DNA of 64,000 bases from Nitrososphaerota archaeon (GTDB lineage Archaea; Thermoproteota; Nitrososphaeria_A; Caldarchaeales; Caldarchaeaceae). The stretch covers positions 384,001-448,000 of the forward strand of contig JBEPYN010000001.1 in the NCBI GenBank assembly GCA_041641305.1. Reading direction: 5' to 3'. Position 1 is the stretch's first letter, and each line of letters opens with the position of its first letter. Position numbers and translations under genes: made by a program. Of the stretch, positions 1 to 64,000 are shown one piece after another. A model generated the notes under the pieces. That model was not told the DNA's origin and ran no database searches. It was given only the letters and a program-made list of their open reading frames with translations.

Positions 1-945
1 GCTGGAGCCTTTGCCAAGCCTTTTTCACGCGTGTTCGTAGGCGGTGGAACTGGTGTGGGAGCGGCCATAGCTGGGTGGTGGCATGTTGCCTCGGGGCTTT
101 TTGACAAGGTCCTTGTTGTGGCGTGGGAGAAGATGAGCCACCCCTATCCTCATGCACAGCCACTATTCCGCACAATCTTCGAGCCGATAATTGAGCAGCC
201 TCTCGGCCCCAACCTAATCTGGATATTCGCCCTGGAGATGCGCCGCTACATGGAGATACACCGCCTCGACAAAGAGCTTATCGCGAGGGTGGCGGTCAAA
301 AACAAAGCCAACGCCCTCGACCATCCATACGCACAGCTCGGGGCAAAAATAACGGTGGACGATGTCCTCAAGTCACCTGTGCTCGTCTGGCCGGTGAATA
401 GGCTTGACATCAGCCCCACATCAGACGGCGCCGTCGCACTCTTGTTCGCATCCGAACACGAGGCCAAGAAGATAACCGACACACCTGTGTGGCTGGACGG
501 CGTGGGAGCATGCCTCGACAGCCAATACTGGACAAACAGGGACCTGGGATACCCCTACTACGTCTACCTCGCCGCCCAGCAGGCTTACAAAATGGCGGGC
601 ATAACCAACCCGCTCAAAGAAATCGATGTCTTCGAACCCTACGACCCGTTCACCTACAAGGAGCTCCACCACCTCGACGCATTACTCGGCAAACCGGGTC
701 TCGCACCACAGCTACTCAAGGAGGGGCAGCTGGAGAGAGACGGCGACCATCCAACATCGCCTTCAGGTGGATTGCTTGGCGTAGGTAACCCTATAGCAGC
801 CGCAGGGCTGATGAAGGTCGCGGAACTCTATTGGCAGCTGAGCGGAAGAGCCGGGAAACGTCAGGTGCCAAACGCGTATGTCGGGGTTGCGCAGGCTTGG
901 GGTGATTTGATGCAGGTTGGGCAGGTGGTGGTATGCAGAGTATAA
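1..945 (+). CDS. Thiolase-family protein (SCP-x/acetyl-CoA C-acyltransferase type), 5' end probably outside the window
   Basis: ORF 31..945 is open to the window edge; DISPTSDGAVA, EPYDPF and SGGLLGVGNPIAAAG thiolase-like motifs; followed by DUF35 genes. Confidence 0.85.
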   Translation, partial: AGAFAKPFSRVFVGGGTGVGAAIAGWWHVASGLFDKVLVVAWEKMSHPYPHAQPLFRTIFEPIIEQPLGPNLIWIFALEMRRYMEIHRLDKELIARVAVKNKANALDHPYAQLGAKITVDDVLKSPVLVWPVNRLDISPTSDGAVALLFASEHEAKKITDTPVWLDGVGACLDSQYWTNRDLGYPYYVYLAAQQAYKMAGITNPLKEIDVFEPYDPFTYKELHHLDALLGKPGLAPQLLKEGQLERDGDHPTSPSGGLLGVGNPIAAAGLMKVAELYWQLSGRAGKRQVPNAYVGVAQAWGDLMQVGQVVVCRV

Positions 946-1577
946 CAAGCAGAATAGTATACTCACAGGATTACCTGAAACAGCTGCCGCTAACCATCAA
1001 CACATACTTTGCTCAAAACGGCCTCGACAAAGAATATGGAAAGGATTGGGAGGATGCATTAAGCAGAAAGTATTCTGAGATGTGGAGTGTTGAACACCTC
1101 ATCCTCAGCCACTGGAGAATAGTGTGCAGGTATGCGCATACACCGGGTGAGGCTCTTGAAAAGTTTCTCCAAGGCCTGCGAGAGGGGAAGTTACTCGGGA
1201 CAAGGTGCAGCGGATGCGGAAGAGTGTTGATACCGCCGCGTCTCTTCTGCGAATGGTGTGTGAAAGAGGTTTCTGACTGGGTTGAACACAGCGGAGAAGC
1301 TGTTGTCTCAACATATTCGCTTGCCTACATCGGCACCGACCCTTGGGTGAGGCTATCCGAGCCCAACATCGTCGCCGTCCTCTGGCTCAAAGACACCATA
1401 CGACAAACATCCTCGTCAAAAACAGTTCTCCATGCTGCAGGGCTGATGCACCTAATACGTGACTGCGGCCCCGACGATGTCAGGATAGGTATGAGGGTGA
1501 AACCCGTCTGGAAACCAGCCGAGCAGCGGAGCGGAAGCATCCTCGACATAAGCCATTTCAAACCACTGGGTGACTAA
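933..1577 (+). CDS. DUF35 Zn-ribbon/OB-fold protein (thiolase partner); true start may be near 1079
   Basis: CSGCGRVLIPPRLFCEWC Zn ribbon; C-terminal IGMRVKPVW...GSILDI. Confidence 0.85.
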   Translation: MQSITSRIVYSQDYLKQLPLTINTYFAQNGLDKEYGKDWEDALSRKYSEMWSVEHLILSHWRIVCRYAHTPGEALEKFLQGLREGKLLGTRCSGCGRVLIPPRLFCEWCVKEVSDWVEHSGEAVVSTYSLAYIGTDPWVRLSEPNIVAVLWLKDTIRQTSSSKTVLHAAGLMHLIRDCGPDDVRIGMRVKPVWKPAEQRSGSILDISHFKPLGD

Positions 1578-1986
1578 CTTGGACATCGAAAGCTACTACG
1601 AATACCCGGCAGGCGTCGCACTTTCAAAATTCCTTGAAGGCCTCAGCAACGCCAAAATCATCGCAAGCAAATGCGGAAAATGCTCCTCAAAATATGTGCC
1701 GCCGCGGGCATACTGCCTCGACTGCTTCACACCCATCAAAGAATACATAGAGAACAACCCCGTAGCCGAAGTTCAAACCTACACACGTACACGTCTGCTT
1801 GCAGTCGGTGAAGCCGGTGAGGAGGTTGTGTGGGTTTTTGTGAGGTTTGTGGATACCTTGGGCGGGTTGCTTCACATGCTTGACCCGTCAACGAATCCTC
1901 GGAAGGGGTTGAGAGTCAGGCCCGTCTTCCGGGAAAAACGTGTCGGCAGCATCCACGACATCAAATGGTTCACCGCAGCCGACTAA
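1570..1986 (+). CDS. DUF35 Zn-ribbon/OB-fold protein
   Basis: CGKCSSKYVPPRAYCLDC; GLRVRPVF...GSIHDI. Confidence 0.85.
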   Translation: MTNLDIESYYEYPAGVALSKFLEGLSNAKIIASKCGKCSSKYVPPRAYCLDCFTPIKEYIENNPVAEVQTYTRTRLLAVGEAGEEVVWVFVRFVDTLGGLLHMLDPSTNPRKGLRVRPVFREKRVGSIHDIKWFTAAD

Positions 1987-3013
1987 ACTCTTCTCTCTCC
2001 TCCGCGAGATGCCAAGGCTCGGAGGCGTAGACATCTTCGAGTATCGACTCCGGGGGAAGCGGTGGAATGTTCTCGCATTCTTCTATTGTTTTGCGTATGG
2101 TTTCCTCGGTTGTTTGCCATAGTTTCTCATCCTCGTCCATGCTCCAGAGGCCGCGTTTTATCAGGTGGTTTCGCAGCCTTGATATTGGGTCTTTTCTCCG
2201 CCACATTTCAACCTCCTCATCAGTCCTGTATCGCGATGGGTCGTCGGCTGTGGTGTGGGGCCCAATCCTGTAGGTCACAGCCTCGATCAACGTCGGGCCC
2301 TCACCGCTCCTCGCCTTCTCAACAGCACTCCTCGCCGCGAGATAACAAGCTATCACGTCGTTTCCATCCACGCTAACCCCTTCAAACCCATATGCAAGAG
2401 CTTTTACCGAGAGACGCTCAACAGCTGTCTGCCTACTTACTGGAACAGATATGGCATACTGGTTGTTGACACAGACAAAAACGATGGGTGCCTTGAAGAC
2501 GCCTGCGAAGTTGAAGGCCTCGTGAAAATCTCCTTTCGATGTTGCGCCGTCGCCGAAATAGTTGATGACAACTTCTTTCAGCTTCTTGTATTTGAGGGAG
2601 AGGGCGAAGCCGACGGCTGCCGGAATATGCACAGCGACAGGAATGGGTGCTGGAACTATGCGGCATCCGATGTCTCCGTACACGGCGAAGTCTCTGCCCT
2701 TTAGAGGATCTGCCGAGTTTGCGAGATTTCTGTTCACGATCTCTGCTATGGGAACCCGCCGTGCCACAAACACCGGCAGCTCACGGTAAAGCGGGAATAT
2801 CCAATCATTTTCACCAAGAGCGTAGGCCGTCCCTACTCCGGCGGCCTCCTGTCCCTCAGAGGGTGCATGGATACCTATTTTCCCCATGCGTTGAAGACGC
2901 ATAAGCCACCTATCCAATACACGTGCGACAACCATGTCACGATACATCGACGATAGCAGCCCGGGTTCAAGCTCCTCCTCGGCGAAACCCTCGGGCGAAA
3001 GAACCTGAAACAT
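1970..3013 (-). CDS. pdhA: 2-oxoacid (pyruvate/branched-chain) dehydrogenase E1 alpha subunit
   Basis: GQEA, TPP motif GDGATSKGDFHE...NNQYAIS, YRIGPHTTADDPSRYR. Confidence 0.9.
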   Translation of the reverse strand: MFQVLSPEGFAEEELEPGLLSSMYRDMVVARVLDRWLMRLQRMGKIGIHAPSEGQEAAGVGTAYALGENDWIFPLYRELPVFVARRVPIAEIVNRNLANSADPLKGRDFAVYGDIGCRIVPAPIPVAVHIPAAVGFALSLKYKKLKEVVINYFGDGATSKGDFHEAFNFAGVFKAPIVFVCVNNQYAISVPVSRQTAVERLSVKALAYGFEGVSVDGNDVIACYLAARSAVEKARSGEGPTLIEAVTYRIGPHTTADDPSRYRTDEEVEMWRRKDPISRLRNHLIKRGLWSMDEDEKLWQTTEETIRKTIEECENIPPLPPESILEDVYASEPWHLAEEREEFSRLR

Positions 3014-3062
3014 ACCTTCTATTCAATATATTCCTCTGTGGAATAATTAAATCTTGCCAGAA

Positions 3063-3347
3063 TTAAAGCAAGTAACGGATTCTGAACCCTTTCTCAACAC
3101 TTTCGGGGTTGATTTCCACAATATCCACTCGTGTTACATGGGCAAGAGGAGGCCCTCTCTTACACCATTCGAGAATTTTCTTTACCGCCTGCTCTTCTCC
3201 TGCTACGACGGCCTCCACTGAGCCGTCATCCATGTTTCGCACATAGCCGTCTACGCCAAGGCTGTCCGCAACCTCTTTCATCGACGCCCGGTAAAAAACT
3301 CCCTGAACCCTACCATACACACGCAGCCTGTAACCCACGCGGGCCAT
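3063..3347 (-). CDS. acyP: Acylphosphatase
   Basis: GRVQGVFYR and GYVRNMDDGSVE motifs. Confidence 0.92.
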   Translation of the reverse strand: MARVGYRLRVYGRVQGVFYRASMKEVADSLGVDGYVRNMDDGSVEAVVAGEEQAVKKILEWCKRGPPLAHVTRVDIVEINPESVEKGFRIRYLL

Positions 3348-3377
3348 GTAAGAGCTAAAGCATGCACCGCAAAAAAG

Positions 3378-4526
3378 TTGACGGCAGAAATGGACTATGA
3401 CGTCGCGGTTGTAGGCGGAAGCTCAACGGGCTTGATCGCAGCGCGTGAGACGGCTAAACGCGGTCTCCACACAGTTGTCTTTGAGGAGGATAGGGTCATA
3501 GGCCGACCCGAGAAATGCGCAGGCCTCTACAGCATAGATGGGATCAGGTCCCTTAACATTCCCGTTCATGGGCCCTATTTACAGAACATCGTTAGAGGCG
3601 CCGTCTTCGTATCGCCTTCGGGCAAACGCTTCGAAGTTGAAGCATCAAGAGACATCGCCGTTGTTTACAACCGTGAAAGGCTCGACCTCTATCTTGCACA
3701 GAAGGCGGCAGAGGCTGGGGCGGAAATCCATGTAGACACACGGGTGACAGAAGTCAAAACCAGCGGTCAAAACTTCCATGTCAAAACATCCAACCAAACA
3801 ATATCAGCAAAACACGTCATCTCGGCCGAGGGGCGGACAGCCACAGTAGCACGCCAGATATTCCCCCGTTACCGCACAGGAAAATGGCTCCCCATAATAC
3901 AATACATGATAGCAGACCACGGCCACAGCCCCGACATGGTCCATCTCTACTTCAAAAAATATGTGCCAGAGTTCTTCGGATACCTCGTTCCCGTCGACGG
4001 TGAGTTTGGTAAACTGGGTGTCGCGGCGTCAAAAGCACCTCATCTACTTGCCGAGAAATTGTTACGGGAAAATTTTCCACATGCGACAGTTGTCGGCACA
4101 ATGTCGTCTGCCATTTATGTGGGCGGCCCAGTGGAGCCGATGAGGATTGGCAACTTTCTCCTAGCGGGCGAGGTTGCTGGCCAGGTCAAGGCAACCACGG
4201 GAGGCGGCGTCGTGACAAGCGGCAAAGCAGCGGAGGCTGCGGCACAACACATCGCAGGACAAGGAACATACGAGCAGCTCTACCGCGAAACTCTCCGCGA
4301 GCTCCAAGGCACCTACACCCTGCGCCGCATCGTCGAACATCTCTCCCCCAAATACATCGACCTAATTCTTTCATCCCTCGCCGACTCAGACTACGGCCAA
4401 GTTTTGGCAAAAGTGGGCGACATGGACAAACACCTCTCTACACTTGTGAGGGCCCTCGCATCGAAGGCCTCTATCAAGCTAATGCTGAACACCGTGGCGA
4501 AGATACTTATGGGTGCATACGTTTAA
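3378..4526 (+). CDS. Geranylgeranyl reductase-family FAD oxidoreductase
   Basis: N-terminal DVAVVGG Rossmann motif, IGRPEKCAG, GEVAGQVKATTGGGV. Confidence 0.85.
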   Translation: MTAEMDYDVAVVGGSSTGLIAARETAKRGLHTVVFEEDRVIGRPEKCAGLYSIDGIRSLNIPVHGPYLQNIVRGAVFVSPSGKRFEVEASRDIAVVYNRERLDLYLAQKAAEAGAEIHVDTRVTEVKTSGQNFHVKTSNQTISAKHVISAEGRTATVARQIFPRYRTGKWLPIIQYMIADHGHSPDMVHLYFKKYVPEFFGYLVPVDGEFGKLGVAASKAPHLLAEKLLRENFPHATVVGTMSSAIYVGGPVEPMRIGNFLLAGEVAGQVKATTGGGVVTSGKAAEAAAQHIAGQGTYEQLYRETLRELQGTYTLRRIVEHLSPKYIDLILSSLADSDYGQVLAKVGDMDKHLSTLVRALASKASIKLMLNTVAKILMGAYV

Positions 4527-4551
4527 ATTGACGGCCTGTGGCGTGGATGTG

Positions 4552-4731
4552 ATGAGCGGGCTGCTGACGCTTCCACAGTGCTCATGGTGCCACAGACCCA
4601 TACTGCCATCCGAGTCAGCCGTCTCATTCCCATGCCCCAACTGCGGCAAATCAACCATCTGGCGGTGCAAAATCTGCAGGGAACTCGCCAAACCCTACGT
4701 CTGCCCCACATGCGCATTCCAAGGCCCGTGA
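4552..4731 (+). CDS. DUF1610 Zn-ribbon small protein (HVO_2753-like)
   Basis: CSWC...FPCPNCG..IWRCKICR...YVCPTCAFQGP pattern; ATG at 4552. Confidence 0.85.
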   Translation: MSGLLTLPQCSWCHRPILPSESAVSFPCPNCGKSTIWRCKICRELAKPYVCPTCAFQGP

Positions 4732-4736
4732 ACAAA

Positions 4737-4744
4737 TTTATAAA
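4737..4744 (+). promoter_or_regulatory. Probable TATA box of the stand-alone 23S rRNA transcript
   Basis: TTTATAAA preceded by A-rich BRE-like bases, about 150 nt upstream of the 23S 5' end. Confidence 0.55.
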
Positions 4745-6125
4745 CAGCCAAAAACAATAGATTATTTGCGCTTAGAAGATGAAGACATCCATCCGCGGAT
4801 GGATGTCCGAATGCGGTGTTTGAGAAGCTTACGCTTCAATGACCGCGTCCATAGGGTTTGGATGCGTCGCCAACTGGACGGCAGACGCCTTAGGCCAAAA
4901 TACGCCAGCCGGTGGATAACTCGGCTTGGGGGCCGAAGAAGGGCGCGGCAAGCTGCGAAAAGCCCCGGGTAGCCGCAAGCAGGCGTTGATCCGGGGATGC
5001 CCGAATGGGATTTCCCGGCATCCCGCGCTTCGGCGTGGGATGTCGCTCCACTGCCTCGAGCTGTGGAGCGGGAACCGGCCGAACGGAAGCATCCAAGTAG
5101 GCCGAGGAAAGGAAATCAAAACGAGACTCCCCTAGTAACGGCGAGTGAACGGGGACCAGGCCAAACCGAACCCGCATGGGAAACCATGTGGGGATGTGGG
5201 GTGTGGACCAGCCGCCCTCCTGTGCCCAGCGACCCGAAGCGACTTGGAAAGGTCCGCCATAGAGGGTGACAGCCCCGTAGGGGAAGCTGGGAGTGGAGAT
5301 GGGCTGGTTCCCGAGTACCGCACCTCGGATATGGTGCGGGAAGACAGGAGCCACTGGCTTCTAAGCCTAAGTACCTCCCAAGACCGATAGCGCAACAGTA
5401 CCGTGAGGGAAAGTTGAAAACTACCCCGAGAGGGGGGTGAAAAGCGGTTGAAACCGGCTGGTAATAGACGAGGGCGGCGCGCAAGGTACTCCGTCCGAAC
5501 ACGCCGCGTAGGTGTGGAGGGCGGATTATCCGGCGTCGTCCGCTCCGTCTTGAAACACGGGCCGGGGAGTTCACCGTCGTGGCGAGCTTAACCGCGGAAA
5601 GCGGGTAGGCATGGGGAAACCGAGAAGCCCGCAACCGACTCTTGTCGGCGAGGGGCCGGGTCCGAACAGGGCCTGTAGTCACGGCGGTGAGGCTAGAAAC
5701 CGGGCGATCTAGCCCTGGGTAGGGTGAAGCCGGGCGAAAGCTCGGTCGAGGCCCGAACGCGTCCTGACGTGCAATTCGGTGCGTTGACCTGGGGCTAGGG
5801 GCTAAAAACCAATCTAGCCCGGTGATAGCTAGTTCCCCCCGAAGTGTCTCGCAGGACAGCCTCGGCGGAGGTGGTCCGCGGGGTAGAGCACCGATGGGGT
5901 GGTAAGGGCTCGAAAGGGCCCGCCATCCTTTCGAACTCCGAATCCGCGGACGCCGTAGATGCCGGGAGTGGGGTGTGCGGGGTAAGCTCGCACGCCGAGA
6001 GGGGAACAACCCAGACCGCGGGTTAAGGCCCCAAAGTGCCCGCTAAGTGACAAACCAAAGGGCGTCTCCCTCCTAAGACAGCGGGGAGGTAGGAATAGAA
6101 GCTGCCATCCTCCAAGGAGTGCGTA

Positions 6126-6817
6126 AGTTGCGGAATCTCCGGCGAAAACTAAATTACCCGACTGCTTCTGCATCACGGTGGTGTTGGTTAACGAGGCCTA
6201 TATCGCAGGTGCTCTACGCGATGGCTACGTCGGAAGATACATCGACGTATATGGGAAGGTCCACAGCGTCGTAACACTTTACAACAATGACATCGATTGG
6301 CTAAAACGTGTGGCGGACTTGTTAAATTCCACATATGGAGTCAATGCGAGAATTTTTGTTAACCCCAATCGAACACCGTATCTTCGTGTATATTCAAAAA
6401 GACTTGTACAATATTTTGCTGAAAAATTCTGCCATCCCATAGGAAAGCAGACAAAATGGTGCACGCCTTTATTCATCAAGAACAGCGATGACCCCGAGCT
6501 TTGGAGGACCTACATCGCAGGATACTTTGATGCAGAAGGCGGAATTGATACGATTAAAAAACAGATCAAGTTTCACACATCTTTTGAGGGCTCAACATGC
6601 CCACCCCTTGTAGATATTAAACTAGCGCTCGCACGGTTCTTCGAAATCAGAACCGGAAACGTATGCATGTACCAAAACAATAGGGGAAAAATTCCCAGAT
6701 TTGTTCTACGCATACTCAAGTCGGATAATAGAAAGTTTTTCGGAACATTTCCACTACTTAACACTACAAAAATCCAAAGACTGTTGAAAATTATGCCGGA
6801 GCGTTCGCAACCGCAAG
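6126..6817 (+). mobile_element. Archaeal BHB-type rRNA intron (692 nt) in the GTPase-associated centre of 23S
   Basis: Removal restores GAGTGCGTA|ACAGCTCAC; junction TGCG-TAA / CGCA-AGA with intron stem GTTGCG/CGCAAC; the exon-side helix is weak (relaxed BHB). Confidence 0.9.
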
Positions 6818-6855
6818 ACAGCTCACCCGCCGAGGAGGGGGGCCCCGAAAATTGA
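6178..6855 (+). CDS. Intron-encoded LAGLIDADG homing endonuclease (no stop codon inside the linear intron)
   Basis: YIAGALRDGYV and YIAGYFDAEGGI motifs; low-GC insert in rRNA. Confidence 0.9.
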   Translation: MVLVNEAYIAGALRDGYVGRYIDVYGKVHSVVTLYNNDIDWLKRVADLLNSTYGVNARIFVNPNRTPYLRVYSKRLVQYFAEKFCHPIGKQTKWCTPLFIKNSDDPELWRTYIAGYFDAEGGIDTIKKQIKFHTSFEGSTCPPLVDIKLALARFFEIRTGNVCMYQNNRGKIPRFVLRILKSDNRKFFGTFPLLNTTKIQRLLKIMPERSQPQDSSPAEEGGPEN

Positions 6856-7339
6856 CGGGTCTAAGCGGGCCGCCGAAACCCGGGTTCACCCAGTTGTTGC
6901 TGGGTGGAGGTAGGGGGGCGTGGCGGTTGGGTGGAAGCAGGGCCGTGAGGTCCTGTGGACCGGCCGCCAATGTAGATCCCGGTGGTAGTAACAGCGGAGC
7001 GGGGTGAGAATCCCCGCCGCCGAAGGGGCAAGGGTCTCCCGGCAACGCGTCGTCGGCCGGGAGTAAGCCGGTCCTAAGCCCGACCTTAACCGGGTAGGGC
7101 GAAAGGGAAACCGGTTAATATTCCGGTGCCTCCGGAGTACGTGCGGCGACGCAAGGCCGGTGTCCGACGCTTCGGGGTAGGCTGAGCGGGGCCGTAGCCC
7201 CGTCTAAACGCATAAGCCTGGGGAGTGGCGTAAAGCCGAGAACCAGGTGAAAACGTGAACGGCCGCCCGTATGGGCGGTTCAGCTGATCCCTGGAGCCCA
7301 TGAAAAGGACACCGGCAAGGATCTCCGGAGACCGTGCCA

Positions 7340-7386
<47 letters not shown>

Positions 7387-7408
7387 TCACTCCAGGGCGA
7401 GGGAACTC

Positions 7409-7441
<33 letters not shown>

Positions 7442-7635
7442 TGCCTGAGGCCTTGGCCGCGAGGCTGGGGCCTTAGGTCGCAGTGACTAGGGGGTCCTGA
7501 CAGTTTAATAAAAACCTAGGTAGCCGCGAGACCGAAAGGTTTTGAACGGCTATTGAATCCTGGCCAGTGCGGGTACTCGAAAACCGGGTTCAACCGGCAT
7601 AAGGGCCCGTAAACGCCGGGAGTAACTCTGACTCT

Positions 7636-8772
7636 CGAGCTAAAAGGGAGTCGTTAAACCCGGCTATATGCGGGGAATTCCAGAACCCTTAACTACCTTA
7701 AAAGGTAACAATGTTGAGGGTTATGAGGAAGACCCGCAGGAAACCCCTGCCAACGTGGTCGCCATGCTCACCGAATTCTCCGACATAATTGATCCAAAAG
7801 ATCTTCCGAACAAGCTAAGCCAACTCAAGTGGCATATAACGGGGTTCGTCGACGGCGACGGGAGCTTTCCAATCATTCTCTCTCCAGAGGAGACAAAGAA
7901 ATTCGGCTGGTTGATACAGCCACGCTTCGAGTTGGAGCTGAGAAGCGGCGAAGACTCCGAGACGATGCTCAGAGTGGTTTGCAGAGCAGTGGGGATTAAG
8001 CCGAAAATATTGACGAGCGAAAACTACGTCAAACTAATCGTCACAAACAGGAGACTCCTCCTGGAAAAAGTGGTGCCATTCTTCGAGAAATACAGGCCCG
8101 TAATCAAATGGCGCGACTTCAAGACGATGAGCGAGGTTGCGAAAGACCTACACCAGAAAAAGCATCTAACATATGAGGGCTTCAAGGAGATCATCCGAAA
8201 AATTTACTCGCTACCAATGAATGGCGAGTCGCGGAGAAAGTGGAGGTTCAGCGACATCATACAGGATGAGGAGCCTCCTCAACACGTGGAGAAAAAAGAA
8301 GAACATAGATTTCCCAGGGGACTTGTTCCACTGAAACACTACGTCGCCGGCTTCATAGACGCCGAAGGCTCGTTGGGATTCGTCATAAACAAGGAGACCA
8401 AGTCGATAACACCGTATCTAACAATAACCAGCTCCGAGACAGTTGTGCTACAGAAAATAAGATGGCTTCTGGGATGCGGAGAAATCAGCACAGGAAGGCT
8501 CCAAATCTACGGCGTCGACAACTTCGTCAACAGTGTTGCACCGTTTCTCGACAGACAAAAGCTCATAGCGAAAAGGACAACATACAAGATGTTTAAGCAG
8601 ATTCTTGAGACGGTGGTCAGAGGCGACCACAAAAGAAACTGGGAAGAAACCGTAGCGTTCGTCAAAATGTTGAATAAAAAGGCAGGGGGATCCTCAGAGA
8701 CCATACGCCGGGCGTCCTCATCGAAGACTGGGGGCGAAGATATGGTCCAGCACCCGTAAACCCTGGGTGTTG
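7636..8772 (+). mobile_element. Group I self-splicing intron (1137 nt) at the LSU position equivalent to E. coli 1923
   Basis: P1 GACTCT/GGAGTC with U.G at the 5' splice site; P3 CCCGGC/GCCGGG; P4 TGCGGG/CCCGCA; P7 GACCAT/ATGGTC; terminal G at 8772; exons rejoin as GACTCT|CTTAAGGTAGCC. Confidence 0.92.
7764..8759 (+). CDS. Double-motif LAGLIDADG homing endonuclease in the group I intron (frame open from 7668)
   Basis: HITGFVDGDGSF and YVAGFIDAEGSL motifs; inserted between CCCCTGCC/GGCAGGGG (P6 extension). Confidence 0.92.
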   Translation: MLTEFSDIIDPKDLPNKLSQLKWHITGFVDGDGSFPIILSPEETKKFGWLIQPRFELELRSGEDSETMLRVVCRAVGIKPKILTSENYVKLIVTNRRLLLEKVVPFFEKYRPVIKWRDFKTMSEVAKDLHQKKHLTYEGFKEIIRKIYSLPMNGESRRKWRFSDIIQDEEPPQHVEKKEEHRFPRGLVPLKHYVAGFIDAEGSLGFVINKETKSITPYLTITSSETVVLQKIRWLLGCGEISTGRLQIYGVDNFVNSVAPFLDRQKLIAKRTTYKMFKQILETVVRGDHKRNWEETVAFVKMLNKKAGGSSETIRRASSSKTGGEDMVQHP

Positions 8773-9412
8773 CTTAAGGTAGCCAAATGCCTTGTCGGGT
8801 AAGTTCCGACGTGCATGAATGGATCAACGAGGGCCCCGCTGTCCCCGCCTGGAGCCCCGTGAACCCACGTAACGTGGGCGAACAGTCCACGAACTCCCAA
8901 CGGGGAAAGAAGACCCTGTGGAGCTTTACTGCAGCCTGTCGCTGGGATGTGGACGAGTGTGCAGAGCGTAGCCGGGAGCCGTCGATCCCCGTCTCTCCGG
9001 GGGCGGGGGGAGGCGCCCATGTAACACCGGCCACGCTTGTCTGCATCTCTCACCGGCGCGGAAGCGCTGGAACAACGGCAGGTGGGCAGTTTGGCTGGGG
9101 CGGCACCCCCTTGAAAAGATATCGAGGGGGCCCAAAGGTCGGCTTAGGCGGGACAGAAACCCGCCGTGAAGTGCAAGGGCAAAAGCCGGCTTGACAGGGC
9201 CCTTGAAAGCCAGGGGCCCTGAGGGGAAACCCAGGCCTAGCGATCCATCGGCTCCTACCAGTGGGGGCCGGTGGTGACAGAAAAGTTACCCCAGGGATAA
9301 CAGGCTCGTCGCGGGCGAGAGTCCCCATCGACCCCGCGGCTTGGTACCTCGATGTCGGCTCTTCCCAACCTGGCCGTGCAGAAGCGGCCAAGGGTGCGGC
9401 TGTTCGCCGATC

Positions 9413-9452
<40 letters not shown>

Positions 9453-9859
9453 ATCGGATTTTACCTGTTGGGAGTGCTGGCTGCCTGAGGGGAAGGTGTT
9501 CCCAGTACGAGAGGAACGGAGCGCCGGGGCCAACGGTGTACCGGTTGTCCTACAGGGCAGTGCCGGGCAGCTGCGCCCCCGCGGATAAGGGCTGAAAGCA
9601 TCTAAGCCCGAAGCCGCTCCCGAAAACAGGCAGCCACTCGCCGGGTAAGGGCTCGGCAACGGGCCTATACCGGCGACGAGGGCTCCCGTAGAAGACGGGT
9701 TTGATGGGGCGGGGGTGTACGGATGGAGGCTTCGGCCGGACATCCTCAGCCCGCCGCTCCCAACCGCCCGAGTGGCCTAAGGAAGCCGTCCAGGCGAAAA
9801 CGCATCCCACCCTACTTGGACGCGTAACACTTTATACCGCCTTATCTCATGGTTCCGAC

Positions 9860-11203
9860 ATGTTTATCGTCAGAGGACGGTTTGTAGTTACTGTAGATGA
9901 TTTTAACCGTGTTTTAAGGGACGGGGCAGTGGTTGTGGAAGACAATAGGATAGTCGATGTCGGGTATTTTGGAGACCTTAAGAAGAAACACCGCTGCGAC
10001 ACTGTTATCGGAGATGAGTGGAAAATAGTTTTGCCGGGTCTCGTGAACTGCCATTACCACTCTCGTGAGCAGCTTTCTCAAACCATGTTTCCAGACGGGC
10101 ACGGCGAAACAACATGGTTCAACAACTATTGTCTACCCTATCACGCCGCCTTGACCCCCGAGGAGGAGAAGACTGCTTTCAAGCTTGCTCTCTACGCGAT
10201 GGCTTTGAACGGTGTGACAACATTCGCCGACGGAGGATTGCTCTACCCCTCGTCATCCCTCGAAACGTTGAACGAGGTCCCTCTCCGCTGTCTCACATCA
10301 ACATGGTGCTGGGACAGGGCTGACATCATTCCCAAGACAACCGACGAGGCTTTCAAGGAGCTAACACATTTGCATCATGAGCTCAACGGAGGATATGGAG
10401 GCCGCCTCTCCATATGCGCCACACCTATCAGCGTAACCACATGCAGCGAAAACCTGCTTCGACAGGTGGTGGAGTGGGCTCGGGAAAATGGTGTGAAAAC
10501 ATTCATACATGTTTCGTCGTTCAGGGAAGAGGTTGAGAAAACTTTGTCAAGCTGGGGCGTTACCCCTGTGCAGTATCTATCTGAACATGGTCTTCTCAAC
10601 CGGGATGTTAACATTCTTCACGGCATTCATCTGAGCATGGATGATGTTGAGCGGCTTGTTGCCTCGGGGGCTGGTGTTGTTTCCTGCCCCTATTCTTCGC
10701 TCAAGAAGGGGAAGGGCCTCAGTGTTAGTGGCGTGTTTCCCGAGCTGCTTGAGAGAGGCGTGCGTGTTGGGCTGGGTGGTGACGGGGCGCCCTCCGCTCA
10801 ACACGTAGACATGTTGAGGACCTTGTCTCTTTTCACAGGGCTTTGCAGAGACATGAGAATGAATGCCTCGCTGCCACTTGCAAAAGACGCTGTCAGAGCT
10901 GTTACGTCGACAGCCGCAGACCTTCTCGGACTCGGAAACCAAATTGGCTCGCTGGAAAAAGGAAAGAAAGCAGACATCATTCTCCTCGACATGCGTGGCC
11001 CCGACTTCACCCCCCTACGCGACGTGTTCCAGGCCCTGGTCTTCTCCGCTACCGGTGCCGCCGTTGACACGGTTATTGTGGACGGGAGAGTTGTCGTCGA
11101 AGGGAGAAAAGTCAAGGGAGTGGATGCCGAGAAGCTGGTTAAAGAGTCTGAGATAGCTGCTGAAAATGTTGCGGAGAGGCTTGGTCTTCAGAGGCCTATG
11201 TAG
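9860..11203 (+). CDS. Amidohydrolase (MTA/SAH deaminase-like)
   Basis: LPGLVNCHYH metal motif, IGSLEKGKKADII, VDTVIVDGRVV; start set at ATG 9860 because the longer ORF overlaps the rRNA. Confidence 0.88.
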   Translation: MFIVRGRFVVTVDDFNRVLRDGAVVVEDNRIVDVGYFGDLKKKHRCDTVIGDEWKIVLPGLVNCHYHSREQLSQTMFPDGHGETTWFNNYCLPYHAALTPEEEKTAFKLALYAMALNGVTTFADGGLLYPSSSLETLNEVPLRCLTSTWCWDRADIIPKTTDEAFKELTHLHHELNGGYGGRLSICATPISVTTCSENLLRQVVEWARENGVKTFIHVSSFREEVEKTLSSWGVTPVQYLSEHGLLNRDVNILHGIHLSMDDVERLVASGAGVVSCPYSSLKKGKGLSVSGVFPELLERGVRVGLGGDGAPSAQHVDMLRTLSLFTGLCRDMRMNASLPLAKDAVRAVTSTAADLLGLGNQIGSLEKGKKADIILLDMRGPDFTPLRDVFQALVFSATGAAVDTVIVDGRVVVEGRKVKGVDAEKLVKESEIAAENVAERLGLQRPM

Positions 11204-11904
11204 CTCTCTCTTATCTTCGGCGAGTTGAGTAGCCCGGTGCCGGATCCTTCAAGGGCTATTCTTCCTCCCTCCATGACGTAGGCTCTGTCGGCTGTTTGTA
11301 GAGCGAGAGCGGCGTCCTGCTCCACCACTAGGATGGCGATACCCTGCCTCTCCCTGATCTCTCTAACCTTCTCAAAAACGGCTATACGTGCTATGGGAGC
11401 CAGCCCCACACTAGGCTCGTCGAGAAGAAGAATCCGGGGCCTCGCCATCAAGGCCCGGGCAAGCGCAACCATCTGCTGCTCACCACCGCTGAGAGTGCCC
11501 GCAAGCTGTTTCCGCCTCTTCTCGACGATGGGGAAAAGCTCAGACACCATTTCATAATCCTTCATGATTTCTTCTCTATCTTTTCGTCTGTAGGCGCCCG
11601 CCATCACATTCTCATACACAGTCATGTCGGGGAAAAGCCGTCTTCTCTCCAGTGATAAAACAAGGCCTTTGACGACGCGGTCATAAGGCGGAAGCCGTGT
11701 TACGTCCTCGCCGTTGAGCAGTGTCTTGCCTGATTTGACGGTTGCAAGCCCGGCCAGCGCAAGCATGAGCGTCGTCTTTCCGGCGCCGTTAGGCCCAATA
11801 ACGGCCACTATCTCCTTCTCATGAACCTCGATGTTGATGTTCTCGATGATTGTCACAGGGCCGTAGCCCGCGGTCAGATCCACAGCCTCAAGCATTTTCC
11901 CCAA
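11188..11904 (-). CDS. livF: Branched-chain amino acid-type ABC transporter ATPase
   Basis: GPNGAGKT, LSGGEQQM, LLLDEPSVGLAP. Confidence 0.9.
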   Translation of the reverse strand: MGKMLEAVDLTAGYGPVTIIENINIEVHEKEIVAVIGPNGAGKTTLMLALAGLATVKSGKTLLNGEDVTRLPPYDRVVKGLVLSLERRRLFPDMTVYENVMAGAYRRKDREEIMKDYEMVSELFPIVEKRRKQLAGTLSGGEQQMVALARALMARPRILLLDEPSVGLAPIARIAVFEKVREIRERQGIAILVVEQDAALALQTADRAYVMEGGRIALEGSGTGLLNSPKIRESYIGL

Positions 11905-12621
11905 TCAAATCACCGTGCCGGTTCCCAGATACGCTTTTATGACTGCCTCGCTCTTAGCAACATCGGCAGGCGCACCCTCGAAAATCAGCTTACCCTGGTC
12001 CATCACCAGAGCCCGTTGAATAAGCTTCATCAACTCACGCAGCCTATGCTCAATAATCACAAGCGTACCTCCCTCTTCATAATACTCTCTTAGCACAGAG
12101 GTGACTTCCCCTATTTCTGCGACAGTCAAGCCGCCGAAGGGTTCGTCAAGCATGAGGATGCGGGGCTTAGCTATAAGGCCTCTCGCTACTTCGAGCTTCT
12201 TCATTTCTCCATGTGTGAGATAAGCTGCGGGGATGTTTCTTTTTTGAATCAGACCGAGTTTTTTGAGAAGCTGAATGGCCTCCTCCTGGTTGAAGTGGAT
12301 TTTTCTAACGGTGAGAGGCGCGTGGAGGTTTTGTTCAACTGTGAGAGATTTGAAGGGCCTGACTATCTGGAAGGTTCTGACGAGCCCTTTGAGGGCGCGG
12401 TGATATGGTTTTGTGTTGGTGATGTCTTCGCCGTTTAGGTAGATTTTTCCCGAGTCAGGTTTCTCCGTCCCCGAGATGAGTGAGAAAAGCGTTGTTTTGC
12501 CGGCGCCGTTGGGCCCAATGATTCCAAGTATCTCGTTTTTTTGGAGAGTGAAGGAGACGTTGTCGACGGCGACTATTCCGCCGAAGCGTTTAATCAGTTG
12601 CTCAGCCCGCAGTATCTCCAT
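11905..12621 (-). CDS. livG: Branched-chain amino acid-type ABC transporter ATPase
   Basis: FGGIVAVDNV, GPNGAGKT, RTFQ, VIKAYLG. Confidence 0.9.
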   Translation of the reverse strand: MEILRAEQLIKRFGGIVAVDNVSFTLQKNEILGIIGPNGAGKTTLFSLISGTEKPDSGKIYLNGEDITNTKPYHRALKGLVRTFQIVRPFKSLTVEQNLHAPLTVRKIHFNQEEAIQLLKKLGLIQKRNIPAAYLTHGEMKKLEVARGLIAKPRILMLDEPFGGLTVAEIGEVTSVLREYYEEGGTLVIIEHRLRELMKLIQRALVMDQGKLIFEGAPADVAKSEAVIKAYLGTGTVI

Positions 12622-13540
12622 AAACCTTCCTCCTCAGAAAACCGACTATTCCGCTGGGGAAAATCATGAAGATAAGTAAGGCTAGAGCCGAGTATATCAG
12701 GAGACGTGCTCTAACCAATACTTCTATCTTCAGCGTCTCTATCAGTATCTCGATTATGTAGGCCCCGACGACTGGGCCGAGTATGGTTGCTCTTCCCCCG
12801 AGCAGCGTCATTAACAGGGGTAGGCTGGCTTTCTCGAGCTCATAGGTGGCTGGGCTAATGACTCCGTTGAGATAGGCGTAGAAAGCGCCGGCGACACCTG
12901 CTATGAAGATGCTGATGGCTAGGCCGAGAAGCTTGTAGCGTGGAACATCTATTCCCGCGGCTTTCGCAGCTATTTCATCATCCTTTATGCATGTGAAGAT
13001 TATTCCGAGACGGCTTCTCATGACGAGGTAGCTGACCATCACGCTTCCAGCCATGGCGGCCAAGCTCGCGAGGTAGAATGCTTCAGCGCTCTGGAAGAGA
13101 GACGGTATTCCGAAGATGCCGTCATGTCCACCTAGCTGGGGGATGGCGTTGGTCACCTGATAAGCTATAATGGGAATTATTAGTGTGACGAGCGCGAAGA
13201 AGTGGCCTCGTAGCTTGAGGCTCGGCAAACCAATCAAGCTTCCTAGACCCGTGATGACCAAGGCCCCGAGAAAAACAGCGGCCACAGGAGGCACACCGTA
13301 GGAGATGCTCAAAATGGCTGCGGCGTATCCTCCTCCAGCGAAGAAAAACGAGTGGCCGAGGCTGAGCAGCCCCATGTAGCCTGAGAGGAGGTTCCAGCTG
13401 ACCGCGAGCATGGCGAATATGTTGGTTAGCGTGAGGATGAATATGATGAATCGCAAGTTCAGCGCTATTGGCAATACCGCCATCGCCGCTAAGACCGCGA
13501 GCAAGGTTACCACAAAAATTTTGTCGAGCCTTTTCATCAT
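12602..13540 (-). CDS. livM: Branched-chain amino acid-type ABC transporter permease
   Basis: SWNLLSGYMGLLSLGH, LRGHFFALVTL; start reset to ATG 13540, overlapping the livH stop. Confidence 0.88.
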   Translation of the reverse strand: MMKRLDKIFVVTLLAVLAAMAVLPIALNLRFIIFILTLTNIFAMLAVSWNLLSGYMGLLSLGHSFFFAGGGYAAAILSISYGVPPVAAVFLGALVITGLGSLIGLPSLKLRGHFFALVTLIIPIIAYQVTNAIPQLGGHDGIFGIPSLFQSAEAFYLASLAAMAGSVMVSYLVMRSRLGIIFTCIKDDEIAAKAAGIDVPRYKLLGLAISIFIAGVAGAFYAYLNGVISPATYELEKASLPLLMTLLGGRATILGPVVGAYIIEILIETLKIEVLVRARLLIYSALALLIFMIFPSGIVGFLRRKVYGDTAG

Positions 13541-14403
13541 TCTACACTTCTGCCAAATATTCCTTTTGGCCTCAGCCACAGAGTCAACAGCACGGTGATG
13601 AGCGACGCCGCTCCCGAGTAAAGCGGGCTTACGAGGTTCTGGACAGCTATCTCCACATAACCTATGACGAAGGCTGCGAGAAGAGTTCCACGGTAGTCGC
13701 CAAGGCCTCCGAGCACGACGATGGCGAAGGCTAGGGTGAGCATGGGCCATCCGAGAACTGGTGTGATGGTGCTCTGTGGTGTGACCAACAGGCTTGCGAG
13801 TCCTGCTAAAGCCGTTGAGAGGCCGAGGACAAGGGCCATGGTTCTTTCGGGTCTTATTCCCACGCAGACAGCAGCGTCAAGATCCTGAGCAACGCTCCGT
13901 ATCGCCAGCCCAACCTTGGTTCTGTAGATAAGTAGCCAGAGGAGAATGAGCAGCGTCGATGCGGCAATAGCCGCGGCCAGCTGCTGGTTGAATACAGAGA
14001 CTCCGAAAACCAACGTCGACCCGGGCAGAACCACGGGCGTCGACCACGGAAAGTTGGTGAAGAGAAGAACTATCAGGTTTTGGATGACCAAGGCGATGAG
14101 GAAAGTGGTCATAATCATTTCTATGTGGTCCTTTATTCTGCGCAGCACAGCCCAATAATAGACGAACCCCGCTGCGAAAAGAGCCGCGATCGTTGCGAAA
14201 AAAGTCACCAAAGAAGGAATATTGTATACCGTTACGAGGGCGAAGGACATGTACGCGGCTGCCGTGTACCACATGCCGTAGGCGGCGTCAATCATCCGGG
14301 CCACACCAAAAATAAGGGAGAAGCCCTCCGCGAAGAGGGCGTAGACGAGGCTGGTTATGAATCCGTAGACCAGTACTGTCGCCGCGGCCTCTGAGGTTAT
14401 CAT
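13537..14403 (-). CDS. livH: Branched-chain amino acid-type ABC transporter permease
   Basis: GFSLIFGV, GLAIRSVAQD, FAIVVLGGLG, RPKGIFG. Confidence 0.9.
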   Translation of the reverse strand: MITSEAAATVLVYGFITSLVYALFAEGFSLIFGVARMIDAAYGMWYTAAAYMSFALVTVYNIPSLVTFFATIAALFAAGFVYYWAVLRRIKDHIEMIMTTFLIALVIQNLIVLLFTNFPWSTPVVLPGSTLVFGVSVFNQQLAAAIAASTLLILLWLLIYRTKVGLAIRSVAQDLDAAVCVGIRPERTMALVLGLSTALAGLASLLVTPQSTITPVLGWPMLTLAFAIVVLGGLGDYRGTLLAAFVIGYVEIAVQNLVSPLYSGAASLITVLLTLWLRPKGIFGRSVE

Positions 14404-14404
14404 G

Positions 14405-15733
14405 TTACGGCAGCACTAGGTTGCGGACTGTCTGTGGTTGGTCTGGGCTCCACACAGGCACGAGCTCGCCGTTCTGCCACTGTCCAAAATACCAGTAGAG
14501 GTTCGGTAACGCGAGGTTGAGGCCGTGTAGTTTCCTGTTAAACTGTATCCGCCCGATCACTCCCTCGTAGTCTGTCTGCTCCAAGGCGGCTACCAGTCTA
14601 TCGGCTTTCCATGTGTTTGCTCTCTCGAGGGCCTCTTTAAGGACATATATGGCGTCGTAGGTGTCGAAGGCGGCTGTGTTCGGTGTCTCCTTAAACCGTC
14701 CCGTAAACTTCTCTATGAAGGGTATGGTCTTCGGCGTGACGGGGACTTTGACCGTGGCTGGCCACCAGATAGTTCCCTGTGCAGCACCCTCAGTCTGCGT
14801 CCAGAACCATGAGAAGCCGCCCAGCAGCCCGGGTCCGAAGATTATCGGTTTCTTACAGGGGGACCAGTCATAAGCAGCCCACTGCTTGGTGAAAGCCACT
14901 CCGGGCGGGCCTGAGAACAGGAGGATAATCAAGCCGGCGCACTTCTCTTTGATTCTTGCAAGGTAGCTGGAGAAGTCTGATTGAGTGGTTGGGTAGAGCT
15001 CTGCGAAGACTAGGTCGAAGCCTTGGGCCTGCAGTCTCTTGAAGAACGTGGAGTTGCCCGCAGGCCTGCCGGCCAAGCCAACAGTCCAGAGAGCGTTCTC
15101 GGCAACAAGAGCAATCCTAGTCACGTTGGGATAATTGGGGTTGTTTTGTGCAGCGTTTCGAAGCGCGCTGGGGATGGCTGCTATGTAGGGCCCTGCGCTG
15201 GAGTTGCGTCCTCCAGCGAAGAAGTGGAAATAGTACTTGTAATTCTCATAGTCGTTTTGGACAAGGTCCTCGACGATGCGCTGGTTGGACTCGATGTCTA
15301 GGTAGACAATCTTGTACTGGGATAGTAGCTGAGTTTGTGCGACGACGATGTCTGTTCTCACACCTCCCACGATGACGTGGGCTCCGTGAACCTCGACCAG
15401 CCTCTTAAACGCTGTAACGCCTTGGTCTACTGGGATGAGCGGGTCCATCTCGTTAGTGTCCTCGGCTACCAAAACGAGCTCATATCTTGTTCCGTTGAGT
15501 ACTACTCCGCCTGCGGCGTTTATCTCCTCGACAGCCATCTCGGCGGCGTATTTGGCGTGGATGCCTACAGGGTTGGTGAGAGGAAGCGAGAGCCCTATGA
15601 TGATCTGTCTCTTCTGCTGCTCAGGTGTAAAGACACCGGTTAGAAAAATTCCCGCGACAGCGGCGACCGCTATCACGACAACGACCAGTGCTACAACAGC
15701 CGTTCTACTTACAGCCTTTATACTCTTGTTCAC
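14405..15733 (-). CDS. ABC transporter substrate-binding protein (LivK/LivJ family), N-terminally membrane-anchored
   Basis: MAVEEINAAGGV, YDAIYVLKEALERA; N-terminal hydrophobic helix; heads the liv operon. Confidence 0.88.
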   Translation of the reverse strand: MNKSIKAVSRTAVVALVVVVIAVAAVAGIFLTGVFTPEQQKRQIIIGLSLPLTNPVGIHAKYAAEMAVEEINAAGGVVLNGTRYELVLVAEDTNEMDPLIPVDQGVTAFKRLVEVHGAHVIVGGVRTDIVVAQTQLLSQYKIVYLDIESNQRIVEDLVQNDYENYKYYFHFFAGGRNSSAGPYIAAIPSALRNAAQNNPNYPNVTRIALVAENALWTVGLAGRPAGNSTFFKRLQAQGFDLVFAELYPTTQSDFSSYLARIKEKCAGLIILLFSGPPGVAFTKQWAAYDWSPCKKPIIFGPGLLGGFSWFWTQTEGAAQGTIWWPATVKVPVTPKTIPFIEKFTGRFKETPNTAAFDTYDAIYVLKEALERANTWKADRLVAALEQTDYEGVIGRIQFNRKLHGLNLALPNLYWYFGQWQNGELVPVWSPDQPQTVRNLVLP

Positions 15734-15804
15734 GCAGTTAATCGCTTATGTGAATTATTTATAGGTTATCCAGAAAGGGGTGTGTTTAAAACGACCGCGG
15801 GCTG

Positions 15805-16488
15805 ATGTTTTTTATGATTGTGGTTGACAGCAACGAGGCTTCTGAAAACAGTAGGTTGGTGGAGTCGCTGGCGAAAGTTGTCGAGACTGCTGTGAAGCCT
15901 CTGCAGGCAGGCGATTACTTGATTGTCGGTAGGGAGAAGCATGCTTTGGTGGAGAGGAAAACTGTGATGGATTTTCTAAACAGCCTGAAGGGGAGGCTGT
16001 GGGAACAACTCTCAACCATGAAAATGTTTGAGGGAGAGAAGGTTCTCATCCTTGAGGGATACCTCGGGCTGTATAGAAAACGGGGATGGAAAGAGGTCTC
16101 CATCCTCGCTTTGATGGACAAAATTGTGCATGACTGGGGGATACCCATCATCCCCACACCAGACATCCGTGGAACACTCACATACCTCGTGTGGAAAAAC
16201 AAGTCCCTCGGCGAGGTTGAGGAGTTCCGCGAATATCCGCTGCGAGTTAAGAGAAAAGGGCTGACGGCGGAGGAGCAGGCTTTATTCGTTCTCGAAGGCC
16301 TCTGCGGACACGAGACAGCCAAAGCGCTTCTCAGCCATTACAGGACACTCAGAAACGTCTTCACTGCGCTGACACCTGAAAATATGCATGAGCTGGGAAA
16401 AATCAAGGTCGGTGGTAGGAGAATACCGGAGAAAACTGTGAAAAAAATGGTTGAGGTGGCTAACACTGTGTATGGTGGGGAGGGTTAG
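15805..16488 (+). CDS. xpf: ERCC4/XPF structure-specific nuclease (short crenarchaeal type)
   Basis: [21 protein letters not shown] nuclease motif, C-terminal HhH-like region. Confidence 0.85.
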
Positions 16489-17885
16489 GCGCCGAGGAAC
16501 TGTTTCTCAACCTCGGGCAGCCAATCCAGCTCCTTCCTTAGACGCTCTATGGATTTCTTGATCTCCTCCTCAGGATACTGCCATGGCGGCAGCTTGCCCT
16601 CGAAGAACTCTTCGTATGCGTGGAGGTCGAAGGCACCGTGTCCACAGAGGTTGAACAGTATCACCTTCTCCTCACCCGTTTGCTTGCATCGCAGGGCCTC
16701 GTCGATGACGAAGCGAATTGTGTGCGATGGCTCGGGCCCTGGCAGGAACCCTTCAGCCCTCGCGAAAGTCACCGCCGCCTCAAACACAGACACTTGGTCG
16801 TATGCGTATGGTTTTATCCAGCCTTCGTGGAGGAGAAGACATAGTGTCGGTGCGTCGCCGTGGTAGCGTAGCCCGCCTGCGTGGATTGGTGGAGGTACGA
16901 AGTCTGAGCCGAGGGTGTACATGGGTAGGAGCGGCGTCATCTTAGCTGTGTCCCCGAAGTCGTAGGTGTATATACCCTTGGTCATGGTTGGGCAGGCTGT
17001 CGGCTCTGTGGCGACGAACTGAACCTTCTTAGGAGCCTTCTTCGAAATCACTTCATAGTAGAACGGCCACGTCAAACCAGAGAAGCTGCTTCCACCGCCG
17101 ACGCATCCCGCAACTATGTCTGGATAATCGTCAACCTGTTTCAGCTGCTCAAGAGCCTCGAGGCCCTGGACCGTTTGATGCATAAGCACGTGGTTGAGGA
17201 CGCTGCCGAGACTGTATTTGGTGTTCTCATGGGTTACACAATCTTCGAGGGCTTCGCTTATGGCTATGCCGAGGCTGCCGGGATGGTTCGGGTCCTTTGC
17301 AAGCATGCTTCTACCAAAGTTTGTTCTGTCGCTTGGGCTTGGATAAACCTCCGCACCCCATGAATGCATCAACATCTTGCGCGCGGGTTTCTGCAGGTAG
17401 CTCGCCCTCACCATGTAGACGGTGCACTTAAGCCCAAACATCCTCGTGGCGAAGGACAAAGCGCTTCCCCACTGTCCCGCACCAGTCTCCGTCGTCAACC
17501 TCTCCACACCCTCTTTCATGTTGTAATAGGCCTGCGCCACCGCTGTGTTTGGCTTGTGCGAACCAGGAGGCGAGACACCCTCGTGCTTATAGTAGATGCG
17601 TGCAGGTGTCTTGAGCATCTTCTCGAGATTGACTGCTCTATAGAGCGGAGTCGGTCTCCAAATTCGGAGAATTTCCCGCACCTCTTCGGGAATGGGTATC
17701 CACCGCTCCGGGCTCAGCTCTTGCCGAATCAGCTCTTTGGGAAAGATTCTCTCGAGCTTGGCGGGGTCGATGGGCCCTTTTGTCGACGGGTCTATCGGCG
17801 GTGGCAGAGGCTTCGGCAAATCAGGCAAAATGTTGTACCAATATTTCGGCAGGCTGTTTTCATCTAGGACGATTTTACGGTTCAT
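16485..17885 (-). CDS. trpB2: Tryptophan synthase beta chain, type 2
   Basis: [33 protein letters not shown]. Confidence 0.95.
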
Positions 17886-17971
17886 TCACATTTCAAATAT
17901 TTGTGAAATATATAAGCTTTAGAGAATTGACATGAAATATCCTAAAGAATAGCAGCATTATCTTTTGTGAT

Positions 17972-19141
17972 GTGAACTTCGAGGAAGACGAGGAAATATT
18001 GTTCATAAGAAGATCGGTTTCCGAGTTTATGAAACGGTTTCCGCTCGAGTATTGGCGTAAGGCTGATGTAGAGAGGCGTTTTCCAGAAGAATATTGGAAA
18101 ACGGCGGCTGAGCAGGGGTTTCTCGGCATCTGCATCAGTGAGCAGTATGGTGGGCTTGGTCTCGGGCTGCAGGCGGTCTCGGAGGCGATTATCGGTGTGG
18201 CGGCTGAAGGCGGAGGATTACCGGCGGGAGACTTGTTGATGCGGACAAATGTTTTCGCCGGCATGACTATCGAGAGGCTTGGCAGGGAGGAGGTTAAACA
18301 AAATTATTTGCCTAGACTTGTCAAGGGCGAGCTCATATGCTCCTTCGGACACACGGAGCCAAACGCCGGCGTAAACACCTTCGACATACAAACATCGGCC
18401 GTTAGAGAAGGAGACGGCTACAGACTTAACGGTCAGAAAATCTGGATAACCCTCGCACACCTCGCCGACATCATAATTACAGTTGCACGCACCACACCCA
18501 AAGATAAAGCAAGAAAAAAGTCTGAAGGCCTAACCCTCTTCCTCGTAGACGCAAAACAGCCCGGCGTCAAGACATCAAAGATACCTGGAATGGCTTTGAG
18601 GCCGCTTACGAGCAACGTGGTCTACTTTGAGGATGCTTGGGTTCCGGCGACTCATGTCCTCGGCGAGGTGGACAAGGGGTGGGAGGCGCTTACATCTCTC
18701 CTAAACGCCGAACGGGTTTGCACAGCCTCCATATCAATAGGTGTAGCCGAGCACCTGCTCAACAGGTCCGTGGACTACGCCTCCAACAGACGTGTTTTCG
18801 GAAGACCCATCGGAAGCAACCAAGCCATACAGTTTCCCTTGGCCGAGGTGAAGGCTGAGCTCGAGGTTGCACGGCTGATGACGCGAAAAGCCGCTTGGCT
18901 CTTTGACAACGGCAAAGAATGCGCTTTTGAAGCAAATGTTGCTGCCTTCACAGCCGCGAGGGTCGCGTTCAAGGCCGCTGACAGAGCTGTACAAACATTC
19001 GGAGGAAACGGTTTCGCCGAAGACAACGATATCGAGAGGTTCTTCCGCGACGCCAGGCTGTTCAAAACAGCGCCAGTTCCTGAGGAGATGGTTCTCAACT
19101 ACATCGGCACACGGGTCCTCAACATGCCGAGGAGTTTCTAA
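17972..19141 (+). CDS. Acyl-CoA dehydrogenase
   Basis: TEPNAG, LNGQKIWIT, RRVFGRPIGSNQAIQF, QTFGGNG. Confidence 0.93.
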   Translation: MNFEEDEEILFIRRSVSEFMKRFPLEYWRKADVERRFPEEYWKTAAEQGFLGICISEQYGGLGLGLQAVSEAIIGVAAEGGGLPAGDLLMRTNVFAGMTIERLGREEVKQNYLPRLVKGELICSFGHTEPNAGVNTFDIQTSAVREGDGYRLNGQKIWITLAHLADIIITVARTTPKDKARKKSEGLTLFLVDAKQPGVKTSKIPGMALRPLTSNVVYFEDAWVPATHVLGEVDKGWEALTSLLNAERVCTASISIGVAEHLLNRSVDYASNRRVFGRPIGSNQAIQFPLAEVKAELEVARLMTRKAAWLFDNGKECAFEANVAAFTAARVAFKAADRAVQTFGGNGFAEDNDIERFFRDARLFKTAPVPEEMVLNYIGTRVLNMPRSF

Positions 19142-19169
19142 CTTTAATAATTGACACACTTCTATCTAT

Positions 19170-21551
19170 TTGATGAATTTCCAAGTGGTAGGCTCTCCAG
19201 TTAAAACCAAGGAGGGGCTGAGACATGTTAGGGGCCGCGGAAGGTTTGTCGACGATGTTGTTCTCCCACGCATGGCCTATGTTTCTTTTCTCCGTTCTCC
19301 TTATCCGCATGCATTGATTAAATCGATAGATGTTTCGCGTGCGGCTAGGGCTGATGGTGTTCTGGGAGTTTTTACAGGAGCGGACATAGCGGCTGTCACC
19401 AAACCATTTCCCCAGTTGACTGTTCCACCTGCGTCGAAGGTTGTTGACTACTCGATGGCTGTGAAGAAGGTGAGGTTTGTCGGCGAACCTGTTGCAGCGG
19501 TTGTTGCAGAAAGCGTGTACCAAGCCCGTGACGCTGTTGAGCTTATTGATGTAGAGTACGAGCCTCTTGAACCTATTGTAAACCCAATGAAGGTTTTGAG
19601 TGGAGAAGGGCCGCTTATCCACGAGGAAGCCGGCACGAACATCGCAGCCACCGTTGACTACAACTACGGCGACTACGATAGCGCAGCAGCTCAAGCCGAC
19701 CGCATTATCCGCACAAGCCTCGTCTTCCACCGCTTCAGCTCAACACCTCTTGAGCCGAACGGGGTCCTCGCATCCTACGACGAAAAAGACGGATACACAA
19801 TCTACTGCAACAACCAGATGCCCATGTTCCTTTCCCCATCCATCCTCAGGGCCCTCGACACAGACATCACACACGTGAGAATAATCACGCAAGACATCGG
19901 AGGAGGGTTCGGCGTCAAGATCATCAACTATACATACATGGTTCTGGTAGCCGCCTTGTCAAGGCTTGTGGGAAGACCTGTCAAATGGATAGAGACGAGG
20001 TCGGAGCACATGATGGCGAGCTCCCACGGAGCCGATAGATATTTCAACGTTGAGGCGGCTGTGAAGAACGACGGCACCCTTCTCGGGCTAAACGTTGTCA
20101 CAGTCGATGACATAGGTGCCTATGCGCGTCACGAGCCGGCTGGGCTGACTGTCTGGGCTCAGGTCGCCTCGGGCTGCTGCAAATTCAAGCATCTCCGACA
20201 ACGGATGTACGCCGTTTTCACAAACAAGTGCCCTGCCGGGCCCAACAGAGGCTTTTCCAGAGCACCTCACCAGTTCATGATTGAGCGGGTTCTGGACAAA
20301 ATAGCACATGAACTGGGCAAAGACCCTGTAGAGGTGAGGAGAATCAACTACGTGACAAAAGATATGCAGCCCTACCGAACCCTCAACGGATGCGTCTACG
20401 ACGGCGGAGACTATGTTGGAGCTCTTGAGAAGGCGGCTGAGATGGTTGATTACTGGGGCTGGAGAAGAAGGCAGGAGCAGCTAAGGGCTGAGGGCAGATA
20501 CATAGGTGTGGGGGTAGGTGTCACGATTGACTCGGGCGCGGCCAACTTTGGGCAGGTAAGGATGCTCAACCCATCTCTCCCAAACGTCGGCACAAGCGAG
20601 GCCGCCACAGTACAGATGACACCCGACGGAAAAATCCTCGTCAAACTCGGCACCATTCCACAGGGCCAGTCCCATGAAACCATCGCATCCCAGATAGTCG
20701 CAGACGTGCTTGGCATAGACTACGAGGACATCACTGTCGCAACCGGGTTTGACTCAGGCTCCCATCCCTACACCCTCCACTCGGGAACCTATGCGAGCAG
20801 GTTCGCCGGCACAGGAATGGTTGCCACATACTTGGCCGCTCAGAGGCTCAAGGACATGGTTGCAGCCGTTGCGGCTAAGATTCTCGAGGCAAGGAAAGAG
20901 GACATAGTTGTGCAGGGCGGGGTTGCATATGTCAGGGACGCGCCGGAGAGAAAAGTCTCCTTCAAACGGATTGCGCGAACGGCTTACGCCAACCCGTTTG
21001 AGCTCCCCGAAGGCATGGAGCCCGGGTTGACAGCCCATGCCGTATTCAGCCCACCATTCCAGCCCCCTGACGAAAACAAGGTTGGCAACCTCACCCTAAC
21101 ATACTCCTACCAAGCACACGCAGTAGTCGTCGAAGTAGACCCAGAAACAGGCAAAGTGAAAATCCTCGACTACGCCATAGTCGACGACTGCGGACGTGTC
21201 ATCAACCCCGCTATAGTAGATGGACAGGTTCACGGGGCCGCTTACCATGGCATCGGCGCAGTTCTCTACGAGAACTTTGAATACAACGAGGACGGTGTTC
21301 TTCTCACATCCAATTTCTCAGATTATCTCGCGCCAACAGCTGTGGAGATACCTATGTTCAAGATGGAGAGGTTTATGATACCTTCGCCGTTCACACCTCT
21401 CGGAGCCAAGGGTGTTGGCGAGGGATGCGGCGCACCGATTCCCGCGATAGTGGCCGCCGTCGAAGACGCTGTCCAAACAGAGATAACGTCTTCACACATC
21501 AAGCCTGAGCAGCTGCAGAAAATTCTCCAGAAAACTTCTCGCAACCAATAA
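19170..21551 (+). CDS. Xanthine dehydrogenase-family molybdopterin-binding large subunit (CoxL/CutL-like)
   Basis: GGGFG, QGQSHET, DDCGRVINP, GAKGVGE; active-site loop PNRGFSR. Confidence 0.9.
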   Translation: MMNFQVVGSPVKTKEGLRHVRGRGRFVDDVVLPRMAYVSFLRSPYPHALIKSIDVSRAARADGVLGVFTGADIAAVTKPFPQLTVPPASKVVDYSMAVKKVRFVGEPVAAVVAESVYQARDAVELIDVEYEPLEPIVNPMKVLSGEGPLIHEEAGTNIAATVDYNYGDYDSAAAQADRIIRTSLVFHRFSSTPLEPNGVLASYDEKDGYTIYCNNQMPMFLSPSILRALDTDITHVRIITQDIGGGFGVKIINYTYMVLVAALSRLVGRPVKWIETRSEHMMASSHGADRYFNVEAAVKNDGTLLGLNVVTVDDIGAYARHEPAGLTVWAQVASGCCKFKHLRQRMYAVFTNKCPAGPNRGFSRAPHQFMIERVLDKIAHELGKDPVEVRRINYVTKDMQPYRTLNGCVYDGGDYVGALEKAAEMVDYWGWRRRQEQLRAEGRYIGVGVGVTIDSGAANFGQVRMLNPSLPNVGTSEAATVQMTPDGKILVKLGTIPQGQSHETIASQIVADVLGIDYEDITVATGFDSGSHPYTLHSGTYASRFAGTGMVATYLAAQRLKDMVAAVAAKILEARKEDIVVQGGVAYVRDAPERKVSFKRIARTAYANPFELPEGMEPGLTAHAVFSPPFQPPDENKVGNLTLTYSYQAHAVVVEVDPETGKVKILDYAIVDDCGRVINPAIVDGQVHGAAYHGIGAVLYENFEYNEDGVLLTSNFSDYLAPTAVEIPMFKMERFMIPSPFTPLGAKGVGEGCGAPIPAIVAAVEDAVQTEITSSHIKPEQLQKILQKTSRNQ

Positions 21552-21575
21552 ATTAACCCAAATAGGTGGAGACGC

Positions 21576-22757
21576 ATGACCAAAATATTTGTTACAGCAT
21601 ATGCGGAGACACCTGTAAGCAGAGCACGCGTCGACAAAGGTGAGAAGAAGCTAACAATTGAACAATATTATGCATGGGCCCTGAACATGGTTCTCGAGCA
21701 GACGGGCCTATCTCTAAGTGATTTTAGGGGGATAGGTGTGGGTGTGACCGGGTCTGCTTATCCGCGTGCGGAGATTTGGTCGGCTGAGGTTGTTCAAAAC
21801 CTTGGACTGGAGCCGCGGTTGCTGCTACGAGGAGACCATGGCGGAGCTAATGGGGCTGCTCTGCTTGTGGCGGGAGCCTTGGCAATACAGGCCGGCTACG
21901 TCGACCACTTCCTCATCCTCGGTGCCGACACACCCATGAACATCACGGGAGAAGCTGCTCTAACCTGGCGGTATGAGCTCGACTACCTGATGCCCGTGGG
22001 GATGATGGGGCCCAACAGCATGGCCGCTATGATGATGCAGCGCCAAATACATCAATACGGCTACAAGCCCGAACACTACGGCAAAATATCGGTCTCCCAG
22101 CGGGAGAACGCGTCCAAAAACCCCAACGCATACTTCCGCACACCCTTAAAGATGGAGGAATATCTCAACTCGCCGCTTATCTCAGACCCGCTGCGGATGC
22201 TCGACATCTGTCCATTCGTAAACGGAGGCTTCGCCCTACTACTTTCAAGAGACACCGTCGCGAAAAAGGTCACAGACAAGCTTGTTAAGGTAGCGGGCTT
22301 CGGCTCATGGCACAACCTCGACGCATCCAACAGCCTAAAGGACATCACGACAACAGGTGTCAAAAACGCTGTCAAACAAGCTTTGGAGATGAGCGGGATC
22401 AAGCTAAAAGATATCGGGCTTTTCAACGCCTACGATGACTACACCCCCGTCGTGATAATGCAGCTGGAGGACGCCGGGTTCTGCGAAAAAGGTAAGGCTG
22501 GAAAATTCCTCGAGGAGACAGACATAACCTATAGGGGAGAACTGCCTCTGAACACGGGAGGCGGCCTCCTCTCATACGGACAAGCTGGAATGGCGGGCGG
22601 CATGCATCATCTCGTCGAAGCTGTGCGGCAGCAGAGGGGCGAGGCAGGTGAGAGACAGGTCAAAGACCTCCGATACTCACTCGTAACATCGGTGGGAGCG
22701 CTGGAACACGGCGGAACATTCATCAACAACTATGCCATAATATTCGGAGGTGAGTAG
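21576..22757 (+). CDS. Thiolase-family protein (SCP2 type, apparently without the N-terminal catalytic Cys)
   Basis: NPNAYFR, ISDPLRMLDIC, YDDYT, LNTGGGLLSYG. Confidence 0.85.
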   Translation: MTKIFVTAYAETPVSRARVDKGEKKLTIEQYYAWALNMVLEQTGLSLSDFRGIGVGVTGSAYPRAEIWSAEVVQNLGLEPRLLLRGDHGGANGAALLVAGALAIQAGYVDHFLILGADTPMNITGEAALTWRYELDYLMPVGMMGPNSMAAMMMQRQIHQYGYKPEHYGKISVSQRENASKNPNAYFRTPLKMEEYLNSPLISDPLRMLDICPFVNGGFALLLSRDTVAKKVTDKLVKVAGFGSWHNLDASNSLKDITTTGVKNAVKQALEMSGIKLKDIGLFNAYDDYTPVVIMQLEDAGFCEKGKAGKFLEETDITYRGELPLNTGGGLLSYGQAGMAGGMHHLVEAVRQQRGEAGERQVKDLRYSLVTSVGALEHGGTFINNYAIIFGGE

Positions 22758-22759
22758 CG

Positions 22760-23173
22760 GTGAGCGAATACAAACGCCCGCTTCCGCAAATAACCGAATA
22801 CACACAGGCTTTTTGGCAGGCTGCGAAAAACGGGCAACTGATGATTCAAGAATGTAGAAGATGCGGCCATAAACAGTGGTATCCGAGGCCATCCTGCACC
22901 TCATGCGGATCTCTCGACCTCGGGTGGAGACAGTCTTCCGGAAAAGGATCCATACACTCCTTCACCGTCATTCGCAGGGTTGTGGCTAATTCGCCTGATT
23001 TCCAGCGTGATATTCCTTTCGTCATTGCTGAGGTTGACCTAGACGAGGGTGTGAGGATGTATGCGCGTGTTGAGGCATCTCCCGAGCAGGTAAGAGTTGG
23101 TCAACGGGTTAAGGTAAGTTTCAGAGAAGCAACTCCAGAGATAACACTCTACACTTTTTCCCCATCCGCATGA
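22760..23173 (+). CDS. DUF35 Zn-ribbon/OB-fold protein
   Basis: FWQAAKNGQLMIQECRRCG...YPRPSCTSC; VDLDEGVRM. Confidence 0.9.
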   Translation: MSEYKRPLPQITEYTQAFWQAAKNGQLMIQECRRCGHKQWYPRPSCTSCGSLDLGWRQSSGKGSIHSFTVIRRVVANSPDFQRDIPFVIAEVDLDEGVRMYARVEASPEQVRVGQRVKVSFREATPEITLYTFSPSA

Positions 23174-23595
23174 CTAGGTTCAGGATAGGGTTTCAGGACA
23201 CCGACTCCACGGGCCGCGTCTACTTCCCAACATACGTCAAATGGTTTGACATAGCTTTCATAGAGCACCTACGCAGCCAGGGGGTGGTTTTCGACAAACA
23301 GGGCCGTTTGAGGATGGGAGACACTTTGTTGAACTCAACCCTCGTCATAGGAGAGTACCACTGTAGAATAGAGAAGCCGTCTGGCTATGATGACGAGGTC
23401 GAGGCGGAGATTGTATCGGCTGAGGCGGGGAACAAATCCCTCAAAGTCGTCTTCAAACTGATGAACATGCAAGGCGAGGTTCTGGCCCATGGGCACATAA
23501 CCTACATCATGGTCGACATAAAGACAGGAAAGGCTGTCCCGTTACACGAAATAATTCTTAGGAATATTTTAGACATTTCGAGTGCAAAAACGTAA
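23170..23595 (+). CDS. Acyl-CoA thioesterase (4HBT/hot-dog fold)
   Basis: DTDSTGRVYFPTYVKWFD motif. Confidence 0.85.
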   Translation: MTRFRIGFQDTDSTGRVYFPTYVKWFDIAFIEHLRSQGVVFDKQGRLRMGDTLLNSTLVIGEYHCRIEKPSGYDDEVEAEIVSAEAGNKSLKVVFKLMNMQGEVLAHGHITYIMVDIKTGKAVPLHEIILRNILDISSAKT

Positions 23596-23628
23596 AAACA
23601 TCGTCAACCGTTTGACACCTCGTCCCCT

Positions 23629-24297
23629 ATGACGCCTCTCGAGGCCCTCGCAGTTGCCCTGACAGGGGCGACAGCAGCCCTAATCGCATACAGCCTCCAG
23701 AGAGCACGCAGCGGCAAAAGCAGGGCCTCGGAGTGGCCCTTCTCGGTTCTAGGAGTAGACCCGGACGACTCCCTTGACGAGATAAAGAAAACATACCGAA
23801 GTCTTGTGAAAAAATTTCACCCCGACAACCTTCCCCGAGAAGCTTCTCCACAGGTGAGAAAACTGTATGAGGAGCGGCTCATCAAGCTGAACACAGCCTA
23901 CAAAACTATTTTGTCGCTTCGTGCAGTTGAGCCCAGAAAGCTGACACTTAGGGAAGAGGAGCTGGCGCCGGTTGAGGAGATGCTCAAGTCAGCGAGAATA
24001 GCCGTGGATAAGGAGGTGAGAAAAGCTCTGGAAAACGCCTACACAGCCGCGGAAACACTCGTCAAATCCCTACACAGGGCCGCCGGCCTTGTAGGACGGA
24101 CAGCCCACTACTATGACCTTTTGACAGACCTCATGATCAACGACGTCATCAGCGTAGAAGAGTTCGAGATACTCGCAGCCGCACGCCGCTACACCAGCAC
24201 AGGAAACGGTCGAGAAAATACACCCAAAGAAGTTCACGACCTTGTTGAGAAACTTTGGGAAGTCTACCTAAAAATAAGGCGGCGATACATCCGCTGA
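23629..24297 (+). CDS. Membrane-anchored J-domain protein
   Basis: N-terminal TM helix, then VLGV...EIKKTYRSLVKKFHPD...LNTAY. Confidence 0.85.
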   Translation: MTPLEALAVALTGATAALIAYSLQRARSGKSRASEWPFSVLGVDPDDSLDEIKKTYRSLVKKFHPDNLPREASPQVRKLYEERLIKLNTAYKTILSLRAVEPRKLTLREEELAPVEEMLKSARIAVDKEVRKALENAYTAAETLVKSLHRAAGLVGRTAHYYDLLTDLMINDVISVEEFEILAAARRYTSTGNGRENTPKEVHDLVEKLWEVYLKIRRRYIR

Positions 24298-24301
24298 CGG
24301 T

Positions 24302-25024
24302 ATGGAGAGGGCTGCCGACGTGTGTGTGGTCATCCCCACTTACAACGAGGCGATGAACATAGGGAGAGTGCTCCACCAGCTTATGGAGCTGCCTATCCCC
24401 AACCTTTGGGCGGTTGTTGTCGATGACGGAAGCCCCGACGGCACAGCTGATGTCGTGAAAAAAATTGGCGAAACAAACCACCGCGTAATTTTGCATAACA
24501 GAGGCGCGAAGAAAGGCCTCGGCTCCGCATACTACGAAGGCTTCAAAATAGCTCTCACCCTAAGTCCACGTGTCATACTTTCTATGGATGCCGACGGCTC
24601 CCACCCGGTTGAGCTGGTTCCCGAGCTTGTCAAAGCCGTTGAAAGCGGCGCCGATGCCGCTGTTGCTTCGCGCTACATCAAGGGAGGCAAATGGTCATCG
24701 AACCTTATCCGCATGCTTGTCAGCAGAGGAGCAAACCTCCTCGCACGCATATCCACGGGAGCGGGGGTAAGGGACATGACCTCGGGCTACAGAGCCTACA
24801 GCCAAAGAGCCGTCAAACACCTTGTCGAAAAACCATTTGAAAGGGGCTACGTCTTCCAAGTGGAGCTGCTGTATCGCCTGCTGCGCGAAGGCTACAAGGT
24901 CGTCGAGATACCCTTAGTCTTCATGCCGAGAATGGCGGGCGAATCGAAGCTCTCGAAAAAAGAAATCTTCAACTTCCTCCGCTGGTGTTTGAAGACGATG
25001 CTTAAAAGAATGATGAGACGGTGA
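24302..25024 (+). CDS. GT2 polyprenol-phosphate mannosyltransferase (DPM1-like)
   Basis: IPTYNE, VDDGSPDGT, MDADGSH, DMTSGYRAY. Confidence 0.9.
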   Translation: MERAADVCVVIPTYNEAMNIGRVLHQLMELPIPNLWAVVVDDGSPDGTADVVKKIGETNHRVILHNRGAKKGLGSAYYEGFKIALTLSPRVILSMDADGSHPVELVPELVKAVESGADAAVASRYIKGGKWSSNLIRMLVSRGANLLARISTGAGVRDMTSGYRAYSQRAVKHLVEKPFERGYVFQVELLYRLLREGYKVVEIPLVFMPRMAGESKLSKKEIFNFLRWCLKTMLKRMMRR

Positions 25025-25030
25025 ACAGGG

Positions 25031-25990
25031 TTGGCGAAACTATCGGAGCTCGGGGAGAGATATTTGATACGATACTTGGTTGAGCATCTTGACTGGCCCG
25101 AGAACGGTCTTCTGCCGCCCGGTGACGATGCCGCAGCCTTCTGGTTTACAGGCCAGCTTGTCGCATCTGTGGACACCCTCGTCTGGGAAACGGATGTTCC
25201 ACCGGGGATGACGGCCCGTCAAGCGGGCTGGAAAGCGGTAACAGCCGCTGTTAGCGACTTGGCTGCAAAGGGAGCGCGGCCAAGATACATCCTTCTCTCT
25301 CTTTCGATCAACCCCTCTACAGAGTTCAACGATTTTGTCGAACTCATAACCGGCGCCCAAGAGGCTGCGAAAAAATATGGAGCATCAATTGCCGGCGGAG
25401 ACATAAACGAAACCAGTTCACCATCCATATCCGTAACCGCGCTCGGCTCCTCCGAAAAACTTCTCAGCCGCGTCGGAACATGTCCGGGAGACATGCTCGC
25501 CTGCACAGGCTTGTTCGGCAAAACATTCGCCGGCCTACATGCGGCTATGAATTCTCGGCCAGTTGAACAAGTTTTGTCTGAGGCGGTTTACTTCCCAGTG
25601 GCCCGTGTTGACGAGGGTGTGGCCCTCGCCGGCTGCGGAGGCGTCTCGGCCTGTATAGATTCGAGCGATGGATTGGCGGAGTCGCTGTACCAGCTTAGCG
25701 AGCTTAACAGGGTGGGCTTCATGGTTGAATCGCTGCCCATCGACTCCACAGCACAGAAATACTGTGTCGACAACATGCTTGACGTCGTGGAGGCTGTTTT
25801 CTACGGCGGTGAAGAGTATGAGCTGGTTCTCACCGTCAAGCCGGGATGCCGGAATTTTGTGGAGAATGCTTTGGAGCGTTTGGGGGGAAGGGTTGTCTGG
25901 ATAGGGTCTGTCATCGAGGAGCAGGGTGTGTTTTATCGGGGTAAGCCTGTGGAGAGAAGAGGCTGGCAGCACTTCAGCCCAATCCGTTGA
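25031..25990 (+). CDS. thiL: Thiamine-monophosphate kinase
   Basis: GDDAA, SDLAAKGA, GGD, IDSSDGL, GGEEYEL. Confidence 0.92.
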   Translation: MAKLSELGERYLIRYLVEHLDWPENGLLPPGDDAAAFWFTGQLVASVDTLVWETDVPPGMTARQAGWKAVTAAVSDLAAKGARPRYILLSLSINPSTEFNDFVELITGAQEAAKKYGASIAGGDINETSSPSISVTALGSSEKLLSRVGTCPGDMLACTGLFGKTFAGLHAAMNSRPVEQVLSEAVYFPVARVDEGVALAGCGGVSACIDSSDGLAESLYQLSELNRVGFMVESLPIDSTAQKYCVDNMLDVVEAVFYGGEEYELVLTVKPGCRNFVENALERLGGRVVWIGSVIEEQGVFYRGKPVERRGWQHFSPIR

Positions 25991-26504
25991 CCAGTCTAGC
26001 GAGGGAGAGGGCTGCGATGCTTTTCGCGTCCCTTATCCTCCCCCTCCGAACCATCTCAAAAGCTTCTTCCACACCGCAGGTGATGACTCTGATCTTCTCG
26101 TCTGGCATATTGCGGCTCGCCGTTTTACGCAGGTTTTTCGCGAGAAAGACATGCATCAACTCGGTTGAATAGCCTGGGGCAAGATAGAATTCCCCGATTT
26201 TCTCAATAGAGCCTGCTATGTAACCGGTCTCCTCCTCCAGCTCACGTACCGCACATTCTTCAGGCGATTCATTTTCCAAAGTGCCGGCGGGAACCTCGAC
26301 AAGCACCTCATCCACAGCAGCCCTATACTGCTCAACCAAAACAAGCTCTGAATCGCTAATCAAAGGAACAATCGCGACTGCGCCCGGATGGACAACAATC
26401 TCCTTAACAAACCGAGCCCCATCAACCTCGTGAACAACATGCACCACGTCAAAGAGTTTTCCCCGGTAAACCGTCGAACCCTTCATAGAGACCCGTTGAG
26501 GCAT
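25974..26504 (-). CDS. NUDIX hydrolase (ADP-ribose pyrophosphatase-like)
   Basis: EVPAGTLENESPEECAVRELEEETG Nudix box; IRDAKSI. Confidence 0.92.
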   Translation of the reverse strand: MPQRVSMKGSTVYRGKLFDVVHVVHEVDGARFVKEIVVHPGAVAIVPLISDSELVLVEQYRAAVDEVLVEVPAGTLENESPEECAVRELEEETGYIAGSIEKIGEFYLAPGYSTELMHVFLAKNLRKTASRNMPDEKIRVITCGVEEAFEMVRRGRIRDAKSIAALSLARLVNGLG

Positions 26505-26525
26505 GATGTTTATTTAGGCTTAAAT

Positions 26526-26557
26526 TTAGGCATAACCTAATATTAGGACGTGCCTAA
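26526..26557. promoter_or_regulatory. Two tandem TTAGG-N5-CCTAA palindromes (DtxR/MntR-type operators)
   Basis: TTAGGCATAACCTAA at 26526-26540 and TTAGGACGTGCCTAA at 26543-26557, directly at the start of the DtxR-family gene. Confidence 0.8.
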
Positions 26558-26987
26558 AATAAGTCTCCAACAGGTAGAAACATCCTATCTCCTACAGCTG
26601 TACAGAGCTCATGAAAACCAGCACACACCAACTACAGGAGAGCTCGCCAAGACATTCGCTGTCAAACCAGCCTCTGCCATAGATGTTCTCAATAGGCTTT
26701 CCGAGAAAAAATTGGTCGCCAGAACAGGGTGGGGAAAATTTAGGCTCACACCACGGGGACACGCGCTCGCGTTGCGGGTCATACACAACCACCGCATCCT
26801 CGAAACATTCTTTCACAGAGAACTAGGGTTGGAAGCCGGTGAAGCCTGCATAGAAGCTGGGCGAATAGACTATCTCATCGGCGACGAAGTGGTCAAAAGA
26901 CTTTGCCAACGCCTCAACAATCCCGCAACATGCATACACGGTAAAGAGGTGAAGCATCTCAGATGCGTGCAAAAACAGCAATCATAA
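26550..26987 (+). CDS. DtxR/MntR/TroR-family metal-dependent repressor
   Basis: YLLQLY, HTH, LTPRG, HRILETF, PATCIHG. Confidence 0.92.
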   Translation: MPKISLQQVETSYLLQLYRAHENQHTPTTGELAKTFAVKPASAIDVLNRLSEKKLVARTGWGKFRLTPRGHALALRVIHNHRILETFFHRELGLEAGEACIEAGRIDYLIGDEVVKRLCQRLNNPATCIHGKEVKHLRCVQKQQS

Positions 26988-27898
26988 CCCTCTCCATAGT
27001 CGCTGCAGCAGTTCTCGCCACATTATTCATAGCATCGCAAAATATCTTGACTCAGGGGCAGCAAGACAGTGAGACAGTGGCGGTGACTTGGGGTCTTTTG
27101 GGCGAAGTGGTGCATAGGCTGACGGATGGCACTGTTACGGTTTACCAGATTCTCCCACCCGGCGCAGAGATCCATGACTGGGAACCGGCTCCCGACGTGC
27201 TGGAGAAGGTGAGGAACTCGAGGATACTCTTCTGGACAGTGGAGGGGTTTGACGACTGGGGGGAGAAGCTTGCGGCATCAGCTAACGTAAAGGCCTTTAA
27301 GGTGTCAACAGGGGTCGAGTTAATGCCTTATGAAAACGGACACGGCGACGCCATGAACCATGAACATATAATCGGAGCCTATGACCCGCATTTCTGGCTC
27401 GACCCAGAAAGATTCGCCGCAGTCGTCCGAAACATGGCACAAATCCTCTCCGACGAGTTTCCGGAAAAAAAGGAGGCTATACAGAAAAACAGCGAGGCAT
27501 ACATCCGGGAAATACTGCAGCTCAGGCAACAGTTTGAGGAGGCGCTGTCGAGACATCGTGGAAAAACCTTCATCACGCAGCACAACGCTTTCAGATACCT
27601 CGCCACAGCCTTCGGCCTCGAAACGGTGGCTGTGCTAAGCGGTGAAGAGGAGGAGCCGTCGGCGGCGCATCTCGCAGAAATTTATGAACTAATTGAGAGA
27701 AATGGTGTCAAGACCATCTTCGCGGAGGATGGTAGCATCAGCCCCGTGTTAGAAAACATAGCCCGCGACCTCGGAATGGAAATCAAAACACTATACACGA
27801 TGGAGACTCTACATTACGACGACTATCTAAGGGGACAAGGATATATCATGAAGATGCGTCATAATTTGTCGGCGCTGGTCGATACGTTTGAACACTGA
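26963..27898 (+). CDS. Zn/Mn ABC transporter substrate-binding protein (ZnuA/TroA family)
   Basis: GAEIHDWEP, YDPHFWLDP, HNAFRYL. Confidence 0.92.
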   Translation: MRAKTAIITLSIVAAAVLATLFIASQNILTQGQQDSETVAVTWGLLGEVVHRLTDGTVTVYQILPPGAEIHDWEPAPDVLEKVRNSRILFWTVEGFDDWGEKLAASANVKAFKVSTGVELMPYENGHGDAMNHEHIIGAYDPHFWLDPERFAAVVRNMAQILSDEFPEKKEAIQKNSEAYIREILQLRQQFEEALSRHRGKTFITQHNAFRYLATAFGLETVAVLSGEEEEPSAAHLAEIYELIERNGVKTIFAEDGSISPVLENIARDLGMEIKTLYTMETLHYDDYLRGQGYIMKMRHNLSALVDTFEH

Positions 27899-28637
27899 AC
27901 CTGCGGTAGAGCTAGAGGATGTCACGGTCTCATATACCCGAGACCAACCTATACTTTCCAAGGTCAGCTTGAGGGTCAACATGGGTGAGAGGCTCTTCAT
28001 TATCGGGCCAAACGGCGGAGGTAAGACAACGTTGCTAAAGACCATGGTCGGTGTACTGAGGCCCGACAGCGGTGTGGTCAGGCTTTTTGGCGTCGCTGTT
28101 CAACGGTTCAGAGAATGGTGGAGGGTTGGGTATGTGCCTCAGAACGCTGCCACACTCTTCGAGAGAACTCCGCTCAGCGTCGGGGAGCTTCTCCGCTCGG
28201 GTATGCATACAGGTAAAGCGCTTGACCCCGTCGAGACCCTTTCACTGGTTGGGGTGGATGAACCGGACAAAATCATACACAGACGTGTCAGCGACCTCTC
28301 CGGCGGAAACTTGCAGAAAACCATGCTAGCCCTCGCCCTGATAAACAAGCCGCAGCTCCTCATCCTCGACGAACCCACCGTATACGTTGATCAGACAGGC
28401 GTCGCGGCTTTGATGAATGTTATCAACAGGGTTAATAGGGACTGGGGTGTGACGGTGATAATAGCGACACATGATGTGGCGGCCATCTCAACCCTTGCAT
28501 CAAGAGTTGTATGCATTAACCGGACGGCTCTCTACGACGGCGACATAACTCATCTTCTCAGCTCAGAGGAGCTCTGCAGAATATACGGCTTCCACGTCTA
28601 CACGATTCAGCATGGTCATAGATGGTCTGAGACATGA
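27888..28637 (+). CDS. Zn/Mn ABC transporter ATPase (ZnuC-like)
   Basis: GPNGGGKT, GYVPQ, LSGG, LDEPT. Confidence 0.92.
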   Translation: MNTEPAVELEDVTVSYTRDQPILSKVSLRVNMGERLFIIGPNGGGKTTLLKTMVGVLRPDSGVVRLFGVAVQRFREWWRVGYVPQNAATLFERTPLSVGELLRSGMHTGKALDPVETLSLVGVDEPDKIIHRRVSDLSGGNLQKTMLALALINKPQLLILDEPTVYVDQTGVAALMNVINRVNRDWGVTVIIATHDVAAISTLASRVVCINRTALYDGDITHLLSSEELCRIYGFHVYTIQHGHRWSET

Positions 28638-29437
28638 TTGATGTCTTGTCGCAACCGTTTATGCAGAGGGCTTTAGGTGCAGCGGTTGTGACAGGGCTGC
28701 TGCTACCCCTAATAGGAAACTATCTCGTTCCCAAGAGGCTCTCTCTCCTAGGCGACGCCTCCTCCCACGCAGCATTCGCAGTAATCGCTTTATCGAGCCT
28801 TCTCGGCTTCAGAGAAACTCTTCTCACATACCTTGCTCCCGTTGCAGCTATCTACGCAATTCTCCAGCTTATGAGACGGTTTCACGTATCAGGCGACCAA
28901 GCCCTCGCTGCATTACTCGCAGTAGGCGGGGCAACAGCCTCCCTCGCCATCTCCCTAGGCGCAAGGGTGAACCTCAACGCCGTCCTCTTCGGAAGCCTCC
29001 TGCTAGTCCAAGTCGAAGACATCATTTTGGGAGTATCTGTCGCCGCGGCTGTAACCCTCTTCGTCGCCGGAAACTTCGGGAAAACACTGGTCTATACGGT
29101 GAGCGAGGAGCTCGCGAAAGTTAGAGGTGTGCAGGTCGGGGCATACACATTTGTCTTCGCCGTAGCCGCGGGACTCTCAATCGTTACCGGCATAAAGATA
29201 GCCGGCGTCCTTCTCGTCACGGCGCTTCTCGCAATACCGACTATGGCGGCTTCGCTCATCTCAAACTCTTTCAAAATATCAATCCTGCTATCTATCCTGT
29301 TCGGCACAACGGCTACGACCTTGGGTGTCTTCATCTCATACTACCTCGCCCTCGCTCCGGGCGCATCCTCTGTCATGGTTTTGATGATTTTCCTGATTCT
29401 ATGTCTGGTTTTGAGAAGTCTTAGGATAAGGATATAG
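28634..29437 (+). CDS. Zn/Mn ABC transporter permease (ZnuB-like)
   Basis: FMQRAL, GDASSHAA, LFGSLL, GVLLVTALLAIP. Confidence 0.9.
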   Translation: MIDVLSQPFMQRALGAAVVTGLLLPLIGNYLVPKRLSLLGDASSHAAFAVIALSSLLGFRETLLTYLAPVAAIYAILQLMRRFHVSGDQALAALLAVGGATASLAISLGARVNLNAVLFGSLLLVQVEDIILGVSVAAAVTLFVAGNFGKTLVYTVSEELAKVRGVQVGAYTFVFAVAAGLSIVTGIKIAGVLLVTALLAIPTMAASLISNSFKISILLSILFGTTATTLGVFISYYLALAPGASSVMVLMIFLILCLVLRSLRIRI

Positions 29438-29461
29438 AGTGGGAGCGGGTTTTTTCTCGGT

Positions 29462-29914
29462 GTGGCAGAGGTTTTGCTCGCGGTTCCTCCGCGGGTCAAG
29501 GTTTTGGAGGCTCTGGGCGCTGTGGCAGGCGGCAGGATCAAGGTCTTGGATGATAGAAATTGTTTGGTTGACGCCTCCGAGGGCACGCGAACCTACAAGG
29601 TCTACGTCGACATAGAGAAAAAAATCGCCAACAGCGACGACAACGGAACCTTCTACCGAAACTACATAGGATACCCTATAATCGCCTTCCTGATGGTGAA
29701 GGGGCTGCTTAGCTATGACCCAGCCATAGCCACGCCTCTTGCGGAGATAAAATGGCGGACCCTCAACGAACGCTACAAAAGCTACTGGAAAGTTGAGACA
29801 CTCATTAAGAAGATGCTGGCGGAGAAAGGTGTCAAGCCGGAGGATGTAGACAGATTCGTCTCAAAGGTTCTCGACGAGCTTGCCGCCCTTGGTCTCCGCA
29901 AACAGGCTACTTGA
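29462..29914 (+). CDS. Conserved hypothetical protein
   Basis: 150-aa ORF with typical codon usage; PPRVKVLEALGA and SDDNG...GYPIIAFLM look conserved. Confidence 0.7.
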   Translation: MAEVLLAVPPRVKVLEALGAVAGGRIKVLDDRNCLVDASEGTRTYKVYVDIEKKIANSDDNGTFYRNYIGYPIIAFLMVKGLLSYDPAIATPLAEIKWRTLNERYKSYWKVETLIKKMLAEKGVKPEDVDRFVSKVLDELAALGLRKQAT

Positions 29915-30347
29915 CGACGAGGACTGAGCAGTGGGCGTGGGACACGACCCCGCTCGCCACGCTTCCCAGCACCACTTTCTTGAAGCCGCTTAAACCCCTC
30001 GTCCCAGTAACGACAAGGTCTACACCATGTGTTTCGGCGAAGCCGGTGATGGCCTCGACAACCGAGGGCCTCATCTCCAACACCTCTCCAACAGCCTTCA
30101 CACCCATCCTCGCAGCCGTCTCAACAGCCTCCTCAACATAGCGTCTCCCCTCCCTCACAGCATCTTCATAAAACTGCTTCAAAGCCGCTGGAGGAACACC
30201 CGACGCGGCGAACAGATAAGGCGGCTGCTGCACAACGTGAAGGAAAATAAGCTCGGCTCCCATCTGTTTACATAAACCAACCGCCACATCTACAGCCTTT
30301 CTGCTAAACTCGGAGCCATCCACAGCGACCAAAACTTTCCTAAACAT
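29907..30347 (-). CDS. Universal stress protein (UspA family)
   Basis: KVLVAVDGS, GTRGLSG...LGSVASGV...CSVLVVK; GGAGG before ATG 30347. Confidence 0.92.
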   Translation of the reverse strand: MFRKVLVAVDGSEFSRKAVDVAVGLCKQMGAELIFLHVVQQPPYLFAASGVPPAALKQFYEDAVREGRRYVEEAVETAARMGVKAVGEVLEMRPSVVEAITGFAETHGVDLVVTGTRGLSGFKKVVLGSVASGVVSHAHCSVLVVK

Positions 30348-30525
30348 ACCTCCTCTAAACATATCCGGGTAAAAACTGTTTACACCCTCCACGGAAAATA
30401 ATCTACCCCGTCTCCGAAAAGATCGTTGAAAGCATTTGCCCAAACTATTAAGGTATTTAGATAATATTTTTCCAAAATGAGGGCAGATAAGAGTATATTT
30501 ACCGCGGCCATGATCTTCGGCGAGG

Positions 30526-32049
30526 GTGTTGTTGGAGGACTTTGGACTGTTGAGTTTTTTCACGGGAAGCTGGCTGGGGGTACTGGTTCTGGCGGGGGTG
30601 GTGATAGCCGCTTCTTTGGCGGCGGTGCGTCTATTCAGGAAGCGGAAGAGTGATGATGTTGTGGTGGAGGAGGTTTTAGAGGTTGAGGAAACCTCTTCTC
30701 CCGAAGTCATCGACCGGTATAGAGTAGACGAGATTATTGAGGTCAGTATAATTAGGCAGGAGAACCGGTATAGGTATGTCGTTGAAGAGCCCAGCCTATC
30801 GGATGAAGAGGAGGAGATTATTAGACGGGTTGAGCAACAGTATTTGAAGAAAGGTGTGGACCCCTTCAAGCTTCTTGAAGAATATGATATAGATGAGGAC
30901 CGTGTAAAGGTGTTGAGATATTTTCTGTGGAAGAATTTGCGGGGTGGTTGGAAGCTTGAGCCTCTTCTGAGGGATGAGGGTCTCGAGGACATAACCATTA
31001 CGAAGCCGGGTCCGGTATACGTCATTCACAGGCGTCACCCAGACCTCGGCTGGATAGAGACCAGCATCGTGCTCACGGCTGAGGAGCTTGATAAACAGGC
31101 GAGGCTGCTTGCCGAGCGGAACGGGGCGGAGCTGAGCATCGCCAAACCCGCAGCCGAGATCATGACAGTCGAAGGCGACCGAATAGCGCTAACCTACGCA
31201 GGCGAACTCACTCCAGGCACAAGCACGATCACTGTACGCAAGTTTCCACGCAGCCCCTACACCATCATCGACCTGATAAAAAAGGGAACCTTGACGGTCA
31301 TAACTGCCGCCTACCTCTGGACAGCTCTCGAGAACAAGAAATTCGTCATGGTTGCTGGGCCGACGGGAAGCGGTAAAACAACGCTTCTCTCGGCACTTCT
31401 CCAGCTGCTTCCATCCAACGCTAAGCTTTTGACGCTCGAGGACTATCATCCCGAGATAAACCTCTCATGGCATAGAAACTGGCACCGATTCGTCACGAGG
31501 CGAACCCTTGGCGAAACAGCCTACTCCCTGGCAGATATCCTGAGGCTCAGCCTCCGACACAGGCCTGACTACACCATTGTGGGGGAGGTTAGGGGTGTTG
31601 AGGCAAGGGTTATGTTTTCGGCAGCCGCAACAGGCCACGGTATGGCGTCGACCATTCACGCCGAAAGCCTCGAGGATGTTTACCAGAGGCTGACCGGTGC
31701 CAGCATGGGTGTTCTAAAGGAGGAGCTCTCGTTCCTCAACGTGGTGGCGATTGTGCGGAACACCTCGAAGGGCAGGAGGGTTATCGGTGTCTGGGAGATT
31801 GAGAGGACTGGGAGCGAGCATTTGATAAGCTGGTTCGACGAAGATACTGGAAAATTCTTTCCCGAGACAGCTAAGCAGCTGATCGTGAATTCACCTATGT
31901 TGGTGCACAACCCATCACTCAGAAGAGACTACGAAAACAAGCTGAGCATTCTCGAGACCGTACTTTCCTCGGGGGAGGAGCTGAGGGCGGAGCAATTATC
32001 TGAGCGGGTGGAGAAGCTTCGGAGAGAGCTGCGGCTTGTCGCTGATTGA
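30526..32049 (+). CDS. Type II/IV secretion (pilus assembly) ATPase, TadA/ArlI-like
   Basis: GPTGSGKTT, LTLED, LRHRPDYTIVGEVRG, TGHG..STIHA. Confidence 0.92.
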   Translation: MLLEDFGLLSFFTGSWLGVLVLAGVVIAASLAAVRLFRKRKSDDVVVEEVLEVEETSSPEVIDRYRVDEIIEVSIIRQENRYRYVVEEPSLSDEEEEIIRRVEQQYLKKGVDPFKLLEEYDIDEDRVKVLRYFLWKNLRGGWKLEPLLRDEGLEDITITKPGPVYVIHRRHPDLGWIETSIVLTAEELDKQARLLAERNGAELSIAKPAAEIMTVEGDRIALTYAGELTPGTSTITVRKFPRSPYTIIDLIKKGTLTVITAAYLWTALENKKFVMVAGPTGSGKTTLLSALLQLLPSNAKLLTLEDYHPEINLSWHRNWHRFVTRRTLGETAYSLADILRLSLRHRPDYTIVGEVRGVEARVMFSAAATGHGMASTIHAESLEDVYQRLTGASMGVLKEELSFLNVVAIVRNTSKGRRVIGVWEIERTGSEHLISWFDEDTGKFFPETAKQLIVNSPMLVHNPSLRRDYENKLSILETVLSSGEELRAEQLSERVEKLRRELRLVAD

Positions 32050-32953
32050 CTTCTCCGCCGAAGAATACGAGGTGCTTTCTTGGCTTAGCCATCTTATGCA
32101 GGGCTCGGAAAAGGGTGTGAAGATATTTGAGGTAGACGCCAAGACAGGCGAGGTCAAACTGGTTGCAGACCCTCCGATGAAGCTTGACCGATCCTCACTA
32201 TTCAAGATTCTCGACAGGCTGGAGTCACGTGGGCTTGTTAAGAGTGTTTTCGAGAAGAAGATTGCGACATGCGTGAGATGCGGGAAGGGGCTTTTCCAGC
32301 CTCATCTAAACTGTCCCGCATGCAGCTCAGAGGACATCGAAAAAGTTATTGTTCATGTTCATAACTGTGGGGCATCTATACCTGAGACACTGCTCTCCTC
32401 TGTGAAAACTTGCCCAAAATGCGGCGACGTTCTTGAGAGAAAGGATTTTGTAAACAGTCATGGAAGGTTTGTATGCAACAGCTGTGGAGAGGTTTTTGAA
32501 CATCCTGAGGTTGTGTCCGAATGTGTTTCATGCGGCTTCAGTGCCAAGGCGTCTGACATGGTTTATCTGACGCTCCGCCGCTACACGCCTACGGAGAGCG
32601 GCTCACTGCTGCTTGAGGTCCGCAGCCCACTCAGAGTATTGCTTAGAAAGCTTCTCGAGGAGGGGTTCAAAGTATCTGAAAACGTGTCCCTGCGCGGAGT
32701 CAGCGGAGCCACGCATCAAATCAGCTTGCTGGCTGTAAGGGTGGAGGAGACACGCGTCTACGAGGTTGGATACTTTGTCGACGCCGAGACGCTTCTCAGG
32801 TTTGCTGTTAAAAGGCTCGACGTGGAGAAAACCAGCATCCCCGGGGCCTTGGGTAGAATACGCTGGATAATGGCGGGTGTCGAGTTCGCCGAAGCTGCTC
32901 TGAAGACAGCGGAGACATTCGGTGTCGAAGTGGAGGTCGTCAAAGTTGCTTGA
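32036..32953 (+). CDS. Multi-Cys Zn-ribbon protein (TackOD1-like) with C-terminal restriction-endonuclease-like fold
   Basis: wHTH-like start, five CxxC pairs plus HNC, then RGVSGATHQI. Confidence 0.65.
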   Translation: MSLIDFSAEEYEVLSWLSHLMQGSEKGVKIFEVDAKTGEVKLVADPPMKLDRSSLFKILDRLESRGLVKSVFEKKIATCVRCGKGLFQPHLNCPACSSEDIEKVIVHVHNCGASIPETLLSSVKTCPKCGDVLERKDFVNSHGRFVCNSCGEVFEHPEVVSECVSCGFSAKASDMVYLTLRRYTPTESGSLLLEVRSPLRVLLRKLLEEGFKVSENVSLRGVSGATHQISLLAVRVEETRVYEVGYFVDAETLLRFAVKRLDVEKTSIPGALGRIRWIMAGVEFAEAALKTAETFGVEVEVVKVA

Positions 32954-34331
32954 TACCTCGGTGACACGTTCTATTCTTGATTTTGTTCTGGTTTATTGGC
33001 CCTATCTCAGTATGGCTGGGTTAGCTGCCACAGTGATTGGACTATACGGGCGTCTACAGGAATCGGAGAAGAGCAGCAGCGCAGAGAAGGAGCAGACGTT
33101 TTTCCTCGTCATCCTCTACGTCTTCCTCAAGAGCGGAAAAACAATGCTACAGTCCCTTAGAGAAGCAGCCTCGCGGAGAAGATATATCAAACACCTTTCC
33201 GAGGTCTCGTCTTTTCTGGTGCGGGAGTCTGAGAGGAGGACTCTTGCCGATGGTTTGAAACAGTATGTTCATCCGAGCCGTGAGTTCACGCTGTTGCTGG
33301 GTTCGCTTGGCGAGGATTTGGAGAGTGGCTTCGGTGTCGTCGAGAAGGTTGAGAAACTGATTGAGCAGGCCATTTCACGTGAGTCAGACAGGTGGAAAAG
33401 ATACGTGGACAGTGTGGAGACGCTCGGGGAGGTTGTCGTATCTGTGATATTGTTGATTCCGTTGATTTATGTGGTGGGCGGGCTGCTGGGCGGGTTTCCG
33501 CTTATCTATTCTGTTGTCATCGCTATTGCGGCCGCCGCTGTTCTCTACGTTGTGTCCAGCGCCTCGGAGCCGTTGCATCTCGTAGATCTTCCACGCAGCA
33601 TCACATTCATCTCGACGGCGGTCATCTTCGTCTTTGGAGGGGTTTTGGCTACGAGTCTGCTGGGTTTCATGCCTGTGCTGCTTGGTGTGGTTGCGGGGGT
33701 GGCGACGCTTGTGTGGGGCTTGTTTGTCCACTTCATGTATGTCCGGAGGGCTGTTGCCGAGGGTGAGGCATCTTTTCTCCTGTTGGATGGTGTGGCGGCT
33801 CGGCTGAGAGCAGGGTATCCTCTTGGACGAAGTCTCGAGGCTGTCGCTGACCCGAGGTACAAGCGGTACGCGATGGCTATTGCACATGGGCTTGAGATAA
33901 ACCCGTATAACAGGTTCATGGCTTTGGCGATGGAGACCGTGAAGATTGCGCGGCTGGGTGGACTGGGGGCTGAGGCCCTCAGCCTCTTGGCGAGGCTCGC
34001 CCTCTCCATCTACCTAAGCTTCACAGGGGCCCGTGCACGTATGAAGCTCTACACAGCGCTTGCGATAGCAAGCGGCGCAGCAATCATCGCCGTCTCAGCC
34101 ATAACGCTCGCACCTTTCACGGGTCTTCCACAAGATGTGGCGACGGAGGTTCAGCGCCTCATAGCTGTTCCAAGCATAGAGCCTGTTCTTCCTCTTGCGA
34201 TGCTTGTCTCATATGTGTTGGGCGTGGTTGTGGGACGTATTGAGGACCAGACGATAGCTGCTTGCTGGAGAGCTGGAGCAGGTGTGCTCGCCACGTTGCT
34301 TGTGTATTCCATAGCTTCTGCTATTGTATAG
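32922..34331 (+). CDS. Pilus assembly membrane platform (TadC/ArlJ-like)
   Basis: Polytopic membrane ORF with two T2SSF-like cytoplasmic segments, downstream of the ATPase. Confidence 0.7.
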   Translation: MSKWRSSKLLDTSVTRSILDFVLVYWPYLSMAGLAATVIGLYGRLQESEKSSSAEKEQTFFLVILYVFLKSGKTMLQSLREAASRRRYIKHLSEVSSFLVRESERRTLADGLKQYVHPSREFTLLLGSLGEDLESGFGVVEKVEKLIEQAISRESDRWKRYVDSVETLGEVVVSVILLIPLIYVVGGLLGGFPLIYSVVIAIAAAAVLYVVSSASEPLHLVDLPRSITFISTAVIFVFGGVLATSLLGFMPVLLGVVAGVATLVWGLFVHFMYVRRAVAEGEASFLLLDGVAARLRAGYPLGRSLEAVADPRYKRYAMAIAHGLEINPYNRFMALAMETVKIARLGGLGAEALSLLARLALSIYLSFTGARARMKLYTALAIASGAAIIAVSAITLAPFTGLPQDVATEVQRLIAVPSIEPVLPLAMLVSYVLGVVVGRIEDQTIAACWRAGAGVLATLLVYSIASAIV

Positions 34332-34567
34332 CACAGGTATGATGTTATGTGGGTGAATCGCGGGGTAGGTTGGTGAGGCCGTGGTTTATGGTTGTGTATT
34401 GTTGTGGGGTATAGGGTGCTTGTGGGGACGCTGTAGCCGGGCGACGATGCTCCGGCCATGTTTATCTCGAGGAAACAGGTCAGGACTTTGCCGCTGTTCT
34501 AGAAGGACAGAAGGCGGCCGGCTTGCTGCGGAAACCAGCCGACATCATCCAAAAAAGGGGTGGGTGG

Positions 34568-35020
34568 TTAGGCAATTACGCCTGTCACAGCTGTCGACAG
34601 AACTTGGCTTGAACCATCAACGAATGAAACAGTGATTGACACCGGATAGGATTGGCCAAGAACGGTGCATCCCGCCGTATCTGTAGATGTGCCCGCCAGG
34701 GTTGCTCCAGGATCTCTACTTCCGGTCCATGTCCATGTTGTAAAGGCGCAACCTGCCGGCAGACCAGATATAGTCACAATTGGGTTTGTGGCGGAGATAG
34801 GGACGTCTCCTGTGTTTTTTAAGACTATGGTGAGTGTTGCTGCACCAGCCGGTGTTGCTACTAGTCTTATCTGGTCTATTATTGCTGTTGGTCTTCTGCC
34901 TGCTATGCCTGCAAGGTTGAAGAAGACACCTGAGACGACGACGGCGGCTGCAACGGTTATCGCTATCAACAGGATAACGGCTACAAGAGGGCTCAAACCT
35001 CTAGCTCCTGAACGAGTCAT
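34568..35020 (-). CDS. Archaeal type IV pilin (class III signal peptide), probable major pilin
   Basis: ARG|LSPLVAVILLIAITVAAA. Confidence 0.9.
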   Translation of the reverse strand: MTRSGARGLSPLVAVILLIAITVAAAVVVSGVFFNLAGIAGRRPTAIIDQIRLVATPAGAATLTIVLKNTGDVPISATNPIVTISGLPAGCAFTTWTWTGSRDPGATLAGTSTDTAGCTVLGQSYPVSITVSFVDGSSQVLSTAVTGVIA

Positions 35021-35099
35021 GTGGCCACGGGCCTTTTCCGATCATAAAAACTTTGATGAAGTTCTTTTGGCCAATAGCCCCCAATTCATACGCGGAGAT

Positions 35100-35510
35100 T
35101 TATGGCACAAACACATGGAAGGAAAAAATTTTGCCTGATGATGTTCTCACCAGAAGCGTGTATTCGCCCGTTGGCCATCCAGATGCTAGGAGAGGGTAGG
35201 AGGCATAGTCTCGGGGGTTTATCTCCAAGCATGGGTTGATGACCACTCCGCTGCCGAGCTGCACAACATGGACCTCCGCGACGCAGACAGGGAGTACGCC
35301 GTTGTTGTAGAATATGATGACACCGCTCCCATGAGCCTCGGCAACCACCAAGCTTTCCCCCGCACGACGAACATCCAAAGCCGCAAACTGGTTCAACACA
35401 CCAAACTGAAAACCAGCAGCCTGCGTAAAAACAACCACAGCCGCCAAAGTAACCCCAAGCACCAGAAGCACACCCACAATATAGCTAAGACCACGCGAAC
35501 CCAAACGCAA
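35100..35510 (-). CDS. Pilin-like protein (class III signal peptide); start uncertain
   Basis: SRG|LSYIVGVLLVLGVTLAA; TTG 35510 with upstream GGAG chosen over 35627. Confidence 0.7.
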   Translation of the reverse strand: MRLGSRGLSYIVGVLLVLGVTLAAVVVFTQAAGFQFGVLNQFAALDVRRAGESLVVAEAHGSGVIIFYNNGVLPVCVAEVHVVQLGSGVVINPCLEINPRDYASYPLLASGWPTGEYTLLVRTSSGKIFSFHVFVP

Positions 35511-35734
35511 ACAACTCCGAAACAAACACGACCAAAAGTATCTCGGCCAGGCAAATTTACCGCAATCATTCACCGTGGCCAAATCCCTAAGATTGGGGAG
35601 AAAATTGTTTCTTACAGTCACGGACACAAAAAATATCCCGGGCCGAATTTATCTATTTTTGTTAGAAGTTTGGAGTACTGAGCCATGATGATTTCCCTAA
35701 ATTATGGAATGTGTTTCCGATTACTCAGCGCTTC

Positions 35735-37174
35735 TCAGCATACGGCAGGCGGTAACCTAGACACTGTGAAGCTACTGGTGGAGGTTAAGGAGCCGCTCTC
35801 ACCTATTACTGTCACTGTCCCATCACTCCATATAACGAAGCTAAATGTGGCGGTATGTGTTCCGCCTGCGGTCACTGTTACGGGATTGGGTGTAAAGGTC
35901 TCGGTTCTGATGACGTTGTTGTTTGGTGATTCTGTGAACGTCAAAGTGACGGTGCCACTCCATCCGCCCAAGCTCGAAATCTCGACGGGAACCGACACCG
36001 CGTCTCCTCGACATCCAACAACAGCGGGCATCAAGACGTTTACAACGAAACTCCCCCCACCAGAGGGTACCAAAATACAGAAATCCGGTAACACAGTCAT
36101 CACAAAGGAGCTGGTCTTAACGGGGCCGAGGCCGTCATCTCCCGCAACCACGACAGTCCTAGTGCCTGAACCGGTGGGCCTGGCGTTTACGTGGACGTAG
36201 AAGTCGGCCGTGGTCACGGCATCCCTGACCGGCACCGGGTCGGGGGATGCGGCGTAGTTAATCCTCGTGTCGGGTGGAAAGATCGTGGAGACCCGGAAAC
36301 CAACATCCGACCGGTAGTTGGTTGGTGTTACTACTAAGCCGATGGTTGTGGCGCAGCCCTGCTCAAGGCTAATCGATGACGGAGTGAAGCCGAATGTGAA
36401 ATCACCCACAGCAACCCTGAGGAGAAACTCTCTCGCAAACCCGCCCGTGTCAACACGTATCCTCATAAAATATGTCCCTATGGGAGTGCCTGCCGGAACG
36501 CTGGCCAAAATATTCACCACCACAGCACCACCGGGTGGCACGGTAACGGGGCTAGAGGGGTTGAAGGACACAGACCAGCTGGAGCATGAAGCCGGCGCTG
36601 GTGTGACCGAGACACAGCTGACGGTCACCGGACCACCTGTGAAGTCTGGCCCCGTAGCCAAAACAAGCTGGGTCAAAGGCCCATTAACACCGCTGCTAAA
36701 CCCTGGCCTCACCAACCTCATCTCATCCCTCAGACTAAACAAAGACCAGGGCTCCGACGGAGCATCACCAACAGTAAAAACGCTCCCCCTCTCCGAGACA
36801 ACCTTGTATTGACGGCTAGGATTGCGTGGAGACTCCGCAGCCAAAACATCCCTGAATGTTTTCGGCTGGACAGACCAATCCACCGAATTAAGCGGCCCTA
36901 TAACGTTCACACCGCCGCTGTCAGATGATATCCAGTACCTGATTACAACGGCTAAGCTGCTGTGGTTGTTGAAAAGCCTAACATGCGTGCTGTTCACCCA
37001 GTAAATCATGAAGAAAGCCTCCATAGCCCTCTCCGCCTCCCTCCTAACAGCCTCGCTCGAAGAAGCCTGAAGAGCGTAAAGCATACCGAGAGCAGCGGAA
37101 ACAAGGCCCAGAAACACAACAGTAACCACCAACGCCGCGATGACCGTGCTTATGGCCCGCCGGTCCCCATACAT
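35735..37174 (-). CDS. Large pilin-like/adhesin protein with Ser/Thr/Val-rich beta-sandwich domains
   Basis: RRA|ISTVIAALVV signal; repeated FNPSSPVTV, FTPSSISL and FTPNPVTV segments. Confidence 0.75.
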   Translation of the reverse strand: MYGDRRAISTVIAALVVTVVFLGLVSAALGMLYALQASSSEAVRREAERAMEAFFMIYWVNSTHVRLFNNHSSLAVVIRYWISSDSGGVNVIGPLNSVDWSVQPKTFRDVLAAESPRNPSRQYKVVSERGSVFTVGDAPSEPWSLFSLRDEMRLVRPGFSSGVNGPLTQLVLATGPDFTGGPVTVSCVSVTPAPASCSSWSVSFNPSSPVTVPPGGAVVVNILASVPAGTPIGTYFMRIRVDTGGFAREFLLRVAVGDFTFGFTPSSISLEQGCATTIGLVVTPTNYRSDVGFRVSTIFPPDTRINYAASPDPVPVRDAVTTADFYVHVNARPTGSGTRTVVVAGDDGLGPVKTSSFVMTVLPDFCILVPSGGGSFVVNVLMPAVVGCRGDAVSVPVEISSLGGWSGTVTLTFTESPNNNVIRTETFTPNPVTVTAGGTHTATFSFVIWSDGTVTVIGESGSLTSTSSFTVSRLPPAVC

Positions 37175-37219
37175 GACGCCAACAACTCCACGTCAGTAAT
37201 AAGAATTAAACAAATTCCT

Positions 37220-38113
37220 TTAGCCTGTGAGACCAAGCCGCGCCTTAATCTCCGCAATATCCCTCTCGATGCGGGCAATCCTCTCCTCAAAGAGAGATGA
37301 GATATCCCGTCTCAACCCCCTAACCTCCTCCACCAAAACATCATGCCTCCCCAAAATCTCATCCTGCTTTTGAAGCATCAAGTCCTGTTTCTGAAGCATC
37401 TGGTCCTGCTTCCCAAGCATCTGGTCTTGCTTCTCCAGCATCTGGTCCTGCTTTTGTATCATTATGTCCTGTTTTTGAAGCATCAGGTCCGTTTTCTGTA
37501 ACATCAAGTCCTGCTTCTGCAACATCTCGTCCTGTTTTCGCAACATCAAGTCCTGCTTCTCCAGCATCTTATCCTGCTTCTGCAACATTTCATCCTGCTT
37601 CTGTATCATTATGTCCTGCTTTTGAAGCATCAAGTCCTGTTTATGGAGCATAAGATCCTGCTTCTCCAGCATCTGGTCCTGCTTATGCAACATCAAGTCC
37701 TGCTTCTCAATCAACGTGTCCAGCTTCGCAAGAGCCTTATCCTGTTTATCGAACATTATCTCGAAGTAAGAAGCTCCTGTTGCAAAGCCTTCCACCATCT
37801 CCTCCGCCAAATCCTTCACAATTATCTTGAATGTTTTGAATTCGCCAGTCGGCTTGGTGTATGTTACTGTTGTTTCGTCGACATGTATGGGCGGTGGAGC
37901 GGATTTGATCGTCTCTATCAGCCTCTCGACCTTATCTTTGGTGGATTCGGCGACTATTTTCACGGCTCCGTTTTCAAGATTCTCGACAAGCCCTTTTACA
38001 CCGAGCCGCCTCGCAGCCCTCCTAACAAAATACCTAAACCCAACCCCCTGAACATCACCGTCAACCACTATCTCCGCCCTCACCAAGCCATCCAGCGACA
38101 CAGCGGTCAACAA
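37220..38113 (-). CDS. Acylphosphatase domain fused to a long heptad-repeat coiled coil
   Basis: GDVQGVGFR and GLVENLENG motifs followed by KQDxMLx repeats. Confidence 0.85.
   Translation of the reverse strand: MLTAVSLDGLVRAEIVVDGDVQGVGFRYFVRRAARRLGVKGLVENLENGAVKIVAESTKDKVERLIETIKSAPPPIHVDETTVTYTKPTGEFKTFKIIVKDLAEEMVEGFATGASYFEIMFDKQDKALAKLDTLIEKQDLMLHKQDQMLEKQDLMLHKQDLMLQKQDIMIQKQDEMLQKQDKMLEKQDLMLRKQDEMLQKQDLMLQKTDLMLQKQDIMIQKQDQMLEKQDQMLGKQDQMLQKQDLMLQKQDEILGRHDVLVEEVRGLRRDISSLFEERIARIERDIAEIKARLGLTG
37349..37705 (-). repeat. 17 tandem 21-bp coding repeats (KQDxMLx)
   Basis: Counted directly from KQDLMLH to KQDEILG. Confidence 0.92.
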
Positions 38114-38228
38114 TTCATCTCACATAAAACGGCATATAAGTGTTGTCGACAAAATCGTCTTACATTTCGCGACGCGTTGCGTTTTCACCTTCTATGGTTT
38201 ACAGCTTAAATAAAAAAGGGATTGTTTT

Positions 38229-38693
38229 TCAGAGCTTGATATCTGTTTTGAATGTTCGTGTCCATGTGCCCCCTTGCCCTGGTTCACCTCTTTCCTGCCA
38301 TACTTTGACAGGTGTTTTTAGTCTGTGGCTGAGGAAACCGTTTAGAAAGCCTTCGTGAAAGCTGCATTCAAAGAATTTGCCGAGCTCGGGTATTTGCCCG
38401 CAAATTATGCAGTCAGATATTCTGATGGTTAATGTTTCCTCGGTTATTACCTCTAGTCTTCCAACGGAGTGTTTTCTCCAAACTTCGGAGAGATGGTTGA
38501 GAGATGCGAGAAGCTCTTTTTCCGGAATTGATTCCGAAGCCTTTCTACCAAACTCTTCGCCTATTTTACGCATTAAATCCTTGGAGCTCACACCAAACTC
38601 GCGCTGGAGCGGGCTTACCGCCGGCGAAAAGAAAGCAGCCGTGCTCGCAAAATCTCGCCAAAAACCTTTATCCTCAACTAACTCACTCATCAC
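38229..38693 (-). CDS. V4R-domain protein
   Basis: IGEEFG, VGRLEV, DCIIC, CSFHEGFLNGFL. Confidence 0.75.
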   Translation of the reverse strand: MMSELVEDKGFWRDFASTAAFFSPAVSPLQREFGVSSKDLMRKIGEEFGRKASESIPEKELLASLNHLSEVWRKHSVGRLEVITEETLTIRISDCIICGQIPELGKFFECSFHEGFLNGFLSHRLKTPVKVWQERGEPGQGGTWTRTFKTDIKL

Positions 38694-38736
38694 TGATATA
38701 ACGTCTTAGCGCAAAATAAGCTTAATTCATGTGTAG

Positions 38737-38810
38737 TGGGCCGGGGCGGACTTGAACCGCCGACCTCCACCGCGTCAGGGTGGCGTCATACCAGGCTAGA
38801 CCACCGGCCC
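38737..38810 (-). tRNA. tRNA-Val(GAC), no intron, CCA not encoded
   Basis: GGGCCGG acceptor stem, anticodon arm CCACC-CTGACGC-GGTGG, T-arm GGCGG-TTCAAGT-CCGCC. Confidence 0.95.
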
Positions 38811-38842
38811 GGGGTTTTTCGGCGAATTTTTTGGTATTAGAC

Positions 38843-40402
38843 CTATTTAGACGTTGTGTAGATGATTTGCCGATGTAGGCGGGTTTGTAGACTGTGGGCC
38901 AGTTTGCGGCTGTATCCGGGGTAGGTTTCTCGTTTTGTCTCGATGATGATTATTTTTTTGAAGCCGTGTTTGGAGAGGGTTTCGGCTGCTTCGCGGAAGA
39001 TTCTGTCTTCAAGTTGCTTGACAAGTGTTTCGGGATATGTTGTTTGGGAGATGGGGAAAACGTGGTAGAGCGAGAGCGGCACCAATCCATATGGTGTGTC
39101 GTGGACAAATACTTCGAAACAGCCGTCACCCACCACCTGTGCAACCTGGTCAAACAGCTTTTCAGGCTTTTTGTTGGTGACTGCTCTGTGGCTGACTAGG
39201 ACAGCGGCCTCTACGCATGAAGGGCTCCAGCGCTTCACCCACTCAACCATCCTCCTGTATTCGGGTCTCTGCAAACTTGTGGCGTCGAAAAGAAACAGCC
39301 CTCGCCGTTTTGAGATCGGTGTATGCTGGGCCATGGTTTTTAGCGTTTCCTCGTCAGTGATGATTTGTTGAAATGCTTCATAGACGGCTGGATGTGAGCG
39401 TGCCTTTCTCTCCAGCATCTCATACAACCTGCCCTCCCAAATAGCCTGCTTAATTGCCTCGACCTCCTGAAAACAGACGGACAGATTGTGGAGTGCAAGG
39501 TTTCTAAACCGTTCTCCGCTTTCGAGCTCTCGCAGCTCTTTCGCCGAAAACCGTGTGCAGACCTCGCAGCTGCAGGGCAAGTAGCTGAGCTGCTCCAAGC
39601 GTACAGTTCCCTCGGGCAAAATGTAGCGGCCCTCTTTGGCGAAAAGAGCGTAAGAAGCCGAGTCAAACATGTCCACACCAAGAGCAACTGCCAGCCCAAA
39701 CATCATGGGGTGTCCTGCGCCGAAGAGGTGGAGGGGTTTGACGGTGCCGAGCACCTGACGCGTCGTGGTTATCATCGAGACAAGCTCGCGGTATCTGTAG
39801 GCGGTCATCAACGGGGTTGGGCTGCCGAGACAGTAGAGGCTAAAGCCGAGTCGCTTATACTCTTCGACACATTTTTGGACAAGGTCCCAGTACAGTCCAC
39901 CCTGTATAGGCCCCACCCAGACACAGCGTCCATCATGCCCCACAAGCTCAACAGTCCGCCTCACATTAGCGAGAGTCTCCTCAACAGTTTTCTCGGCCTC
40001 TCGACGGCCCACCAAACCCGTCGGCCTATCAAGGGGCACAGCTATGTCCGAGCCAATAGCTTCTTGGAAAAACGCGATATCATCGGGCGAGGCCTCGACA
40101 TCGCCGTAGACAAGCACCTGGTAGCCGCCGGAGTCGGTCATGACCACGCCGTCGAAGCCGATAATCCTGTGAACACCCTCCTCAACAGCTCTTGACCGAA
40201 ACCTTTTAAACAAAATGTAAGCGTTCGTGATGACTATTCCACACCTGAATTTTCTCCTCATTTCTTCAGGTGGAACAACTTGGCTCACGGGGTTTATCAC
40301 GGGAACGAAGGCAGGTGTCTCAACCTTTTTTCCTCCTACGTGAAGCGTTCCAACACGCGCCAAAAGGTCTTTGTGCTTCACCTCCAGCTCGGCCTTCATC
40401 AC
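38843..40402 (-). CDS. tgtA: Archaeosine tRNA-guanine(15) transglycosylase
   Basis: ETPAFVPVINP, MTDSGGYQ, HLFGAGHP, DMFDSASY, PCSCEVC. Confidence 0.93.
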   Translation of the reverse strand: MMKAELEVKHKDLLARVGTLHVGGKKVETPAFVPVINPVSQVVPPEEMRRKFRCGIVITNAYILFKRFRSRAVEEGVHRIIGFDGVVMTDSGGYQVLVYGDVEASPDDIAFFQEAIGSDIAVPLDRPTGLVGRREAEKTVEETLANVRRTVELVGHDGRCVWVGPIQGGLYWDLVQKCVEEYKRLGFSLYCLGSPTPLMTAYRYRELVSMITTTRQVLGTVKPLHLFGAGHPMMFGLAVALGVDMFDSASYALFAKEGRYILPEGTVRLEQLSYLPCSCEVCTRFSAKELRELESGERFRNLALHNLSVCFQEVEAIKQAIWEGRLYEMLERKARSHPAVYEAFQQIITDEETLKTMAQHTPISKRRGLFLFDATSLQRPEYRRMVEWVKRWSPSCVEAAVLVSHRAVTNKKPEKLFDQVAQVVGDGCFEVFVHDTPYGLVPLSLYHVFPISQTTYPETLVKQLEDRIFREAAETLSKHGFKKIIIIETKRETYPGYSRKLAHSLQTRLHRQIIYTTSK

Positions 40403-40476
40403 GGTGTGTGGAGGTTCTCCATTTATATAGTCGAGGCGTAAACAATTATTAACACGGTGTTGGAAGTAGGGTCAGT

Positions 40477-41178
40477 ATGCTGGAGACAGAGGTAAGCTTT
40501 GTGGACGGGGGCAGGGACGTAAGGGTTTCTGACGGTATTTTGGTGGAGGGGTTGCCGGGCATAGGTCTTGTGGCGAAGGTCGCGGTTGCCTATCTTCTCA
40601 AAAACCTCAAGGCGAGGAAAGTTGTCAGGTTCTACTCACCGTTTTTCCCCGCCATTGGATACATCTCAGAGGGCAAAATCATCTTCAGTTTCGCAGACAT
40701 CTATGTCGCTGAGCATGACCCTCCGCTTCTCATTCTATACGGCAACGCACAGCCCTCGACCAGCTACGGACAATACGACCTCTGCACCAAGATAATCCAG
40801 GTAGCGAAAGACATCGGCTGCTCAACAGTTTTCACCATCGGGGGATACGGTAAGGAAACGGTTTCAGAGAAAAGAACGGTCTACTGCTCCTCGACTGACG
40901 AGGAGCTGCTGGAGCGGTGGATGAAAGTGGTGGATGGGGTGAGATATAGTGGACAGATTGTCGGCGCCGCGGGGCTTCTCACGGTTCTCGCTTCAGAGGC
41001 TGGGTTGAAGAACTTCTCCATGCTGGTCGAAACCGCTGAAATGGCTCCAGACTTCTTCGCCGCTAAAAGAGCCGTAGAAGCTGTGGCGAAGCTTCTCAAC
41101 CTCTCGATAAAGATTCCTTCGGCGGAAGAGCTTTCAAAAGCTTATCTACTTAGTTTGATGGAATACGAGGCCGTTTAG
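40477..41178 (+). CDS. PAC2-family proteasome assembly chaperone-like protein
   Basis: EGLPGIGLVAK, TIGGY, IVGAAGLL, PDFFAA. Confidence 0.85.
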   Translation: MLETEVSFVDGGRDVRVSDGILVEGLPGIGLVAKVAVAYLLKNLKARKVVRFYSPFFPAIGYISEGKIIFSFADIYVAEHDPPLLILYGNAQPSTSYGQYDLCTKIIQVAKDIGCSTVFTIGGYGKETVSEKRTVYCSSTDEELLERWMKVVDGVRYSGQIVGAAGLLTVLASEAGLKNFSMLVETAEMAPDFFAAKRAVEAVAKLLNLSIKIPSAEELSKAYLLSLMEYEAV

Positions 41179-41216
41179 GTTAAATTTATCTCTTAGAATA
41201 ACGGATTTTGGACAGG

Positions 41217-41558
41217 ATGTCGGCTGAAGACGAGGAGCTGGAAAGAATACGTCAGCAAAAGATGGCCGAGCTTCAGGCGAGGGCTGCCGAGGAACAGGCC
41301 CGTAGGCAGAGGGAGCTTGAGCGAGCCGCCGTAATGAGAGCCATACTCACACCTGAGGCGAGGCAGAGGCTCAACAACCTCAAGCTCATCAAACCCGACA
41401 TAGCCGAGAGGGTTGAAACCTACCTTATTCAGGTCTCCCAGACAGGCAACATCAGGCTCCCCGTGGACGACGAAACTCTCAAACTAATCCTTGACAAAAT
41501 CATGCCAAAGAAGAAAGAGACACGAATAGAATTCAGGTCGCGCAACACAGGGTGGTAA
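41217..41558 (+). CDS. PDCD5-like DNA-binding protein
   Basis: DEELERIRQQKMAEL, ILTPEARQRLNNLKLIKP. Confidence 0.9.
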   Translation: MSAEDEELERIRQQKMAELQARAAEEQARRQRELERAAVMRAILTPEARQRLNNLKLIKPDIAERVETYLIQVSQTGNIRLPVDDETLKLILDKIMPKKKETRIEFRSRNTGW

Positions 41559-41561
41559 AAA

Positions 41562-41972
41562 ATGGTTGAAATCGATGAAAAGACTCATCTCGAGAAATTC
41601 AGGCAATTCATCATACTGAATACTTGTGCATCCTACATGCCCGCAGCCTATCTGCATGACACATCGGTTTTTCCCGAAAGAGATCCTGAGCACGGCACCA
41701 TCTATGTCGAAGCGGTGTCAAAGGTTCCGCTGCGTGAGATGCGTGACGTCAAGTTTGTGAAGGTCGCCGATGTTCTCGGAGTGATTTACCGGTCCAAGAG
41801 CGGTAACACCGACTTGAAGTGGAGGCAGATAAAGGGCCCTTTCGGACGACTCACAGGCACTGCTTCCCCCAATTCGGTGGTTAACCTTCTGGAAGCAGGC
41901 ATACTGAGAAGGGATACTATTCTCAGGAAAATTGATGAGACAGCCGCCAAGTCTGGTGAAGACACTGGTTAG
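41562..41972 (+). CDS. Hypothetical protein
   Basis: 136-aa ORF in operon position with GGTGG RBS. Confidence 0.65.
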   Translation: MVEIDEKTHLEKFRQFIILNTCASYMPAAYLHDTSVFPERDPEHGTIYVEAVSKVPLREMRDVKFVKVADVLGVIYRSKSGNTDLKWRQIKGPFGRLTGTASPNSVVNLLEAGILRRDTILRKIDETAAKSGEDTG

Positions 41973-42004
41973 GCTTAAGAATAGGTCATCTCATTTGAGA
42001 AGCC

Positions 42005-43189
42005 ATGAAGGTGGCGTTAGCTTACAGCGGTGGACTTGACACAACTGTGATGATTAAGTGGATAAGCCAGAGATACAACGCCGAGGTGGTGACAGTTACA
42101 GTCGACGTTGGACAGGATGAGGATTTTTCCGAAATAGAGGAGAAGGCTTACAAAAGCGGCGCCGTCAAGCACTACAGCATAGATGCGAAGAAAAAATTTG
42201 CCGACGAGTTTCTTTCACGGGCGATTAAGGCGAACGCGATGTATGAAAGGAGCTATCCTCTTTCATCTGCTTTGAGCAGGCCTTTGATAGCCGAAGAGAC
42301 TGCGAAGGTTGCTTTGAAGGAGGGATGTGACGCGGTTGCCCATGGATGCACGGGGAAAGGGAACGACCAGCTGCGGTTTGACGCGACCTTCGCAGCCGTT
42401 GCACCGGACCTCAAGATAATCGCTCCTGTAAGAGAGTGGAATATGAGCAGAGATGAGGAGATCGAGTATGCACTGGAGCACAACCTTCCCGTCAACCCTG
42501 TCAAAAGCCGCTTCAGCATAGATGAGAACCTCTGGGGCCGCTCTATAGAGGCCGCTGAACTCGAAGACCCATGGACGGAGCCGCCAACCGAGGCTTTCAA
42601 ACTCGTTAAACCCCTCGACCAAACACCTGACAAGCCCGAGGAATTCACCATAGGCTTCAGAAACGGTGTCCCCGAATACATCAACGGCGACAGAAAAGAT
42701 CTCGTGACACTTGTTAGAATGCTGAATGTGTTGGGAGGGATGCATGGCTACGGGTTGGTCGACCATGTAGAGGACCGCGTCGTTGGCCTAAAGTCCCGAG
42801 AGGTTTACGAGGTCCCCGCGGCCCTCATCCTAATCAACGCGCACATGGATCTTGAGAAGATGTTTCTTGGGAGACGGTTCCAAGCATTCAAGCAGCAGGT
42901 GGATAACCTTTGGGCGGATCTTGTCTACTCGGGTCTATGGATGGACCCGCTGCGAAAGGCTCTTGACGCGTTTATCGACGAGTCGCAGAAGGGGTTGGAT
43001 GGGGAGGTGCGTCTAAGGCTTTACAAAGGCTCGCTGCGGGTAGTTGGTCGGCGTGGAGAGAAGCCGCTCTACTCGCCAAAATACATCACCTATGCTCGTG
43101 AGAGTGTTTTTGACCAGAGGGCTGGTGAAGGCTTTTCAAAGCTGTGGAGCCTCGAGACACGGCTTAGCAGTCTGAGGGAGAAGGAGTAG
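42005..43189 (+). CDS. argG: Argininosuccinate synthase
   Basis: LAYSGGLDT, HGCTGKGNDQ, SIDENLWGRS. Confidence 0.96.
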   Translation: MKVALAYSGGLDTTVMIKWISQRYNAEVVTVTVDVGQDEDFSEIEEKAYKSGAVKHYSIDAKKKFADEFLSRAIKANAMYERSYPLSSALSRPLIAEETAKVALKEGCDAVAHGCTGKGNDQLRFDATFAAVAPDLKIIAPVREWNMSRDEEIEYALEHNLPVNPVKSRFSIDENLWGRSIEAAELEDPWTEPPTEAFKLVKPLDQTPDKPEEFTIGFRNGVPEYINGDRKDLVTLVRMLNVLGGMHGYGLVDHVEDRVVGLKSREVYEVPAALILINAHMDLEKMFLGRRFQAFKQQVDNLWADLVYSGLWMDPLRKALDAFIDESQKGLDGEVRLRLYKGSLRVVGRRGEKPLYSPKYITYARESVFDQRAGEGFSKLWSLETRLSSLREKE

Positions 43190-43192
43190 CTG

Positions 43193-44626
43193 ATGGATGC
43201 GCCACATAGAGCGGCGTTATCGCGAGGGATGGATGAGGACGCGGCACGCTACACATCATCCGCGGCATTCGACACAGAAATTTACGAGACCACGGTTTAC
43301 GTCAACGCGGCCCACATCAAAATGCTCGAGAAACAAGGCCTCCTAAACAGGGAGTCGGCGGAAAAGGCTCTCACAACCCTGAGACATCTTCTCCAAACTC
43401 GGCAAACACCACCACCCACAGTAGAGGATATCCACATCTATCTCGAGCAACTTCTTTCCGAAAAAGCACCCGAGGCCGCTGAGATGCTCGCTCTCGGCAA
43501 AAGCAGGAATGACGCGGTCGTCGCGGCCGTGAAAATCGAGGTGAGACGTAGAGCATACAAAATCGCTGATATGGCGCTCGATGCTGTTGAATCGCTTGTG
43601 AGGAAAAGCGGCGAGCATGCGGCCACGGTTTTCCCTGTTTACACCCATCTCCAGAGAGCCGCTCCCGCTACGTTCGGGTTTGTTTTACAGTCCTATGCAA
43701 TCCGCCTACTGAGGTGCTGCAACTCACTTCTCACCATGCTTGAGGCATGTGAGGAGTCTCCCCTCGGCTCCGCGGCTGTTGCGGGAACATCCGTGCCCGT
43801 GGACCGCGAATACATAGCTCAGCTCCTCGGGTTTAGGAGAACGAGCTTGAACGCCCTTGAGGCCACGGCTTCCCGCGAATTTCTTACCCTAGTTCTGTCT
43901 CCTCTACATGTCACAGCCTTGGTTCTATCCTCATTCGCTGAGGAGATTGTTCTCTACGCGTCGGAGGAGTTCGGCCTCATCCAGATACCTGAGGAGCTCG
44001 CCGCCACCAGCAGCATCATGCCGCAGAAGAGAAACCCCGTCGTAGCCGAGATAATGAGGACAAAGGCCTCGGAGGTGCTGGGGCTTCTCGCCACGGTTTC
44101 GGGGATTTTGTCGCGGCAGCCGAGCGGCTACAACCTTGACCTACAGCAGGTGACTCCGAAGGTTTGGCAGGCTCTAAGAGAGGTTTCTGAAAGCCTCCAT
44201 ATGATGAGAAAACTCGTGGAGAAAATTGAGGTTAACAGGGAGAAGGCCTGGGAGGCCTGCGCCCCTCCCACGGCCGCAGTCGAGCTCGCAAACCACCTAA
44301 CCCTGAAACATGGAATAGGCTTCAGGAAAGCACATCAGATAGCGGCGAAAATCAGCCGAAGCATCGCCGAACAAAACCTCACACAGGAGAGGCTCGACAC
44401 AATCTTCCAAGAGCATGGGCTAAAACCACTATACGCAATCGGGGAAGTTCTTTCTCTGATGAACCCAGACGCCGCCGTTAAACGCTACACGGCACCTGGC
44501 TCGGCAAACCCAACCATGGTCTCCGAGAACGTTGAAAAGCTCCTCAAAACGGTTGAGGAGATTAGAAACCGTGTAGAAGTGGAGCGGCGTGTTCTCGAAG
44601 ATTGTTTAAAGAGATTGCTGAGCTGA
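43193..44626 (+). CDS. argH: Argininosuccinate lyase
   Basis: SRND, YTHLQRA, SSIMPQKRNP, YNLDLQ. Confidence 0.95.
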   Translation: MDAPHRAALSRGMDEDAARYTSSAAFDTEIYETTVYVNAAHIKMLEKQGLLNRESAEKALTTLRHLLQTRQTPPPTVEDIHIYLEQLLSEKAPEAAEMLALGKSRNDAVVAAVKIEVRRRAYKIADMALDAVESLVRKSGEHAATVFPVYTHLQRAAPATFGFVLQSYAIRLLRCCNSLLTMLEACEESPLGSAAVAGTSVPVDREYIAQLLGFRRTSLNALEATASREFLTLVLSPLHVTALVLSSFAEEIVLYASEEFGLIQIPEELAATSSIMPQKRNPVVAEIMRTKASEVLGLLATVSGILSRQPSGYNLDLQQVTPKVWQALREVSESLHMMRKLVEKIEVNREKAWEACAPPTAAVELANHLTLKHGIGFRKAHQIAAKISRSIAEQNLTQERLDTIFQEHGLKPLYAIGEVLSLMNPDAAVKRYTAPGSANPTMVSENVEKLLKTVEEIRNRVEVERRVLEDCLKRLLS

Positions 44627-45688
44627 GTCCATCTCTCTGACGAACTCCACATATATCTGGGCCGCTGTCATGATGTCTTTTATTTCGACTGCTTCGGCGG
44701 ATGTGTGGGCTAGGGTTGAGTCGCCGGGTCCGCATGCAACGATGTTGGGTGTCACGGCTACGAGTGTGTTCATGTCGCTTGTCCCAGTTTTCTTCACGAT
44801 GCGCGGCTTCAGCCCCAGCCTGAGCATAGCCCTCTGAAGCGCTCTCGCAGCAAGGTTGTTCACGTTGGTGACCACGGGCTCTGTCACGTCGATGACCTCT
44901 ATCTGGCAGTCAGCTATCTTCACGAACTCCTCCAGCTTTGACAGTATCTCCTTCGAGCTGTATGGATGGGGGAACCTGATGTTGATGCTTCCCTCGGCTC
45001 TGTCAGGTATTCTGCTCACCCAGTCACCAGCGTGAAGCGTTGTGAGGGCGGAGGTCACCTCCTCATACCTCTTCCCGCCATAGTGTTCTTCTACAAGTTT
45101 CCATAAATGGAGAATTTTCTCGAGAGCCGATTCGGCGATGTAGGGAGCTGAGGCATGGCCTCCACGCGCTTGGGCCCTTATCTTTACGCTCAAGCTTCCT
45201 CTGTATGAGAGGGCGATTCCAGTTGTCCCGGTTGGCTCGCCTATGATTATAGCGTCTGCTTCGAGACCTTCTTCGACAAGCTTCTTAGCACCGTAGCCAT
45301 TGCCCTCCTCATCCACCAGCCCGGCAACTATGAGGCGGATGTTTTTCAGTTTTGATGCGGCTGCGCTTCCTGCGAGAAGCATGGCTGAGAGAGGGCCTTT
45401 GGCGTCAACCGCGCCTCTGCCATAAACCTTGCCCTCGGAAACACGGACACGAAGCTCCCCGGGAACGGTGTCAACGTGGCTCACCAGCATAACCGTCCTC
45501 CCGCCACTTCCCGCGGCCGCGAAATAGTTGCCCACCTCATCCCGCCAAAAATCTCTGTAACCAAGGTCGCTGCAGACCCTGAACCATGTTCGCTCAAGCC
45601 TACGCTCCTCCCCCGGCGGTGTGTAAACTTCGAGAAGCTGGACAAGCGTCGAGACCGCTGTCTCCCTGTGGATTTCCACCGCGTTCAA
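44606..45688 (-). CDS. lysK: [LysW]-lysine/ornithine hydrolase (M20 family)
   Basis: SHVDTVPG, GRGAVDAKG, DEE, GTSDMN, GPGDSTLAHT. Confidence 0.9.
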   Translation of the reverse strand: MNAVEIHRETAVSTLVQLLEVYTPPGEERRLERTWFRVCSDLGYRDFWRDEVGNYFAAAGSGGRTVMLVSHVDTVPGELRVRVSEGKVYGRGAVDAKGPLSAMLLAGSAAASKLKNIRLIVAGLVDEEGNGYGAKKLVEEGLEADAIIIGEPTGTTGIALSYRGSLSVKIRAQARGGHASAPYIAESALEKILHLWKLVEEHYGGKRYEEVTSALTTLHAGDWVSRIPDRAEGSINIRFPHPYSSKEILSKLEEFVKIADCQIEVIDVTEPVVTNVNNLAARALQRAMLRLGLKPRIVKKTGTSDMNTLVAVTPNIVACGPGDSTLAHTSAEAVEIKDIMTAAQIYVEFVREMDSAQQSL

Positions 45689-45771
45689 TCCTTTTTCCAG
45701 AAAACTTGGTGAAACAGTTTTGTATTAAGTGTTTACGCAACCCTTTTAACACCAGATACGATTGGATAAGC

Positions 45772-47109
45772 ATGGCGGATCGTGTCAAAACCGTGATCAT
45801 GGGAGCCGCGGGACGTGACAGGGCCCTTCTCTGAAGGCCCCACGATTTCCATAACTTCAACGTCTTCTTCCGAGGTAACGAGCGATATGAGGTTGTGGCG
45901 TTTACGGCAGCTCAGATACCTGGCATAGCTGGACGCGTTTATCCCCCTACACTCTCTGGCCCACTCTACCCCGACGGCATACCCATATATGATGAAGAGA
46001 GGCTTCCAGAAATAGTTGAGAGACATGGCGTCAGACTTGTTGTGTTCTCCTACAGCGACCTTACCCATGTAGAGTTGATGAACAAGGCTTCCAAGGTCCT
46101 TGCGCTGGGTTGCGACTTCATGCTTCTAGGCCCGCGCTCAACAATGCTCAGGTCAAGGAAGAAGGTTGTAGCTGTTACGGCTGTGAAGACCGGTGCTGGG
46201 AAAAGCACAGTATCGCGGCTGCTCGTCAAGCTTCTCAGGGAAAAGGGTGTTAAACCCGTTGTCGTCCGCCACCCCATGCCATATGGCGTTTTAGAGAAGC
46301 AGGTCGTGCAACGTTTCTCCAGCCTAGACGACCTTGAAATTCACAGATGCAGCATCGAGGAGCGGGAGGAGATTGAGCCGCATCTCCGAGAAGGCAACAT
46401 AGTCTACACAGGCGTCGACTATGAGATGGTTCTCAGGGAGGCTGAAAAAGAGGGTGATGTGATTGTCTGGGATGGTGGAAACAACGACCTGCCCTTCTAC
46501 TGGCCAGACCTCCACATAACCGTTGTAGACGCGACACGGCCTGAACTGATAACCAACAGCTACCCAGGAGAGGCCAACATCTACATGGCCGACGTAGTAG
46601 TCTTGCACAAGGTTGACAAAGTTTCGAAGGAGCAGCTCGACAAAGCAGTTGAGATCGTGAGAAGCTTGAACCCTAGGGCGGAGGTCGTATCCACGGCTTC
46701 CAAGATACGTATAGAGGATGATGCATCGCTTAGAGGACGAAGGGTCGTCGTGGTAGAGGATTCGCCGTCGGTCACACACGGTGGGATGAGTGTGGGAGCC
46801 GGCTACATAGCAGCCGTAAACGCGGGCGCATCAATCGTCGACCCACGGCCCTACGCCGTCGGAACCATAGCCAAACTATACCGAGAATATACTCATCTAG
46901 GGCCGGTTGTTCCCGCTCTGGGCTACACCGAGGAGCAGTTAAGAGACCTTGGCGAAACTCTCAGGAGAGTCGAGGCAGAGATGATAGTTTCCGCGAGCCC
47001 CGCCGATTTCACCAAGTTAATAGATTGTGGGAAGCCTCTTGTTAGGGTGTGGTATGATGCTGAGCAGGTTTCGGGCACGCCGTTGTCAACTTTTCTCAGA
47101 AGGCTGTAG
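45772..47109 (+). CDS. COG2403 P-loop protein (cDPG synthase-like; putative arginine synthetase ArcE); spliced join 45772..45819 + 45847..47109, 436 aa
   Basis: MGAAGRD|FHNFN restored by removing 27 nt; AFTAAQIP, TGAGKS, RHPMPYG, WDGGNND. Confidence 0.8.
45820..45846 (+). other. 27-nt BHB pre-mRNA intron containing an in-frame TGA
   Basis: GGA-CGTG-AC^A-GGGCC...GGCCC-CACG-AT^T-TCC, a canonical helix/bulge/4-bp helix/bulge/helix. Confidence 0.85.
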
Positions 47110-48267
47110 ACGCTGAAACTCTTCAGCGGTTTTCCTCAAGGTCTCAGCCGCGAAAAGTATGTCTTCTCGGGTTATTAGGTAGGGTGGGAGAAAACGGAGG
47201 ACTGTGAGACCCGCCTTGAACCCTATCAATCCATTTTTCTGAAGCATCTTGATAAACTGGGTGGTTGTCGTCCGCATTTCAAGCCCTATCATCAGCCCCG
47301 TCTGCCTAAGATCCCTGAAAACCCGGCCATAGTCTTGTAGAAGAGGCTTGAACTCTTCTGACAGCATCGCTCCCTTGACCTCGGCTTGCTCAGGGATGTT
47401 TTCCTCGAGGAGAACATGTGTCGCCGCGGTTATGGCCGCGAGCGCGAGAGGGTTGCCGCCGTAGGTTGAGCCATGGTCCGTGTCCTTCACCCTCGAGGCC
47501 GCCTCCTCAGTAACAGCTATCAGGCTCGCGGGGAAGCCCCCGGCAACCGCTTTCGCAGCCGTCAACATATCCGGCTTAATCCCACCCCTCTCATGGGCCC
47601 ATACAACCCCAGTTCTTCCAAACCCAGACTGAACCTCGTCAACAATAACATACACACCCAGCTCCCTCGCCTTCTTCTCAACAGCCCTCATAAACTCTGG
47701 CTTCGCCGGGATGATGCCACCTTCGCCTTGCACAGGCTCAAAAATCACCGCCGCAAACTCCTCGCTCAGCTTCTCCTCAACAGCTCCCGCGTCGTTGAAT
47801 GGTGCGAAAACCACTTCAAACGGAAACGGGTCAAAACCTTCTCGGTACTTCGGGTTCCAAGTCGCCGAGAGAGCGGCCATGGTTCTGCCGTGGAAACCGT
47901 TGTTGAAGGCAAGCACTTTTCTTCTGCCCGTCAGCTTGCGGCTCAGCTTGAGAGCCATCTCCACCGCTTCGGAGCCGCTGTTTAGAAAAAACACACGTGT
48001 CAGGTGGGGTGGAAGGATTTTTCCAAGCGCGTCAAGACATTCATCTAGCACGTCGGTGTCGAAGGCTGGGGTTATCGTCATGTAGCGGCTGAGCTGCTCC
48101 TCCAAAGCCTTCACCACACGTGGATGACGGTGTCCGAGAAAAGCCGCACCATATCCCATGTAAAAATCGAGATATCTTCTGCCTCCGCTGTCCCACACAT
48201 ACTGCCCCTCAGCACGTGCCACACGCAGTCCACGGGGGGCGGCGAACCTAAGCAGAGAAACAGTCAC
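47086..48267 (-). CDS. lysJ: [LysW]-aminoadipate/glutamate semialdehyde transaminase
   Basis: NSGSEAVE, FHGRT, EPVQGEGG, DEVQSGFGRTG, HGSTYGGNPL. Confidence 0.92.
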   Translation of the reverse strand: MTVSLLRFAAPRGLRVARAEGQYVWDSGGRRYLDFYMGYGAAFLGHRHPRVVKALEEQLSRYMTITPAFDTDVLDECLDALGKILPPHLTRVFFLNSGSEAVEMALKLSRKLTGRRKVLAFNNGFHGRTMAALSATWNPKYREGFDPFPFEVVFAPFNDAGAVEEKLSEEFAAVIFEPVQGEGGIIPAKPEFMRAVEKKARELGVYVIVDEVQSGFGRTGVVWAHERGGIKPDMLTAAKAVAGGFPASLIAVTEEAASRVKDTDHGSTYGGNPLALAAITAATHVLLEENIPEQAEVKGAMLSEEFKPLLQDYGRVFRDLRQTGLMIGLEMRTTTTQFIKMLQKNGLIGFKAGLTVLRFLPPYLITREDILFAAETLRKTAEEFQRLQPSEKS

Positions 48268-49109
48268 CGCTTCAACACCTCAACACTCTTCTCGACTATC
48301 TTTGTCGGCAAATCATAGCCTGTGACAAGTACAGTGTTCCTGAACTCGACCACGCCGTTCACCTCGTTGACAAGCATACCTTTCTCCCGTGACTCGAGAA
48401 CATCTACTCCGAGGACTCCTCCGCCGACTGCGTCACCTGCCTTGATGACGAGGTCTGCGAGCTCGTCGGTCACGGGACATGGCTGAGCTTTTCCGCCGAG
48501 GGCTGTGTTTGTTTTCCAGTTTTTGCTCACCCTGTAAATTGCGACGGGGACTTCACCCCATACGTAGAAGGCTCGGATATCTCTCTCGGGCTTGTCGACA
48601 TGCTCCTGTATGTAGTGTATCTTCATCTGCGGATTTGGCATGTTCTCCCTCAGCTCGAGTATGTCGAGAAGCGACTGCTCATCGAAGGCTCTCGCGATGT
48701 TTCTTCCCCAGCTTCCCGAAATAGGTTTAACAACTACTGGAAACCCTATCTTCCTCGCGGCCTTCAACGCTGTTTCCCTGTTTAAGGCAATCGCTGTCAC
48801 GGGGGTGGGGACGTTTTTTCGGGCCAGCAGACATGATGTAAGAAGTTTGTCGGCTGAGTTGCGGAGCACTTGGGTGTTGTTCACGACTATGTAGCCGCTT
48901 CTCTCAAATATGGCGGTGGTGGCGGCGGCCCTGTTGTAGCTGACACAGCGTTGGATGATGAAGTCGGCGTCGAGGCCATTTCCCTCGTTTATCCAGAATT
49001 CTCTCGCGACAACATGTATGGGAAGAGGTTTGTGCCCGAGATTGTTTATAGACTGGAGTAGAGCCTTCTCCTCAAACCGCACAACGTCGTAGGAGAGGCC
49101 GATGTTCAT
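48264..49109 (-). CDS. lysX: LysW ligase (RimK-like ATP-grasp), LysX/ArgX
   Basis: RFEEK, RCVS, KPISGSWGR, WKTNTALGG, NEVN..VEFRN. Confidence 0.92.
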   Translation of the reverse strand: MNIGLSYDVVRFEEKALLQSINNLGHKPLPIHVVAREFWINEGNGLDADFIIQRCVSYNRAAATTAIFERSGYIVVNNTQVLRNSADKLLTSCLLARKNVPTPVTAIALNRETALKAARKIGFPVVVKPISGSWGRNIARAFDEQSLLDILELRENMPNPQMKIHYIQEHVDKPERDIRAFYVWGEVPVAIYRVSKNWKTNTALGGKAQPCPVTDELADLVIKAGDAVGGGVLGVDVLESREKGMLVNEVNGVVEFRNTVLVTGYDLPTKIVEKSVEVLKR

Positions 49110-49112
49110 CCG

Positions 49113-49295
49113 CTACTGGCCCCAGTCTTCCGCAACCTCTTCAGCAACTTTGAGTGAAGCTGTGTTCTTTTCATCCATGAAGTATTCCAGCTGGGCGCCG
49201 CAGTCCCCGCACTCAAACAACTCGCCGGGCAACGCGTCGTTCGGCACCTCCACGGACGCTCCGCAGACCGGACAGTTCAAAGAGGGCATACTCAT
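49113..49295 (-). CDS. lysW: Amino-group carrier protein LysW/ArgW (ends EDWGQ)
   Basis: CPVCG...CGDCGAQLE Zn finger; C-terminal EDWGQ. Confidence 0.92.
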   Translation of the reverse strand: MSMPSLNCPVCGASVEVPNDALPGELFECGDCGAQLEYFMDEKNTASLKVAEEVAEDWGQ

Positions 49296-49409
49296 TACCT
49301 CGCGGGACGTAATCGTAACGCCCTTATTTAAATCGTTATAGTTGTGGTGGAAATTTGTCGTGGGTCGGATGGTTTTTTCCGATTATCGTAATTGTCTAAA
49401 CATCCTTCG

Positions 49410-50216
49410 TCAACCGACGATAACCGTCCCGCCGCCTAAATCAGCCGCTTCAACAGGGTCGGCGACAAGCCCAGTGCATATGTGCGCCCTCTTTACACCT
49501 GATTGCACAGCCCTGGCGGCCATCATCACTTTGCGGTTCATGCCCGGCCCTATTTTGTCCAGTATCTCAAGCGCCTGTGCAGCGGTTAGACTCTTAACCA
49601 GCTCACCGTCAAGCAGCAACCCATCAACATCAGTGAGGAGATACAGCTTGTCTGCGTGTATGCTGCTTGCTATGGCGGCTGCGGCCGAGTCGCCGTCTAC
49701 GTTGAGTAATTCGCCTTCCTCCCCTATTGCGAGTGGTGAGACAACGAGCACAACCCCGAGCTCGAGTAGACGTTTTATGAATTGTGCGTCGACCTCTGTG
49801 ATTGTTCCCGTGTATCCGCCGTCGACCACACGTTTGCGTCCTCTTTCGTCGACTATCACGATTTTCTTCTTTCTCTGGGCTTTGATGATCGAAGCATCTA
49901 CTCCCGAGAGGTTTACAGCTTTAACGCCCAGCTTGTTGAGGTAGGCGGCAATCTCCTTGCCGAGTTTTCCGGCCATAACCATGGTGTAAACCTCTATCTC
50001 AGCGGAGTCGGTGAGCCTGCTTCTCACACCCGAGGGTGAGACAACTATCTTCGGCTCAACACCCAGCCGACGCTCAAACTCCGAAACAATATCTCCCCCA
50101 CCGTGGACGAAAACCACTCCATCCGAGGAATGCCGCGCGACTGACTGGAGTATGTTTTGTCTGTTCGACGCGAGAGCTCTACCACCTGCCTTGACAACTA
50201 TCACGGAATAGCTCAT
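49410..50216 (-). CDS. lysZ: [LysW]-aminoadipate/glutamate kinase
   Basis: VVKAGG, VHGGG, LNVDGD, GPGMNRK. Confidence 0.92.
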   Translation of the reverse strand: MSYSVIVVKAGGRALASNRQNILQSVARHSSDGVVFVHGGGDIVSEFERRLGVEPKIVVSPSGVRSRLTDSAEIEVYTMVMAGKLGKEIAAYLNKLGVKAVNLSGVDASIIKAQRKKKIVIVDERGRKRVVDGGYTGTITEVDAQFIKRLLELGVVLVVSPLAIGEEGELLNVDGDSAAAAIASSIHADKLYLLTDVDGLLLDGELVKSLTAAQALEILDKIGPGMNRKVMMAARAVQSGVKRAHICTGLVADPVEAADLGGGTVIVG

Positions 50217-50234
50217 CCCGATGTGGATTTAAGG

Positions 50235-51302
50235 TTAGGCTGGGCGCAGAGGAGGATAGTTGAGACCGTCTCTTTCATCGAAGCCGTGCATGATGTTGAA
50301 ACACTGAACCGCCTGCCCAGCCGCACCCTTCATCAGGTTATCAATCGCCGCGAAAAGAGCCGCGCGTCCTATCCTTTTCTCCACGGCGAAACCCACGTCA
50401 GCAAAATTGCTGCCCACAACATATTTTGGGTCAGGATACCTGAAAGGCGCCCCATGAACTATCCTTATGAAGGGCTCCTTGGCGTAGCGGCTTGCATACA
50501 CTTTCCAGACATTGTTTTCATCAGTTTCCTCGTTTAGAAACCATACATGAGCTGTTGCAAGTGCTCCGCGTACTGCTCCGACGGCGTGCGGAACCAGTGC
50601 TACCTTTACCGGCTTTTTCGCAAGCAGAGAGAGCTCCTGCTCAACCTCGGCAACATGCCTATGCCCCTCCGCCTCATACGGCCTCATCACGTTAGCTCTC
50701 TCCGGATGATGGGTGCCCAGCGAAGGCTTTATCCCAGCCTCACTGCTCCCAACCTTGACGTCAACAACAATCCTCTCCAAATCAATCAACCCCTGCTCTA
50801 CGGCGGGAACAAGAGCTATCAACGCTGCAGTAGAGTTGCAGCCGGGACAAGCGACGAGCGACGCTGTTTTGATAAATTCTCTGTATATTTCGGGCAAACC
50901 ATAAACCGCTTTGTCCAAGAGCTCGGGCCTCGGATGCTTCGTCTCATACCACTTCTCGTAGTCAGCGGGCTTTCTTAAGCGGAAGTCGGCGCTGAGGTCG
51001 AGGACTCGGAGGCCTCTGTCAAGGAACTGCGGTGTCAATGTGGAGGATACGCCGTGTGGTGTGTTGACGAAGACTGTGTCACATTTCTCGACAAGTGCTT
51101 CGACATTTACTTCGGAGAACTTGAGACCTTTGTAGAAGCCGCGGAGATGAGGATGGATTGCTGTAAAGGGCTTGCCAGCATATTCCCGTGATGTTACATA
51201 GGTTACTTCAACGTTTGGATGGACCGCGAGAATTCTTAGAAGCTCTCCTCCTGTGTATCCGGAGCCGCCGACTAAACCTACACGGACAACCATTCCAGCC
51301 AC
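50235..51302 (-). CDS. lysY: [LysW]-phosphate reductase (ArgC-like)
   Basis: GGSGYTGGEL, DLSADFRL, PGCNST, DNLMKGAAGQA. Confidence 0.93.
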   Translation of the reverse strand: MAGMVVRVGLVGGSGYTGGELLRILAVHPNVEVTYVTSREYAGKPFTAIHPHLRGFYKGLKFSEVNVEALVEKCDTVFVNTPHGVSSTLTPQFLDRGLRVLDLSADFRLRKPADYEKWYETKHPRPELLDKAVYGLPEIYREFIKTASLVACPGCNSTAALIALVPAVEQGLIDLERIVVDVKVGSSEAGIKPSLGTHHPERANVMRPYEAEGHRHVAEVEQELSLLAKKPVKVALVPHAVGAVRGALATAHVWFLNEETDENNVWKVYASRYAKEPFIRIVHGAPFRYPDPKYVVGSNFADVGFAVEKRIGRAALFAAIDNLMKGAAGQAVQCFNIMHGFDERDGLNYPPLRPA

Positions 51303-51358
51303 ATATCCTGCCCCCTTTTTTATAAAGCATATTATTTACTCCGTTACTTCTACTGCCG

Positions 51359-51790
51359 ATGTCGGCGGACATCGATGAGATTGATAGAAAGATAATTGAG
51401 ATGCTAAAGGAGGATGCTAGGAGAAATTTCACTGAGGTGGGGAAGGTGCTTGGTTTGTCTGAGGGGGCTGTGCGCCGGAGGGTGAAAAACCTCATGGACA
51501 AAGGTGTCATCAAAGGGTTTACCGTGGTTCTCTCCAAAGACTATGGAGTTAAGGCCGTTACCTTTCTCAGCGTCCATCCCTCTGTGCCCACCCCCGAGGT
51601 CGCCGACAAGCTCATCAAGTTGGAGGGTGTTGAAGAGGTTTACGAGATCACGGGAACAAGGGACGTCATGGCTATAATCACGGTACCCTCGATGGCGTCA
51701 CTTAACAAGGTCATCGAAGCTATTAGAAACATATCCGGTGTCAGCGAAACCAACACAAGCATTATTCTTAGGCAAGTTAGGAAAAGTTAG
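51359..51790 (+). CDS. Lrp/AsnC-family regulator (LysM-like), divergent from the lys genes
   Basis: IDEIDRKII...LSEGAVRRRV HTH; VYEITG. Confidence 0.88.
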   Translation: MSADIDEIDRKIIEMLKEDARRNFTEVGKVLGLSEGAVRRRVKNLMDKGVIKGFTVVLSKDYGVKAVTFLSVHPSVPTPEVADKLIKLEGVEEVYEITGTRDVMAIITVPSMASLNKVIEAIRNISGVSETNTSIILRQVRKS

Positions 51791-52260
51791 TCGATGACCT
51801 TGGCCCGTGTTAAGAGAAGAAGCAGCTCATCATATGTGCTGTCAACATCGTTTACGGCGGACTCGGGGACGTCGAGGTTTACGGGTACGCGGTGCTTCCA
51901 GTAGTAGCCGTTCTCGACGTTTAGCCGTGTGAAGACGCCGGTAACAGCGGGCGGAAGCTTGTAGTTGTGTTTGTTAAGGATGTATTCGACGAAGCATATT
52001 CGGTAGGCTTTTTCATGGATGTCGCCGTAAAAAGTGTTGAAATAAACATGGAGAGGCGAGTTTCTGGTGTATGTTTCCCATGTTGTGAAGGCTGTGTAAA
52101 CAGGTATCCAGCCGTCGTCTCGGAGGACCTTGTCCTCGAGAGAGATGGGCCGTTTCCAGCTGCTTACGAAAAATCCTCTGGCCTCAAGCATGGGGATAAC
52201 ATATCTATGTATTATCCCCTGCCTCATCAGCTCAATCTTCTCCCTCAGCGTCAGCGCCAT
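51787..52260 (-). CDS. Hypothetical protein
   Basis: 157-aa ORF filling the gap; no motif recognised. Confidence 0.6.
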   Translation of the reverse strand: MALTLREKIELMRQGIIHRYVIPMLEARGFFVSSWKRPISLEDKVLRDDGWIPVYTAFTTWETYTRNSPLHVYFNTFYGDIHEKAYRICFVEYILNKHNYKLPPAVTGVFTRLNVENGYYWKHRVPVNLDVPESAVNDVDSTYDELLLLLTRAKVID

Positions 52261-52328
52261 ATATGTGCACCTTCGAAGCCGTCGGCCGCAAAACCGCCTA
52301 AAACAACATGTTCGGGTTGTTTAAAACT

Positions 52329-53132
52329 TCATTTTTCACAGGTCTTCAGATAGTTTAGAAGCCCTGACCCGTCGACCTTTTCCGCCGCGGATGTATCCGC
52401 TTTCATGAAGGTAATAGAGATAGCCTTTTCCACAAAAACGGCGTAGGCGTCTGTGCCTGGCTCAAGGTCTTTACGCAGCTCCCCCTTCAGCCAATAATAT
52501 GGCTTGCCTCGGGGGTCTATTCGCTCCTCGACAAGCTCTTTGTAACGGTTTCTCGCCGCCCTCGTTATGACGTAGGGGGTGGAGTCTGAAACCATGTATG
52601 GGAAGTTGACGTTCAGATAGTCTGCGCCCTTTGGAAGCCCGTGTTGAAGAAGATAGCTTATGATGGGCTTTGCTTTGGCCGCTGCTTTGGCCATCATGGT
52701 TTTCATCCACTCGGCCGACGGAACACTGTCCTCCGGCAGCGAGAGTGAGAAGGCGGCAGCCGGATAACCCATCAGGCAAGCCCTTATGGCCGCGCCGATG
52801 GTTCCGCTGCCATAAACAGCCTGAAGCGAGACGTTGTTACCCTCGTTTATCCCCGAGACCACGAGATCCGGGCCCTCGCCGCCGTAGACATGCCTAACCG
52901 CCATTATCACGCAGTCTGAGGGGCTGCCTGAGCAGGAGTATGCTACATGTCCTCCGAACTTAATTTTCCTTAGCCGTAGCGGCTTGTGGAGGGTTATGCT
53001 CATGCCGACGGCGCTTTTCATCGACTCGGGCGCAACAACCGTGACCTCGCCCAAATCACTTAAAACATCATAGATGGCCCAGAGACCGGGCTTCAGAACA
53101 CCGTCGTCGTTGGTGAGAAGTATTTTCTTCAA
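52329..53132 (-). CDS. surE: 5'/3'-nucleotidase SurE
   Basis: ILLTNDDG, GSPSDCV, SGINEG, DPRGKPYYW. Confidence 0.95.
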   Translation of the reverse strand: MKKILLTNDDGVLKPGLWAIYDVLSDLGEVTVVAPESMKSAVGMSITLHKPLRLRKIKFGGHVAYSCSGSPSDCVIMAVRHVYGGEGPDLVVSGINEGNNVSLQAVYGSGTIGAAIRACLMGYPAAAFSLSLPEDSVPSAEWMKTMMAKAAAKAKPIISYLLQHGLPKGADYLNVNFPYMVSDSTPYVITRAARNRYKELVEERIDPRGKPYYWLKGELRKDLEPGTDAYAVFVEKAISITFMKADTSAAEKVDGSGLLNYLKTCEK

Positions 53133-53134
53133 GC

Positions 53135-53734
53135 CTATTCCTTCTGCATCAGCATCTTCGCAATCTCTGTCCGGAGAACAGGCTTAAGCCTCTCGAGCCT
53201 CGCTTCGACGGAGTTATCGTATCTCATGGAGCCGTCGACTGAGGTTGCTCTTAGCCCCGCCTTAATCGGCGCCGGCTTACCAGACACAACAACTTTTACT
53301 CCGTATTTCTTCTCAGCCACCACCTCTCTCAGGAGTGGGAGAGCCACCTCGTTTGTCTCAACCACTATGTCACGGCCCATAACCTGCACGGTTTCATCCA
53401 ATAACCTAGTAAGCACCTTTTTGAACTCAGGCGTCCCCGATTCCTTGGCTATCTTCTCGAGAACAGACTCGAATATTTTGTTGACTTCTTCCTCGACGGC
53501 CGCTATCGCCATGTTCTTGGACTGGATTTCCGCTGTGCTTAGTATCCTTTGGACGGATGCTTGGCGCGATGCTTTGCCCGCCTCCTCAATCTGGGCCAGC
53601 TCTTGCATAACTTCTCTTTCCACGCGGTTGACCACCTCGAGGGCCTCCGCCTCCGCTTGATCGAGAACCTTCAACCCGTTCATCAAAGCGTCCTGAAGAA
53701 CCTCGTTAATCACTTTGGACAGCGGCACCGACAA
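53135..53734 (-). CDS. A/V-type ATP synthase subunit E
   Basis: Helical charged N-terminus; SVDGSMRYDNSVEARL; adjacent to subunit F. Confidence 0.8.
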   Translation of the reverse strand: MSVPLSKVINEVLQDALMNGLKVLDQAEAEALEVVNRVEREVMQELAQIEEAGKASRQASVQRILSTAEIQSKNMAIAAVEEEVNKIFESVLEKIAKESGTPEFKKVLTRLLDETVQVMGRDIVVETNEVALPLLREVVAEKKYGVKVVVSGKPAPIKAGLRATSVDGSMRYDNSVEARLERLKPVLRTEIAKMLMQKE

Positions 53735-53775
53735 GACTGCTCAACCCGAGAACATACACCCTCCTAAAAAAGATG

Positions 53776-54072
53776 TCAAACACCGAGGACGCTGCGGAGA
53801 AGCTTGCGGTAATCGATTTTCCGCGGGGCCCCTACAGGTGGTGACAGCTCATACACCAGCGGCGTGGGCTTGCGGGCCCTTAGCTCGTTCAACTCATCCC
53901 TGAACTTTTCTGAAAGGTCTTCCGAGACGATTATCAAGCCGACATCAGCCCTGCCCATAAGCTCCTTGATGGTTTTGAAAGCCTCCTCCGGTGAGTTGAC
54001 CGCGACACCCTCCGCACCGGCTAAGATGAAGCCGTTCACAAAAGTCGCTCCACCGACAGCGTATACCTTCAA
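53776..54072 (-). CDS. A/V-type ATP synthase subunit F
   Basis: GFILAG, DVGLIIVSE, LRSVLGV. Confidence 0.88.
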   Translation of the reverse strand: MKVYAVGGATFVNGFILAGAEGVAVNSPEEAFKTIKELMGRADVGLIIVSEDLSEKFRDELNELRARKPTPLVYELSPPVGAPRKIDYRKLLRSVLGV

Positions 54073-54106
54073 TCCGTCAAGCCTTCTTTCACTCCTTGAT
54101 TTAACG

Positions 54107-55264
54107 TTAAACCACGAGCTCTACGGTGTCGCCGTCCATCAGGACGTGGCTGGGCCCAACCTGCTGACCCTGTATCTTAACCGACCTACCCCAGACCCGT
54201 GCATACCGCAGCTCCTCCGCTATCTCACGGTGAATGATCTGAGCGAGCTCCCTAACGGTTGTCCCCTTCTTCACCACAACGGGTTTCCTGTTAACGACGC
54301 CGTCTTTCTGGGTGTAGATCCTGATGAGCTCGAGATGCTGAAATATCTGTTCGGCGAGGTCTCTGTAGCTGGCGGGACTGCTTTCCGCGATATAAATAAG
54401 TGGGAGACTTAGTTCCTCGGTTGAGCGGCTCAGCTTCTCAGCTTCAGCAGCTGGTATATGTTGGCTGCGTCCCACGGCGACCAGGGCTTTTTTGTAGATT
54501 GTTGGACGGAAAACCTGTTCCAAAACCCCGTCCACATCAGTTTCGCCGTATATCTTAACAACAGCGTTACGTATCCCTATCTGCTGGAGCTGTGACTTAA
54601 GCTCTGCTAAAGAGCCGTGGAAGCGGCCGAACAAGACAATCCTTATGCCGCCGCTGTCCGTCTTCTCGACCTCTACATCGAAGCTCTTTTCACCCAGCAT
54701 TATGCCAGCGTCGTCAAGCATCTCGACAAGTTTATGGAGTTGCTGCACGGGGTTGCTCATGCCGTCTAACGTGAGCACGATGAGGTCGGCGCCACGGGCC
54801 GCGGCTATGCTTCTGACAGCGAAAGGTGTTGGCTCTAGTTTTGACGTAAGGACGGCGGGAAGCTCAACAAGCTGGATGTAAACATCTTCGTAGAGCATCA
54901 TGGCTGGGACTGGGCGGGTTGTCGTCAACTCATACATACCCACCTCGGGCTTGGCGTTTGTCAGGGCCCTTATGATGGTTGATTTTCCCGAGTTAGCTAC
55001 ACCGAGGAGTGCAACCGTGGCGGCGCCCTCTTTTCTGAATGCGAAAAGATCGGTGCGGGAAACCTTGGCTGACTTTTTCCTCTCAGCCTCTTTCCGAAGC
55101 TTGGCGAGGGTTGTCTTCAGCTGCGCCCGCATCTTTTCCGTGCCTTTATGGTCAGGTATAAGCGGCAGAGCCTCCTCGAGGGCCCTTATCTTCTCCTCGA
55201 TTGTACGGGCCTCCTGATACTTGGCCAGCTTCGCCTGAGCCTCGGCGGGAAGGTTTGTCGGCAT
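54107..55264 (-). CDS. DRG/OBG-family GTPase with TGS domain
   Basis: MPTNLP, HKGTEK, GVANSGKS, ARVWGRSVK..GQQVG. Confidence 0.9.
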   Translation of the reverse strand: MPTNLPAEAQAKLAKYQEARTIEEKIRALEEALPLIPDHKGTEKMRAQLKTTLAKLRKEAERKKSAKVSRTDLFAFRKEGAATVALLGVANSGKSTIIRALTNAKPEVGMYELTTTRPVPAMMLYEDVYIQLVELPAVLTSKLEPTPFAVRSIAAARGADLIVLTLDGMSNPVQQLHKLVEMLDDAGIMLGEKSFDVEVEKTDSGGIRIVLFGRFHGSLAELKSQLQQIGIRNAVVKIYGETDVDGVLEQVFRPTIYKKALVAVGRSQHIPAAEAEKLSRSTEELSLPLIYIAESSPASYRDLAEQIFQHLELIRIYTQKDGVVNRKPVVVKKGTTVRELAQIIHREIAEELRYARVWGRSVKIQGQQVGPSHVLMDGDTVELVV

Positions 55265-55301
55265 CCCTTGTGTCAGGCAGCCCTCCGAAGGAATAAAGGT
55301 T

Positions 55302-55841
55302 TCATAGATAGTTGAGCAGAAAGTAGACAAGTACGCCGAGGACAAGGCTTAGGCTCCACAGCCTCACCCCCCATCTACCGACGGCTCTGTGCCTCGTCTT
55401 TTTCCCAACTTCTGCGACTGGTGTAAAAAGCCCGGTTAAGATGTTGTAGAGCACAAGAGGTACGGAGACAATTGAGAGACCGAGATGAATGATGAGAGAG
55501 GGTAGGTAGACAAAATCACGTATTGGCTGTGGGCCTGTGAACTGTTTTACTCCCCCGAGGAAGAGGCGTCCGAGATACATCGTCAAAAAAGCCGTAATTA
55601 GGATGAATGAGGCCAGCATCAGAAGTCTGTGAAGACGGATGTCGCGTCTCCTGATGGCTCTGTAACCCGTGAGAAGAGTGACGACGGCGACTGAGTTGAC
55701 GGCCGCGATAGCATGGGGCAGGATTTCCACGAGCGGTGAAGACGTCGCTGGAAGTTCCCGCGGAGCAAGGAGCAGGTAGCCGAGAACACCGTATGCGGCT
55801 AAAGTTATGACAAGAGTCACGAGCGAAAACCTGCTGAACAC
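55302..55841 (-). CDS. DUF420 membrane protein
   Basis: LPHAIAAVN, HRLLM, LIIHLGLS, HRAVGRW. Confidence 0.85.
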   Translation of the reverse strand: MFSRFSLVTLVITLAAYGVLGYLLLAPRELPATSSPLVEILPHAIAAVNSVAVVTLLTGYRAIRRRDIRLHRLLMLASFILITAFLTMYLGRLFLGGVKQFTGPQPIRDFVYLPSLIIHLGLSIVSVPLVLYNILTGLFTPVAEVGKKTRHRAVGRWGVRLWSLSLVLGVLVYFLLNYL

Positions 55842-56013
55842 ACCTGCTTATACAAGGGTCACAATTTAAAGCTCCGTACTCCGAGCTGACCATCCTCCTC
55901 ATCAAACACTCACACCAGACAAACTATCACCCCAAACATAAACAAAAACACCATAAAAGAAGGGAGAAAAGAGGGGATGGTTGGCTGGCAGGCAACCACC
56001 AACAACACCTAGG

Positions 56014-56104
56014 AAACCCTAAAAGAAGCCGGCACTTTAATTGTGACGGCAAGCCTCTTAAAGAGACTCTTTATTTAATTTGGCATACCGGCTTTTTTGG
56101 GTTT
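56014..56104 (-). ncRNA. Putative dual-guide hairpin RNA (two UGCC-N9-AAAG segments) downstream of the IS110/TasR-like gene
   Basis: Minus strand GCCGGUA-UGCC-AAAUUAAAU-AAAG-AGUCUCU-UUA-AGAGGCU-UGCC-GUCACAAUU-AAAG-UGCCGGC; both stem mismatches become G.U only on the minus strand. Confidence 0.6.
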
Positions 56105-57069
56105 TATCCCTGTTGTTGGGCCGGTATGCCTGCCAGCTTCTGGGTTTCCTGTCTGATGGTCGTCCAGATTGTTTTTAGTAGTTCTTGTTGTTGTTTTCCT
56201 TGTTGTTCTGTTCCATGTATTGCTCTTGCTAGTCTGGTTAAGGCGTGTCGTGTCTCATGGTTGTATTGTTTGTATCGTTTATTATCGAAGAGGCGTAGGT
56301 AACGTTTGAGCTTCATGAAGCCTCTTGAGAAGTCGACATAGGTCAACAATTCAGCCAAAGCCTCCCTAGCCATCACATGGTTGTCTCTTATTCCGAGTAT
56401 GTCTGCGATTGTTTTGTAGTATGGGTACCTCCTCTCAGCCTCCTCAGCAATAATCTCTGCCAGCTTCCTCATTCTCTCCTCGTTAAACCTTATCTCCTCC
56501 CTCAGTATCCTTCTCTCCATCTCTGATACTGCCTTAGACATGTTGAGCAGTCTCTGATGAGTTTTTAGGAGACTCCGGAAGGCAGCTATCATCCTCCTCA
56601 TTATGAGGAAGTCTTCATCCACCCTACGGAACCACTTATCACCAATAGCCATCAGAACCCTGATGTCAGATTTCGCGGACTTGGATTTTATGTTCAGCCT
56701 CTGCCTCACCGCCTCAATCATGCTTAGTCTCCGCAGATAGTAGACCTCTGCGCCTCTCCTCAGAAGCTCCATGAAACCATCTGTGTGGATTATTGGGATG
56801 GTGTCGACGAATACCTTGTCTCCCGGACCCACAGGAATCTCCGAAGGAGAATCAACATGCCTAAAGTTTTCGCCATCAGTTGTGTATGTTATCCTGTATC
56901 CGCTGTCGTCTTTCTTACGGTGGATGTCGGCGTAGAACCTTTTTACACCTTCTGCGCCCACGCCCTTGTCGCCCACCGCCGGGCCAGCGGCGGACGCCCC
57001 CGAATCATCAATCAGCCTCTCGGGAGCGGAGTCCGACTGGGAAGACGCGGAGGACATAATCCTCCCCAT
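56104..57069 (-). CDS. Divergent IS110/TasR-like protein (RuvC-like domain, coiled coil, Nop/HhH-like C-terminus); start uncertain
   Basis: FYADIH / VFVDT / KSAKSDIRVL resemble IS110 DEDD motifs; ILGI...ALAELL...F...LKRYLRL...YNHETRHAL resembles the IS110 C-terminal domain without the SG loop. Confidence 0.55.
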   Translation of the reverse strand: MGRIMSSASSQSDSAPERLIDDSGASAAGPAVGDKGVGAEGVKRFYADIHRKKDDSGYRITYTTDGENFRHVDSPSEIPVGPGDKVFVDTIPIIHTDGFMELLRRGAEVYYLRRLSMIEAVRQRLNIKSKSAKSDIRVLMAIGDKWFRRVDEDFLIMRRMIAAFRSLLKTHQRLLNMSKAVSEMERRILREEIRFNEERMRKLAEIIAEEAERRYPYYKTIADILGIRDNHVMAREALAELLTYVDFSRGFMKLKRYLRLFDNKRYKQYNHETRHALTRLARAIHGTEQQGKQQQELLKTIWTTIRQETQKLAGIPAQQQG

Positions 57070-57812
57070 ATGGTTGTTGGGGAGGCGGGCTCATGAAGCC
57101 CGGGAGCTCCGTGTCTACCCAGCCGCCCCGCTGTGACTAGGTCCCCAAAGGAGGCATTATTCCTCCGAGAATCATCGTGAACACCTATGTCTCCGCCAAA
57201 GGGCTTTGGAGCCGCTCCCACCAAGCGCCCCCATGGCGCCGTGATGAGAGAACCCGTGGAGGAGACACCATGCCTCCCCCACGGAAAACAGGCTCCAAAA
57301 ACCCTTGGCGAAGCATCTGAACAATCGTCTGACTATCTTCTGTCCTGTCCATGGTGTCTAGGGGGTGGTGTAGTCATGCGTAGCACGGCCTACACACCCC
57401 GCGATGCCGACCATGCGTAGCACGAGAAGGCATGCTTTGTCAAGACACCTGGACAGGCCTCAGCCGCATCGGCTCCGCCCCCGGCTCCGTCATGCGTAGC
57501 ACGGCCGGAGCCTTTCCCATCCCATGCATCCCGGAGAAGCCTGTCATGCGTAGCACGGCCAGACAACTCCACAGAGACACCCGTCATGCATGGCACGGCC
57601 GGGTGTCTGGGGCGGCGGACGCATGGGCTGGAGCGGAGCCGGAAGCCAGCCAACCACCCCCGCCACCCCACAAAGAATAATCAATGGGGTGGCCGCCTTG
57701 TTTCAGGCGGGTTAAGGGTGGCTGGTTCTTTTGTTTTCCCTCCTCTGCTTCTGTTTCATTGAACCCTTTTTTGGGTTCTCTGCTGTCGACTCCGCGAAGA
57801 TGTCTTCGCGAA
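57061..57812 (-). ncRNA. Putative large structured non-coding RNA/leader with five motif-capped hairpins
   Basis: Dense nested inverted repeats; GTCATGCGTAGCACGGCC-type motif five times on different stems. Confidence 0.5.
57373..57600. repeat. Five copies of an 18-bp motif GTCATGCGTAGCACGGCC (3 exact, 2 variant)
   Basis: Copies at 57373, 57412 (13-nt core), 57489, 57543 and 57583 (variant loop). Confidence 0.9.
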
Positions 57813-57862
57813 GTCCCATACCCTATCGAATGTGGTAGTGCTGGAGGCTTTTCTCCTTTTTT

Positions 57863-58447
57863 GTGGAATCTTTGTTTCCACCCTCTCTGGGAGTATATGT
57901 TTTTGTGATGGTTTCTCCGTTTTTTCATGGGTTTATGGGTTCTGGTGGGCGTGTTGGGGCAGCGTGTCTCCTACTCCTCATATACCTCTCCCTTAAGGGC
58001 TGGTCTCTGAGACGGCTGATATCTCGCCTGACACGGAATCCGAAGCGCCGCTATGCTAGGGTCCAGTTTAGGGAGCTTGCCGGTGAAATTGGGGTATCAC
58101 ATACACGTGTCAGGGGATGTGTGGATGAGCTTGTCGACGCAGAGTTTCTGGAGATCCGCCGTGAGGGTGAGGAGATATACATCATGGTTACTCGTAAGGG
58201 TGAGAGGCTTTCCTCAACGGCGACGAACTCAAACCTCATACTCCTGATATCCATAGCCCTCTACCTCTCAACGCTGTATAGCGTAGCCATCACGGCGAAC
58301 CTTGTCCTAGGAAAACCCATCGAACCCTATACAGGGCTCCCGTTAATAGTGGCGCTACTCACCACCTTCGTAATAGCCCTACCCAGACTCTACACAACCC
58401 TCCTACTAAGAAACCTAAGAAAAGCGTTAACAGGGCAGGAAAGATAG
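57863..58447 (+). CDS. Winged-helix protein with transmembrane helices; start uncertain
   Basis: FRELAGEIGVSHTRVRGCVDELVDAEFL...VTRKG wHTH followed by two hydrophobic segments. Confidence 0.55.
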   Translation: MESLFPPSLGVYVFVMVSPFFHGFMGSGGRVGAACLLLLIYLSLKGWSLRRLISRLTRNPKRRYARVQFRELAGEIGVSHTRVRGCVDELVDAEFLEIRREGEEIYIMVTRKGERLSSTATNSNLILLISIALYLSTLYSVAITANLVLGKPIEPYTGLPLIVALLTTFVIALPRLYTTLLLRNLRKALTGQER

Positions 58448-58721
58448 AGAGTATCCAACCACACCACATGATGAGGACAACGGGGCAGGGGATGCAAACA
58501 GCGACAGAAAAACCATCGCTCTTAATCCGATTTTTGTGGGTTTGTTTATTGCCTGGTGTTTATATGCTACATAGGTTTGGCTGTATCACTCACCTTAGAT
58601 GGGGAGGGCCTGGTTGGGCTTTTTAAGGAGGTTAGGTGGTCTATCTTGTCCTTTGTGGGAGGGTTTGGAGGCATGGTGGGTACGTGGATCGCAGGGGACA
58701 GGTATGGGAGTAGTTGGAGGT

Positions 58722-59528
58722 CTATGGGTGGGAGAAGGCTACGCGGTATATCAGTTTTCCGAATGGTGTGAGTTCGTATTTTTGTCCTGTGTCTTTGATT
58801 AGTAGGAGGTCTTCGGCCATGGCTTCTGCTACGTCTTTTCCGTATCTTTTCTCGAATTCGTTTTTCTCTATTGCGTTGGGTTGGATTAGGTCTTGGAGGG
58901 CTGAGCGGTATTTTTGGTCGAGGATTTCGGATTTCCAGTCTATGGGTAAGGGGGGTAGGGTGATTGTTGTTTTGAAGGTTTCGTGTCGGTAGTATACTGG
59001 TTTTCGCATTATGAAGGAGACGAGGCTGAGGGCTGTGCCTTCGGGTTTGAACCCTCCAGTGGCGTTTAGAAGCACTCTTTCTCCTTCGTGTTTTTTGATC
59101 AGGTCATAGGTTTTGAGGAGTAGGTTTTGAAGGCCTTTCTCATTGAATTCCTGCTCTGTTTGGAACCCTTCTATCCTGTGTTTTTTGGTGTTTATGCCTT
59201 TTTCCCAGAAGTATCGCTGGAGTGCGTTTGCGCATACCTCTCCAACCTCTGTGTCTGTGTGGAGTAGGTGAACTGTGTCAACTTTCCCTTTTTGTATGTA
59301 TTCTGAGATGGAGCTGAGTTCTGCGCTCGCTTCATGCCCCTTGTTTCTTATGTAGGTTAAGAGTTCTTCCACCACTTTTTCCTTGTTTATCTCATGTTTT
59401 TTTAGGGCGTTTTCCACGTCAAGCTGTCCTTGGAGGCTTGGCGGCAGGGTGGGGAGCTGTTTTTCCCGTAGTGCGTTGTTGAGGAGGCTGGCTCCCACGG
59501 TAACGATGTGAACGTATCTTTTGGGCAT
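58722..59528 (-). CDS. CRISPR-associated CARF protein, APE2256 family (putative Crn1-type ring nuclease)
   Basis: TVGASLLNN, LLHTDTEVG, LNATGGFKPE, VYYRHETF; C-terminal wHTH (LTPFG); next to the array. Confidence 0.85.
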   Translation of the reverse strand: MPKRYVHIVTVGASLLNNALREKQLPTLPPSLQGQLDVENALKKHEINKEKVVEELLTYIRNKGHEASAELSSISEYIQKGKVDTVHLLHTDTEVGEVCANALQRYFWEKGINTKKHRIEGFQTEQEFNEKGLQNLLLKTYDLIKKHEGERVLLNATGGFKPEGTALSLVSFIMRKPVYYRHETFKTTITLPPLPIDWKSEILDQKYRSALQDLIQPNAIEKNEFEKRYGKDVAEAMAEDLLLIKDTGQKYELTPFGKLIYRVAFSHP

Positions 59529-59690
59529 TTCGGACGCCGTAAGAGTATGTGCTGTTTAGATAAAAAAGTTTCTGTTCGCAGGGCTCGGGTTGCCGCCAAT
59601 GTATGGTGCTGTGTTTAGAACTTGTTGTTTTGTTAAGGTTCTCCATCTTCTCTTTTTCATCGAGGGGCCAGTAGTGAGAGCATGCCTCTC

Positions 59691-60784
59691 ATCTCCATCC
59701 TCCTTTCATTGACAGTTGAGCAAGGTCGTTTCCCTGCATAAGTCTTTGAATACTCAGCTTTCCATCCTCTTTTCATTGACAGTTTATTAGTGCATGTGTT
59801 GGGGGGTGTTTTGTGCATGCAGTCTTTCCATCCTCTTTTCATTGACAGCTAAGCGTCGGCGGCATCATCAAAAAATTCTTCATAAACTTTCCATCCTCTT
59901 TTCATTGACAGTGGTCGAGGCGGACAAGCGGTTTTCCAATTTATTCTATATGCTTTCCATCCTCTTTTCATTGACAGTGCATCTCGACCCCGTTGACTTT
60001 AGCGGCATTCCTCGGGACATCTTTCCATCCTCTTTTCATTGACAGACACCACTTAAACAACCACACATATTTATCCAAAGTAAAAATCTTTCCATCCTCT
60101 TTTCATTGACAGCGACATATTTGCCAAGCTGCTGGAGCCAGATACACGCCTTTCCATCCTCTTTTCATTGACAGTTCGGTCCGCTGGCTCTCAGCTTCCA
60201 GTTGGGGCAGGTGATCTTTCCATCCTCTTTTCATTGACAGTGAAAATGTACATGGAGTATGAGGCGGAGCATGAAACAGACGCTTTCCATCCTCTTTTCA
60301 TTGACAGAGACTTGATGATAGTCTCCGACGTTGGGTTCTCTTTTTCCAGCTTTCCATCCTCTTTTCATTGACAGTCACGTGTCTATAGAGTTTGACGGCA
60401 GGCGCTATTGTGTTACGCTTACTCGCTTTCCATCCTCTTTTCATTGACAGAAGAAGTTCATAAGTTGCCTCCTGGGACAAGAGTTCATAGACTTTCCATC
60501 CTCTTTTCATTGACAGACGAAGGATGTGGCCGCGTTTCTTGGAAAAAGCCAGCAGTCTTTCCATCCTCTTTTCATTGACAGAAATATATGAAACACGCAA
60601 AGGATACCACATAATTGCTTACTTTCCATCCTCTTTTCATTGACAGTGGGACATAGAGAACTACCCCGCTCTCGACGTTATGCTGAACGCTTTCCATCCT
60701 CTTTTCATTGACAGGACGTCGAGGTTCGGAGAGTTCCGTGTGGTGCAGATTAAGAAGGACTTTCCATCCTCTTTTCATTGACAG
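59691..60784 (-). CRISPR. CRISPR array: 16 exact 25-bp repeats CTGTCAATGAAAAGAGGATGGAAAG plus 1 degenerate repeat; 16 spacers of 37-51 bp; further remnant near 59640-59664
   Basis: Counted directly; degenerate copies at the low-coordinate end and the GAAAG 3' end give minus orientation. Confidence 0.97.
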
Positions 60785-60959
60785 GTGTGCCTGATTCCCG
60801 GAAATTTAGGCGAATCGGGCGGTTTTGTCGAGTGGGTCTTTCAGGCGACGAATTTTTGGAGCCTCTATATTAATGTTAGCCGGAAATCCTCGAAGGTTCA
60901 GCGATAGCCGTCGGTAATGGGCCCATCAAAAATGAGAGAATAAAGGAAAACTTTTGACA
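60785..60959 (-). promoter_or_regulatory. CRISPR leader
   Basis: Non-coding, adjoins the intact end of the array; AT-rich ATTAATATAG (minus) near 60864-60873. Confidence 0.7.
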
Positions 60960-62084
60960 TCACCTCCTGAAACTCAGCTTAACCCACCCGAGGGGGCTTG
61001 GCTCGCCGTCCGCCCCTTCCTGCACTAGACGCATAGACGACGGAAAACTCCGAGGGGCCGCCTGACTAAACCTCCTCGAACCTAACGCCCTAAACACCTG
61101 ACCCTCCAGATTTTCAAAGGCCATCGTAACCGTAGTCTTCCAATAACCCTGCCCATAGCCCAAGCTGGTCACAGCCTCCAGCTCACCAACCTTAGAAACC
61201 TCATCCAACAGAGAATCCAACCGTCTCCGAACACTCCCCGAAACATTCCCACCACCCAGCCTAACCAAATCCCTTTGCAGAACAGCCCGAGACCTCTCGT
61301 TAGCCATCTTCACCAAATCACTGACCAACGTCCCAACCATATCCTTCCTCGCAACCTTCTCCGAAACCTTTTGAACCATGAATACATGCAGGCCTCCGCG
61401 AAAAACCGTTCCCGAGGGAACCACCTCAACAAAGCCTAACCGCCTCTGACCAGAACCCCCAAACCTCATGCTAAGAAGCCGCGCCACACAAGTCTCCACC
61501 TCAGCCTCTGGAAACAAGTCAGATGGTCTCAGAAGCCGCAACAAATCACTCTCGAAAGAATGAGTATCCCGCCTAAGAACACTCTCCACCACAGCACCTT
61601 TCCCCTTTCTTTCCTGCTTAATTTCCTCCAACAACTTTCCGGCCAAACCTGAGTTACTCTTCAAAATCCCATATATCAGAGAAGTCCTGAGCGAGCCCTT
61701 CAGACTGCTCCCCGGCAGATACACCGACCCCTCAAGCGTTCTAATGAAAGGCATCAACTCAGAGCTGAAACTGTCATCACGCAAATGGTCCCGGAACCTT
61801 ATCCTGTATCTCGCCACCTTTTCAGCGAAGCGCTGCACGTCAACACCGTTATTCCTAAGGAACAGGGTGAGAGAAAAGTGTCCTGACTCCAGCTCCCTTA
61901 GATACATGTTCACAAGCCGATTTTTTTCCAGTTCTTGGAAAAGTTTGTCATGGTCCACCACGTAAAGCCAGCCGCCATGGTGTATGTAATCGACGCCGGT
62001 CAACCTCTCGTTCATTCCCACGTGAATAGGAGTTAGGGCCTGGACACGAATCTCGTAAACCTCAACCTGTGACAGCCGAGGCAT
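60960..62084 (-). CDS. csm5: Type III-A RAMP Csm5
   Basis: LTPIHVG, YLPGSSLKGSLRT, LGYGQG, PLGWVKL. Confidence 0.9.
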   Translation of the reverse strand: MPRLSQVEVYEIRVQALTPIHVGMNERLTGVDYIHHGGWLYVVDHDKLFQELEKNRLVNMYLRELESGHFSLTLFLRNNGVDVQRFAEKVARYRIRFRDHLRDDSFSSELMPFIRTLEGSVYLPGSSLKGSLRTSLIYGILKSNSGLAGKLLEEIKQERKGKGAVVESVLRRDTHSFESDLLRLLRPSDLFPEAEVETCVARLLSMRFGGSGQRRLGFVEVVPSGTVFRGGLHVFMVQKVSEKVARKDMVGTLVSDLVKMANERSRAVLQRDLVRLGGGNVSGSVRRRLDSLLDEVSKVGELEAVTSLGYGQGYWKTTVTMAFENLEGQVFRALGSRRFSQAAPRSFPSSMRLVQEGADGEPSPLGWVKLSFRR

Positions 62085-63060
62085 CCATCATCACCGGAAA
62101 AGCATACCCATAACGGTATACGCCGCCGTATACATGCAACATACGCCCAAAGACTCGCTTACCACCGAACGCGGGAAAAACAGAACCCTCCTCGAAAACA
62201 TAACATCTAAACCTCCCAACCCCAGAGTACATCGCAGTCCTCTCAACAACAACATAGCCAAGACCATCTCCAAAACTTTGTATCACTTGGGCTTCATCCC
62301 TAGTCGGAGAATATGGAGAAAGTGTGTAAAAGAGGCCGCCGCTGTCGCGCAAAAATTCGTCGTCCCGAATTATGAGCGGCTCTCCCTCAGATACGCCTAA
62401 ACCAATCGACCTCTCACCACCTACCCCGAGTTCCGCAACAGCCCTGAAGGACGCTAAGAAACGACTATCCTCATCAAACATTCTCAACCAAAAAGCTAGG
62501 CCACAGCCCTCTCCAAGCTCCACCGCAGCGGACCTGAAGAGCTGGGTTCTCATGCTTAGTCTATCCAACACCACCCTCCTACTCTTCACAAGCCTGTGGC
62601 CAGGAATCATCCCCTCCTCGGAACTCAGCGCCAAAACACCCTCTACAATCCTCAACTCCTCCAAGGTCCCTGCGATAAGCCTGGAGACAGCCTCTACAGT
62701 CCCGAAAACCACTCTCTGCGCCAGCTTAGCGGCCTTCCCCTCATCACTTTCCAACCTTTTCGCTACATCAAATAGCCGAGCTCTCAGCCTGGGCATCCGC
62801 GGCACAGGTATCAAAACACTTACCATACCTTTCACCCTCTTCGCAGGGAACATGGATGAGACGAGGAAAGACGGAGCACCGTTAACGAAACGCGACAGAA
62901 GAGACTTCAGCTCATCCCCACCGTAAAGCAGGGAGTAGGCCCAGCAAAAAGCTCCGAACAACGTATCCGCCCCCACGATAACCCGGTAGTCCTCCATAGA
63001 AGGGCCGGAACCGGCTCTATAACTTCTTACGGGGAGGAAAACTAGGAGAGCGTCTGACAC
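62062..63060 (-). CDS. csm4: Type III-A RAMP Csm4
   Basis: ADTLFGA, VSSMFP, GVGGERSIGLG, EEGSVF, YRYGYAF. Confidence 0.9.
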   Translation of the reverse strand: MSDALLVFLPVRSYRAGSGPSMEDYRVIVGADTLFGAFCWAYSLLYGGDELKSLLSRFVNGAPSFLVSSMFPAKRVKGMVSVLIPVPRMPRLRARLFDVAKRLESDEGKAAKLAQRVVFGTVEAVSRLIAGTLEELRIVEGVLALSSEEGMIPGHRLVKSRRVVLDRLSMRTQLFRSAAVELGEGCGLAFWLRMFDEDSRFLASFRAVAELGVGGERSIGLGVSEGEPLIIRDDEFLRDSGGLFYTLSPYSPTRDEAQVIQSFGDGLGYVVVERTAMYSGVGRFRCYVFEEGSVFPAFGGKRVFGRMLHVYGGVYRYGYAFPVMMDASAVTG

Positions 63061-63066
63061 AAACTC

Positions 63067-63903
63067 TCACTTGCTATTAATTTTTAAGAATTGCATTATC
63101 TGGGACTTGACATCTTCAATATTCGTAAGAACATCGTCAACCGTTTCATAATATCCTTCAGCGGGTATTTTCATGACCCCGTCTTTCGGGTTGCTGAAGT
63201 GGTTTGGTGAAATAACCTTAAACACGATATTCTTGAACTTAATCCTGCCATAACCTCTTGAGCCATAGCCCCCCAAGTAATCCTCTTCGACGAGCTTCAT
63301 CGCCTCAAAGACTATCTTAAAACGTTCCACATCCCTTTTCCCATTGTTTCCTTCTCCGTCGAAGACGAGGTACGACATGTTAACCTCGAACTCAGAATCT
63401 TTGGGAATCCTCTCCACCCACCTCGGGTTCGCCTTGCTAGTCAGTCTATCCAGCGCGTTCTCCCCCTTTACCTCGATCGAGCCAAATACCCTCCACCTAT
63501 TTCTCGTCTGATCTGTTGCATATGAGTCGCTGACTCTCAAACGAGTAAGCGATAAGATGTTTTGAACCTCGCCCGACTCCTGACTCTGTTGCTTTTCAAC
63601 CAACTCGGGCTGCCTCCCAAAAACTATGCAAACATCGCAATCGATATTGTCGCATAGGTGAATGCTCATTTTGAGCTTGGTGCTGAGGGGTAGATCCCTG
63701 TAAAGCTCATACTTTGACCTCATCGCGCCCTTCAGTGAGGAACCGGGGATATACGGCTCCTGAGTGAACGGGTCCTTTATCACAACGTTCTCCACACCAC
63801 CTATTTCGGTGCCTCCGGGAGTTCCACCGATCCTAAGCCCAGTTAGACAGGACAACAAAGCATTTACCTTAATGAAACCAGCAATCCTAACCATACCTTT
63901 CAC
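63067..63903 (-). CDS. csm3: Type III-A RAMP Csm3 (start may be 63894)
   Basis: TGLRIGG, PYIPGSSLKGAMRS, YLGGYGSRGYG. Confidence 0.93.
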   Translation of the reverse strand: MKGMVRIAGFIKVNALLSCLTGLRIGGTPGGTEIGGVENVVIKDPFTQEPYIPGSSLKGAMRSKYELYRDLPLSTKLKMSIHLCDNIDCDVCIVFGRQPELVEKQQSQESGEVQNILSLTRLRVSDSYATDQTRNRWRVFGSIEVKGENALDRLTSKANPRWVERIPKDSEFEVNMSYLVFDGEGNNGKRDVERFKIVFEAMKLVEEDYLGGYGSRGYGRIKFKNIVFKVISPNHFSNPKDGVMKIPAEGYYETVDDVLTNIEDVKSQIMQFLKINSK

Positions 63904-64000
63904 GCTCCATCTCTTTTATGAAGTTGTAGTAGGCGATTATGGATTCAGAGACGTTGAAGACCAGCTCTATATACTTGTGCGGCTCTGGCGAATCCATCAA
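63887..64000 (-). CDS. csm2: Csm2 small subunit, C-terminal 37 aa (truncated by the window edge)
   Basis: Manual translation ...VFNVSESIIAYYNFIKEMERERYG* resembles the Csm2 E-x-I-x-A-Y motif; lies upstream of csm3. Confidence 0.7.
   Translation of the reverse strand: MMDSPEPHKYIELVFNVSESIIAYYNFIKEMERERYG

What the first reader, a model, noticed from the sequence alone, without database searches (positions are those of the whole stretch)
57061..57812. Roughly 750-nt highly structured non-coding region with five hairpins sharing one apical motif
Seen: TCATGCGTAGCACGGC caps stems of different sequence (GTGTAG/CTACAC, GGCTCCG/CGGAGCC, CTG/CAG, AGACACCCG/CGGGTGTCT). These are nested in larger helices: CCTGTCCA-T-GGTGTCT/AGACACC-TGGACAGG, GGCTCCGC/GCGGAGCC, CCCATGCATCC/GGACGCATGGG, with another domain (TTTGGAGCC/GGCTCCAAA) nearby. 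The variant copy changes the 3-nt loop but keeps TGC/GCA. Pairing preserved across different stem sequences points to selection on structure. Inference: a multivalent protein-binding RNA or ssDNA (REP-like) element directly upstream of the IS110/TasR-like gene. I cannot assign it to a known family.
Basis: partly seen in the sequence, partly recalled or inferred. Interest (0 to 1): 0.75.

Follow-up and report, generated by a model that had tools for sequence, protein, structure and literature searches.

The report
Hairpin-display RNA partner of archaeal TasR
The five look-alike hairpins are real and belong to a roughly 570-base folded RNA, not found in Rfam or the papers searched, that sits next to an RNA-guided TasR/IS110-like gene on a mobile CRISPR island of a hot-spring archaeon; it may pair with that gene's guide RNA, much as tracrRNA pairs with crRNA.

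Summary
The motif occurs three times exactly and twice as variants at 57374-57599, each capping a private stem inside larger helices.

The transcript is on the minus strand (about 57168-57737). It folds far better there, and 26 of 179 base pairs show compensatory changes across five homologues. It matches no Rfam family, is not coding, and is not REP-like.

It is one of three copies in this Caldarchaeum genome. Its conserved 5' domain occurs in 13 of 75 Caldarchaeales genomes, 12 of which also carry the neighbouring gene. That gene's product folds like IS110 bridge recombinases and TIGR-TasR.

The module lies at the tip of a 14.7-kb CRISPR island that is absent from Ca. C. subterraneum.

The hairpins form a variable expansion (one to seven capped hairpins) between a conserved 5' and 3' core. 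The same hairpins in related RNAs keep their stems, but all their caps change together, which suggests one shared partner.

New here: an invariant G-rich segment is complementary to the 3' tail of the dual-guide hairpin RNA downstream of the gene. The two co-vary in 14 loci.

I read it as a scaffold RNA for the guide complex. The binding partner and the transcription are inferred. Earlier scan agents noted the sister copy.

The parts
57725..57737 (-). C/A-rich leader (AACCAGCCACCC) that can pair in cis with the G-rich segment (candidate helix P1).
   Evidence: Duplex of -27 kcal/mol against -18.9 in shuffles. The leader co-varies with the G-rich segment between clades (AAACCCUCACCC with GGGGGAGGGUUU).
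57663..57710 (-). Conserved 5' domain: hairpin 1 (CCGCCU..AGGCGG) and hairpin 2 (CCACCCC..GGGGUGG).
   Evidence: Folds as two hairpins. The stems are invariant or co-varying in 22 homologues. This is the basis of model R1, which finds the RNA in 13 of 75 genomes of the order.
57645..57661 (-). Invariant G-rich segment GGGGGUGGUUGGCUGGC, complementary to the 3' tail of the guide RNA.
   Evidence: Identical in all three RNA copies of this genome. Its complement lies after all four tasR-like genes. The duplex is -39.5 kcal/mol against -20.3 +/- 2.7 in shuffles. It co-varies in 14 loci.
57343..57642 (-). Variable expansion domain. Two multi-branch subdomains (helices 4/5 and helix 9) carry the five capped hairpins.
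   Evidence: Consensus fold and pair counts. In relatives this stretch ranges from about 15 nt with one hairpin to about 320 nt with up to seven capped hairpins.
57575..57608 (-). Capped hairpin 1 (stem AGACACCCG/CGGGUGUCU; cap variant with loop CAU).
57534..57570 (-). Capped hairpin 2 (stem GGAG-UU-GUCUG / CAGGC-UU-CUCC; exact cap).
57483..57512 (-). Capped hairpin 3 (stem GGCUCCG/CGGAGCC; exact cap).
   Evidence: The stem is conserved in homologues D and L091, whose caps differ.
57400..57440 (-). Capped hairpin 4 (stem GCAUGCC/GGCAU.GC; cap with altered flanks).
   Evidence: Four compensatory pairs in L091 (helix 10).
57364..57400 (-). Capped hairpin 5 (stem GGGGUGUGUAG/CUACAC.ACCCC; exact cap).
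57187..57343 (-). Conserved linker (ACAGAAGAU...GUUCAGAU) and 3' domain. The 3' domain is a three-way junction with two long hairpins.
   Evidence: Conserved in all full-length copies. Helices 12-16 have GU and compensatory changes.
56104..56961 (-). TasR/IS110-fold gene (RuvC-like domain plus helical Nop/Tnp-like domain). The probable start is GTG at 56961; a longer ORF begins with ATG at 57069.
   Evidence: 565 homologues of about 280 aa and no Pfam match. The model matches 9t56, 8wt6 and 9mty. No invariant Ser in the C-terminal half.
55960..56136 (-). Dual-guide hairpin RNA. Its basal stem starts in the last codons of the gene. Guides are at 56072-56080 (AAUUAAAUA) and 56038-56046 (UCACAAUUA). 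The C-rich tail is at 55973-55989, followed by a T-tract.
   Evidence: Folds at -73 kcal/mol. The guides match opposite strands of the empty site.
55864..55869 (.). Left junction (ATTTAA) of the 14.66-kb island. The right junction lies beyond the window, at window-equivalent 70532-70537.
   Evidence: The flanks are contiguous in Ca. C. subterraneum, with a 6-nt overlap.

Best explanation
The five hairpins are the variable 'display' domain of a conserved non-coding RNA of about 570 nt on the minus strand. This RNA belongs to the RNA-guided TasR/IS110-like module at the tip of a mobile 14.7-kb CRISPR island.

Shown:
- The RNA has a conserved core (two 5' hairpins, an invariant G-rich segment, and a 3' three-way junction) with an expansion between them.
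- The expansion carries one to seven hairpins whose stems are free to vary and whose caps are kept alike within one RNA.

Inferred:
- The G-rich segment pairs with the C-rich 3' tail of the dual-guide hairpin RNA encoded just after the gene. This could happen in cis on one long transcript or in trans, much as tracrRNA pairs with crRNA.
- The pairing would tether a scaffold to the guide complex.
- The repeated caps would dock several copies of one partner. The TasR-like protein is the likeliest candidate, because it is the only gene consistently found next to the RNA.
- The result would be a multi-subunit particle for finding or joining the target site.
For: Structure and strand.

Part of a family:
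- Three copies in this genome, and copies in Ca. C. subterraneum, HR01, HR02 and hot-spring metagenomes.
- Found in 13 of 75 Caldarchaeales genomes, 12 of which also carry the tasR-like gene.
- The tasR-like gene is the only recurrent neighbour: 13 of 25 loci, and downstream on the same strand in 12.

Protein fold.

Caps point to a shared partner:
- In alignment A4 the same hairpins (same stems) carry GC-CGUGC-UAC-GCAUG-A here, GA-CGUGC-UUAU-GCAUG-G in D, and CA-CGUGC-GAU-GCAUG-G in L091.
- Cap type follows the tasR lineage.

Pairing with the guide tail:
- A 17-nt complement lies after all four tasR-like genes of this genome.
- The duplexes are -34 to -45 kcal/mol at a fixed place 102-124 nt after the stop codon, against -20 to -31 in shuffles.
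- Compensatory changes include a terminal pair seen as C-G, A-U and G-C, a U-A to A-U swap, and a 2-bp insertion. In the loci read base by base (A, B, D, E, L030, L020) every departure is a G-U pair; L103 has one A-C mismatch.
- The tail is a single-stranded 3' overhang of the guide hairpin.
Against: - There are no expression data, so neither the transcript ends nor co-transcription with the gene are known.
- The G-rich segment also has a co-varying partner in cis, the leader. The tail pairing may therefore be an alternative state or may not form at all.
- The C-rich tail is conserved in elements and genomes without the RNA (G037 and G026). A 1.5-kb sister element in this genome lacks the RNA. 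The RNA is therefore not obligatory, at least in cis.
- In L031 and L015 the complementarity is weak.
- Nothing shows that TasR binds the caps. Cap types differ widely, and some RNAs carry mixed caps (E, L092).
- Inverted copies of one sequence could also be kept alike at the DNA level.
Confidence: 0.45

Rival explanations
1. It is a cis-acting structured leader of the tasR-like mRNA. The caps would bind the encoded protein (or another factor) to feed back on translation or stability. The pairing of the G-rich segment with the tail would merely close the 5' and 3' ends of one long transcript.
For: - The RNA lies 100-1100 nt upstream of the gene on the same strand in 12 loci.
- No T-tract follows the 3' domain in the window, so read-through into the gene is plausible.
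- An earlier agent read copy B as a structured leader.
Against: - Copy C lies 10 kb from its cognate gene, and copy D is divergent from its nearest tasR-like gene.
- There are fewer RNA copies than genes, yet all tails match the G-rich segment. That fits action in trans.
Confidence: 0.25
2. It is an independent RNA that titrates or recruits a host factor (a sponge or decoy in the manner of CsrB). It would be carried as cargo or as a selfish passenger, with no direct role in the TasR-like machinery.
For: - The layout of many hairpins with one cap resembles protein-sponge RNAs.
- The RNA is optional for the element.
- Several RNA loci have no tasR-like gene nearby.
Against: - The co-varying complementarity to the guide tail.
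- Co-inheritance of cap type with the tasR lineage.
- 12 of 13 RNA-positive genomes are tasR-positive.
- The cap is found nowhere else in the genome.
Confidence: 0.15
3. It is a DNA-level element: iteron-like repeats of a replication origin, REP-like palindromes, or protein-binding sites acting in double- or single-stranded DNA.
For: Five same-orientation copies of a 16-bp motif within 230 bp, on a mobile island.
Against: - Strand asymmetry of folding energy.
- G-U pairs and one-sided changes are compatible only with the minus-strand RNA.
- Compensatory changes occur in long-range helices.
- The motif is not dispersed in the genome.
Confidence: 0.04

Closest known systems
Stem-loop TIGR arrays of TIGR-Tas systems (Faure et al. 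2025, PMC12045711; Xu et al. 2026 preprint, 10.64898/2026.09.09.750476)
   Same: - Tandem hairpins with variable palindromic stems lie next to a gene with a RuvC plus Nop-like fold.
- The neighbouring protein matches TasR (9mty).
   Different: - TIGR hairpin loops hold two variable 8-12-nt spacers flanked by short box C/D motifs. Here the 16-nt cap is constant and holds no spacer.
- The hairpins are embedded in one large RNA with conserved 5' and 3' domains.
- The real dual-guide unit is a separate hairpin 3' of the gene.
Bridge RNA and seekRNA of IS110/IS1111 elements (IS621, ISCro4; PDB 8WT6, 8WT9, 9T56)
   Same: - A structured non-coding RNA is encoded beside a recombinase-like RuvC/Tnp-fold gene inside a mobile element.
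- The protein fold matches at TM about 0.62.
   Different: - About three times longer.
- No internal loops match the target or donor site (no match of 8 nt or more to attB or attP).
- The protein family has no invariant serine in its C-terminal half.
- The guides sit in a second RNA unit.
tracrRNA:crRNA pairing in type II and V CRISPR-Cas (analogy of mechanism only)
   Same: A locus-encoded second RNA carries a constant segment complementary to the constant part of the guide RNA. The two segments co-vary.
   Different: No homology, a different effector family, and neither the pairing nor any processing has been shown. The RNA is also dispensable in some elements.
Protein-sponge RNAs with repeated hairpin motifs (CsrB/RsmZ type)
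   Same: Several hairpins present the same short motif on one RNA.
   Different: - The caps are bulged mini-helices (CGUGC/GCAUG plus a triloop), not GGA loops.
- The partner is unknown.
- The context is an archaeal mobile element.

Membership tests
Any Rfam 15 family | Score at or above the family's gathering threshold. | tested here: not met
   Only LSU rRNA and one tRNA pass in the window. The best local hit is psaA at 25.7 bits against a threshold of 50.
TIGR stem-loop array | An adjacent Tas protein with a Nop-type RNA-binding domain. | tested here: met
   Foldseek match to TasR 9mty (TM 0.62, probability 1.0), together with IS621 and ISCro4. There is no sequence-level Pfam or PDB match.
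TIGR stem-loop array | Each hairpin loop carries two variable 8-12-nt spacers flanked by box C/D nucleotides. | tested here: not met
   The loop is a constant 16-nt cap with no variable stretch. The feature is taken from PMC12045711.
IS110 bridge RNA / IS1111 seekRNA | Two internal loops whose strands are complementary to the target and to the donor (element ends). | tested here: not met
   The RNA shares at most 7-mers with attP and attB. 82 of 300 shuffled sites share an 8-mer, so this is at chance level. The guides lie in the separate 3' hairpin.
IS110 family recombinase (neighbouring gene) | A catalytic serine in the C-terminal Tnp domain. | tested here: inconclusive
   There is no invariant Ser among the conserved columns of the C-terminal half in 29 homologues. 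No residue-level structural superposition was made.
REP/BIME-like extragenic palindromes | Many dispersed copies across intergenic regions of the genome. | tested here: not met
   Eight hits with up to 2 mismatches, all on one strand and all inside two copies of this RNA.
tracrRNA-like partner RNA (functional class) | A constant segment complementary to the constant part of the guide RNA, kept by compensatory change. | tested here: met
   A 17-20-bp duplex at a fixed position in 14 loci of two families. The terminal pair is seen as C-G, A-U and G-C, with a U-A to A-U swap and a 2-bp insertion.
tracrRNA-like partner RNA (functional class) | The duplex forms in vivo and is bound or processed with the effector. 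| not testable with these tools
   No transcript or binding data are available.
CRISPR repeat / Cas6 hairpin | Similarity of the cap to the repeat of the island's CRISPR array. | tested here: not met
   The repeat is CTTTCCATCCTCTTTTCATTGACAG and does not resemble the cap.

The most novel reading that the evidence does not exclude
A two-RNA, RNA-guided DNA-insertion system in archaea. In it a large scaffold RNA would pair through a fixed 17-nt segment with the tail of a dual-guide hairpin RNA, as tracrRNA does with crRNA. The scaffold's one to seven identical hairpin caps would gather several TasR-like subunits (or a co-factor) for handling large cargo islands. Cap sequence would act as a specificity code that keeps paralogous systems in one cell apart.
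Probability: 0.3. Interest if true: 0.85.

Novelty: new variant of a known kind. Interest (0 to 1): 0.72.

Why it matters
TIGR-Tas and IS110 bridge systems are the newest RNA-guided DNA tools, and both are described as using one compact RNA. This archaeal branch carries a dual-guide hairpin that spells out the site where a 14.7-kb CRISPR island was inserted. It also carries a second, much larger RNA with a co-varying complement to the guide's tail and a modular array of identical docking hairpins.

If the pairing and docking are real, three things follow:
- It would be the first accessory or scaffold RNA in this effector superfamily.
- It would give a natural example of multivalent assembly on a guide complex.
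- It would offer a handle on how serine-less TasR-like proteins move large DNA.

It also defines a new structured RNA family of Caldarchaeales, suitable for Rfam.

Tried and rejected
1. K-turn or K-loop reading of the cap (an L7Ae site). The 3' GA fits, but the 5' strand lacks the tandem G-A pairs, and other cap types are plain helices. By inspection.
2. Caps as mimics of one guide half-loop. The cap has the same 16-nt length and the same 5' GCC box as the guide loops here, and GAC boxes occur in D. The idea fails for cap types T3 and T5, and for the boxes of E and L087.
3. The RNA as a donor- or target-binding bridge. There is no match of 8 nt or more to attP or attB.
4. The cap as a Cas6 or CRISPR-repeat look-alike. 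No similarity.
5. A fourth RNA copy at C2:457482. It holds only the 17-mer, inside apparently coding sequence, without hairpins 1 and 2.
6. Coding potential. The ORFs inside the RNA have no Pfam match, the exact 93-aa ORF is not on record, and the substitutions are compensatory.
7. Transcript evidence through contigs carrying the called gene. Only genomic MAG contigs of the same island turned up.
8. A second conserved neighbour gene as the cap partner. None is recurrent other than the tasR-like gene.
9. A stable local fold of the tail region. Not better than shuffles (z about 0).
10. Literature search for Caldarchaeum together with IS110. No papers found.

Full report
**1. What is in the sequence**

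The 16-mer TCATGCGTAGCACGGC occurs exactly at 57374, 57490 and 57544. Variants occur at 57411 and 57584. The chance expectation is 0.42.

The minus strand folds much better than the plus strand: -178.6 kcal/mol (z -6.1) against -148.1 (z -2.7) for 57330-57660. The whole unit gives z -9.4. On the minus strand the cap reads GC-CGUGC-UAC-GCAUG-A. That is a 5-bp mini-helix with a G-U pair and a triloop, set on the private stem through a 2x1 internal loop.

Rfam has no match at gathering scores. It also has none at E up to 10, apart from sub-threshold noise. The ORFs inside the region have no Pfam match.

**2. A conserved, multi-copy RNA**

The window comes from a 1.66-Mb archaeal genome. Close protein relatives are annotated Candidatus Caldarchaeum.

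The cap occurs only in two places in that genome. The second is a paralogous copy B, 76 kb away. Copy B is 90% identical over 57168-57709, which is more conserved than the adjacent gene at 80%. The few differences between the two copies create G-U pairs on the minus strand.

A third copy C, on another contig, keeps only the 5' 88 nt and the 3' 155 nt. Its middle holds six hairpins with a different cap, CUUGCCCGUGAGCGG.

Ca. C. subterraneum has one RNA of each kind, D and E. Further copies come from HR01, HR02, other Caldarchaeum-genus genomes and hot-spring metagenomes, giving 25 distinct instances.

The architecture is a conserved core with an expansion in between.
- The core has a leader, hairpin 1, hairpin 2, the G-rich segment CGGGGGUGGUUGGCUGGC, the linker ACAGAAGA and a three-way-junction 3' domain.
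- The expansion ranges from about 15 nt with one hairpin to about 320 nt with up to seven capped hairpins.
- At least eight cap types exist.

**3. Covariation**

In an alignment of the five closest homologues (A, B, L088, D, L091; A4), RNAalifold predicts 179 pairs. On that structure 95.2% of cells are paired. 26 pairs changed on both sides, against 9.7 +/- 2.3 in column shuffles (0 of 500) and 2-10 when the partners are slid.

Helices 4, 5, 10 and 16 each have four compensatory pairs.

**4. The caps change in concert**

In A4 the hairpins are orthologous. For example, the stem GGCU(C/U)CG/CGGAGCC of hairpin 3 and the stem GUGUAG/CUACAC of hairpin 5 are kept. Yet all caps differ between RNAs:
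- GC-CGUGC-UAC-GCAUG-A in A, B and L088;
- GA-CGUGC-UUAU-GCAUG-G in D;
- CA-CGUGC-GAU-GCAUG-G in L091.

So the stems are under structural constraint only, while the caps are under sequence constraint that shifts for the whole RNA at once. That is what one shared trans-acting partner would produce. Some RNAs (E, L092) carry mixed caps, so the change is gradual.

Cap type follows the lineage of the neighbouring gene. The genes next to A and B are sisters. The gene 10 kb downstream of C is sister (100/99 support) to the gene next to E. The minimal RNAs go with a separate gene clade.

**5. The neighbouring gene and the island**

The minus-strand ORF 56104-57069 has no Pfam or NCBIfam match. It has 565 homologues, mostly about 280 aa, in Caldarchaeales and hot-spring metagenomes. 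A GTG start at 56961 therefore seems likely.

An AlphaFold model built on 29 homologues (pLDDT 90.3) matches the IS621 and ISCro4 bridge recombinases and TIGR-TasR over its full length, at TM about 0.62 and probability 1.0. Profile searches of PDB and Pfam find nothing. No serine is invariant in the C-terminal half.

Just after the stop codon lies a hairpin of about 170 nt (-73 kcal/mol). Its basal stem begins in the last codons of the gene. Its symmetric 15+15-nt internal loop holds two 9-mers.

Comparison with Ca. C. subterraneum shows that window 55870 to window-equivalent 70531 (14.66 kb) is an insertion, with ATTTAA at both junctions. The two 9-mers match opposite strands of the empty site at 8/9 each. 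One of them matches the occupied right junction at 9/9.

The island carries CARF and RAMP genes and a 17-repeat CRISPR array. Earlier agents of this scan reached the same reading of such guides for sister elements. I confirmed it independently for this window.

The large RNA therefore lies inside the island, next to the effector gene at its tip. It shares no 8-mer with attP or attB beyond chance, so it is not a bridge-type guide.

**6. A new link: the G-rich segment and the guide tail**

The invariant 17-mer GGGGGUGGUUGGCUGGC (57645-57661) is the complement of GCCAGCCAACCA(U/C)CCCC. That sequence lies about 115 nt after the stop codon of all four tasR-like genes of this genome, including a 1.5-kb element that has no large RNA of its own. 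It forms the single-stranded 3' overhang of the guide hairpin, just before a T-tract.

In 14 loci from two families, the best duplex between the cognate G-rich segment and the 230-240 nt after the gene falls at this same place. The energies are -34 to -45 kcal/mol, against -20 to -31 for shuffles. Two further loci are weak.

The pairing is kept by compensatory change:
- the terminal pair is C-G here, A-U in HR01 and clade II, and G-C in G017;
- a U-A pair becomes A-U;
- clade II has two extra base pairs.

In the loci read base by base (A, B, D, E, L030, L020) every remaining difference is a G-U pair. L103 has one A-C mismatch.

Caveats:
- A C-rich leader upstream of hairpin 1 can pair with the same segment in cis, and it also co-varies.
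- The tail exists in elements and genomes that lack the RNA.

**7. Distribution**

A covariance model of the 5' domain finds the RNA in 13 of 75 genomes of the order, in two families, at 1-9 copies. The protein profile finds the gene in 25 of 75. Twelve of the 13 RNA-positive genomes have the gene.

RNA copies are always fewer than gene copies: 3 against 5 here, 2 against 9 in Ca. C. subterraneum, and 9 against 22 in G003. The tasR-like gene is the only recurrent neighbour of the RNA. These genomes are related, so the counts are descriptive only.

**8. Reading**

Shown:
- a structured minus-strand RNA family with a modular hairpin-display domain;
- its physical and evolutionary association with a TasR/IS110-fold gene in a mobile island;
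- a co-varying complement to the guide RNA's tail.

Inferred:
- that the tail pairing forms, in cis or in trans;
- that the caps dock multiple copies of one partner, most simply the TasR-like protein.

My best model is a scaffold RNA that joins the guide complex. The main rivals are a purely cis-acting leader and a sponge for a host factor. A DNA-level reading is disfavoured by the strand asymmetry and by the long-range compensatory pairs.

**9. Comparison with known systems and novelty**

Stem-loop TIGR arrays share variable palindromic stems and the effector fold. Their loops, however, carry two variable spacers with box C/D nucleotides (PMC12045711; preprint 10.64898/2026.09.09.750476). That feature is absent here.

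IS110 bridge RNAs are single RNAs of about 180 nt with target and donor loops. That too is absent here.

I found no paper linking Caldarchaeum with IS110. The TIGR-Tas papers I read (PMC12045711 and the preprint, the latter searched for 'tracr' and 'trans-acting') describe no accessory RNA.

Earlier agents of this scan had already described sister copy B as a hairpin-display RNA and a structured leader. This report adds:
- the core-plus-expansion architecture;
- the cap types and their concerted change in orthologous hairpins;
- the island context for this copy;
- the distribution across the order;
- the complementarity between the G-rich segment and the guide tail.

Noticed in passing
window 59694-60790 (second array beyond the window, at genome C1:450943-451943): A CRISPR array of 17 repeats (CTTTCCATCCTCTTTTCATTGACAG, spacing about 66 nt) lies between a Cas_APE2256/CARF gene (58722-59528) and a RAMP gene (60960-62084). 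All of this sits inside the 14.7-kb island, so a whole type III-like CRISPR module appears to be mobile cargo.
   Followed up: partly
window 4887-9783: The archaeal LSU rRNA match spans 4897 nt for a 2987-position model. The gene therefore carries about 1.9 kb of insertions, presumably rRNA introns.
   Followed up: no
window 56104-56136 with 55985-56015: The last codons of the tasR-like gene (LAGIPAQQQG*) form the 5' strand of the basal stem of the guide hairpin. This probably explains why that C-terminal peptide is so conserved across the family.
   Followed up: partly
genome C1:453969-454516 (window-equivalent 69969-70516): The far end of the island has a conserved stretch of about 550 nt. 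It is also found at the far end of island B (C1:531049-531625) and, inverted, just upstream of the 1.5-kb sister element (C2:517913-518143). It may be the element's other functional end.
   Followed up: no
L009:4836-5462 (between RNA copy B and its gene): A further conserved module of about 620 nt follows the RNA in copy B. It recurs after copies C, L030, L088 and L092. It is open as a 273-aa frame in B but has no family match, so it may be another RNA module.
   Followed up: no
L015:1080-1160 and L020 equivalent: Upstream of the minimal RNAs there is a box C/D-like sRNA candidate (AUGAUGA ... GUGA ... CUGA).
   Followed up: no
window 57788-57815: A near-perfect 13+13-nt palindrome (GACTCCGCGAAGA / TCTTCGCGAAGTC) lies in the spacer between the RNA and the divergent HTH-like gene (57863-58447). 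It is not conserved in copy B.
   Followed up: no
G037 and loci L035-L073 (MAG PSS.bin.6): L035-L073 are nearly 40 whole or partial tasR-like loci from the single MAG PSS.bin.6, and G037 shows 32 matches; they may be the same genome, which I did not check. So the element has proliferated there like an insertion sequence. Only one locus (L041) shows a large RNA, with CCCGGUUCGGGG caps.
   Followed up: partly
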